DNA of 64,000 bases from the human T2T-CHM13v2.0 reference genome, Homo sapiens. The translations under genes and the position numbers were made by a program. Shown piece after piece: positions 1 through 64,000 of the stretch. Below the pieces are notes generated by a model. That model was given only the letters and a program-made list of their open reading frames with translations. It did no database searches and was not told the origin of the DNA. Numbering within the stretch: position 1 is the stretch's first letter; the number at the start of each line of letters is the position of its first letter. The DNA lies in the NCBI RefSeq assembly GCF_009914755.1, contig NC_060938.1. One strand, given 5' to 3'.

Positions 1-487
1 CGACTTTATAAACTCTTTTTATTACTGTCCTTCCTTTTCTGATCCCTTGATGATTATTAATTGGTTCCAGTGGTGTATATTTCAGATATTTAATTAAGTC
101 TTCCTTTCTGTCCAACTCTCTGCCAAAACATATTTTTCATTTTTATACCTGCAATGCTCAAACATAAGTTGATGCCAAATGCATGCTGTTTGATTACATT
201 CCATCCAGATTTACTTCCAAGCAGGACGAGGCCTGTAGCATTTATTTCAAGTAGCTTTACAAAGAGCCATTCTTGGCCCTCAATGTGTGTGGCAGGCGGG
301 GAGGCAGGAGAGGAAAATGAGGTAGATGTCCTTCCCATACCTTAACTAGTTTTTGAGAGAAATGGAAAATGGCAGATCAGATGCCATTGGCCGTTTGCCC
401 AATTAAGCCATAGCAGTGTTAGCTAAGATGTGATCAATATGGAAGACTTGGTCTGCAGAGCCTTTTTTAGCTGTGCTCCTGTACTAG

Positions 488-546
488 TCAAGCACCTCCT
501 GCAACTTTGTGGTAAATTCAAGCACCTCGTGCAACTTTGTGGTAAA
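488..546. repeat. 30-bp tandem duplication (2 copies)
   Basis: tcaagcacctcctgcaactttgtggtaaa at 488 and tcaagcacctcgtgcaactttgtggtaaa at 518; one mismatch (499/529). Confidence 0.95.
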
Positions 547-734
547 AACCATCCTCATGAGTTAGAGCCTTGTCTTATAAGAAGGAAGAGGACAGCTTCT
601 GGGTGAGACACGTGCTGGCCATCATGCTGTTGCCTAATCTGTCACCTCAACTATTGATTCCCAGCTCTTGATTCTCATTGTTCATTCATGGAGTTGTTTC
701 TAAATAATGGTGACTAGAGAGGAGGAAATGGTGT

Positions 735-1260
735 TATATTAGTTCTCTATTGCTGCATAACAAATAACTCCAAAACGTAGCAGCTCAAAAATCAACAAGG
801 CATTACCTCCTAATTTTTGCAGGTCAGGAATCCAGATGTGGCTTAGCTGGGTGCCTCTGGCTTAGAGTCCCTCCATAAGGCTGCAACCGAGGTGACAGCC
901 AGGGCTTCAGTCACCTCAACTTGGGAGAGATCTGCTTCCAAGCCCTTACCTATGGCTGGTGGCAGGCCTTAGTCATTGTGGACTGTTGGCCACAGATAAT
1001 ACTTCATTGGCACAAGAGCCTTTCTACAGGACAGCTTACAACTTAATAGCTGTCTTTGATTGAGGGTTGGGGAGAAGGTGGAAGCCATTGTTGTTTTCAA
1101 TCTAATCTTGAAAGTGACATCCTGTCACCTCTACTGTATTCTATTCATCACTTAGAAGTGAGTCAATAAGTATAGGACATTTAAGGGGAGGGAATAATCA
1201 AGGGTATGAATACCAGGAGGCTGAGACAGTTGGGAGCCACCTTATAGACTGCCTTACACA
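735..1260 (-). mobile_element. MaLR solo LTR, MLT1F/G/H-like
   Basis: Starts tattagttctctattgctgcataacaaataactccaaaac and ends gaataccaggaggctgagacagttgggagccaccttatagactgccttacaca, matching reverse-complemented MLT1 termini. Confidence 0.8.
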
Positions 1261-3244
1261 GGTGTAAAAAGCATGAAATAGACATTAGACAAATGCAGGG
1301 TCTGCTGAGATGGCGTGTAAAAAGTTCTATCACAGGGCTTGCCACAGAGTAGAGAAGCATTGCATTTATTTCTTGCCACCCCCAGCACATTGCCTGGTGC
1401 ATTGTGGGCACTCAAGTACCTACATGCCCATGAAACTGTGTCTAGTTTACTAAAAACAAAGAGTCTCTCTGTTCCAAAAGAGATTAATGTTTGGTGTTAT
1501 CCTTTCTGGACAATTTTCTTCCTATGCTTCATTTCTCCAGTTATCGTCAAGGGAATGGATTTAAGTCTGAAATAAAATCACTCAAAAATAAGGAATAGCT
1601 GAAGCAGACCTAGAATTACCTTGGTGGAATTACCTTCTTAAGAACAATTAGAAGTTTATTCTTTAGGTCAGGAATGCTGTTGCCAATCTTCCACAGCAGG
1701 TGATAAGAATTAAATTCCCTCATGACCGAGGAAACGTTCTTTCTGCTAATCTGGTTCCACCTGGAGGTTCAACAAATAGAAGATAGAGCACACGGTGTGT
1801 TTAGTCTTAACCACATAGCCCGAGGCACTGGGGAAGTGTCCACACGATGTTTGCCTTCTGTGAACCTGGAAAGCAATTTTTTTCTAGTTTTCCTTTTTTT
1901 CCTCTTCTTTTCCTATTCATCTGAATTCTTCTGTAGTTAAATTATTAATTTCTCTCCCTACAGAATATAATAAATTACTATCCTTGTTAATTCTTTTATC
2001 AAAGATATGTACTAGGCTTCTGCTTCCACATGGGCCATTTGAAAAACAGTGCTTCATACGATCCCTGAACTTTTTGGCAATTATAAAGAGAGATCACAAA
2101 TGAGTAAGGTTGAAAATTAAACTATAACTGGAATGAAATGTCCTATAGGACTAAACCTATCAGTTGTATTGCAGATCAGCCCCTTATAATTGGTGATGTG
2201 GTATGAGACATTTTATATAACTATAATATATAGGCCATAAATTATTATTATATCAGTCTGTGGTATAATATTGCACCTTAGGGTAGAATTTGCTCCATTT
2301 ACATTATATTCAGGCAGAAAAAATGAAAACATCTGTCAGGGAGAGTATAGCCCTATTGATCAGGTATATATAAGTAAGGTTTACTTATATAAGGCTGAGA
2401 AAAGGGGCTTTCCATTTGATTTCAGTTGTTTTATAGACAAGTTTCTAGTTTGAGGGAGCTATTTAGAAATGTATGTAGCCTTATGTAGAAATTCCAATAA
2501 AGCTTTCAAAAAATAAAGCTGGTATTTATATTGGTTGAAATGGCAAGATAATGAGTCTAAAAGATTTTCCCTTCTGATGTTATTTTTTTTGTTGTTCAGA
2601 ATGACACTTGAAAGATGCCTAAGATTTCTACTGCTGCTCTTAGAATCACAGGATCTCAGGGTAAAATCAAACTTTAGAGGTCATTAATTTCAACCAGCCA
2701 TAAAGGTCTTTTTGTCAAACTTATGACCATTCAAGATACTTTGGTGTCAAAGTAGCTCACAAGATAAAATAAATCACTCGCATGTTAACCCATAGGAGGT
2801 TAAACTTTTGACAGCAGATCTGTGGTGGTAGATACCATGTTTTCTACTGTCCTATTGGAAATGAGTGTTAGAGGCCCATTTCCACTACAAATACTGCCTA
2901 GTGGCTGACTTACATGGTAAAAATCCATCCAACCTTGCTCTGCATACATTCCAGAACTCTAATGCAAAATGATGCCTAAACCATTTTAACTCTATCCATG
3001 CATGAGGACACTAAGTAAGATGAAGCTTGTTTTGATATATACACTTTTTAAAAAGGTAGAAGAATAAGAGGTGGTAAAATAAGTTATTCAATTTATTGAC
3101 TATAGTAACAACTTGGCTCTGATTGTTAATGTTTGTCCCTGCCATGTGATATATAGTTGTGTGAGATTAAAAACCCCCTTGGGTATAATTTTATTTACAC
3201 CAACACATATATTTTGAAGAGATGAATGACCAATTCTGGGAATA

Positions 3245-3400
3245 GTTAGAAGTAAAGAATTTGAATTTTCTGCAGCACTGCTGCACGTTAGGTAAATTCC
3301 TCTCTTTGGGCCTCACTTGCAACACCAATAAAGAGAGGAAGTTATACTAGATGATCTATAAGCCCCTTCCAGCCCTAACATGCTATTAGCCCATGATTCT
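3245..3400 (+). mobile_element. MIR3/MIRc SINE fragment
   Basis: ctctttgggcctcac...actagatgatctataagccccttccagccctaaca resembles the MIR core and MIR3 3' end. Confidence 0.55.
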
Positions 3401-4195
3401 TGTGTAGGGATACCAGAAGAAGATGAAAGAGAGAACCTAACTTATTTTCTGTCACCAGTCCTTATAATTCATGGCATTGTGTATTTCTCCTTGAGTCAAC
3501 ATTGCTTCTTTTAGTGACACAAGCAAGCCTGCTTTCTCCAGCTCCTCAGGAGGCAACTCTGCTACTGCAGAACAAAGATCATTCTCTTCCTGGCACTCTT
3601 CTGATTCCTGGTACCTGTATTCAGTTTCACATTCCCTTTCTTGTTGAGGATGCCATTGCCTATAGAAAGATACTTTAGGTGAATTACCAGGCAAACGTTA
3701 CTAAAGCAAAGATAACTGATAAGGGGGACTAGAATCTTGGAATTTGTGCAAATAAATTCCTTTGTTTGTGAAACTGCAGACTGATTAGAAAACTGTCATA
3801 GTAAAATACTTTAAGCATGTCCTTTTCTCATTTTAAAATAACAACTGGAAGGAAAATATAAATATATCACTGAAATAATGGTTTCTCCATGAAGAAAAAG
3901 ACATTTAGACAAACCAAAAGTGTATATTCTATGGTGTAGTAAATCATTACCTTACTATATTAGGTTAATACTTGATAAAACCTTGTAGTGAGATAAATGG
4001 TGATATGGAGAACTTAAATCTTCAAATGTATGTTTTAAGCCCCATTATAGCTATTTTTTTTCAAACTTACCTACTATAAAGTTTTGTCCAGAGATATTCC
4101 AAAAAAGAATAATAGATTGGTATTAATGTTTCTGCCTCTTTTACTCTTTGGAAGACGTGCCAATAGGCAGGTAAAGAGATCAAAAAGAAAAAGTC

Positions 4196-4497
<302 letters not shown>

Positions 4498-5529
4498 TCA
4501 CCATTTACTTAACAAGGAGCTGTTAGTGTATTAAGAGTATTATGCCATTCAGTCTGATTAAACCACCTGAAGGAACAGTGGAACCTCTTCCTAATCATTC
4601 CCATGTGAGACTTCCTGGGAGACAGCTGGGGGCAGCCAGAAGCAAGTAGCTAGAGAGGACTGTGGATTTCTTTGTGAGGAAATCTGAAACTGGCCACTTT
4701 AAGGCCCCTGGGTTCTACTGAGGTTAAGCGTCTAAAGTGTCCTTGACTCACTCAATTTCAAAGCAAATTCAATTTGATCTCTTGCCTAATAATAAACACT
4801 GGTCAGAAGCAGACATGGAAGGATTTGGAAAATGGTGTTAAAAGATCAAAGAGATCTAAATAAACTATTTTGTTTGAACTAGAGTTACCAAGTAGAATAG
4901 ATTGTTTTACCATAGATGGAGACTCTTTGAGAAGGAGTTAAAATTTGTGGGAGATCCCCAAAATAATGGCAGTTCCCACACACACTTTTCCCCCAGAGTG
5001 TATATAGGGGATATATACCACTTTCTCACCTCCTTTTCCACTTCTTATCATTGTTAGATCTCTAGAAAGTTCATGTAGCTTCTTTCTCCTTTGTCGTTAT
5101 ATGTTTCAGATACCTCACCAGCTTCCTTTGCTTTCATTTACCATATCATAGTGGTAATTTCCTCAATTCCTATATCCTACAAGAGCTTGATGAATGAAAA
5201 GAAGGAAGCCTGTGACAATTATTTTATTCAAGCCTCCAAAGCAGAGTTTTGCCAAATGCTTGTCCTACTTCTCCGTGCGCTTGCCATGGTCTTTGTTTTG
5301 CCTCTTTTTCTTTTGGCAGTTACCCCAACTATAACTGGAATTTCCTGATTGATGAAGATTTAGTGGTCCAAACACAGTCAGTTGTCTTTTGGCCAGAAGG
5401 AAATATACATTATATAATCCGGTGGTTTATCTTCTTATCCCTCCCCCATTAACTTTTTTTTGTTTTGTTTTGGTTTTTGAATCTCTGCTTCCCTTCTCCA
5501 TCCCCTAAGCAAAAGCATAACCAGCACGT

Positions 5530-5690
5530 TTTTTAGCATTTAGTAGATACAAGCCTAGCATTGTGCTAAGTATTTTGCGTCTATTATCTCACTAACTTTT
5601 CAGAACCATCAATGAAGTTAGTTCCTTTATCATCCTTATTTTGTAGATAATACAATTGAGATCCAGTGAAACTATAGTTAGCAAGTGTAG
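5530..5690 (-). mobile_element. MIR SINE
   Basis: gcattgtgctaagtattttg...catccttattttgtagata resembles reverse MIR core/3' part. Confidence 0.6.
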
Positions 5691-5759
5691 GTGCACATAC
5701 TAAAACCAAATGAATGACTTGAAATCCCAAGTGGTTAACATTTATTCCAGAATACTTTC

Positions 5760-6240
5760 CTAATCTGTGCCTGGCACTGCACTAGTTAATGAAAACAGAG
5801 TGAGAAAAGATATGATGTGTCCAGCCAGGTGCGGTGGCTCACGCCTGTAATCCCAACTCTTTGGGAGGCCGAGGCGGGCAGATCATGAGGTCAGGAGACC
5901 GAGACCATCCTGACCAACATGGAGAAACCGTATCTCTACTAAAATACAAAAAAGCAGCCAGGTGTGGTGGCATGCACTTGTAGTATCAGCTACTCAGGAG
6001 GCTGAGGCAGAGGAATCACTTAAACCCTGCCCAGAGGCAGAGGTTGCAGTGAGCCAAGATCGCCACTGCACTCCAGCCTGGGCGACAGAGTGAGACTTTA
6101 TCTCAAAAAAAAAAAAAAAAAATGATATGATGTGTCCAAGCTCTTTGTCTAATGAAGGAGACAGATGTCAAAAAGATAAATTACTATACGGTACAAAAAT
6201 GCTCTTATAGAGGTATGAGCAATGTTCTATGGCAGACAAA
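5760..6240 (-). mobile_element. L2 3' fragment interrupted by an Alu
   Basis: ctgtgcctggcactgcactag...aagatatgatgtgtcc|aagctctttgtctaatgaaggagacaga is colinear with the reverse L2 3' end across the Alu. Confidence 0.55.
5823..6122 (+). mobile_element. AluS (AluSc-like)
   Basis: Full Alu with A-tail; TSD gatatgatgtgtcca at 5809-5823 and 6124-6138. Confidence 0.97.
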
Positions 6241-6498
6241 AAATTAGAAAGAAGACACCCATTTTCCTCATAGTAAACCAAAAATGATCTAAAATATTCC
6301 ATGTTTGTTAAAAAGCAAGATCTTTATGGTTACTGTTAGGCACTGCGGTATGCCTCCCTGGATTGTCAATACCAATGCCATATAGATAGAACAAATAGTT
6401 TGAAAAGACATGAGGACAAAACAGTCTCCCTGTCTCCCAAATAATAGATCCAAAGAATTCTCTGGATTTGAATTTAATGTTCAAGAGAGGGGAAGGCA

Positions 6499-6667
6499 TA
6501 AATATATAAACATATATGTTTCATACATATGTGTATACATATATATGTTTCATACATATATATATACATATATACACATACTTATATATACATACATAAA
6601 TATATTTATATATCCACTTAAAACATATACAAAACTACCTATACATATATACATCTATATATCACAT
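6499..6667. repeat. (TA)/(TACA)-rich degenerate simple repeat
   Basis: atatatgtttcatacatat, tatatacata units. Confidence 0.85.
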
Positions 6668-6877
6668 GTTTCAAGAAGCTGTTTTCTACTAACATCTTCA
6701 TGTACGTAAAATTTAGGTGTTTTATAAATTTATTTGACAGAGCACCCCTAAACCTTTTATATACACACCTCATCAGATGGAAGTAATATATAAAGGAAAG
6801 GCACTGGCTTCATTCTTCTATTTTTAAAAGGAGTGAAAACATTTTTGCATTTGCCAAACTCCTGTGTATGCAAACTA

Positions 6878-6880
<3 letters not shown>

Positions 6881-6916
<36 letters not shown>
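6881..6916. repeat. (GT)18 microsatellite
   Basis: Perfect GT run of 36 nt. Confidence 0.99.
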
Positions 6917-6919
<3 letters not shown>

Positions 6920-7039
6920 CACAGCACCATTTTTGGTGAGGATGGCACAGGGGCTCTCAAAAGAAGGAGTTCTCAGAATCATAGCACCAAAAAGTTGTGA
7001 GTTTGCAATAATCAGAGTCATGGTGAGCATCATGGAAAT

Positions 7040-7200
7040 TTAGAACTAAAAGAGATGTTACAGATTATCTCCAGTCTGAGTCCCTGCCACACATGAGAAA
7101 CTAAGGCCAAGAGATGTTAAATGGCTTGAACACAGAATGATCAGTGGAACAATACCTAGAGCTTCTGTCTTCCAAATGAGTTCTTTTTCCACCTTATCAT
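7040..7200 (-). mobile_element. MIR/MIR3 fragment
   Basis: acatgagaaactaaggccaagagatgttaaatggcttg resembles reverse MIR core. Confidence 0.55.
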
Positions 7201-8344
7201 GCACGTTACATCAGGCATGAATACTGGAAATCTTTCTAATGTAGGGACATCCAAGCAAAACAAGTTGCATACATGTCATAAAAAACTTTTAAAAATTCAG
7301 ATTTACTTCTGGCAAATTCATTCAGGAATTCAAACTCAGATAATTAAATTAATTTCTTAATATTCAAATAAAGACCAGATACACATTGGTATCATCTCTC
7401 TTGTATATTCAGAGTACCAGATAAATGGGATTTTTCACTAGGGGGACAGGATTGCTACACTACACCATTGCCATTTGCATTCACAACACGGGATGGCGGA
7501 AGAGACATTGATACAACATTTTTTCTGCCTCCTTCATTTTTAAATGGATGGTGACATGCTTCACAGCAGCATCTCCAAACAAAAGATGACAAATTCCCAT
7601 TTATTTTCCATCAGTGGCACTGTGTGAGATGTTGTACTAAGTCTAAGCTTGTTGTTCCTGAGGCACAGAAGTCTTTTTCCTGCAGCATATAGCATTACTG
7701 TAAAAATAACCATTCCATTGCCAGTCACTCTGTCAGGAGTATTGGCAGAGTGAAGAAGACTTATTTGATTTCACTAAAGCTATTAGTTTGAAATTCTGAT
7801 CTGTAAATCTGGATGGGAACCACACGAGGGAAAGGATGCCTGCCAGAAGCAATGGGTCTTGTACATTCTCAAAAACAAAGGTCAGATGAAAACACTGGAT
7901 TGAAAATAGAGCCCTAGAAATGAAGCAAGAAGGAAGGAAACTTATATTGAGTGTTTGTAATGTTCCAAGCATTCTGTTAGGCTGTTTACATTATGTACTT
8001 GAAACCGTCAACTGGATTCATCTTTTCCTTCCTTTTTCCACCATTGCTGGCATGTGTGCAAGTGGGGGACCCAGGGAATAGAGACTACAATGTAAAAAAT
8101 GGTTTCGCTGTTATCGTTGTCATGTTTTCCTACGTAAAAAATAGGATAATGTGACTTTTGCTGTTGATAGATGTTTCTTCAAGATCCCAGTAGAGTATTT
8201 TGTGACTGGAAAATTTCTAGAATCTTGAAGGCAAAAATAAGTGAAACTGTAGAGAAGTGTAGGAAAAGTCATCAGGGGTTTTACATAAAACAGTTTTTAT
8301 TAAATCTCCTTTGGAAGGGAGAATTACAACTATCTGAGCTAAGT

Positions 8345-8870
8345 TTTGTTGTGATATGAACGATAGTGACTGCTAAAAGGATAGCATGGGAAAGTTTTTT
8401 GTTTATTTGTTTGTTTTTGAGACAGGATCTTGCTCTGTCATCCAGGCTGGAGTGCAGTGGCAGGATCACAGCCTACTGCAGCCTCGACCCCCACCCCTAA
8501 GCTCAAGCGATCCTCCCACCTCAGCCTCCTGAGTAGCTGAGACTACAGGCCTGTACCACCATGCCTGGTTAATTTATTTATTTATTTTTTTGTAGAGATG
8601 GGGGCCTCTATATTGCCCAGGCTGGTCTCAAACTCCTGGCCTTAAGTGTTCCTCATGCCTCAGCCTCCTAAAATGTTGGGATTATAGATGTGAGTCACTG
8701 CACTTGGCCAGCAAGGGAAAGTTTTGAGGAGTGATGGAAATGTTCTATATCCTAATTGTGGTGATGGTTACATAAATCTATACATGTGTTAAAATTCATA
8801 GAACTATACACCAGAAGGAAAAGGAACCCTTCAATTTCACTGCATGATAATTTACAAAAATAAAATTTCA
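8345..8870 (+). mobile_element. Old L1M (L1MC/MD-like) 3' end, interrupted by AluJ
   Basis: gtgatggaaatgttctatatcctaattgtggtgatggttacataaatctatacatgtgttaaaattcatagaactatacac is typical L1M 3'UTR. Confidence 0.75.
8399..8709 (-). mobile_element. AluJ
   Basis: J-type segments gctcaagcgatcctcccacctcagcc and cagcctcgacc; TSD agca(t/a)gggaaagtttt at 8383-8398 and 8710-8725. Confidence 0.95.
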
Positions 8871-10684
8871 AAAATTCCAGTAGTCAACTCTAAGCCAATA
8901 ATATGTTGGACTATGTCTAACAAAAGGGATATTATTTAAAAATATTGCCAACTGACTATCATTAAAGCCTAATAAATAATAAAAAAGTACTGTCACTCCC
9001 CACATGAGACAAAATTGTCATCTTTACATTTATTTCTTAAAATTATTCTTTCCTGGCATCTGTAATCATCTATGGCTTCTTCATTTCCTATGCCCCTCTG
9101 CTGTTTGGAAAATCAGAAAATAGAAGGCATTTTGGCATTCAGGGTGATAGGTAAATGCCCCTATTGTACCTTCTAATAGGTCAAATATGGTGACTTTGGT
9201 TGGTTCTTATTTTTGTTATTTCTCCAGTCATCAATCGTATTGATTTTTTTAAAAACAAAGGTCAAGCACATGTTCGTAGGTGACACCAGTTGCTTCAGTG
9301 AGTTGGTCCCTTCTGCTTACTGTTCTGGTTTAAACCCCTTGTGGCATTTTCTACTGCATGGATAGTGGTAAATGGGGTTGATAGTGACATAGAAATGAAC
9401 TTAGAAGTAAGTTTATAGACTGTTGGGGACCATCTGTTAATGTAAATGTTTAAGGTAAAATGCATTAAGGCTTAAGAGCTGACGAGACGTTTTATTTGCC
9501 TCCTGCTTTTGGGATTATGCCTGGCACCTGCTTGAGTCTAGAGGGTTCCTGGTTAAACTTGGGAAACCTGGTTTCCTCTTTTATCTGCAGCTGTTCATTT
9601 TCTGGGATGGAATCCTAAGCACTTATTTGAATTGTATTTGTTGAAGTCACTGGGTTATACAGTAAAAATAAGGAGTCATGTTGGTTTTTGTTCGAAGTTT
9701 TAAAGTATGTAAATTAAATACATTTATATGGCTAATTGTCATTTATGGTTACCTACTGTTAAATAGTTGTTTAATTTGTTGTCTTCAGCATTGAAAAGTT
9801 AAGCAGTATCCCTTAGCACTATCAATGTCAGTCAAGATAACAGTTCATTTATTTCATAGATTACTTTGATTAAAATCACTATTAAAGCTATTTGAATTAT
9901 ATTATAATTTTCTGGTGATGTCATAATAAAGAAGTTTTTGAACGTGCCCATTTTATTTTTAACGCTTCAATGTGTATTACTGGAGAAGAAATTGAAGTAA
10001 CATATTTTTACTGTTAATGGGAAAATGGTCTTCTTCAAAAAGGAAAAATCAAACTTACCTCCTAGATATAAATCAATAATTTTCATTTCTAGCATTAACT
10101 TAGTAGTTTAATGACTTGGGCTTATGGAATGATTTTTTTTAGACCACATCAGACCTACCCAAGGGAAAGGAAGCACAAAAAATAGGGAATGATACGTAGA
10201 ATTAGATGGCGAGAAGAAACGAGGAGAGAGAGGGAAAAAGTCTGAATGCAAGACTATTGAAATAAGTGAGTAACACACTTTTCCAGAAAAGATTCATATT
10301 GGAGTTTTCTAGAAGCCTCTGAGTATGATGAGGAAAAAGAAGTGATTAAAATTTGAATGGTTTCCCTATGGGCGGATAAAACTACCTGTTCAGCTGGAAT
10401 GATTCTGATGACCTTGCCTCTGAAGCTTATCCTTTGAGATCAGCAAAAAAGTTCATGTTCTCATCTCTCATTTGAGCTGGAGTTGATTGATGCATAATTA
10501 AGATCCCTAAGGAACAGGTGCAAAAGCTGCAGCGCTTCTAGATTCATCCATTTCTCTCTACTTTTTAAAGACCAGTCTCATGATTCTAATACTATAAACA
10601 CTTGGTGGCTTGGTATTGGGGGCAGAGAGCTTCCGGTAGGATGACATGAGATAGGATGTCATCCTGCCACAGGGAATAAATTCT

Positions 10685-10860
10685 TGGATGAAATTCTACA
10701 GGTCATTTAGCCCATCTCCTATATTGCACAGGATAGGGAGCTGGGGACTCCTGAGGCAAAGTCATTTTCTCAAGGCCGTGTATCTGGTTAGAGGCAGAGG
10801 TAGGAAGGAAACCCAAATCTTTCTATTTTTAGACCATTTGCCTCTCTACTAGGCCATCCC
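10685..10860 (-). mobile_element. MIR/MIR3 fragment
   Basis: aggtcatttagccc...ctcaaggccgtgtatctggttagaggcagagg...aacccaaatct. Confidence 0.55.
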
Positions 10861-11436
10861 TCGCTTTAACTTGGGATCTTAAGCTTCCCTTGTAATTTCT
10901 TGAGAGTAGGTTTTAATCTTCCTACTGTATGCTCTAGAAACTATATGCTGGGGGAAAGCTGAGGGGATAGCATAGAGTAATATCCAATCTTGAATCCTTT
11001 CTCTCATTTTAAATTGTGGTGTTTTAAATTAGCATAGGTAACATAGAGATTATTACTCAGTTGACCACTTTGCACTTGATCTGAGGGACATTGCAGAGTC
11101 ATCACAGATTCTTGAGTTATGAGGTCAGTATTTAATGAAAGGATACGTCGAAGGCTTTTCCTTAACTTTCAAGGACCTGTGGGGATAGTTTCTACTCAAT
11201 GCTTCTTTTTATTCGCTTTCCTAATAAAACTAATATTTAATTATAAAATTAAAAGGAAACAAGTTTGGACTTCCGTATGAAAAGTCTTATACTTGATCTG
11301 TAACTACAAGATGTTAGATGTTCTTCATGCAGATGACAGGCAAAGGTTACTTTTACAGTTCTATGAAAGTAAAAAGCTTTTAAAACATTTGAATGGGAAT
11401 TGGTAAAAGAAGCAGTTCTTAATTATGTCAATTGTC

Positions 11437-11898
11437 TGTAAGAGCTCAGGTGATTATGGTAAACACACCTGATAACAATAACTTAAGAGAGCAACAATAA
11501 CTTTACAGCAGACACACCTGAATGTTGGTGGGAGTTCTGAGCTAAGGAACCCAGAAGTGGCCAACCTGAAGATCAATTCCTTGTCTACGAGGAACATCTG
11601 ATCCCCTGGCCTGTCCCTTGGAACATGGGCCATACAAGGGGTTGAGGCCCTTTGTTTTGGATTAAATGAAGGTTTCCAAGCGGACGTGGTTAGGAGGAGG
11701 GTACTAAGTGAAAATGTGATGTAAACTGCCTGCCTTTTGCAAGTGGTTCTCCTGTCTAGCCTGCTACCTCTGGACTCTCTCCCCTGTATGCAAGGCCCCA
11801 GTAAAACCCCAGGTCTCATTTGCTGGCTCTGGTTCTCTCCTTCAGCCTCTTGAACATGCTGCCATCCCCGGTGGAGTCAATAGGAAGTCGGCACAACA
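11437..11898 (+). mobile_element. ERVL solo LTR, LTR47-like
   Basis: TG...CA termini; internal gaggaacatctga, ggactctctcccctgtatg, degenerate polyA signal agtaaa, end ggagtcaataggaagtcggcacaaca. Confidence 0.75.
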
Positions 11899-14800
11899 GA
11901 CAAGGAAGAGCTGTCACCTTGCCTGATAAAATAATATTCTAAAGGGGAAAGTACATATTTATAACAACTGGCAAGCCTTATGACTTAAATGAACAGAGCT
12001 CTGCTCTATGGAAACACAGAACCAACAGTGCCAGGTATGAATAGGGAAAACTTCTTGGTAGTGGTGATACCTTATTAGAGTCTTGAAGAGGGCATATTTC
12101 CTGGTACAGAAAAGGGGGAACACTCAAGTAGAAGAGTAAAGCAGAAAATATATAACTCTCCATTTTCTCAGGAGGTCTAACTCATTACAGTTCCATTTAA
12201 CCCAATCAAAACCAATGCTCCCCTTTCCCTCACATCTTTACCGCATTCTTTTAAAGAAGCATACGCACAACTCTTTGAGCAAGAAATATCAGGCAACCGC
12301 TGCCATCTTAGCTAAAAAATCTTTTATGTTTGAGAACTTACCTGGAAGAGTCCTCTGGAGAGAGAATAAGAAGATGCTTTCAGTTGCACTTGGAGAGAAT
12401 GTGAGAATTAATCACCTGCTTGTTTGGGAAATAACAACTAGTTGTTTCTGGTTAAAGCAACACCAGTATTTGGATGAGTTGGAGCAACGTCAGAATGATT
12501 GGAAATTGCTCAAAGCTCACAATGGTACTTGAAGTAAAAGGATGAACCCCTTCAAGAACAATGCTAGGTTCTCCTTTGCTACATGGAGGGCAATGGCGCA
12601 TGATAGGCCAGGGAGAAAAGAATCACCAGATCCTTTGCCTACTTCTGCCAAATCTGTTGCAATGTTTCAGATAAATCACTTGAACTATCTGAGCTTTGAA
12701 GTGCTTCAGCTTCCACTCAATAAGAAAAATTGTTTGAACCTCTCTCATTCTGCTCACCATCTTACCCTTCTCCTTGAAGATCAGCTTAAAATAAAGTGAT
12801 TTGAAGCCCCAGGTGAAATGGGAGCCCTTTACTACCTCCTGCTAAAGGTGGTAAATGACTGTGCCCAACTTTGACCTCCTCTAGTTAGCAACATCATTCT
12901 AAACTTAGCCCAGACAGAAAAGGATGACAGCAAAGGTTTGAACACTTTTAAAGGCCTCTCCCTTTCCCCAGAGTTCTTATATATCTATGTATATGTGTAT
13001 AATATGTTTGAATATTTTATTATAATTATCCTCCTTAAGAAAAACAAATTTCTTGGATTTTCCCTATGACTTGGGCTTAAGAAGTCTCTTAACAGTTCCT
13101 CAGATGTAGTACCTGCGGAAGGGAAGGATTAGGTTAGTATATATTCAAAGTTTGTATAAAAAAGAGGGTAAACTAGTCATTTAAATGTAAACATATAAAC
13201 ACTTACTTTTTACTGTGTTGGCTTTGATATTCTTTAATTTCTTTGTTATATCAGCCCTTTTTTTATGTCATGTTGAAAATGTGCCTTCCTGGTTAAAAGG
13301 ATGGATATTTGGAAACAAGGCAGTTTGAATCACAGCACAACTATTTAATTTTAAAAGACACTTCTTTCTAACCTATATAATTCTTAATTGTTCTGGACAT
13401 GTAGGCTATTTCAGTGAAATTTAGAAAGCAAGGCCATTTCCTACAGCTAAGCCCTTTAATGATAATTATGACACCAACCCCCAAAGACATGGTTTCATGG
13501 CTAACAGATCACTCTCAGATTTTGTGGGGATAGAGTGTTGGTAGCAGGAAGCGGCAGAGGAATTCAACTCCTTCTTGAGCTTCTTGTGTTTTATAATCCT
13601 CCCTATTTCCCACCTGTTTTGTCTCAGAGGGGATAAGTCAATAGAGCTGCTGCTGTTCACAAAGCCATGCAGGTAAGAGACATGTACCCCTTGCTTCAAA
13701 GTCTTAGTAAACTTATAGAGAAAATATGATTTGATTGCCTAACAATATATTTATAATTTACATACCAAATAAGTGAAACGTAAGGAAAAAACTGCTTTGA
13801 GCTACCGAGAATGCTAGTTGATAGCAAACAAGGAAGGTGCTTTGGTAAGAAGGTTGTTTGCTTTGAGCTTCCATGGATGAGAAGAAATCAAGTAATCAAA
13901 GAGGAGGAAGAGGAGGAATAAAAACATAGTTGAGAATGGAACAGTCAGAGACATGTGGGCACTATCTTTTCAGATAGGAATTTTATCTTTCTTCCTTGTT
14001 CAACAGTTATTTCATACACGAATGAGAAAGGCCAAACATAGTCATGAACGTTTGCTTTTTTACCTTCTGCCTCTTCAGTTTTTCAAGAAACACTAAACTC
14101 GCACCTAGGAATATTTTGACAAGCTTAGAAACTTTTTCAAAAAATAACTCTTGTATATGGCAAGATGTTACTAAAATCAGATTTTTTTTTCCCATGGAGA
14201 CGATGACTGCAGAACTTTTCATTCACACCCTCAAACTCGTGCAGAGAGAAGCCAAGATCTTTCTTCTTCTGCACATTTTTGGCATCATTCAGTGGACTTG
14301 AAAGAAACACAGAAAATTCCATGGAGAAATATCTTAAACTCCAGCTCACCTCTTGGCTTCTTTCAGGAATGCTTATTTGACCTGAATTAAAATGATGACT
14401 TTTCATCTCTCAATCTGAAGCATAAATAAAGTAGGAATTTTGCATTAGGATTGTGTTTTTTAAATAATCATAAAACTCATATTCAAGTACTTCCTTGAGG
14501 CCTCTAAACTAACACATTTTGGATTGCTATAAAAATAGAATCAGCTTTCCTTTGCTAACATGGATAGGTATTTATATATCAATTTTATAGAGGACTGACT
14601 GTACTGTAACTTTGGAAACACCTTCTCTTTTTAATAATAAGAAATGTTGGCTAAGGGCTTGTCTTTCCTGGTTCTAGATTAGCTATGATAATACTCATCC
14701 CCTTATGCAGAAAAGCTGCTTTTAGACTTCTCATTGCTTCCCAGTTAATATAACATAGGGATTATTAAAGTCTCTGAGTATGCATTTCTAGATGTGTATA

Positions 14801-17494
14801 GCATTAGATGAAAATTCCTTAGGCCTTTGGAAATTCTTCCTTTCCCTTTTAGAGAAGAAGATATTATCCTGGCTATCATACATAGCAAGTTATATGCATA
14901 TAAGATAAGTTCCCTTTTGCCATGAAATCAATCTTCCAGTTACACCCTGGGTTTGTTCTTTCTTTTCTCATCTTGTTCCTTTGCTTTTCACTTCTCTAAT
15001 TTTACCCATCAAGTGATCATGCATCTGTTTTTCACCTTGCCCTACAAACCTCTCTTAGTTGCTTTATTCTCCTTCCCCAGTGCTTCTGTCACCATGGCTT
15101 CATATCTGGCCCCACCCCTACCCCATCCTATGCACTATTCAAAATCTTCATTCCCAGCCATCCACCAACTGTCAGCAGAAGAAAGTCCAACTCTCCAGCC
15201 TCTTTAGAAAGCAGACTTTATTCCCCACACTACATAATGCATAGTAGGGGCTCAGTGATACCAAATATGCAGATCACATAATTAAGTCCATAGCACTGCC
15301 TAAACATACATGGTATTTGAAGGAAATAAGTCCTGTCATGGATGTTGACTGAAAATTTCCCAGCATTTACAGCCTAGAATTTTTAATGGAAACATAAAGC
15401 CCCAAATTTGGAGATAAAGGAGCTACAGAAAACAGCAGATGTCCCAGAGCACACAAACCATGTGGCCAAGAGCAAAAGGGAACTCACAAGGAGGTGTCTG
15501 TATTACGAGAACTCGTGCCCAAATTCCTTTTCTGTGAGAAAACAGTACCATATAATCCTTTTGTCTCAGTAAAAAAAAAAAAAAGTGGTCCAAAGCAGAC
15601 AGAATGGAATATGCATTCTCCCTCCTTTACCCCTAAAACATTCTGTCTTGATCAATTTCATTTTTTTTTGTCAGGTGCACTAGATGTTATAAAAGCACTT
15701 AGCTTATTGCCTGGTACATAGTTATTTGAAAAACTTTGACCATGGAAAAGGCTGAAGAAAGCTAAGAGTATTCTATATAAGGTCTGGAATGTCAAGATAA
15801 GAAATTTGCATTGATCTAACAGGTAATAAGAAGCTCCATACCATATTCTTTTTACCTGTATGTAAAAATCAAGAGGAGTTAATACGAGTAGTATTTTATT
15901 ACCAAAATAGAAGTTGCATCTGGCTCAGACTCAGCCTCTGATTCCTCAGGAGGTTTTTCCCACCCCTTTCCCTATTCCTGCTTTCCAGCTGATTTGACCG
16001 AAGGACAGAAGGATTAAGAAATCAAGTAGCTTATCTGAGAGGTTCCCCATGGGGCGCTTTGTCCCAGGTGTTCCTGCTTGGAGCTTACATAATCAGGGGC
16101 TTTCTGCATGCTGAGGGTATTATTGTAAAGGTGATTGTTTAAGTCAGTGGGTGACGGTGTCAGGATAATTATAGCCAGGAGATATATGATCATAAAGACC
16201 TAGTTAGTATCCCAGGAGACCCCAAGACAGGGCTTCTGCCCATACTTTTGCAATCACACATTCTGAAGTAAGGTGGCACCATTTACCAAGTAGGAACAAA
16301 AGTGAATGATTAGGGAGAACTGTTTGTTCCAGTGCTCTGGGGACAAAAAAAAAATCCATGTTAATCTTTTCTAAAGTGTCCACTTTTGTTATGTTTATAT
16401 TTTTGTTGAGGTTCTTTGTTCACTTGCAACTAAACCAACACGTAGAACTGAATGTGATTTCTACTGATCTAGAAAAAAATAAAGTTATTATTAAAAAGGA
16501 AATCTAAAGGATGATAAATTAGCTGCATATTTTTCTGTTCATCTATTGTTTTCTATTTTCTCTATCTTAAGGTTGTTTATAATAGACAGTTCTACATCAA
16601 ACTTGAGATGAAATTAAAGTTGTGAAAGATTTATGATGTGTGTTCCAGTTATGGCCACCAGTTCTAATATGCAGGGAACACGTTTGAAACGGGATCACAG
16701 TTGACTATTAGGATACAGGACTATTCTTTTCAGCAGAACTAAAGAGAAGATCAGAGACCTCTCTATTTTTTCTCTCCCTGCCTCTTCTTTTGTAATCACA
16801 TGATTAATACATGCTATTGAAAAAGGTTTCAAAATGTAATGAAGAATATCAAGAAAAACATAGAAGTCCTTTCTGACTATCTGCAACCTTAGTCGCCTCT
16901 CAAGTGGGAACCACTGTTAACATTTCAATGTGCAGATGTCAAAAACCATTTGCTCTGACTTTACAAACAGGAACGTGCATGCACACACACACACACCCTT
17001 GCCCTAAAAGTTTTAGTTTTAATAAATGGTGTATACAGTCAACATATGTCCTGGATATCTCTCCCTGTCTGTACTTGTAGAAATATGTAAGTTCCATTTA
17101 AATTCAAAGTCAAATACAATTTGAAGTTTTGCTGAAGCTTCTTTCTCAATACATGCTTCTAGATTGTAGTGAATAAGTGACTGAAATCAGCTAGCCAGTT
17201 TCTACCACAACATGATAGCTTGGTTTTATGGCTAAATGAGCCCCAGGAAGGAGTGTGAGAAACTCCCACCTTGCTCCATTGTTCATGAAGGACTTGCATG
17301 GTGAGAGACCCTTGGGTCTCCTTTCATCCCAGTTTTATAGTAAAAAGATCAAAGATCTTCCCCAAAGTCTCTGCCCAACTGGGTCCCCACCCTGTTACCT
17401 TCTGAGGAGTCTAACCCTGAGTACTGCTGGGCTTTGCAGATCCTAGAGTTGCGGGTTATGAGTGTGTCCAGAGAACCAGAGTATGTCATCTGGA

Positions 17495-18075
17495 TTCACT
17501 CACTCATTCACACATTCATTTATTCATACTCAACAAATATTTATACCATTATTCATAGGGCAGACAGTGAACATTAAAAATGTGAAACAATAACATACAG
17601 TCCATTCATTGTCAAAGGATACTACAGATCAAGGAAAGAGGCAACTTCAAGAAAGTATGATTAGTACATTGACCAGCCAAATGTAGAAGCTTCTGTGTCA
17701 GACTTGACGGGGTGAGGGAAAGCTTCCTGGACAAGAAGACATCTAATTGGAATATGGAAGGATGCTTAGAATCTAGCCAGGTGTGGGGACTTAAAGGGTA
17801 AAGCAAGTGCTACCCAGAAAACGTAAGTAAGGCAGATCTCTTTGGCCTGAAGTCCTCATCAAGGAGTTTAAGCTTTATTCTGAGAGTCATGGGAAACAAC
17901 TGAGAAATTTTAAGAAGCAAAGGGACCTGATCTGTAAGATTTATACAATGGAGAACAATATGGAAAAGGAAAAAGACACCATTAGGATGCTGCTGCGGAT
18001 GCTGGGGTGAGTGATGTTGATGGCTTTAACTAAGGGAATGGCCCTGGGACCAAAGAAGTGTGCATGTTTTCAAAA
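17495..18075 (-). mobile_element. L2 LINE fragment including 3' end
   Basis: (ttca)-like tail cattcatttattcatactcaacaaatatttat; agggaaagcttcctgga; aaggagtttaagctttattctgag. Confidence 0.75.
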
Positions 18076-19431
18076 GTCATTTCTTGCTTTCTGCGAGCGA
18101 GCCTACTAAACTGCCTAAGCACACCGGTTAAGTGTGGCAACTTTGAGAAACAGCATAAACCATGGGTGACATTGCAAAACTGAAAGCACTTGGTGCAGAG
18201 GTTAGATAAATATCTGTTTCTAGGGGGATATACATGTGTGCATTCATTGTTTTGTTTTCAAGAGACAATTGTGCCTGAGGCTGGAGCTTGCTCACCCTAT
18301 CTTTTGGACTCAAGAGTATGGGGCCTGGTCTATTTTCTACATGACCGGGCTTTAGTTCAGAACTGACGAGTCATATATCATTCTGATTGACTTTTTTTTC
18401 TTTTTTCTTTTTTTCCCCTCTCAAATAAAGGGGTTGCAGGGGTGAGATAGAGATTGCTATGAACCATCAGGGCAACTCAACCCAAATATGCATTTATCAG
18501 GAGCCCCCTAAGTCAAGCTCTCCTGTCCTCACTTGGTTTGTCTACTCAGAGCTGAGATAAAGAAATAAAGGGTTAAATGAGGTCAGTTAGTGGGTAAAGG
18601 ACAGAGAAAATAGATGAACAGCCCAGCTTGGACTGCTCTGATCTCTGCCGGGGAGAAATGGTTAGAAGGGGACATGGCAGAGTTACAGGATTACCAATCA
18701 GTGTCCTAAGCAGTGGGGTAGAGCTAACCCCTGAATTGCCTACCGTGGCTTACCTTGCTTCTGAATTCTTGGGTTTGGTTTCATCTGTATCCTCTGTTTT
18801 AGCCTTCTTTTTAGTGCCACTCCAAAGGCAAGGACCACAAAGCATAAGCATCCATTTTTATTAAAGCAGAAAGGTGAAGACTTAAAATGTGCTTCTGTAT
18901 GTGTGCATTTTTAAAGCAACCCTTTGTAAGAATGAGTGGATTTAGCAAAGTAGATGCGATTGAATCACAATGGAATACATGCCTCTTACTCGGTCTAAAG
19001 TCCCTTGGTTCTGCAAAGTTTTTTATTCTCTTTTCAAACCTTATGCAATTGTGACTTCATCTAAATTATTGATACAGTTCTAAGGGATTAGTATCTTCTG
19101 ACGGCAGTCTGTTCAATATATTTGTATTTTTTACCCTTGAAGGAATATGGGACTGTTAGGGTTTTAAGAGAAGTCTGAGTTTTTGTTTGTTTGTTTGTTT
19201 TGTTTTGAATGACAGTAAATATCCATTAAAAAGCTGTAGATTTGCAGCCTTGATGATTAGCTCTCTCTTAGACTCCAGCAAGCCTTACTGAATTTCCTCT
19301 GGAGATCAAGTATTGAGGGGCAAAATACTGGGGTAGAGTTGAAAGCAATAGAGAAGATTTGTTGACAATATCGATGATTAAAAAAATGAGCCTTTTTAAA
19401 CAAGAAATTCCTGCTCATACATTTGGCTTCT

Positions 19432-19512
<81 letters not shown>
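19432..19512. repeat. Compound microsatellite (GA)n-(AG)17-(TG)18
   Basis: Read directly: (AG)17 at 19443-19476 abuts (TG)18 at 19477-19512. Confidence 0.99.
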
Positions 19513-19515
<3 letters not shown>

Positions 19516-19970
19516 TGGGGAAAAATATCAATGCATCAAAATGGACAGGTCATTTTGTTGAATGTAACTGAACTCCTAAGCATTCAGAGATTAGGAGTAT
19601 TCATAATTTCTGACTGGCATGCATTATGCTAATGTGGCTGTCCTCTGTTGTATGCTTCTGCTGAGACAGCCACTTTACTCCTGCTTAATTTTCTCCCTAA
19701 TGGTAGCAGTAGGGACTTGGGTATCTACAGTGAGCTTTTACCAATTTAACTTGCTGCCGCTATAGGCCGTTATAAATTATTATTCTTATTTAGCACTTGA
19801 ATCTATAATTTCTTTCTTTCCCTCATGTTCTATAAAATATAGACTTAGACCTAAGTTAGCTATGCTTTTCCCTTCTTATAAATCTAAATCTTTCATTTGC
19901 AACGAGCTAAAGTTTTGGATGCTCAACAACTGTAACCCCTGCTTGGCAGACTAGAGAGTTATCAAGGAAC

Positions 19971-20130
19971 TTCATTCATTCATTCATTCATTCACACGTG
20001 CTTGCCTTCATACATTTATTCATCTCTGAATGCAATAACATATTTACAGAGCACCTACTATTTTTTTTTTTACCAGGCAATGCTTTAGGTGTTGAAGATA
20101 AAACAGTTAACAATATCGATTTGTGGGAAG
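19971..20130 (-). mobile_element. L2 3' end with (TTCA)6 tail
   Basis: (ttca)6 at 19971-19994, then acatatttacagagcacctacta...ccaggcaatgctttagg. Confidence 0.75.
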
Positions 20131-20580
20131 AAGTACTACCTATAATGTCTAGAAAATACATGTGATTTGAAGAAAAATAGCTTCTCCATACTGATATTCT
20201 CAAAGTAGTTTTTCTCCCTAATTATCTGTACACCTCCACTGGAATTCTTGTGAAGGTTACTTTGCCTTCTGGATTTTGAAAAGTTGTCTTTGATTTTATT
20301 ACTTTCTCCCTAATGTCCTAGGGAAAATATTTCCTTCCTTCCTACTGATTATTGTTTTAGAATTTGAAAATTACTGGAAACCTATATATGAGTATTTTGT
20401 TATAAAAATTCATGTGCATTTGAACAAGCACAAGAGTACTTCCTATGCTGGATGCTAGATTCTAGAAAATTTTAAAAATTTTTTACCAGTCTCCCAGTTG
20501 TGATATTCCCAGTTAGTTAATTGCTTTTTCTGTCTCTTTCTGTTTCTTCCTGAGGCCCCTCCTCCTTCCCTGCCTCTCTC

Positions 20581-20908
<328 letters not shown>

Positions 20909-20979
20909 TCCGCCTCTCTTTTTTTTAATGAGCAATCATAAGTTATTATCAACTAGCATGCAGGTAATAATTTTCTTAT

Positions 20980-21160
20980 CTTGTTACTTGTGTTCCACCA
21001 CTAATAACTATGAGATTGCAGGCAGTTTTTAACTTCTCTGAGCCATGGCTCCTTCCCTGTAGAATTATGCAGTACTTCTTGTGAAAATTGAGATAATGTG
21101 TAAAAATAAAAAAAAAAACTACTAGCACTATATCAGCCACCATACTTGGCTCTCACCAGC
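20980..21160 (+). mobile_element. MIR SINE
   Basis: ccaccactaataactatgag...aacttctctgagcc...gtgaaaattgagataatgtgtaaa. Confidence 0.6.
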
Positions 21161-21939
21161 ATTCTCTGTGACCCAATCGCCAGAGCTCTGATACTTATTC
21201 CAGACTCCTGGCACCATGTTTCTATTGCTGCTGCCCATATTCCCCTCCCCCAACAGATCCCAATCACCCTTCTTGCTTGAGCCTATTGCTCAAGCTTTCT
21301 GTTTTGCCTTTCATACCTGTCAGTTCTAAATCTTTTCCAGGTATTCTTGATCTCTCATGTCGACCCCATTCTGCCACTGACAAATCTAGTTCTGAGAGTG
21401 TGCTTCAGAGAAATTTAGATTTTTGAGATAATTTTGATATATAGTAATGAGAATCTCAGCCTTATGGCAGCCTTTATGCTTTCAGCCAAGGTGGAATCCT
21501 GGCCAAAATGATTTTTTTTTTTTTTTTACTTTCTGCCATGGTGCCTGGAATTTCTTCAATATAGACTCATTTCTTAGCTCTTCAAAGGCTTCCAGGTTTT
21601 TAGATTTTCCTTCTAAGCCTCAAATCCTGTTGGTCATCACCCTAAATAATCTATCACTTATCACCTGCAACAGGCTCAACTGAGATAGGTCTTGTAGAAA
21701 TGAAGCATAGCCTGAAGTTGAGAACAGAAGAAACAGGAGGAGAAAAAGCACCAGAAGCAAATTTATTCTCATATCCCAGTTTTGAGAAAAGCTAGCCTAC
21801 TGTAACCCTAGGAGTTTGGCGGCTGCTAATATCTAAAAATGCGCTGGCTCTGTAGCTTGGAAGAAAAAGAGGAACAGCCATTCTCTTTCTGCTTTCCAAG
21901 GGTAAGCATGGCCAACCTAGTATCCTGCTGTGCACCATG

Positions 21940-22075
21940 AAGCATCATCAGGTGCAGATTAGGAAATGAATTTACATTAAGTTTCAAGAAAGAATTTCTG
22001 ACAATGTAAGCTGAATTGACAAGAACAAAGTTCTGAAGGAAGAGGCCAAACCATTACTGAATGGGTGATTTGTGG
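21940..22075 (+). mobile_element. Possible L3/CR1 fragment
   Basis: aagaaagaatttctgacaatgtaagctg resembles the L3 3' motif aggaagaactttctaacaattagagctg. Confidence 0.35.
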
Positions 22076-23249
22076 CTGAACTGGATGAACAGATAGCATT
22101 CCATGGCTAGAATTTGTGTCACTGGTTCATTCTGTGTTTCCTCTTATTTTCCAAATTGCATTCAATCGATATGGCAGAAATGAATACCCCTATATACAAT
22201 TATTTCAATATATCTTATATAAGTTTAGAAGGTGAAGCCTGTATATATTTTTCATGTAAATGTAGTATTCCCCTGCAACTCAGTGCAATAACTACCCACA
22301 GTGCTGATACATAGGACTCTCTCAATTTGTCCCCCATGTCAGAAATGCTGTGCAAAATCCCCATAGCTGACTGCAAAACCTGCCCTGAAGATCAAATAAA
22401 TGATATACATACGAATTCCTAATAAGTGCTCAGCAGGTTGTTTGGGCTTATATTAGTCTCCTACAGCTGCCTCTCAGGAAGGGATACCCCAACAAAGTGT
22501 TTGTTAATGCTTGCCACCTTTAGAGAAGTCTCCTGGGATGCTGCCTAAACCTACACTGTAAGCAAAGTGGAATAACAAGCCCTTTGAAAAGTCACTTGGG
22601 AAGATGACAACCCATAATGGTCACTTTGGCTAGGATTTAAAATGCTTTATTATTGTCGAATTAAAGCACCCTGGCCATATTGCTCTGGATATACCCCGTC
22701 TTAGCCAATCTCAGGTTTACAATACAAGAACAATCTCAATCTGATTTGCTTAATGAAAATGTATCCCTCTACTTTAAAACAGGGAGATACCCCAGTTCCT
22801 TAAAAATATATGTTTTATTGCATATGCTTTAAAAAACCTATTTACTTAGCAGTTTCATTTTGTTTGCAGCCTCATTGCATTTTCTTCTCTAATTAGCAGA
22901 TACATGCATCATCTCTTGGAGATAAAGCAAATATTTTTCTTTTCCTCATTGGGTAGTTTCCCAGGAAAGAAGCTCACGGCCTCACTCTGGCTCCGGGTTT
23001 GCTGTGTGCTTTCCCACACATTCTCACCCTACCACACTTTTCCTGTAATGTTGCTGAGTTCGGCTAATTTAGATCCTTTCTCTAATTTAAGTTGCTTTCA
23101 TTTAACTTGGCTTGAGAGTGTCTGATACTTACACTCACAAACAAAACTATAGAGTTTTAGAACTCAGAGCAGTGCTTCCCATTGAGATTTCTGGATGCCA
23201 CAATGGTGCCTGCAAGAGGAAACTCATCGGAGTGCTTTCATCAGCAAGG

Positions 23250-23660
23250 AACTGGAATTCCTGACCAGTGATAAGACAAGATGACTGTGGCAGCTTCAGA
23301 TATATTTACAATTTGACATTCAAAGGCCAAAGGGGAAAAAAGATTTTTCCCCTGTATCTCACTATTTTTCAGGGAGGAAATTTTTCAGACGCTTCCTATC
23401 CCACCCAACCTCCAGTAGAGTTCTCCTTAGGTCTCATTGGTTAAAATTGGATACATAGTCACCCTTTAATCAATCGATTGCACAGGAAAATTGAATTTCC
23501 ATGATGACTATAGCCTAATCATGATGCATGTCCTGGGGCTGACCCATTTTCCTGAGCACAGAATTTGTTCAGTGTAACCAGTTTCTGAGCTAAAGGAAAA
23601 TTCACTTAACAGGTAGAGAAGAATAGATGTGAGTAGGCAACCATACAATAGTGTTTGTTT
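23250..23660 (-). mobile_element. MaLR LTR, MLT1J/K-like
   Basis: acaagatgactgtggcagcttcag; aggtctcattggttaaaattggatacatagtcaccctttaatcaatc; agatgtgagtaggcaacc. Confidence 0.65.
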
Positions 23661-23869
23661 TGAGGACAATTATGAGTAGGTTTTTTAGATACATTGTATG
23701 TCACTTGCAAGTGTATAAGCAGAGTTTGCTATTTTTTTGAGATATTTTTTGAGTAACTGTCATTTCTTTGTGAGATTTAATTCTAGACCCTAATTCTCTC
23801 ACTGCACAGAGAGGGAGAGGCATGGGCAAATATATGGGATTCCTGAGGGAAAATGTAGGCAGAGGGGTG

Positions 23870-23996
23870 TAGGGTGGCCATACAATTTATAACTTAAAGC
23901 AAGACACTTCTGAGAGTCAAAAGGAGAGCTGCGAATAACTCTACCAAGTCAACAGGTATAAATTATCCTAGACAAACTAAACTGTATGGTAAAGTC
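23870..23996 (+). mobile_element. MER81 (hAT-Blackjack) DNA transposon
   Basis: tagggtggccatacaatttat...gacacttctgagagtcaaaagg...caacaggtataaa...gtatggt follows the MER81 consensus. Confidence 0.75.
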
Positions 23997-26179
23997 AGAT
24001 TTATATAAGGGAGTATATTTTTAAAATGTTATGGGGAAGCTAAAGCTAATTTTTTAAAGTTTTTGTAGGTGGAGAAAATGCCACCTTTATTTAGGATCAT
24101 AAAAAATTCCAAATTTATATGAAACTTTTTCATGTATAATTTTGTTTAAATCCTAAGTCTTATGAGACATGAGACATTGACTGTAATAAAAAGTGCAAAA
24201 ACCTCTCAGATCTTATAGGTATTCTATGATAAATTTGGAAAGTGTAATATTAGCATCTATAAAATCAAAATATTGCCTGTTGGTTTCTGTTCACTGGAAA
24301 ATTATAAATGTTGATCATTTTGTTTTACACAATGCCTGTGCCAAGTCTTCCTATTGTCTTCCTCAAGGCCTCTAACTTGCCAGGTTTTAGCTATCAGTGA
24401 TATTAGTAAGAATCTTTTTGGTCTTGGCCGTGATGGAAGTCTGAAAAACAGCATTTGGCAAGGGAATGACCCAAACAGAATAATTTTCTATAGACAAAAT
24501 GTGTTTAAGTTAATGAATGAAAGATGTGAATGCTCATGCTAGGAGAAGGGGAAAAGCATTGGTATTTCCCTTAAAGAGACCATACCAGGGTATTTTATTT
24601 CCTGTAAGTGGTTTAATTTTGTACATTGCTTCTCTGCTCACAGAATGTTCTCTGTCTGTCATAATAAAGGAGAGCCTTTTCATTGAAATAGACCTCTGAA
24701 TCTGTTTTAGCGACTGCAGTGACAGTCTGTATGTATCTGAAAGAATGAGAGGCATAAGACACCTACACATGTTCACATCTAGGGTAGTATTTTCAAAAAA
24801 TGGAGTTACTTTGAATCCCTGATCATCTCTTTCTTTTACTCAATTTCAAGTTAATATCTAATGTAAAACTTTTATAAATAGCAAAGAGACTTATACTTCT
24901 CTAGCTTTGCAATATTTAGTCTTGCTTTTTCTTGTTGGCACGGTGTGCCCTTTACCAAATGATCCATCCAGGTGATTGATACTAAAACATCTCATTGATT
25001 TCAAGTTTATGTGTCTAGATATTAGATCCTAGAAATGAGTTGTTAATAAATATCAGCTTTACATCAAGAGTTTAACAGAAACATATTCCTGAACAAATTT
25101 CCATTGCCTTCTAAAAGGGTTATTTCTTGGTCCGCAGAGCTGCTAATCTGTAGGTTGCATTCAGTCTAGGCTATCAGAATAGGTCACCCCATGGGACTTG
25201 ATGATAGTATTGTCACTTAGATGGCAAACAAGGCATGAAATACCTTTTCATAGAACTAAACACCCTCAAATGGGGACATGAAACCCTGTACCTCTGGGCA
25301 CAGTCAAAAGTTGCTGTATTAAGTCATGTGTTTCCGGTACTTCTGGGCTCATTAACCCACAGGTTGTTTCTTGCTCCCAGGGATCATTCTTTTTGGTCCA
25401 AAACTAAATAAAAAAAATAGATAGATCTTATGGATTGATGTGAATGTTGAAACAGAAGCTCTACTACTAAAATAGTGGTTCATAATTAATAATCCCTTGA
25501 TCTTTACTTTGTTTTTTTCCTAAGGGGCAGATAAGAAAGCAAGTACAAAGCAAACTTAACACTTTGGCAGAATGTAATGTATCTGACTTTCTAAAATTCT
25601 GTATGCCAGAATAACTGGCTGTTTCCCATTCCTTGCTCTTGATATACAGCCAACAGCCTAGCCAGGAGCCATGTCGAAAAGGAGGGGAGGCACTCAGGGC
25701 AGTGGTTTTTCATGGCCTCATTCTTTATAGTACAATAGTTAGTGTCCCACTATTGTACTTGTGGAATGACTCTGAAATTGTCACACCATTTATGTGTAAG
25801 AATTGCTACTTCTCTTTATTTCTCCAATTCAAGCTTAAGTTTTCCTGAAGTTTCCCCACCTTCTGGAGTGGCAGGAAATTTAGCAATTTCCTTTTCTCAT
25901 AATGGAGCTATATATGGTTCCCCAGCTAGCCACGACAGAAAAACGTCGGGATGAGGATGGTTCTTCAGTCATGGTGGAGACATATTTTCTGTGGGTCTTT
26001 TGGCTGTAGTGCTTTGGGCCATGCCCTGTGTTGTCTGTTTGAAGTACTCCCACTCCAGGTGTGTTCAGTGATGTGTGGTCAGCAACGCTCCCTCTGACCA
26101 CGAGACAGCTTCTGCAAACATCTTCTCCATCCTGTGTGCGGCATGAAGCCAGAGCACTGGACTGTGCTACCTTGATATT

Positions 26180-26684
26180 TGCTGTGGGTTGAATTGAGTC
26201 CCCCAAAAGGATATGTCAAAGAAGTCCTAATCCCTTGTTCCTGTGAGTGTGACCTTATTTGGAAGGAGGTTCTTTGCAGATGTGATTAAAATGGAAGCTA
26301 AGATGGGGCCATTCATAAGATGGGGAGTATTGTGGGTCCTCAATCCAATATGACTGGTGTTCTCAAAAGAAAAGAAGGTAAACACAGAGACAGGCACAGA
26401 GAAGAGAGTGCCATGAGAAGATATGGACACACACAGGGAAAAATGCCACGTGAAGGCAGAGACAGAGGCTGGAGTGATGCATCTACAAGCCAAGATATGC
26501 CAAGGATCACTGGCGACATCAGAAGCTAAGAGAAAGTAATGGAACCAATTCTGGAGCTTTCAGAGAGAGCATTGCTCTGCTCATGTCTTGATTTGAGACT
26601 TCTGGTCTCCAGAACTGTGAAAAATAAATTTCTGTTGTTTTAAACCACCCAGTTTGTTATGGCAAACCCTAGGAATATAATATA
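26180..26684 (+). mobile_element. MaLR solo LTR, MLT1C-like
   Basis: tgctgtgggttgaattgagtcccc start; gtgtgaccttatttgga; ccagaactgtgaaaaataaatttctgttgttttaaaccacccagtttg near end. Confidence 0.9.
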
Positions 26685-26994
26685 GTTCCCTTCTGCCCTG
26701 GTATAGTTCCTTACATCTTTCTCACCCAAAGACGTGACTAGGATCATTTAACCTAATTCCCCTCTGTTGAGTATTTGAGAACATAATGAGAACCTTCCTA
26801 GGACTGGAGAAGATAAAGAAAATGCTACTTCAATTTTATATTTTTCTTGTTATCTCACCCTGCTAAGCTTACATTTTCAGGAGGCAAGTAGGTATTGACA
26901 GTTCCCAAGGTCAAACTTCCTGGCCTCCTGACTTTGTTCACTCTGGCATATTCTTCATGTAGAATGTCTCTTAGAACACAGGCTTTTCAATTAT

Positions 26995-28090
26995 TTTCAG
27001 TAAATGTTTACTGAGTACCTCCCATGTGCAAGGCAATGGGAAAAGATAGTCTAGATAGTCTTAGTCTTCAATGAGCCAACAATCCAGAGCGACATATAGA
27101 GTTATGTAAATATATTTACCAAGTGTTAGAGGAGATCAGTGAAGGTGTGAATAGTTTTTATAAGGCAAAAGGAGTGGTGGTGTCATAAAAATCTTTACCT
27201 CTAAGGGTTATTTTGAACTGTGTCTTCAAGGATAGGGAAGATTATATCAGGCCAATTAGGCAAGGACATCATAGGACAAGGGAATATTATGATAAATTAC
27301 ATGGTAGGTTTGAAAAGAGGGGTTGGCATGCATGATTAAATTATAGGTGGGGTGAAAAAATGGTAGTAAGTGAGAAAAAGGTGAATTAAGATCAAATTGT
27401 GAAAAATTTGTGAGTGCCTACAATGGGCCAGGTCCTCAGCTAATTATTTTTAATACATTGTCTTGTCAGGTCTGAGAGGTAAATAGTTGCATTACATAGT
27501 GGATAAACCTGAAAATAAAATGACATGAGTAATTTGTTCAAGAAATTCAGATGGCAGGTAGTCAAGGCCAGAGTTCAAGCTTGGCATAAGTCCCAAGCCC
27601 CTGTTCTTCTCTGTACACCTTGCTGCAAAAGTAAATGGGGAATGCTTCAGGGCTCTTGAGAAAGGTAGTGGCAATGGGTTGGCCCAGGTGGAGGATTCAC
27701 TGGACTTTAGAGGTTATATGCAGAGGGCTGTGGCAAAACAGGAAGAAGGTGATTTGGGATTTAAAAAGAGGAATCCTGTTGGAAAGGAGGGGCCATATGT
27801 ACTTAGGTTTGATGATCAATTAATTGATTGATGGTTGAAGGGAATAAGAAAATAGTGCAATGACTGTAAGGTTCTTTGTTTGAGTAATGATTTGAGGATG
27901 GTGCCATTACCCCAAGGTGAATTAGAGACAGGAACAACACGTTCTTGGGAAAAGATAATGAGTTCGTTTTTAGCTTCTTTAAGTTTTAAGCGCCTGGTAG
28001 AAGATGTCCAGCAGAACATTCTAAATTTTGGCCTGGAGTTCGGGAGGGAAGTTGGGGCCAGAGATCCATTTGTGATTTATCAACATGGTA
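26995..28090 (-). mobile_element. L2 fragment interrupted by a MIR (~27410-27620)
   Basis: cagtaaatgtttactgagtacctcccatgtgcaaggca 3' end; ggatggtgccattacc, ggaaaagataatgagttcgtttt internal. Confidence 0.7.
27410..27620 (-). mobile_element. MIR SINE
   Basis: gagtgcctacaatgggccagg...gagtaatttgttcaag...ggccagagttcaagct. Confidence 0.55.
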
Positions 28091-28129
28091 GGACAGCCAG
28101 TGACTTTTACTGAAATACAAGTCTCATTT

Positions 28130-28850
28130 CTGACATTCCATTGCCCAAGTTCCTGCAATGATTACATGAAGCTATTAGGGAATAAAAAAAGACCCACGTT
28201 CTTAACATGACTTTGAGGTATTGTTTGATCTGGGCCTGCCTGTGTCTCCAGCCTCATTTTGAGGTATATTCTCCTTCTGTATTTCAGTTCTCAAATGTAT
28301 ATGTGAAGGTCCTTTCTGACCCAGTTGCCCGATACCAGAATGCCTTCCCAACATACATACACATCTGTACACAAATGCATGTGTTCACACCAACACACAT
28401 GTGCAAATCTGCACACATACATGCACATCTGCACAAGCAATAGACACATGTTCATATGTGTACACATGTGCACACACATGAATAGATTCATGTGTACACA
28501 TATGCACATAAATACCCATGCCTGCACATGCACAGATGTGCACATTTCATCCAGTAATTCCAACTAATTCCTCAGATTCTCATCTGAAACGTTTTTGTTA
28601 TCAGGGAAGTCTTCTGTGACCTCACAGTCAAACAAGTTTCCCTGTTCCTTCTATGCCATAGCACTTATTAAATTGTGTTGAGTATTTAGTTTTCTGTCTT
28701 ATTAGAATGGAAGTTCCATGTCAATAGGACATGTGGAAACATCCACATATTTCCCTTCCTCTGGCACTCTACATGGCAAAAGTGGGCAGTAGTCTTTGTA
28801 TACTACAGGCACACATGAATGAATTCATAGACGAATGGATGAATGAGTTA
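28130..28850 (+). mobile_element. L2 fragment including 3' end, containing an expanded CA/TG-rich tract
   Basis: gatctgggcctgcctgtgtctccagcctca; tcagggaagtcttctgtgacc; attagaatggaagttccatg; tgaatgaa tail. Confidence 0.65.
28351..28545. repeat. Degenerate CA/TG/TA purine-pyrimidine low-complexity tract
   Basis: acatacatacac...atgtgtacacatgtgcacacacatg...gatgtgcacat. Confidence 0.85.
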
Positions 28851-31779
28851 ATGAGGCTATGAGTATAGATGAGATATAGTAAACAGGTAGGGGGAACACA
28901 GGGCACAGGAATATCCTCCCCACTCCACAGTGGACTTCCAGCCCACTCGTTCTCTTCTATGATAAAGACTATGACTCTGGTAAACTTTGAAGTCTTTCTT
29001 TCTAACTTCTTGACCTCTAAAAGGAAGTTGGAGTTTTCATTAATGCCGTGGGTCAGGCTCTGTGGAAAATACAAGAGGAAAACCAGACAGTCCTTTCTAT
29101 TAGTGTCTGAATTATCTCATTAATTGATACCAATGTTGAGGTAATCAACTTCTCATTAAGACTTCTCATTAGATGGCTATTTCTCTCTTTTACCTTCTGG
29201 CAGGGAGTTTAGAGCATTTAATCATCACTTTCCTATTTATCACTTAAAGGAAATTCACCTTTCCCCCAGTTATCACATCCTAATTTTTCTGGGGTTTGTA
29301 AAATTTTAATCTTATGATAGGGCTTTTTTTTTTTTCCTTTGGGTAAGCCTTTAGCAATTGCTATATCCAACATTTCAAAGAAGCTGTGTTTTAGTGGACT
29401 GAGGAATTTACTCATCAAGATTTTATTTTGCCAACACTCATTCATTGTATGGAATAATAATTCGGCAGTTTTCATGATATTTCATGTCTGGGCCCAGTTG
29501 CTCCTTTGGCCAGAATACACTGAGACTGAAATAGCAGTTTATTTCTTGCTTAAGTAATATGGTTTTCTTGTGACCAAAAGCATAGGAACATTTTATTTCA
29601 CCCCAGACAGACACTTCTCAGGTTTGTGATTTTAATTATAACAAAAACTGGATGAAAAGAATGACTTGATCATGGCATAGATATGCCACCATCAGAAAAA
29701 ATAATCCACAGACAGATCAATAGTATCGTTTTCATTTATGAATACTATTTTAATGTCTTATGCACAGGTATTATCTCTACAAACCATCTCAAGCCAAAAA
29801 AAGAACTTCTTCAGTCACACGTGAATTGTCTACCTTTCCATAAAAATGTTCTGTCAAGAGCTTTCTGCATAAAAGAGTAAAAATTTTCAAATAACTTGTA
29901 ATTTTTTATTTTACACAAAATATCTGGGCTAAAGAAAGTACATTAAAGCAACTTGCATCTCAAAACAATACATTTCTCTGGTTGAAGTTTTAGTGAAAAT
30001 CGATTTATTCCTCCTCTGAGTTTTACCCAATGGGTAAAGTTGTCTAAATATGGGATTCCTTAGAATCCATCCTCCTTCCCAAGCATTTCCCCATGTTTCC
30101 TTCCACCCCCAAATTCTTACCCCATTTCAGGCAGAGCTGAGCAAACATAAGCCTTCTCTGAAGTATTGAGGGAAAGTCTGCTAAATGGCTAAACTACTTA
30201 AGGAGCTAACAGAAAAGGTTGTATCAGAGAAACAGTGGAGAAACACAGGTTTCTAATTATATCTGGCACTGGAGAGAATGTCAAAGGTATTGGGCCTGGG
30301 GCAGGTTCACAAGAGTGAAAGTAAGAGATTTAAAATAGGTTCTCAACTCCTGATAAAAACACGAATATTTATTTATTTAGTCTAGCTTTTCTTTCTTCTC
30401 TTATCGTTATGATTATTATTACTACTACTACTTTTCTGACTTTTCTTTTCCTAACCTACTAGTGTTTAAACCTCCCGAAGACAGAGGTCAGTTCTGCTTT
30501 GATCACCACTATATACTCAACAATTAACATATATTGGGTGCCGAGTAACTGCAGAGAGACTGTTCTCTATAGTTTTAAACGTTTTGAATTAATCTCTCCC
30601 TATTCTGTCTTCTAGCCTCTTTTCTTCCCCTTCAGTATGGTAGCATAGACTGTCTTTTCCATGTTCTTGAGGTCAGTACATTTCAGGATTATAATCTCTC
30701 AGATAGTATAATATCAGCTCATAATCTTCCAACAAAATGGCCTTGGATGACGGTAGGTAGCAGGATGAAGAGAGTCTGCTTGGACTGAAACCCAATTCAA
30801 GAGTTGGAACCCATGTTGGCAGTATAGATGTTTTATCTTGATAATATTTCTTTCTTTCAATGAAATGAAAAAGAATAAGCCAGAAGAACTGCTTTACCCA
30901 AGCCCAGATTCTTCAAATGTGCTTTCTCTTGATTCCTGTAGGAAGACACTGAACAGAATTCTGCATTTCTAAGAATAAAAAAGAAAAAAAAGTTAAGTGC
31001 ATTAAAAAAAGAGCAAAACAAAGAAAAAATTACCAAACTAATAAAATAGTACAGTTGGACTACACCAAAGGGAATTTTCATTTGATTCTACATAATTACT
31101 TCACCTTACTCTCCTCTGGACACATCATATAATTTAAATGAACAAATTTTAAAAAGTATCTTTCTAAAATAGCCATTAATTTGGGGACTATTATATAAAT
31201 TTTACCATAATTGATTGTGTTTAGTACTTCCCTATACAGAACATTCTTTTAATAAGATGACTGAAAGGCTTATAAAATTCACCAAATAGAATCTCTTTAT
31301 GCATGATAACTGGTGGTTTCAAGCAAAAGTATATAGGAGTGAATATTTAAAATGAAAACAACCAGTTAATGAAGTATATTTTGCTATTTATTTCCAAATA
31401 AAAACAAGCCTTGGTGTCTAAGACTTAGTTAACTAATTTGTGATTTTTTAAAAAAAGTATAGATGAAAAGGTAGCTAGGTAGAAATAGAAATAGCTTAGA
31501 AGGCTAGATACACAGATGGCTTCCTTATGCAGATTTAGGAAGCAAAGTAAATTTATACTAACTAAAGAATATGAAAGGTAAATGACAAGCTCTATGTATC
31601 ATGACTGACTATGCTAATTATAGCTTATAATATTCTGCTGGACCTAAGAGCCCTCCTCAGCTAAAAAACACCATAAAGTTCATTTAATACAACCTTCATA
31701 TTTTACTGATGAGGGTACTCAGGACTTGAGAGAGTAGAGAGCAGACACACCTACTTCCTAAAGCCAGTAGTGTGGTCTT

Positions 31780-32320
31780 CTTTGAGGACATTGAAGTTGA
31801 GACATGAAGGCTGAGAAGTGGCTGATCATGTGATGAGTATGTGAACTTTGAGGGGGATTAATGCTTGGCAGAGGGTGAAAGTGGCATCAACAAAATTGGT
31901 AAGGCAACTGGCCAGACTGCCAGCATCGAAGGCCATAGTAAGCAATTAAGATATAATTCCAAAAGCTATGGAAACATTGGTGGGTTTTAACTGAGGGAAT
32001 GATGTAATCTGATTTATATTTTGAAAGGGTACTCTGGTTGCTTTATGAAACACGGATTGTAAGGGAGGGAGCTAGAGAGGAAAAGGGAAGATTACTTAGA
32101 AGGCTTTTAATAGGGAGGTTAGGAGAAAGTGGAAATATTGGATGTATTTTTTGGGTAGTGCTAACAACATTTGCCAGTGGTTCTTGGATAGGGAGGTAGA
32201 GAGAGAATTAATAGAAAGGGAGGAATTGAGGGCATCTACTTTCTTTTTGACTTGAAAGGCTGAGTAGATGATGGTAGTGTTTGCCGAGATGGAGAAGACT
32301 GGGGTAGAAACAGAAATATG
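31780..32320 (-). mobile_element. L2 fragment
   Basis: aggccatagtaag; gggaatgatgtaatctgatttatattttgaaagggtactctggttgct; gagatggagaagactgggg. Confidence 0.75.
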
Positions 32321-34929
32321 TTTTAGGTTAGTATTTATATTTTATTTGACTTGTATTGCCTAATCCAAGTAAAAAAAGATTAATCCTCACCTAGAGCCAA
32401 ATATATATTTTATTTTAGTCAGGACCAATATAAATGTGCCAAAGGAAATGATTAAATATGGTTAGTATCTATTCCCTATATAGTAAACAAAATAATAATT
32501 TAATTTTCACAGTGGTCAGAGGCCATCTTAGGAACTATATGTGAAGGTAGAATTTGTGAACAGGGAAGGAGTAGTAGCTACGTGTCACTGTGTTTTATAT
32601 GATAAGTGTGTATATGTATATTAATGTGTATGGGGACAGAATGTCCCTATGAACTTAGGAAAGTGAATTCCCTTGGGTTAGAAGACAATGTAAGGTAGCC
32701 CTGTATTTTCAAGGGTGATTTTTAGAAAATCCTAATCATTTTTCCTGAAGTACTTTGTGTGAATACTCATGAAATTATAGACAGACCAATTCTCTTTTGC
32801 TTAGAATGAAAATCATCTGTTATGCCTTCATCATCAGTGAATGTTTTGGGAACTTCAAGACTATATCCATCATCCAGAGTTTTGGCACACACACAAAAAC
32901 ATCGTTTGTGCTAGCCTTGGACTTTGCTACCTGACAAATATAGTAAAGCACTCAATGGAGAACCATACATTAGCTGGATATGTAGGACATCAAACTTAAA
33001 TGTTATGTAATAGCTATGAAGGGCACAGTTTCTCTTATAGTTTTAAACATTAAGGAGTACTGTCTGAAACTTGAAACTTAAAATTAAAACTAGTAAATGG
33101 CACTCTTAAACTGTCCACATCCATGGTAATCACAGTTCAATACAGCATACTTTTTTGAATGCCACCAAATGGAATAAAATTTTTCCTAAAATGAATGAAC
33201 TCTCTGCTTCTAGTTTAATATAGCATAACAATACATACATACTCAAAAATAACTTGAAGGGAGAAAGAAATTTTTCCTTTCTAGAAGAAGGGGAGGCAAT
33301 TTGTGATGCACAGTAGAGGGAGGAGAAATGAGAGAATTAAATTTTTTACGCTGCTGTCAGAAAACTGGGAGAAAGCTTAAAGAGAACTAATGGGGAGATA
33401 TCATTAGAGAAAACAAAAACTCAAACTAAATCTCTAAATGGTTGAGTTGGACAGCATTGGAGCACTCATTTCCCTTGTAATCACTCTAAAAAATAGGCTA
33501 CTGTCTACGATAGATAATATGACAATTTCTGTTCAGGTAGAGCGTACTATTTCAATGTCCAAAGACGTTATTCTTTTAAGTAATAGATGTTCAGTGAATG
33601 TTACATTGGTTTTTAATGGACTTTCCCCAGTTGGTTGCTTATTTCCTGATATTTTTATGTTGTGTATTCAGAAGAGTGTGGACTGGCTTCAGCTAATCCT
33701 CATAAATTGTCTATCCATTAGCAGATTTAAACTGGACTTGGGGCTGCCATGTTTGTGGATTCAGAAGTAGCCTTATCAATCAATTAGCCTTATCTTCTTG
33801 TAAGTTTGATGATTCATTAATCAAACTTAGAAGAACTAGATAATTCTATTTCTAATGTTTTTATTTGTTGTATTCTGTAGACAAATATTTCAGAATAATT
33901 TTCTCCAAAAGCCTGAGTAAACAAAGGAAAAATTTTCAGCAAAGGCAGAAAAGTTTAAAAACTTGGCAAGGAATAACTCAGTATGACAATATTGGTGAAC
34001 CTTCCTTTTATTGTCATACATGAAGGAAATGAATATTTAAACAGATTTTTTCCAGGCTTGTGGGGATTTGGCAACCCCAGGCTCTGTCTGTGATAAGATC
34101 TTACTGGCCTGAGAGTCCTGCCTAGATTCATTAAGAATTTCTTTCTGTCTCTCTCTTTCATACATTATATATTTTTCAGGTGACCATTTTAGCAATTGTA
34201 CAAGGTATTTTTAATATTAAATTATGTAGCCTCAGCTGCTTATAAGGAGAGTTTAAGGAGAATATTAGACATATTTATAAGTATCGTTTGTCATGCAAGG
34301 GCTAATTAACCTTGAAAATAAGCATTGGCCTACCTTCCCAGTACCTACAATAAAGCACACTAGGCCAAATCTCTATGAGGCTGTAGTTTTCTATTTAAAA
34401 AATAATAATAATAAGGTATAAAAAGTTACTAACAACCATGCACTTGTTCCCCTCAACTTAAAAGTTAAAAAAATTAGAAAAGAAAGGCAACATGGCTAAT
34501 AAGATATGTAAATTAAAAATTTCCTACTCTTCTTTCATTTGTCACTATGTTTTGTTTGTAGGTAGATTCAAAGAATACCATACTTGTCATAGACAATTAT
34601 TTGTATTATGTTATATTATTTTAATTTACTCAGATCTGTTGCAATGGGAAAAAAATTCAGGAAAAACAATAACTATCAATAATAAATATAAAAGCATGCA
34701 TTTTCGTAACAGAAAAACTGAAGAGAGTTAAGACACATTGTACGTTCCAAGAGGGTTGGAAGAACACACATAAGAAACTACAAAGAGCATCTGCGAGACG
34801 GCTTGTGTGAACTGATGGTGTGGGCCAACCTTCAAATTGCACTGTCCTCTACAGGTCCTTTCTAGATCCATTCCTTTATCATCTCAAATGATGTGCAGTA
34901 ATAATGCTGCTTGCAGAATGAACTGAATT

Positions 34930-35070
34930 ATCATCTACCAACTAGGATGTGAGTTCCATGAGGACACCACTGTCACTTTTGTCTTTTTATTCATTGCTTT
35001 GTTCCAAAAGCTTAGAATGGTGCATACCATGTAGTAGAAACTTAATAAATACTTGCTAAATAGATGGATG
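34930..35070 (+). mobile_element. L2 3' end
   Basis: actaggatgtgagttccatgagg...cttagaatggtgcataccatgtagtag...aataaatacttgctaaatagatggatg. Confidence 0.75.
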
Positions 35071-35159
35071 CATTTGGCATTTGCTGTTTTGATGACAAGT
35101 AATATGGTCTATAGTTTAGTTAATATGATGCATTAAGGTCAACTGCCTGGTTTGGATCA

Positions 35160-35587
<428 letters not shown>

Positions 35588-35954
35588 AGAAATTATTTTT
35601 TAAAAAGTTTTTTGGGAAATTGAGAATGGAGAAGGGAAAAAGGAGTAAGGACATGAAAGGCTGAGGACCATTGACTCTGGAATAGTGCAGGAAGACAAGG
35701 TATGGGCAAGAAAGAGCTGATGTGAGTGCTGGCAATTTGCCTCTGGAAGGCCAAATAGCATTTGACTACTACTCAATCTTTTTGGAAAATCTTGAATTAA
35801 AATCTCAAATACTCACTGTCCACTGTGAAATTTCAATTTCATCAGTATTCTTTTACCTGTGCTGCTTTTATCTATCTGCTGATGGCTGCTAGTGCTAGCT
35901 GCACAAAGCCCTGAGTTCTAGACCTTCTCTCCCTGCTTAAAGTTTATTAACAAG

Positions 35955-36249
<295 letters not shown>

Positions 36250-36410
36250 GTTTATTAGCAAGTATAAATGTATCAGAACTTAACAGGTCAATTTCTTGTA
36301 TTATTGTGAGACTAAAAAAAATTGGGAAAAAAGGAAAGCTTTGAAGAGAAAAAAATGGGTAGCCATCAGAATCATTTTGTGAAAGGAACAAATACTAATA
36401 AGTTAATCTA

Positions 36411-36641
36411 TTGTTCTCAACAACCTGTTATCCATAATAGGAAAGGAATCCAGTATGTGCATGACTAAGTTAACTACTCAAAACTTTCAAAACCAGAAGC
36501 CAAAAGAAGTTATAGTTTATTTTAAGCAATATCCACAAAACCTAATATAGTCCACTTCTGAGTAATCATTTAATTATGGTATTCTATCATTTTATTTTTA
36601 AAAAATATGCTGAGTACATAAACATGACTAAAATATCAACA
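36411..36641 (+). repeat. Inverted repeat arm A (231 bp, probable donor)
   Basis: Reverse complement aligns to 38958-39191 with 8 substitutions and one 3-nt indel (manual alignment). Confidence 0.97.
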
Positions 36642-37509
36642 CATTCTTTCTTCCTACACATAACTATTAATCTTAAATGTTCCAAGAGAAGATGTTTAAA
36701 AAGTAACCCTTTGCAGAACTAGCCCTTCTCTCTGGAGCTGTAGGCCTCTCTTCTTCCCAGCCCCCTCCTTTTCTTTTCTTTTATCTTACTCGTCACCTTG
36801 CAGTCATGAGTATTGTAGCATGTAGGAGTGGACTGCTGAGAGAAGGGAAGAAGGATGCATTTTGCATTCACTTGTACATCAGCCTTGAAGCCTGGCTGGT
36901 GGCAATATTGTGGACAATAGATCTTTCAAACAAATAGACCCTTGTCTGTTCCTTCCTTCTGTAATTGTTGGCAGAGTTCTTTGTTATGTGTCTGGTTTCT
37001 TGAAACTTTGAATGAATAAACTAGGACACGGGATTAATGTAAAGAACTGGCATCTTTGCTGACTTATTCAACAGACTGTGTGTACATAGAAAAGAGAAAT
37101 AAGCACTTTCAGAAGTGTTGTCTGCACATGCCTGGGATTTTACAAAATTTAAACAATGTGAAATGCAGTACCTTGAAAAAAGCCAGGCTAGTCTCTGGAC
37201 TCTGTAGTTTACTTTCTAAATAAAAAATATCCTATTGACCATAAGCAAATGAACAATTCACCTGTTAGCATATGGACCAAATATAGGCCAAGATATGTAG
37301 TGGTAGAGTTACAAGTAAATTTTTTGATGTGAAGTGTCATAGAATTTACAGCCAAATGAAGTGAGTACCTCTTTGTAGCAGGGTAATGATGAAAAAGATT
37401 AGGCAAAGTTTAAAGTTGAGACGCAGTTTTCCTACCTGGAGAGAATGGACATTGTTACCTAAAATTCACATTGTACAATGGAGTGATACATGAGTTGTTC
37501 ACAGTAGAC

Positions 37510-37724
37510 CGACCTTTCTCAGCCTCAGCTCTGTTGACATTTTCAAATAACAACTTGCTGTTAGGGACTGTTCTGCACATTGTAGGATGTTTAGCACCAT
37601 TCCTATCTTATGCCTGCTAGATACCAGCAGCACTCCCCTTCCAATTGTGCAAATAAAAAATGTCTCCAGACATTGCCAAATGTCCTCTGGAAGTCAAAAA
37701 AGCATTCCTGGTTGAGAATCATTG
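37510..37724 (-). mobile_element. MER20 (hAT-Charlie)
   Basis: cattgtaggatgtttagca; aaaaatgtctccagacattgccaaatgtcc; ggttgagaatcattg. Confidence 0.9.
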
Positions 37725-38271
37725 TACTAGACCAAGGAATGGATCATATTGACCAGAAGGAAGTTGTATATTATTAAAAAAAATTATCCAACTCCAGAAG
37801 AAGTATACTGGGGCAGTCTAACTTGGGGACCTTTTGAATGTCTCCACCATGGGAACAAAGGCTAAGTAAAGCAGTGGCCCATTGCTCAGTCCAACAGCAC
37901 TCCTCCATCAATTACCCCCTCTTGACTTTTTGTGTCTTTAGTCTCTTAATCGGCCTCGACTTCTTTTCCTTGACCTTTAAATTGTCTCCTTTATCCTAAA
38001 GCAAATCAAAATTACTCCTGATAATGCAAAGGTATAAAATTACTATGATGTCTTCACATCACTACTAACTTTTTTGAAAAGTAGTCTTCATTCTCTACCT
38101 CTACTTCCTCACTGTCTACTTTCTGGAATACATCCCAGTTTGGTTTTTTCCCCCTATGTCACTACTTAAAGTGGCTGCCCAAATGCTACAATCCAACTTC
38201 TCAATGATCACATTAACTGAACTTTTTGTGTACTTATCTTTGACTTCCATGCAACTTTTGATACTCTTAAT

Positions 38272-38467
38272 CAATGGTTCTGAAACTTTTTTTGTGCATC
38301 AGGATCACTGGTGAGTTATTAATAGTTAAAATACAGATTTCTGAATTCAACACCCAGAGTTCCTAATTCCGTCGGGCTAGGATGTAGACTGAGGATTTGC
38401 ATTTCTAACGAGTTCCCAGATACTGTCCACGCTGCTAGTCTGGGGGATCACAAATCAAGAGCCATGC
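38272..38467 (-). mobile_element. MER5A (hAT-Charlie)
   Basis: caatggttctgaaact; gtgcatcaggatcactgg; atttgcatttctaacgagttcccaga; gctgctagtctgggggatcaca. Confidence 0.85.
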
Positions 38468-38588
38468 CTTGATTATTCTCTTCTTGAGTGCTTCAGTTGA
38501 CTTTTACAATACCATAGTTTCCTGATCTTGACGCTTAATGACATTTGTAGTCACATTTTCTGGTTTCTTCTACCCTTTTTCTCTAAAA

Positions 38589-38823
38589 CAGGGCAATGTT
38601 GCCCCTCAGAGAACATTGGTCAATGTCTGGAGATGTGTTTAGTTATCACAAATAACTAGGAGGAGGGGAAGAAGGAAGAGAAGAGGGTCCACTGCTACTG
38701 ATGTCTAGTGGGTAGAGGCCAGGGGTGCTGCTAAACATCCTACAGGGCACAGGACAGTATTATTCACAGGACAAAGTATTATTCGTCTCAATATGTGAAT
38801 ACTGCCAAGATAGAGAAACACTG
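38589..38823 (+). mobile_element. MER20 (hAT-Charlie)
   Basis: caatgtctggaga; tctagtgggtagaggccaggggtgctgctaaacatcctaca; gagaaacactg. Confidence 0.9.
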
Positions 38824-38860
38824 CTCTGGATGCAGGCATTCTCTCCAAGTAGATATATAT

Positions 38861-39324
38861 TCTTTTTTTTTGTTATGAGACAGGGTCTCACTCTGTCACC
38901 TAGGCTAGAGTGCAGTAGCACAATCATAGCTCACTGCAGCCTCCAGGAATCGAGACCTGTTGATATTTTAGTCATGTTTATGTACTCAGCATATTTTTTT
39001 AAAATAATATGATAAAATACCATAATTAAATGATTACTCAAAAGTGGTCTACTATATTAGGTTTTGTGTATATTACTTAAAATAAACTATCACTTCTTTA
39101 GGCTTCTGGTTTTGAAAGTTTTGAGTAGTTAACTTAGTCATGCACATACTGGATTCCTTTCCTATTATGGATAACAGGTTGTTGAGAACAACCTGGTCAA
39201 TATTTTGGAGAGATGAGGACTTGCTATGTTGCTCAGGCTGGAATCAAACTCCTGGGCTCAAGCGATGCTCCCACCTCAGTCTCCCAAAGTGCTGAGATTA
39301 CAGGTGTGAGCCATGGCACCCAGC
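38861..39324 (-). mobile_element. AluJ split by a non-Alu inverted insertion (Alu parts 38861-38944 and 39192-39324)
   Basis: Tail and right arm to gcagcctcc, then foreign sequence, then cctggtcaatattttggagagatg...ctcctgggctcaagcgat...cacccagc; ~70 nt of Alu missing. Confidence 0.9.
38958..39191 (-). repeat. Inverted repeat arm B (234 bp, derived copy inside AluJ)
   Basis: Reverse complement of 36411-36641; 39101-39191 (91 nt) and 38958-38999 (42 nt) are identical to arm A. Confidence 0.97.
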
Positions 39325-39541
39325 AAAGAATGGCCTTTTTATCTTCTCTTCAGTCTATACCTCTCTCTTGTCGACCTCAGACATGCCCAGCACTTCAACT
39401 CTCACACGTCTCTGGAAATGACTCCCAGAGGTATTATCTTTAAATACGACATTACTCTTGGGTCTGGCCTGAATTTGCAACTGCCTGATAAATATAAGCT
39501 TAATGAGCCACCGGCATCTTAAGTTTAAGATGCGCAAACTA

Positions 39542-39848
<307 letters not shown>

Positions 39849-40355
39849 GCCCAAACTAAACATATCCTTCCAGTAAGAGAATCCTTTATTGCCAGTAATG
39901 GTAATTATTTGATAAGGTGTGTCTCTACCCCCTTTTGACCTTCATAACTTGTAAAAATGGTACAAGATGATTCTTTTAAGAAAAGTATAAAATCACATGT
40001 ATGGTTCAGAAATACCACTCTGGCAGGAATTTGAGGAGGTGACAGATATTCAAGAAAATTGAAAGAGAAACTTTCCATTCCATGTGAGATTATCTAACTT
40101 TTGATTGGCCAGGGAGAAATGTGTCTTATTATTCCAAGTGAAAGTAAATGTATCTGCCTGCCTAGATCTCAGCCTAGTATTGATTGGAGAAAATACTGAT
40201 CTGATGCTTTATGCTTCGAGAAAGAAAGCATATTGAGTATATGATCTTCTCACACATATGATCAGTCTTTTCATTAGATTTGTTTTACCGTGATGTATTT
40301 TGTTCCTCAATAGAATGCCATGTATATGATTGTTACTGGTACTCATAGTAAATCT

Positions 40356-40590
40356 AATAATATCCACCATTTTCAGAGCACTTACTAAGTGTCAGAACAA
40401 GTGCTTTGCATGCCATCTTATGTATACTAAGCCTATGGGGTAGATTTTATTATTGTACCCATTATGCACCCATGGAAGCTAAAGACTAGAGAGAATGAGG
40501 GATACACGCAAGGTCACCTAGATCACAACTGGTATAATTAGGATTTGAAGACAGGCTGTTTGACACCTAAGCTGATACTTCCAAAGACTA
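40356..40590 (-). mobile_element. MIR SINE, near full length
   Basis: gagcacttactaagtgtcag...cctatggggtagattttattattgtacccatt...caaggtcac...ggatttgaagacagg. Confidence 0.75.
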
Positions 40591-42779
40591 TTCCAATAGC
40601 ACAAAATTCAATTGCTGTGGGGACATGGTTCTCAGAACCTGGTCTTCTTGAATCACTAGACCGATCCTCCTCAGAATTTAAGACCTGGGTGGAAAGGGAA
40701 AGACCATCCAGCTCACCCCATGTGCCTCTCAGGAATGGTGGGGGTTGTCCTCCATTACTGAAAGAAGCAGTACAGCCGGCTAATGGATGGAGACACAGGG
40801 GAGAGATTTTCTTTGTGGGAGTTCATTACAGAGGCATCTGCAGACCTCTAACTCTCTCCTGCATGCCCTTTCTCTTTCATAGCTTCCATCTCTAAGCTGT
40901 AATGGATGCAAAATTACTGCAGCATTTTGTTCTGCCGGGCTGACCCCATTACGCATACACCACAGTCATAAAGCTCTGGCTTAGTTACTGTTTGCATGTT
41001 CAAGACTACTCTGAGGCAGGGAGGTGTGAAGTTTGGCTACATTTTCAAACAGAGTGGATGCCTTCTTCATTTTAAAAACAAGGAATCCAGCCTCCTTTCA
41101 GAGTGAATATTGTTTTGATTACTGCTGGACTAATCCATACTTATTTACCCCTTAATGATGATGTTTCTCTGGTGTGTGAAGGGTCTTTAAATAAATGTTA
41201 GGGCAGTGATGCCAGGAAGTCATCATTTCACATGCATTAGTTGCAGAAGTTTGGGAGACTTCATTTCCACCCCAACATCCTGTTGTCTTGATAATATTTT
41301 ATTAAGACATAGCAAAAGATATAGCAGGGTCGTTAGATAATGGTTAATAAAATATAAGAGTTTGGAAAGGTAGTGATTCTCAAAAGTTATTCTCAGTCTT
41401 CCTTCTTCTCCATGCCTTGTCAAAGATTTCTGCAACTTTCATCTCACCACATCTGGTGAGAATACTTATCAGAGAAAGTGAGCAAACTGGTTTTGGTAAT
41501 AATTGACATACCTTTATCTACTAGGAGATTCTGATTTTAATTCATTCAGTAAAAAAATATTCTGTTTGTTCTATGCACATTTCTAACACTTGAGACATAT
41601 TCAAGAATAAGACACACATAGTCCTTGTCCTACAGCTTACATTCTGGTAATATTTGTCAGAAAGCAGTCACATGATTATGAAAAGGTTACCCAAATTTCT
41701 GTATATTCTATAGTTTATCCTATATCTTCTTCCACTATTTCACACATTTCATAAAAGATCTCAACATATAAATATTGCTTTTAGCCTGTGATATTGTCTC
41801 CATGGAGGGAAGGACTCAGATGGAAATAAGGTATCACAGAAGGGTGCAGAGTGCCTTTTCTTTTAAAGTAATTGCAAAAATAGGAGTTATATTGGTTATC
41901 AGAACATGTTTGTATTTCATTATTAAGCTGGTAAAAAGAACCATGGATATATGGACATGTTCTGGATCCTAGATACTTAATAGAAATGATCACTAGCTGT
42001 CCCTAAAGGATTTTTATTATACTTCCTAAAAGCATGGACTATCTCTTCTGAGGTATGCCCCCCAAAATGTCAGTAGCAATAAATTTGTAAGAACATTTTT
42101 AAGGCAGCACAGACAAGTGTGATCGGTAGAAGTCATGGTGAGTGGGAGTGAGGAAGGGCTAGTAGCAAACAAGAAAAAGAAAAGAAAAAAAAGCATTTTC
42201 AGTCTTTGGCAGCACTTCTGTCTCTTCCAGCATTTGTCAGAATCCAGTTATTAACCTGTCAGCCTCAGACAGATTGAAGGAGACACCACCTTTCAAGGTG
42301 AGCCCTTAAGAAAAGAAAAATAAGAAACAGTCATTGTTGGGGTTGACAGAGACATGATCCCACCAAGGCCTGGGCTATGCTTGGAGAGGAAATGATACTC
42401 AAGCCTGAGTGTGTGCTTAGGGGTCAAGAGATTAGGCTTAGGGGAGTAGGGATATGGAAGTAGTGATAGCAGTGAATAAGGAAAGCTATCTGTTTGAATT
42501 TGCTTGTGCAAAGAGGCAGAACCATTTCAAAGATACAGGGTGCAGATTTTAGTGAAGATGTTAGAGCTGACCCCTGCTGGGACTGTGGCATTTCAGTAGA
42601 GGAATGGTGAATCCCTTCCCAGTGGGGAACACACATCATCCACATACATGAGGGAAAAAAAAAAAAAAAAGGAATGACTCTTTTTATCAACAAAAGCATG
42701 CCCTTATCTATGATTGTGGTGTCATTTTCTTTTAACAAACAAGGATAGTTTTTAACCTTAGTTTGCTCACAAAAGCTTC

Positions 42780-43184
42780 AGCAAAAAACAAGGGACATCA
42801 AATATTTCTGGATTTCCATGTTCTGGGCACATAGTAGGGCTGTGCCTTCTGAAACTTCCTGTATAGAATGGAGCCACATGATCATTTGCAATCAATGAGC
42901 TGTGAAGGGGAATGGCATGTGTTCCTTACAGGCCAAGCATTTAAGTGTTGATGTGAGAGTCCTCAGAGCACTTTTTTTTCTTTTGCCTTTGTCATGGTGC
43001 CATGGCTACCAGCAACTTTCAGACAGTGGCCATTGCATCAACCTCAACCCTGAAGTGAGGAACCGTGGCAACATGCAGGCAAGCCTCAAGCCCGCCCACA
43101 GTAGACAAACATATACCTTTATTGTTATAAACCATTTTGGACTTGTTTGTTACTGCAGCATAATCTGGCTGTTATAGTGGACAC
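42780..43184 (+). mobile_element. MaLR LTR, MLT1I/J-like
   Basis: gccacatgatcatttgcaatcaatga; ggccaagcatttaa; ttgtttgttactgcagcataatctggc. Confidence 0.7.
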
Positions 43185-46100
43185 ATTTGGTTAGATACAA
43201 GTGTAAGAAGTTTTATTTTCCTTGATGAATAGTGGGAAAGTGTGTATATAATATTGTAAACCTTTTTCAGCAACCCAAATTAACACCCCTATGTACCCAA
43301 AGTCCTATATCTGGGCTGCAGTATCCCCAAAGACATTTTGTTTGTTTTATTTTAGTCCTGTAAGAATTAAAGTCAACTTTTTAAAAAAATGCAGTGCTAA
43401 GAGAGACACGACAAAATTGAGACAATTTATTAGCGGATTCTTTCTTTTCTGAGGGGTCTTTTTGCATGTAGGAGCAGTCATTACCATCTGTAAGGTGTCT
43501 AAAGCTCAATTTATTTAAATCATATATCTGAAGACCAAAACTTTTAAAACCCAAATTTTGTTTTTAAAACTTTATAAAAGATGGTAAATTCCTCTTCAAA
43601 ATTTAAACTTCAACTCCAAATTTAGTATGGGTGATTTCTCATAACATTTCAAATACCTTTTAAAATACATACCTTTTATACTTAAACTTAAATCTATAGT
43701 AAATTATGAGTTTGGTTCATTTTATCATTATATCTCTATGTGTTTTTGTATTTTCTGAGGATTATATTAGATTAATACCAATGAATCTATTAAATAGTTG
43801 TTGCTTCTCTAATATGAATCAAATCTAAGCTGCTGATCAGGCTGAGGTGTTGTTTTTAAATCATTAAATTTATTTATTGTGTCAAGACATAATTGCCTTT
43901 CCCAAAAAGTCTAAATGTTTTCCTATAATTTGCTGTCTCTCCACAAGTAATACATTTTTAAAAGCCATACTTGGTGAGATTATATGATCCTTGTTCATTA
44001 TTAAATATTGCCTTTTATTTAACACTATTAAAAAGATATATTCTTATAAACAGCTTATTTAAAGTCAGGAACCATCTGGAAGTTTCATCTCCCAAAAGAT
44101 GAGATGAATCCAAATAGTTCTTTCTCTTTCTAGCATGTCAAACTAATGTGTCATCCTAGAATGCATCTCTGAGCCCCATTTCACTAGGTTATTAGGTGTG
44201 AAGCCCAGATCTAGACCAAGCCTGTCTGCTCTTGGTAAGCCTCTTTCTTTTTTTCATTTTTTCTAATACTGTTTGATGTATTTCCTGTTATTTTTATTTA
44301 CTGTTTTCTACTTATCCAATAGTAACATGGCCATGCCTATACTTTATTACTTTGTAAACAAGTACCTAAGTAACAGCTAAACTAAAACATACATGTTCAT
44401 ATATTTTAGCATTCCCCTAATCATTGAAATCAATAACAATTCAATATACTCTATTGTATTCATATTTATTTTATATTACCACTATGTTTTATGTAATAAT
44501 ATTCTGTATATTAACTTTTCTGAGCATCACTATGACTTTTTCACAAACTTAGCTTGTTTTAATCAACAGTAAAAATGAAGAGTGATGTTGTTGTTAGCAA
44601 TCTTATTTAGTGTTCAAATTATTATCAAATGGCCAGCAAGATCTCTTTTAAATGGGCTCCTTATTCTTTCAGCACTTTATTTGATATTTGTGGCCACATA
44701 CTTGTATTTTGCAATAAAAAAAAATTTAGATTCTTTGCAATTATTTTCTTCCGCTAAGCAGAAAATCAACAAAATTCCAGAGAACCTTGTGCAAATGAGT
44801 GTTGATTGTGGCCATGGTGCACCTGCACTTTAAGTAATAACAAAGCTGAAAAATATATTTCTTTTAGAGGTCATGAGTTCACACTGAGAAGTGTGAACTC
44901 CTCATGAGTTCCATGAGAAGGGCATAACTTTAGGTAATTTCTTGTAAGCTCATTGCCACTATGTAAACCAGCTTATGATTCTTATCTAGTTGGTCAGTAT
45001 ACTATAAATATCAGTGAATATTCAGAATAGAAGCTGATAGAAAAATCAAACCATAGAAAAGCAGGGAGAGTGTGAGAATATATTCACCATGTATACATAT
45101 ATGCCCCTAAACAAAAGCCTGAAAGTATCTACTCTAAAATTGATTTATCCTCCTCACTATCCTTTTTAAATTTTTTATATTATTCACCTTTTCTTCTTTG
45201 AACATATTTTATTTTTGTAATGAGAATGCAAAGATGTTAAATTTTTTAAATAACTAAAGAAACCGTTCCAGCAGGAAATAGCACTATGTGTTGTTCAACA
45301 TACATAGTGAATCTTGCATACACAGCATATTAATAAAATCTCAAAAATTGCTTACTCTTTACAAGTAGGAGATATTTTGCTTTTTGTGTCCATACTTTCC
45401 CTTTAGAATGAGAAGGATTCTAAGTAATCTTATTGTATCACATTTCTACTTCATTGCATTGCTCTCTAGGGGGGAAATTAACAGCAGAAGACTTGTCACT
45501 TGAGTTCTATTCATGACCACTCTACTCTGAGCATTACAGATGGAATGCAGCAAAGAGGAGATACAATTCTAGGGGAATATGGGCCCATAGATCTTTCAAA
45601 ACAAAGAAGAAAAGCTTTCTCACAATTGCTATAGCAAATAATGCTTTCCACTGCTTTAGAGTCATCACTGTAAGAACATTTGATCCACAAGTGAAGAACA
45701 GGACTATATTCCATGTGGCTTTTCAAGGCGACTGAGAGCACCTGCTCCCTAGAATCCTTCAGCCACATTGATATGTGTGTCATAAAACTGTGAGATCATG
45801 ATCCCATTGATGTGATATGAATCAAGAAAGCCATATGCTCTTTGCTGGTATAAATGATAGCTGCATGAGGGCTTACCAATAAGTGAGGAATGAAATTTGA
45901 ATTTTGGAAAGAAGTTTGTAGCTACATGAATACCTTGCAGCCTCTCTTTTCAATAGTCTCAACATTTTTACTGCCATGCGATTTCTTCTATAGCTCCATT
46001 TATATCCAACTTAAATTTCACTCTAAACATTTTCATTTTTTATTTTTTATTAGACAATTCTCTTTTGATTATCTCGTTTTATAAAATGGCACATGGGTTT

Positions 46101-47109
46101 ATCACTTGGAGACAAAGAAGCAATACCCTATATGCTGTGTGTGAACTGAGCAATACGTTCAGTGACCATTAACTGACAGACTTCACAAGAACTCATGAGA
46201 TTGGTCAATGATCACGAAGTGCATCTGTAATTCATGTAGCTAATGTGGACTGAAGAACTAAGAGCAAAACATACACTTCGTGCAAATACCCACAGTTAAT
46301 ATAGCATAGAAACAGAAATTTAAGCTCTGTTGTTAGAAGGCTGGAGTTATGAACCAAACCATAGTAACTAAAATTCATGCATATTACAACCAAGCAAAAT
46401 GCAGACTACCTGTGTGTATATGTACATTTAGTATTTTTTTGTTTGTTTGTTTTTAACTTTGTAGCTTCAGCACACCATGCCACAAACTTTGTGCCTTATA
46501 ATACCTTGGCTGAATATCTTCTCAGAGGATGATCATTCACTTTTACCTTTGTTTGCCAACTTATTCCACTGCGGCTCTTTTTGTCTTGCAATGCATTCTG
46601 TGTACTGGTGAAGAAGTTTTGACCACGAATAGCTGACAAATATGTGCAGGTGGTCATGCACAGAAGCAGAAAGAAAATTCCTCTGTGGTTGTTAACGTGA
46701 AGGTTTTCCAGGGGCTTGGGGCACTGGTTAAGGAAACAGATTAATGAGCAGCAAACAGGAATTGATGGGAGTCCTCTGACATTTTGAGGATATCCCTACA
46801 CATCACTGCAGGCTGAGGGAAGCTTGGCTGAAAGAAACTGGCCAGAGGCATGTTCTGACTTTGGCTGACTTGGAAAGAATGGCAGTGCTATTAACAATGT
46901 ACACATAGTGGGAGAATTTCCTCTCAGTGGAATGATGCTTTAATGGTCCCATATAATGCTAATGCCATTAGCACTCTCATTTCCAGATACTACATGGGAT
47001 ACATAAGTAGAAGAGTTAGGAATCGTTTTCTGAAAAGACATTCTAATATTATTTGGATATTAAATAAAAATAAATACCTCTGTTAAGATATTCAGACCCA
47101 GTATTAGTG

Positions 47110-47346
47110 TAAGTGGGTACAGTAGAAAGAGGCCTTAACTTGGAATATGTAGTGATTAGGTTTAACTCACAGCCCTGCCAATTATTAGCTGTGTTTGCCC
47201 ATTCATTTATTCATACATTTGTATACATTCTTTTATTTTCTTACAAATCTTTACCAAGTGCCTATTACGTGCCAGATCCCACACCAGGCTTTACGCAGTC
47301 AGGGTCAAATCACTTCACCTCTTCAAGTTTCTCACCTGTAAAATTC
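47110..47346 (+). mobile_element. MIR interrupted by a short reverse L2 tail
   Basis: cagccctgccaattattagctgtgt | cattcatttattca...agtgcctattacgtgccag | caaatcacttcacctct...agtttctcacctgtaaaat. Confidence 0.55.
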
Positions 47347-47707
47347 TGAGACTTTTTTGAAATCTATTTTTTAAAAAATACATACTTGATTCAAACAGCA
47401 GCTTTATAATTTGAAAACCTCTATTTTACTCCTGTTTTTCTTTGGAGGCCAAAGGTGACTCTAAATAATTTCATGAAAGTAATGAAAATATAATCTTTAG
47501 TGATTAACTTCAGAATTAAGAGAGTAAAAAGTATTTTTCAATTCATCTTCAGCTTATGCCATCACCTCAGCAAGAACAATGAGTGTGCAACAATTCACTG
47601 TTTTGTAGGATGCTAATTAGAGGGTAGACTCCTCATGGAAAAAGCCCAAGCCTCTGGTTGACTCCTGTCCATCCAGATGGAGCTACAATGAAATGATTTT
47701 CTATGGC

Positions 47708-47761
47708 TGTGTGTGCGTGTGTGTGTGCGCGCGTGTGTGCGTGCGCGCACACACACACACA
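47708..47761. repeat. 54-nt perfect alternating purine-pyrimidine (TG/CG/CA) tract
   Basis: tgtgtgtgcgtgtgtgtgtgcgcgcgtgtgtgcgtgcgcgcacacacacacaca. Confidence 0.97.
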
Positions 47762-47999
47762 AGCCTGGGAAGGAAGAGCCCCCCACTCTGTCCATTATTC
47801 AACTCAATGTTTACTGTCAAGATGAGTTTTCCAATTTCCATTGTTTCCCCTAAATTGAGTCTCTCACATAGAGTTTAGAGCTGGTATGTCTGCTAGGAAA
47901 TAGCTATATAATAAAACATCCATATAATAGCACTATAATTCATCCAGTTATTCATTCCTTCCCTGAAAAATAGGACCTAAAATGCATCATTGTGTGTAG

Positions 48000-48360
48000 G
48001 TTTCAATTAAATTCAGAGGACAGTTATTGACTGACTACTGCATGCAAGCTGGCTGGACTGAGAGTATTGAGATGGATAAGAAACTGTCCCCTCTCAAGGA
48101 GCTTAAAATCTAGAGGAAAGAGAGGTGTATAAAATATATAATTGAAAATGTTTGCTGTAATTTCTAAGAGAACACACCTGGGGATGTGAAAATGGACAGA
48201 AGGGAGGATTTAGCTCTATCTTGGAGGCTGGGATATAAGTCAGGGAAAGCATTTCAGTGGAGATTACGCTTAAAGTGGGAGTACTGTATACATGAATAAG
48301 CAGAGCAGGCCAGGTAAGCAAAGTTGTGGTTGGGGAAAGATGCATTCCAGACAGCCAAAA
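48000..48360 (-). mobile_element. L2 fragment
   Basis: tgtcccctctcaaggagcttaaaatctag; agtcagggaaagcatttcagtggag; gcattccagacag. Confidence 0.7.
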
Positions 48361-49619
48361 TGTTTTGCCTCATTGGAAGATTGTTTTTCTCACCCTTAGC
48401 ACCCTCTGCTTATTCGTCTCTTTGTTTTTAACCATTTCTAAGTTGTATCTTAAGACTCTAATCAATGTAATGGGATGGCTGTATCCCTCCCCACTCCATC
48501 CCATATCACACCACCGAATGAGCAACAAATCTTGGCGTCTGAAAAATGTAGCACCTGACGCCAATCAAAACTTCTGCTCACAGCTCTAATGTAGGTCTGG
48601 GGGCTTTTCTGTGTTACTTGAAACTAGTATTGATTGCATCAGCGCTCAATATAATGCCCCAGTAGTCATCCTTGCTGCTTTAGCTGAGGAACAAAAGGTA
48701 AAATCAAGCTAAATGAAATGAGGTAAATGTAGGACCAGAAAAACCAGAAGTCTTCATTGCCTGCTCTCAGGCATCATCAAAACAAAAGGCTCTCTGGCTG
48801 GCAAGGTCAGTAAGGGAGACGAGAGAGGATAGGAATACTCAGAGACAATATGTTGCCCTGCTAAGAGCAGGTCATGGTCCTTAATGTAAGCCATGTCATT
48901 TGCTTACAGTCTTTATTATTTAATCTCTGACAGATGGAAATTGGTTGACAACAGGTAATGGTACAGAGTCTTCTGTGTGTGCTTGCATGCCAGTGAGATC
49001 TACTGGGAGAATTAACTTCTACTCTCCCAGCACAATCGGTGGTCATTTTGAGTGACCACATCATTTATCTCCAAACCAGGACACCTTGGAGAACACAAGA
49101 GGATACTGTTAAATAAACGTGAGTGTATAATAAACACACAGTGGGACTTCCCCAGGCAAACAGGGACTCTTAGGGGATGTATGATCACCTTAACATGTTT
49201 TCTGTCTGGAGGGAAATTTCCAAGGAGAAATATAAGTAATACCTGGAACATGACTCTAGAGGTAGGCTAAGACTGCAGGGTATTAATCAATGTATAAGTT
49301 TATAAGTTTATAAGCATGTGAAAACTTCAAATTTCAGCAATGATTCTCTAAATTTTTTGCTGAGACAGATAAAATAGCTGTTTTTTTTTCTCACACAGAG
49401 TACATTCTCATAGGAATATCTGAATTACATGCAGTTCCTAGAAAGCAAGCTATAATTACATTATTCAAGAAAACACTGCAGTTCAGGCTAATGTTTTTGT
49501 ATATTTGTTTTGTACATTTTGTACATGTTTTTGTAATGTGTTTATACATATGTACATAGATGGCTTTACATTTGGTGATCAGCATTTAAATTATTTACGT
49601 ACTTAAACTATTACAAATA

Positions 49620-49950
49620 CACTACTTGGCACACTCTTTCCCCAGATCTTCATCTGGCTGTCCCTTTTCATCTTCTAGATCTCGACTCAACATCTCCTTC
49701 TTAGGCCATTTCTGTCCACTATAACTGATCCCTGTCACGTTCTATCATAATGTCCTTTTGCCATTTTCTTAGCACTTATTAGTGTATAAAATTATCTTCT
49801 GTATTTAGCTGTGAGCTTTCCTCACTAGAATGAAAGAAATTATGGACAATAGTTCCACCTACCTTGTTCAGTAGTACACCTCCAGCACTTTGAAACCTGT
49901 GGGGAAACAACAGGTACTCAACAGATAGTTGTTCATTGGATGGACTGATG
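49620..49950 (+). mobile_element. L2 3' fragment
   Basis: ctctttccccagatcttcatctggctg; cactagaatgaaag; caggtactcaacagatagttgttcattggatgg. Confidence 0.7.
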
Positions 49951-50570
49951 GGAAATAGGCCATCTTGTCTTTATTGAACAACAACTTTTGCAGGAAGCAT
50001 TCTCCTCCCTTCATGATTTTTGTGCATAGGTAAGCACCTGCTTAGACAACTCCAGTTCCTGCTCTCACACTTCACCACTGGATTGTTGCAATGCAGTCTT
50101 AAATAGCCCTCGAATATGGACTCAACCACATCTTGCAACAAGATTGTCATCAGCACCCCTTTCACTATGCTTGGCCTCTATATACTTTACTCTTAGCCTT
50201 CTCCTGAATTAGTCTTAGCCCAGTAACATCTTGTGCTGATGTCAGTCTTCTGGTTGACCAAGTAAACGTATTTTTTCATTTCCTCTTTTTTTGCTCATCT
50301 TTTTCATCTCTCGCTGATGATTGTCAACTGCAATGACACCGTACTTTTATACACTGCATGATGTATACTTACTCAGAATTTTTCTTATTGCCAAATAAAT
50401 TATTTCATACGCTTATGCAACTCCTTTCGTTAAAAGCATGTTTTCTACTTTGTTCTCATTATTAACAGAACTATTTTTTCAGTTATCTTACTCATTGCTT
50501 TTGCACTGATTGGACATCACAGCATTCAAAATGTTCACAAAGTACCTAAAAAATTGAACACAGAGGCCTC

Positions 50571-50638
50571 TGTGGTTAGGGTGACTGAAAAACTTAACTG
50601 GATTTTTAAGTCAGTCTAATTTTAATTAACTTAAACTT
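50571..50638 (-). mobile_element. Charlie1/MER33-family hAT element, left part (split by the L1)
   Basis: tgtggttagggtgactgaaaaact...taattttaattaacttaaac continues colinearly at 56714. Confidence 0.6.
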
Positions 50639-50891
50639 TTTTTTTCCATAGTTCAGAGCATTTATTTATTTTTTTAAATTTATTATTATTATACTTTAAG
50701 TTTTAGGGTACATGTGCACAATGTGCAGGTTAGTTACCTATGTATACATGTGCCGTGCTGGTGCGCTGCACCCACTAACTCGTCATCTAGCATTAGGTAT
50801 ATCTCCCAATGCTATCCCTCCCCCCCGCCCCACCCCACGACAGTCCCCAGAGTGTGATGTTCCCCTTCCTGTGTCCATGTGTTCTCATTGT

Positions 50892-54719
<3,828 letters not shown>

Positions 54720-54782
54720 TATGATGTTAGCTCGTTATTTTGTTCATTAGTTGATGCAGTTTCTTCCTAGTCTCGATGGTCT

Positions 54783-55798
54783 TTACATTTTGGCATGATT
54801 TTGCAGCGGCTGGTATCAGTTGTTCCTTTCCATGTTTAGCACTTCCTTCAGGAGCTCTTTTAGGGCAGGCCTGGTGGTGACAAAATCTCTCAGCATTTGC
54901 TTGTCTGTAACGTATTTTATTTCTCCTTCACTTATGAAGCTTAGTTTGGCTGGATATGAAATTCTGGGTTGAAAATTCTTTTCTTTAAGAATGTTGAATA
55001 TTGGCCCCCACTCTCTTCTGGCTTGTAGAGTTTCTGCCGAGAGATCAGCTGTTAGTCTGATGGGCTTCCCTTTGTGGGTAACCCGACCTTTCTCTCTGGC
55101 TGCCCTTAACATTTTTTCCATCATTTCAACTTTGGTGAATCTGACAATTATGTGTCTTGGAGTTGCTCTTCTCGAGGAGTACCTTTGTGGCGTTCTCTGT
55201 ATTTCCTGAATCTGAACGTTGGGCTGCCTTGCTAGATTGGGGAAGTTTTCCTGGATAATATCCTGCAGAGTGTTTTCCAACTTGGTTCCATTCTCCCCGT
55301 CACTTTCAGGTACACCAATCAGACGTAGATTTGGTCTTTTCACATAGTCCCATATTTCTTGGAGGCTTTGCTCATTTCTTTTTATTCTTTTTTCTCTAAA
55401 CTTCCCTTCTCGCTTCATTTCATTCACTTCATCTTCCATCGCTGATACCCTTTCTTCCAGTTGATCGCATCGGCTCCTGAGGCTTCTGCATTCTTCACGT
55501 AGTTCTCGAGCCTTGGCTTTCAGCTCCATCAGCTCCTTTAAAAACTTCTCTGTAATGGTTATTCTAGTTATATATTCTTCTAAACTTTTTCAAGGTTTTC
55601 AACTTCTTTGCCTTTGGTTTGAATTTCCTCCCGTAGCTCAGAGTAATTTGATCGTCTGAAGCCTTCTTCTCTCAGCTCATCAAAGTCATTCTCCGTCCAG
55701 CTTTGTTCCATTGCTGGTGAGGAACTGCGTTCCTTTGGAGGAGGAGAGGTGCTCTGCTTTTTAGAGTTTCCAGTTTTTCTGCTCTGTTTTTTCCCCAT
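54783..55798 (-). pseudogene. ORF1: L1 ORF1 (RNA-binding p40), disrupted
   Basis: MGKKQSRKTGNSK start; 1-nt deletion near 55585 causes a frameshift; downstream MELKAKARELREEC...MERNN ends at premature TGA 54818-54816. Confidence 0.95.
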
Positions 55799-56702
55799 CT
55801 TTGTGGTTTTATCTACTTTTGGTCTTTGATGATGGTGATGTACAGATGGGTTTTTGGTGTGGATGTCCTTTCTGTTTGTTAGTTTTCCTTCTAACAGACA
55901 GGACCCTCAGCTGCAGGTCTGTTGGAGTACCCAGCCGTGTGAGGTGTCAGTCTGCCCCTGCTGGGGGGTGCCTCCCAGTTAGGCTGCTTGGGGGTCAGGG
56001 GTCAGGGACCCATTTGAGGGGGCAGTCTGCCCGTTTTCAGATCTCTAGCTGCATGCTGGGAGAACCACTGCTCTCTTCCAAGCTGTCAGACAGGGTCATT
56101 TAAGTCTGCAGAGGTTACTGCTGTCTTTTTGTTTGTCTGTGCCCTGCCCCCAGAGGTGGAGCCTACAGAGGCAGGCAGGCCTCCTTGAGCTGTGGTTGGC
56201 TCCACCCAGTTGGAGCTTCCTGGCTGCTTTGTTTACCTAAGCAAGCCTGGGCAATGGCGAGTGCCCCTCCCCCAGCCTTGCTGCCACCTTGCAGTTTGAT
56301 CTCAGACTGCTGTGCTAGCAATCAGAGAGACTCCGTGGGCGTAGGACCCTCTGAGCCAGGTGTGGGATATAATCTCCTGGTGTGCCGTTTTTTAAGCCTG
56401 TCGGAAAAACACAGTATTCGGGTGGGAGTGACCCGATTTTCCAGGTGCTGTCTGTCACCCCTTTCTTTGACTAGGAAAGGGAACTCCCTGACCCCTTGCG
56501 CTTCCCGAGTGAGGCAATGCCTCGCCCTGCTTCAGCTCACGCACGGTGCGTGCACCCACTGACCTGCGCGCACTGTCTGGCACTCCCTAGTGAGATGAAC
56601 CTGGTACCTCAGATGGAAATGCAGAAATTACCCGTCTTCTGCGTTGCTCACGCTGGGAGCTGTAGACCAGAGCTGTTCCTATTCCGCCATCTTGGCTCCT
56701 CC
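55799..56702 (-). promoter_or_regulatory. L1 5'UTR internal sense promoter (YY1 site 56686-56694) and antisense promoter
   Basis: caagatggc YY1 motif at the 5' end; complete 5'UTR; many CpGs decayed, activity unknown. Confidence 0.75.
56254..56562 (+). CDS. ORF0: L1 antisense ORF0-like frame, open, 102 aa
   Basis: MASAPPPALLPPCSLISDCCASNQRDSVGVGPSEPGVGY matches primate ORF0; gcaATGg Kozak context; expression not shown. Confidence 0.55.
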   Translation: MASAPPPALLPPCSLISDCCASNQRDSVGVGPSEPGVGYNLLVCRFLSLSEKHSIRVGVTRFSRCCLSPLSLTRKGNSLTPCASRVRQCLALLQLTHGACTH

Positions 56703-57104
56703 AACTTAAACTTAACTTTAAAAATTGATATTCAATTCAGTCACTGGAAGACATAAGTATGTGTGAAACTACTCGGATATATGAATTACTTTTTCAGTTG
56801 TAAGTTTTGTGAAATGTATATACAGATAAAATATTTCTAGTAAAAACAGTGTCAGAATTGAGATGTGCTGTAAGTATAAAATACACATCAAATTTTGAAG
56901 ACTTCATATGGGAAATAGGATGTAAAATAGCACATTTACAATTTTAAATTTTGATCACATTTTGAAGTAATATTTTGAATATATTGGGTTAAGTTAAATA
57001 TATTATTAAAGTTAATTATACCTATTACTCCTTTTTTGGGGTGGCTGCTAGAAAATTTAAAATTATATATTTGCTTTGCATTATATTCCTCTTGGACTGT
57101 GTTG
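56703..57104 (-). mobile_element. Charlie1b/MER33-family hAT element, right part
   Basis: gaattgagatgtgctgtaagtataaaatacac; atatattgggttaa; gtggctgctagaaaatttaaaattata; ttggactgtgttg terminus. Confidence 0.85.
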
Positions 57105-57219
57105 GCCTAGATCGTTTATTAGCTTAGGCAACATAATGCAAATTTACATTAACTTTATTTGGTCTTCATCATATTAATAATAAAAGCAAAACAAAACAAG
57201 AAACCACCAGGTGCTAATA

Positions 57220-57640
57220 GTCACAGGCTGAGTTCCCTAGGAACAGACTCTGAGATTGAGTTTAGCATGCCACATAATTTTTAAGGAGTTCCCTGGGGAA
57301 GGAAGTAGGATTGAGCAGAGAGAAGTTGAGCTGCGATGCAGGCCCAACAATGGGCTCAGCTAACCCCACGAGGAGCTCTGACACTAACATGACCTTTCAG
57401 TTTGTCCTGAGTTGGGCCAAGATGGCAAAGCCTTTCTACCCCATCATCAACAGGTCATTGAATGCGGGTCACTCTGGGAAGAGCATGATCTTAGGCAAGA
57501 TGGTGCTCTGTGTCTGAGGCCAACCCTGAAGGCGCTGGCAGCTGAAGGCTGTCTATGGACAGCACTCTTTGCAGCTCAGGTCAGGCAGTAAGTCTTTAGT
57601 TGCAGGGTGAGCTGGGCAGCACATTACAGTGTCTACTATA
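57220..57640 (-). mobile_element. ERVL solo LTR, LTR16A-like
   Basis: cagactctgagattgagtttagcatg; ggaagtaggattgagcagagagaagttgagctgcgatgcag; ctgggcagcacattacagtgtctacta. Confidence 0.75.
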
Positions 57641-58143
57641 CTAACATTTTTTGTTAAAGATTTCCCATGAAGATATTGATTATTGTCTTTTTCAGTTTTT
57701 AATCAGATGCATTGGCTAATACCAGTTTGTAGCTGAAGCTAAGTCTATCCTCTTAGGCCATGGTGTGAATTGTGTGTTTCCCTTTCTTCCTTCATCTCTG
57801 GCTTAGCTCCTTTCATTACCTTCATGGCCCCTCTAGAAGTTTATGTTAGGTTTTTAAGGCCAGACCAGACTGACTTGAGCCCAGCCGTAATTGGAGACCA
57901 GATTCAAGGCTCTCTCTTGGTGGCAGGTGACATTAGTCAGACTTTATTCTTATCTATGAAAGTTCATAAGTAAGTGAGCTTTTGTGTTTTTCTGCTTAAC
58001 TCTCATTACTACCTGTTATCTCCTTGAAGACAAGGGATATGTAAAGGTACATATATGTGTATAGATTGTGTATGTGTTTGAGTATGTATGTATGCTTTAA
58101 GCCTTGTTCCAAGATTGGTTTATATTAGAAACTAAACAAATAC

Positions 58144-58592
<449 letters not shown>

Positions 58593-60239
58593 TTAGTGGT
58601 GAAGAAACTGAAATATTGACCCCATCCCCAAAAATTAATAAGTTAAGTGTAAGTGGTACCTGTGGTCCATTTGAAAGGGAATATCTGAATGGAATGGGAG
58701 GACAGCCACCTATTCTCAGCAGGCAGAAAGGGTACTTGTCAACAGGTAATATGGGAAAGCTAAGAAAGATTAAGACTTTATTTTTCCCTATAGTCTGCCT
58801 TTCTGTGTTCCCAATTCTTTACACTGCTGTGTAATGTTATGGAATATGATTCTCAATTAGGAAACTTGAACGAAGACAAAAAAAATGGTAAGAGACTATC
58901 TTCTAAATATATCCTTAGTTCTTCAGGCAGCAATTTAATTTCAGTTAAAAGAAAGAACAAAGGCATGTCAATGTTTTGGACTGAGGCTAGCCGAGGACTT
59001 TCACTGGCACTCTTTTTAGAGCTAGACCATTGGGGAAGTTGCAGTGTTACATAATGCTATGCTTCTCATTGCCATAGAGAAGCAGCAGCTGCTTTGAGAC
59101 TTTAGAAAATCAGCAGCGACTTGAACTCTGTGTTGCTTGTGTCCAGAAAATTCCAGGCACTTTGTCAATTTTTTTCTTCATTTTCAAATTATCCTTTTGA
59201 GGAAAATATAAAGGAGTAATCCCATTATCTCTATTTTAGAGATAATTCAGCTGAGTTTCAAGAGGTTTGTTGTCTTGCTTCAAGTTGTCCATTAGCAGAA
59301 CGAAGAACAAAATCTTGCTTTCTGTCTTTCCCAGACTGATTCTCTATTGTAGCTTCTCTTTGGCTGTTGATATAATATCAAATATTTTGTATGTATGTGA
59401 AAAATTTGAAATTTCATTTATTTCACTAGTTTACCAAATCCCTGCCTTTCACTGCTGACCAAGGTTAGAACTAATATAAAACTATTTCCTTTAGAATGCT
59501 TAGTGAATATTTTTTGCCACTAAGGCTAAAACACCACTGATAATTTTTACTCTCTCTTGTATATGTTTAAATAACAGAATAGAAAGGAATATGGGAGGTA
59601 CATGATATGGAATGAGACACATCTTGACTAAAATATTTTAGTTTAGAGCAAATTTTCTCTGATCATAGTTATTCAAAGGATCTGTTTATTTGTATGTGGC
59701 ATGATGGTGTGTGTAACCTCACAAACAAATGCAGAGCCTGGGAATAAGAAAGATGACTTATGGTTTCACCTCCAAGATTTTGACTCTGAAAAAGTCATAG
59801 AACCTCTCCCTTTCATAGTTTCTCTCCCTCTCTCTTTCATATAAATATATATATTTCACAATAATTACTTGAATAAATCCTAGGTACCTCTCCTAAAGAG
59901 TTTTGAAAAATAAACACATAGATATGAAGAAAGATGGCCCAATATAAACCAACAGTGGTCCTACTATCCCTGTCCTCTATGGGCTTGCTAAGCAATACCC
60001 CAAGGTAACTTTCAAGCTGACTTTGATGTGAATGCCCAGGTTCACGTATAGGAGTAACATAGACCACTAAGAGGGGTTTCTTGACAATCCACAGTATCTC
60101 TCTCCCCCTTACAAAAGATAGTTTTTAACATCAAGAGGACAGTTGTTGACTCTCATTTGAATTATTAAACCAAATAAGTGGCTGTTAAAGGAGCAAAGAT
60201 CTGAATAATAATCAGTTATCATTTGCAGAGATAATTCAA

Positions 60240-60440
60240 ATGATAGCTAATTATTGGGCAGGCACTCTACATAAATTATTTCTTTTCATTCCTATGAGAT
60301 GGGTACTTTATGAGGAAAGAGAGAGGTTCAGAGAAGGCATGTCAGTTTTCTAAGATCACACAGCTCATTGTTGACTGAGCCTTGACATGAAACTACAGCT
60401 ATGTTTAAAACCAGTGCTATTTCTAGTGTACTATCCTGCT
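60240..60440 (-). mobile_element. MIR SINE
   Basis: cctatgagatgggtact; gaggttcagagaagg; taagatcacacagctc. Confidence 0.65.
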
Positions 60441-62651
60441 TCCTTGTAATTATCCAACACTTTTCTTCTTTTTCTCCTTTTTAAAAATCAGGTAGTATCT
60501 GATTGACTTTGTCTTTCTTTTTTGCCAAGGGTACACTCACCAACTGCTGTCCAGAGTTAAATTTATAGTCACAAAGCAAGAGAAAAGTCTTTGTTTCCAA
60601 GCCAATGGGCTGGGTTTCCAGAGGCATAAATCCTAGGAATTAGTAATATCCCATATAAAATCACTGAAGGTTGGTGCCTATGGTTATGTCAGTGGCCTCT
60701 ATGATACTCCCTAAAGGCGTAATTTATTCCACAGTCCCTAGACACATTCGTTCATGTTCTTTGAAACAGGGCACACTTGCCTTTCCCAGAAATTTTTCAA
60801 CCAAACAGGACTAGGACATAGATCAAGGTCTGTCAGCCTATGCTCAAAGTGTCCTCTGCAGACTTTGTTGCCACTAAACTAGAAATAATCCATAGTTTCT
60901 CCTGTTTCCTTTTCCGTTAATGACCAACTTTATATACACTCAAAATGAATAAGTGATACGGTTTGTTCTTCTCCTCTACTTCTCTGTTTCCCAAAGTAAT
61001 TTGCAAGTTAGAAGAGGAAATCCATTAGGAGAAGCTGAATGGATTAAAAGATAATAGGATTTGGAGAACAGGACCCAGTGAATCACAAATTCATTACATT
61101 CACAGCTGACAATTGCTAAGTCCCGGCCTGCTCCTCTCACAATGGGGCCAAGGTCTGTGCAGCATGCTGGTGTGCCTGGTGAAAGGAGAAAATGAGCTTC
61201 ATAAATACAAACGTTAGAGTCAATCTTATGTTCCCCAGGGACTGCCAGTACTTTACTTGGCAAGAATAGAAAAGGAATTCTTAAGGATATAAAGGCAAAA
61301 ACGAACACTGTAAAACACAAACCACAACAATGGAAAACTATAGAGCCTTGCTTCCAAAGCTTAGTCATCCATACTTTTCTGAAATGCCAGGAATTGGGAT
61401 ATGGAAAAGAGCTCAGAAAACTACAGGAGGCATCCATGGAACAACCACAGAATTCTCATTCTGGAAAGCTTTGGCAGGGCTATGTTCTCATCATTTCACT
61501 TTAATCACCTTTTACCCCTTGGGGCCATTTGAGGACCATGAAATTCTAAGAATGGGTAGAAAATACTCCCCCAACCAAATAAGAAATAAGATTCTTTTGT
61601 TTCTATATGTCCTGGATTCTGCATGCTGCCTGCTCGGAGAGGAGAGCCTTACACTGGAGTTTGCAGGCATTTGCTGCTGTCTCAATAGGTAGATCTTCAA
61701 TTAGGTCCCAGCTTCATGCCATCTGTTATTTCTAAAGTATTTTGGCCTTCAGCTGGAGGAAGGTGACAGGAGAGTGTTCTGTTCCTGCAGAAAATTTGCT
61801 TGTCATCAGAGTAACTGTGTACTGTTGAAACAGCTACTGCCTACATTTCACTGCCTCTTGAAAGCTAGCATTTTGGTGTGAATCAATTATGAAAAGTGAT
61901 GCACACTGCCCCAACACGCACACATACACATACACCCCGCCTAAAAACCTGAGACATAACACAATGTCTAGAATTGTGGGCAATCATGCAGAGCCCTTCA
62001 AACAATATTAAAATCCAGCCACTTGTAAAGAGTGAGTAATAAAATAAGTTTAGGGTTATATAAATTGAGTCTAATAAAATAATTCAGATTCCTATGGTAC
62101 ATTACAGTTTTATAGTAGTGCCTTTATTTTCTCTTGTTCTTCTACAAATGCCTTTTTGAATATTTATTCATTACCCATTTCCTGGATAAAGATAGTAAGG
62201 CTTAGACCTTTTACCAGGATATCATAGCTTAAAAAATGACAGAGCTATTTAATTCATATTTAAAATCATATTTTTTCTTTTGCATTTTTCTACTTCCTGG
62301 CATATGTTTTTTTCTCTGATATTAGGGTATAGGACAGGACGAGGAATAATTAAAGTCCCTCCAAAGATTAGGTCAGAAAGGGACCATAAAAGCTTTTCCT
62401 TTAGGAAGCTGGCTTTGGCGTTTCATTGTCATTGGAGAAGGCCCATCTGTACCTATGGCACGTGTTATGCTAGGAAAATACCTCCTGAATCCTTTTGTAG
62501 AAAGCAATAAGATAGCATTTCTCAGAAAGAAAATGCTTTGCTAAGCAAATACTTTGAAAAAAACAATAAATGATTTTTTAAATGGCATTACAATGTTCTT
62601 TGAATAGGACATGGGAACAGGAATCAAACTTGGATATATTGTATTTTCATC

Positions 62652-62936
62652 TTATTTTATTTCATTTTTATTAGTGACAGGGTTTTGCTCTGTCACCCAG
62701 GCTGAAGTATAGTAGCATGGTAATAGCTCACTGCAGCCTTGACCTTCCAGGCTCATGATCCTAACGCCTCATCCTCCTGAGTAGCTGGGACCACAGGCAT
62801 GTGCCACCATGCCTGGCTAATGCCTTTTAAGTTTGGTATGGACAAGGTCTCACTGTATTGCCCAGACTGCTTTCTAACTCTTGGGCACAAGTGATCCCTC
62901 CACCTTGGCTTCCCAAAGTGCTAGGATGAGAGGTGT
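62652..62936 (-). mobile_element. AluJ, slightly 5'-truncated
   Basis: atagctcactgcagccttgacc; gtagctgggaccacagg; ends at aggtgt without the terminal gagccac...ggcc. Confidence 0.93.
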
Positions 62937-64000
62937 TATTGCATATTTTTACAAGTATCAGACATGTATGTTCTGAAAGGCACTAGAATCATTGAAAATA
63001 AGTCACTGTGAAGTGCAATGATTCTTGAAGATAGGGGATAGCAGAAGTGTGAAACTTTGTAGGCTAATCATTATGGCCAATGCCTAATTAGGATTTATAG
63101 TACCAAGGCCTGACCAAAGTCATAAATTATCAGACAAAATTATTGGACAGAAAGTGAATGACTGCATATCTTGTTAAAATCACTAGGGAACTTAGGCAGA
63201 AGGTAATGACTGAAATGAGAACTTGCCTGAAACATCAGGCTAAAAATAGTTCTTGATATATGAAGATGATCTGAAAAATGAGCCAAAATTTGTGTTGCAA
63301 AACAGCAATTCAAGAATTCAAGCTTAAAACATTGCCTATTTTTTTCTTCAGAAAACAGGATACAAAAGTCAGTGTGAATGAGCAAAGCCATTGAGTTGCT
63401 CCCAAAGCAGAAGAAATTAGACAAAGCTATTATGGAGGAGATGGGGATGGATTTCCACAAGAGAGGGCAACCTCTATGTGAGGGGTAATTTAATGAAAAA
63501 TTTGCAGGTGATGCACCTGTCTTTTCAAAGTTCTTTTCATCCCTGCAATTTCATACTTTTTCACCTTAAAGGCCAATGGCTTTGTCAGTGCTGCCTGAAT
63601 TGTGCCTTTGAATGAGTAATGACAGATTTGAAATAAGAACATTGGAGCATTTTAAGTGTCCAGTAATATTTGCTCCTGGATCTACTTTGAATGGTGGATG
63701 TGTGATGACTGGTCTCCATGAATGGGATCATCTAATGCCTTTTAAAAATTAAAGACATAGTGTCATTTGGACTTTTTATGATGCAGTACTATCTTGTCAC
63801 AGAAGACTTCAGGATTTCTCTTGGTTAGCAAGTCAACAGAGACCTGTGCATCTAGGCCTGCATATATGCATGCATATTGTTACTTGATGTATTCGGTTAT
63901 AAGAAAAGGAAGTCAGTCCTAGTTAATAACACCATCCATATGAGATTTATGGGTTTCACTTATAAATATTAAATTAATAAATAAAATATTATCCTATCAT

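What the first reader, a model, noticed from the sequence alone, without database searches (positions are those of the whole stretch)
36411..39191. Unique 231-bp segment copied in inverted orientation into an AluJ 2.3 kb away
Seen: 38958-39191 is the reverse complement of 36411-36641 (8 substitutions, one 3-nt indel). It lies between the two halves of a minus-strand AluJ, replaces ~70 nt of the Alu, has no TSD or poly(A), and has a 13-nt Alu-like filler (aggaatcgagacc, 38945-38957) at one junction. Inference: a locally templated inverted insertion from replication template switching or break repair (FoSTeS/MMBIR-type), not retrotransposition. The AluJ halves and host L2 remain colinear, so arm B is the derived copy and this haplotype has the ancestral orientation.
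Basis: partly seen in the sequence, partly recalled or inferred. Interest (0 to 1): 0.8.

Follow-up and report, generated by a model that had tools for sequence, protein, structure and literature searches.

The report
Local inverted copy inserted into Alu
A 231-base stretch of an NRXN3 intron was copied backwards into an old Alu element 2.3 kb away, an ordinary but unusually clean relic of error-prone DNA repair or replication that leaves a long hairpin-forming repeat in the intron.

Summary
Arm A (36411-36641) and the reverse complement of arm B (38958-39191) share 223 matches, 8 substitutions and one 3-nt indel. The whole assembly has only these two copies. A neighbouring old repeat searched the same way gave 1601 first-look candidates.

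Arm B and a 13-nt filler lie between two colinear, same-strand parts of one old minus-strand Alu that lacks about 71-84 nt. It has no poly(A), no target-site duplication and no detectable junction microhomology. So arm B is the derived copy.

Best reading: one DNA-templated, inverted copy-and-paste with a deletion at the insertion site. This is a long-range relative of template-switch mutations and MMBIR. Replication switch and break repair cannot be told apart here.

The filler is not significantly Alu-like (11 of 100 shuffles match as well). "Host L2 colinearity" found no support (0 of 11 related copies).

New points: all 9 differences fall in the central 98 nt (p about 0.005-0.011). As RNA, the arms pair at 222 of 231 nt.

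This is a known kind of event. Interest is modest.

The parts
36411..36641 (+). Arm A, the source copy (231 nt), embedded in unique intronic sequence
   Evidence: the 1146-nt region 36255-37400 has no other match in the genome except arm B, and that homology is limited to 36411-36641.
36642..38859 (.). Spacer between the arms, up to the start of the inner Alu part. It is non-coding intron and holds two inverted copies of an old dispersed repeat (about 37567-37706 and 38558-38848).
   Evidence: pairs I13, I18; 1601 first-look candidates. The hub table lists no exon here.
38860..38944 (-). 3' part of the interrupted old Alu (T-run on the + strand, then the end of the right monomer). It lies inside the inverted pair.
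   Evidence: alignment to six full-length Alus of the window. family D4: direct repeat of the minus-strand Alu at 35290-35375.
38945..38957 (.). 13-nt filler (AGGAATCGAGACC) of unresolved origin
   Evidence: no other copy in the window at 2 mismatches or fewer; the best Alu match has edit distance 2, which 11 of 100 shuffles reach.
38958..39191 (-). Arm B, the derived inverted copy (234 nt): 8 substitutions and a 3-nt insertion at 39048-39050 relative to arm A
39192..39326 (-). 5' part of the same Alu (left monomer, linker and the first bases of the right monomer). It lies outside the inverted pair.
   Evidence: Metazoa_SRP-like match at 39208-39324, minus strand, 53.8 bits. family D2.

Best explanation
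One mutational event in an ancestor broke, or stalled replication within, an old minus-strand Alu in an NRXN3 intron. About 71-84 nt of the Alu were lost. A DNA end was extended on the opposite-sense strand of a unique stretch 2.3 kb upstream, which may have been the nascent strand folded back on itself. That synthesis copied 231 nt in reverse complement. The product was then joined back into the Alu, with 13 extra nucleotides at the inner junction. In effect this is a long-range switch-and-return template switch, or equivalently synthesis-dependent break repair finished by end joining. Shown: the two-copy inverted duplication, the interrupted Alu, the deletion, the filler, and the absence of retrotransposition hallmarks. 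Inferred: that it was a single event, that the template was DNA, and the pathway. By-product: the NRXN3 pre-mRNA now carries a 231-nt near-perfect inverted repeat predicted to fold into a long double-stranded stem.
For: The inverted pair shares 223 of 231 positions plus one indel. There are only two copies in the 3.1-Gb assembly, while the same search returns 1601 first-look candidates for a real dispersed repeat next door. Arm B lies between colinear, same-strand parts of one Alu that lacks about 71-84 nt. There is no poly(A) and no TSD. Arm A's surroundings are continuous unique sequence. The 8 substitutions argue against an assembly duplication artefact, which would be expected to give identical copies (inference). 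Reverse-complement copies of nearby sequence that replace the local stretch are the signature of the four-point template-switch model (PMC5453318, passages). Events up to 318 bp are recorded in human haplotypes (PMC9435742, passages). Templated insertions and raised point-mutation frequency are stated junction signatures of BIR/MMBIR (PMC4352052, passages).
Against: No microhomology is visible at either junction when arm A's flanks are compared with arm B's flanks. The 13-nt filler is not explained by a single switch-and-return. The source lies 2316 nt away, beyond the 'few tens or hundreds of bp' given for local template switches. Blunt junctions with a filler fit end-joining capture of a free fragment equally well. 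No outgroup or second haplotype could be examined, so the ancestral state (an intact Alu without arm B) is inferred and not seen. Differences between the arms are not spread evenly, which a simple old neutral duplicate does not predict.
Confidence: 0.78

Rival explanations
1. Capture of a free nucleic-acid fragment at a double-strand break by non-homologous end joining. The fragment would be a roughly 231-244-nt DNA piece released from the same locus, or a cDNA made from NRXN3 intronic RNA, ligated in reverse orientation into the broken Alu.
For: Both junctions lack detectable microhomology, and one carries a 13-nt filler. There is a deletion at the insertion site. Arm A lies in a transcribed intron on the sense strand (hub table). 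That insertions without poly(A) or TSD arising through end joining are a described class of templated sequence insertions is recalled, not checked here.
Against: The source is only 2.3 kb away on the same chromosome. That is expected for a proximity-dependent template switch but would be a coincidence for a freely diffusing fragment or cDNA (inference). No trace of RNA processing or an A-tail is present.
Confidence: 0.13
2. The arms are the terminal inverted repeats of a 2.8-kb DNA transposon, or members of a dispersed repeat family.
For: The geometry is 231-nt inverted termini around a 2.3-kb interior.
Against: The genome has exactly two copies, both here. The interrupted Alu's two parts flank arm B alone, not the whole 2.8-kb unit, and the left side of arm A is unique non-Alu sequence. 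No flanking direct repeat is seen.
Confidence: 0.01
3. The arms are breakpoint duplications left by an inversion of the 36.4-39.2 kb interval, or the present haplotype carries an inverted spacer.
For: Inverted duplications can flank replication-based inversions (general knowledge, recalled).
Against: The Alu part inside the pair (38860-38944) and the part outside it (39192-39326) are on the same strand and colinear with full-length Alus. So the spacer has not been flipped relative to the outside, or has flipped an even number of times.
Confidence: 0.03
4. An assembly artefact duplicated the segment.
For: None was found. It could not be tested with reads.
Against: The arms differ at 8 sites plus an indel, and the junctions are unique sequence. 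The NCBI repeat mask in the hub table independently marks the two Alu parts (38850-38949, 39216-39326) with an unmasked gap between them.
Confidence: 0.02

Closest known systems
Short-range template-switch mutations (four-point model; PMC5453318 passages; PMC9435742 passages; great-ape survey PMC7954356, listing only)
   Same: A stretch of the local sequence is replaced by the reverse complement of nearby sequence in one switch-and-return. This creates an inverted repeat that can form a hairpin.
   Different: Scale and distance differ. Reported events average 11.56 bp, with the longest 318 bp overall and maxima of 97-180 bp per individual outside masked repeats. They occur within tens to hundreds of bp. 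Here 231 nt were copied from 2316 nt away, with an extra 13-nt filler that a single 2-to-3 fragment does not explain.
FoSTeS / MMBIR complex rearrangements (named in PMC9435742 and PMC4352052 passages; the original papers were not read)
   Same: Shared features are template switching to a nearby sequence, possibly in inverted orientation, templated insertions at junctions, and error-prone synthesis.
   Different: Those events are described at kilobase-to-megabase scale and with junction microhomology. This one is sub-kilobase, and no microhomology is detectable.
Polymerase-theta / synthesis-dependent microhomology-mediated end joining templated insertions (PMC7407515 passages)
   Same: Break repair inserts direct or inverted copies of nearby sequence with a deletion. 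Apparently untemplated filler is common.
   Different: Pol theta is stated to synthesise 1-25 nt per round. That could account for the 13-nt filler but not the 231-nt copy.
Non-repetitive long intramolecular dsRNAs of the human genome (Andrews and Bass preprint, PMC11838218; abstract and sections 9-10 read)
   Same: This is an intronic, non-transposon inverted pair predicted to form a long, highly paired duplex. Such structures are sparse, at about 2 per Mb.
   Different: At 231 bp it is below their 300-bp cut-off for 'long, highly paired'. NRXN3 is not mentioned in the main text (0 occurrences), and the supplementary tables were not seen.
Inverted Alu pairs as dsRNA and editing substrates (general knowledge, recalled)
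   Same: These are inverted repeats within one intron.
   Different: The arms are unique sequence at about 96.5% identity with a 91-bp perfect run. The Alu-Alu pairs in this window are 72-92% complementary.

Membership tests
Template-switch mutation (four-point model) | The new fragment is the reverse complement of nearby sequence on the same chromosome | tested here: met
   223 of 231 positions identical in reverse complement; only these two copies.
Template-switch mutation (four-point model) | The fragment replaces the sequence between the leaving point and the return point | tested here: met
   About 71-84 nt of the Alu are missing at the insertion site (spacing argument).
Template-switch mutation (four-point model) | Short range: the switches lie within tens to hundreds of bp | tested here: not met
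   The arms are 2316 nt apart. The range is as stated in PMC9435742.
Template-switch mutation (four-point model) | The whole change is explained by one copied fragment | tested here: not met
   The 13-nt filler has no template in the window at 2 mismatches or fewer, and its Alu match is at chance level.
Template-switch mutation (four-point model) | The ancestral state is seen in a related genome | not testable with these tools
   No primate genome or second human assembly is held. The own-genome search has no relatives (header).
FoSTeS / MMBIR | Microhomology at the breakpoint junctions | tested here: inconclusive
   Reading, arm A's flanks share no terminal bases with the sequence adjoining arm B at either end. 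The deleted Alu bases that would matter for the return junction are unknown.
FoSTeS / MMBIR | Templated insertion copied from nearby sequence, allowed in inverted orientation | tested here: met
FoSTeS / MMBIR | Excess point mutations made during the low-fidelity synthesis | tested here: inconclusive
   All 8 substitutions and the indel lie in 98 of 231 nt (range test p = 0.011 and 0.005). Without an outgroup they cannot be assigned to the event or to arm B.
L1-mediated retrotransposition (target-primed reverse transcription) | A poly(A) tail at one end of the insert | tested here: not met
   The ends of arm B are read. The only A/T run there belongs to the host Alu (38860-38872).
L1-mediated retrotransposition (target-primed reverse transcription) | Target-site duplication flanking the insert | tested here: not met
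   there is no direct repeat at 38945-38957 versus 39192 onward. Host sequence is deleted instead.
DNA transposon with terminal inverted repeats | A multi-copy family | tested here: not met
   Two candidates, both local. Positive control: 1601 candidates for a neighbouring old repeat.
DNA transposon with terminal inverted repeats | The interrupted host sequence lies on the two outer sides of the whole element | tested here: not met
   One Alu part lies inside the pair and one outside. Left of arm A is unique sequence.
Pol-theta-mediated templated insertion | Insert built from short synthesis tracts (1-25 nt per round, PMC7407515) | tested here: not met
   The copy is 231 nt and contiguous. Only the 13-nt filler is in that size range.

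The most novel reading that the evidence does not exclude
The copy is younger than its 3.5% divergence suggests. Most of the 9 differences, all packed into the central 98 nt between a 91-nt and a 42-nt perfectly copied end, would then have been written during the event itself. On this reading the locus preserves a switch to a very low-fidelity polymerase and back, within a single germline templated insertion.
Probability: 0.2. Interest if true: 0.5.

Novelty: new member of a known kind. Interest (0 to 1): 0.3.

Why it matters
This locus is a clean, datable, single-copy example that sits in size and distance between short-range template-switch mutations and kilobase-scale FoSTeS/MMBIR rearrangements. 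Systematic scans largely exclude that range by design. The four-point study states that it does not try to explain long-range switches.

The event also shows how unique-sequence inverted repeats arise. These are the sparse "non-repetitive dsRNAs" of the human genome, at about 2 per Mb.

The product is a predicted 231-bp stem with a 91-bp perfect run inside the pre-mRNA of NRXN3. It is a plausible substrate for A-to-I editing. No function is indicated, and no exon lies between the arms (hub table).

The uneven spread of differences would bear on the fidelity of the copying synthesis if outgroups assign them to arm B.

Otherwise this is an ordinary neutral relic in a very large intron.

Tried and rejected
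- **Filler template:** No second copy exists in the window at 2 mismatches or fewer. Against six full-length Alus plus the host Alu, the best match has edit distance 2. It lies at one Alu site in the orientation opposite to the host, in 3 of the 6 Alus. Since 11 of 100 composition-preserving shuffles do as well, the "Alu-like" label is dropped. By eye, 5-6-nt matches to arm A's right flank and to the host Alu's left monomer are also possible. I treat them as chance.
- **Host-repeat colinearity:** The left flank, 38540-38852, belongs to an old dispersed family: 40 of 1601 first-look candidates were scored, at 70-91% identity. In 11 of 11 fetched copies the family match ends between 38758 and 38848. 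In 0 of 11 does the next 500 nt resemble 39327-39541. The 3 scores above the shuffle maximum (L008, L009, L011) fall on the next Alu, from 39542 onward.
- **RNA families:** Rfam at E up to 1 over 35000-40500 gave 16 matches. Fifteen are SRP-like or Alu-derived-microRNA-like matches below gathering score. The 16th is a weak SOX2OT_exon2 match at 40054-40132 (E 0.92). None lies in either arm.
- **Scripts that misled:**
  - MAFFT right-justified the last 11 nt of the Alu 5' part, so the automatic count of 53-58 missing residues is an undercount.
  - A semi-global alignment set-up failed and its filler scores are meaningless. Both were replaced.
- **Literature:**
  - "dDUP-iDEL" is found in 0 papers.
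  - "NRXN3" + "inverted repeat" + "intron" returns 5 papers, none about this locus by title and abstract listing.
  - So I found no description of this locus in the searched library. Supplementary tables of dsRNA and editing catalogues were not seen.
- **Transition/transversion ratio:** 3 transitions of 8 is not significantly low (p = 0.088).
- **Alu-Alu-guided switching:** I considered the plus-strand Alu at 35950-36259 as a guide. I rejected it because the product lacks the 320 nt that would then lie between the Alu and arm A (inference).
Full report
**1. The observation**

- 36411-36551 pairs with 39191-39051, and 36552-36641 pairs with 39047-38958.
- There are 223 matches and 8 substitutions.
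- Three extra bases sit in arm B at 39048-39050.

The repeat finder reports the same pair as two blocks of 141 nt (97%) and 94 nt (95%). Among the 25 longest inverted pairs of the whole 64-kb window, all the others fall in stretches that the hub table lists as masked repeats, and all are 72-92% complementary. This pair is the exception on both counts. Chance is not a candidate explanation for 231 nt at 96.5% identity.

**2. Not a repeat family**

A search of the whole 3.1-Gb assembly with arm A found two first-look candidates and scored both. They are arm A itself and arm B.

A 1146-nt query around arm A (36255-37400) gave the same two places even at E up to 10. Homology to arm B was limited to query positions 157-387, which is 36411-36641.

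The tool warns that it scores only the best candidates and skips very common words. As a positive control, the old repeat just left of the Alu (38540-38852) gave 1601 first-look candidates by the same route. Forty of these were scored, at 70-91% identity. So a dispersed family of that age would have been seen.

**3. What arm B sits in**

I put the sequence in Alu-sense orientation and aligned it with six full-length Alus of the window.
- 39335-39192 covers the Alu from its 5' end through the A-rich linker to the first bases of the right monomer.
- 38944-38845 covers the end of the right monomer and the A-tail.
- Both parts are on the minus strand and in the right order.

Three further results agree.
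- Both parts are direct repeats of the minus-strand Alu at 35245-35616, with start-to-start spacings of 3570 and 3738 (families D4 and D2). That means 168 nt more between them than in that Alu. With 247 nt inserted (234 + 13), about 79 nt are missing.
- An approximate-matching script gives 84 nt missing against the Alu at 35945-36262. This becomes 71 nt if the last 13 reference bases are credited to the diverged linker piece that the split Alu retains.
- Rfam finds an SRP-like (Alu left-monomer) match at 39208-39324 on the minus strand, at 53.8 bits. Each of the three intact Alus nearby gives two such matches, and the split one gives only one.

The element is old by its 67-82% identity to the other Alus.

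**4. Polarity and orientation**

An Alu cannot insert as two halves around a pre-existing segment. The outer part also runs past the linker into the right monomer, so it is not a free left monomer. Arm A lies in uninterrupted unique sequence. Hence arm B is the derived copy.

One Alu part lies inside the inverted pair and the other outside it, yet they are on the same strand. So the 2.3-kb spacer is in its original orientation.

In the 11 related copies fetched, the family match ends between 38758 and 38848. None of the 11 continues into sequence resembling 39327-39541. This does not exclude a very diverged L2, because no repeat library was available.

**5. Junctions**

- **Outer junction (39191|39192):** it is clean.
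- **Inner junction:** it carries 13 nt (38945-38957).
- **Microhomology:** comparing arm A's flanks with the sequence next to arm B shows no shared terminal bases at either end. For the return junction the relevant bases are the deleted Alu bases, which are unknown.
- **Filler:** it has no other copy in the window at 2 mismatches or fewer. Its best match to any Alu is edit distance 2, in the orientation opposite to the host. Since 11 of 100 shuffles do as well, its origin is unresolved.
- **Retrotransposition marks:** there is no poly(A) and no target-site duplication.

**6. Mechanism**

The anatomy is a reverse-complement copy of nearby sequence that replaces a local stretch. This matches the four-point switch-and-return model, which allows the nascent strand itself or the other template strand to be copied (PMC5453318, passages).

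It differs in scale. Human template-switch events average 11.56 bp, the longest recorded is 318 bp, and they occur within tens to hundreds of bp (PMC9435742, passages). Here 231 nt came from 2316 nt away.

At the other end of the scale, BIR/MMBIR junctions show microhomology, templated insertions and extra point mutations (PMC4352052, passages). Microhomology is not seen here.

Polymerase theta is stated to synthesise 1-25 nt per round (PMC7407515, passages). That fits the filler but not the long copy.

My preferred account is a single event. A 3' end from a break or stalled fork in the Alu was extended for 231 nt on the opposite-sense strand 2.3 kb away. It was then released and joined back by end joining, which added the filler. 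Replication switching and break repair cannot be told apart from this sequence.

The main rival is ligation of a free DNA or cDNA fragment into a break, which the blunt junctions allow. The 2.3-kb proximity of the source argues against it. A transposon, an inversion by-product and an assembly artefact are each contradicted as set out under rival explanations.

**7. Age, and an unexplained pattern**

The raw divergence is 8 of 231, or 3.5% (Jukes-Cantor 0.0355). With recalled neutral rates of 0.5-1.0 x 10^-9 per site per year, this gives about 18-35 million years. The Poisson interval spans roughly 7-68 million years. That would place the event in an ape or Old World primate ancestor. This is an inference that needs outgroups.

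However, all 8 substitutions and the indel lie between 36502 and 36599, a span of 98 nt.
- The outer 91 nt and the inner 42 nt are identical in both arms.
- Under a uniform spread, a range this narrow has p = 0.011 for the 8 substitutions and p = 0.005 when the indel is included. The test was chosen after seeing the data.
- Taken alone, zero differences in 133 sites would cap the age at about 11-22 million years (95%). The central 8% would imply several times that.

Candidate explanations are a low-fidelity tract during the copying synthesis, later gene conversion of the ends, local mutability, or chance. The arms contain no CpG, and 3 of the 8 substitutions are transitions, which is not significantly few (p = 0.088). 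Polarising the differences with outgroups would decide between these.

**8. Consequence at the RNA level**

NRXN3 is on the plus strand and the window lies within one of its introns. No exon of any listed transcript lies between the arms (hub table).

Folding the 2781-nt span as RNA gives a minimum-free-energy structure in which 222 of 231 arm A bases pair with arm B. The two arms alone form a duplex of -335 kcal/mol, and the longest perfect run is 91 bp.

A preprint that catalogued predicted human dsRNAs reports the following (PMC11838218, sections 9 and 10):
- Non-repetitive dsRNAs occur at about 2 per Mb.
- 31,017 of 5.1 million predictions are more than 96% paired.
- Long, highly paired structures are depleted in genes.

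NRXN3 is not named in its main text, and its supplements were not seen. Whether this stem forms or is edited in vivo is untested.

**9. Verdict**

It is a specific, well-preserved instance of a known mutation class, so I file it as a new member of a known kind. It has no evident function.

The clustering of differences is the one feature that could make the locus more than a curiosity.

Noticed in passing
window 36502-36599 versus 36411-36501 and 36600-36641: All 8 substitutions and the indel between the arms lie in the central 98 nt. The 91-nt and 42-nt ends are identical (range test p = 0.011 and 0.005, chosen post hoc). No single neutral age fits both parts.
   Followed up: partly
window 38558-38848 (+), 37567-37706 (inverted partner), 35730-35762: There are copies of an old, very abundant interspersed repeat here. 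It gave 1601 first-look candidates genome-wide, and scored copies are 70-91% identical. The family was not named because no repeat library is available. Two copies form a weak inverted pair (73-78%) inside the spacer.
   Followed up: partly
window 35245-35616 (-) and 35950-36259 (+): A closely spaced inverted Alu pair lies just upstream of arm A. Its blocks are 64-136 nt long, 78-92% complementary and 367-685 nt apart. This is the usual kind of intronic double-stranded RNA former. It shows no link to the arm A/B event.
   Followed up: no
window 35403-35454 (-), 39213-39273 (-), 35327-35386 (+): Matches to the microRNA families mir-1268, mir-1285 and mir-3135 lie inside Alus. All are below gathering score, as expected for Alu-derived families, so they are not evidence of microRNA genes here.
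   Followed up: no
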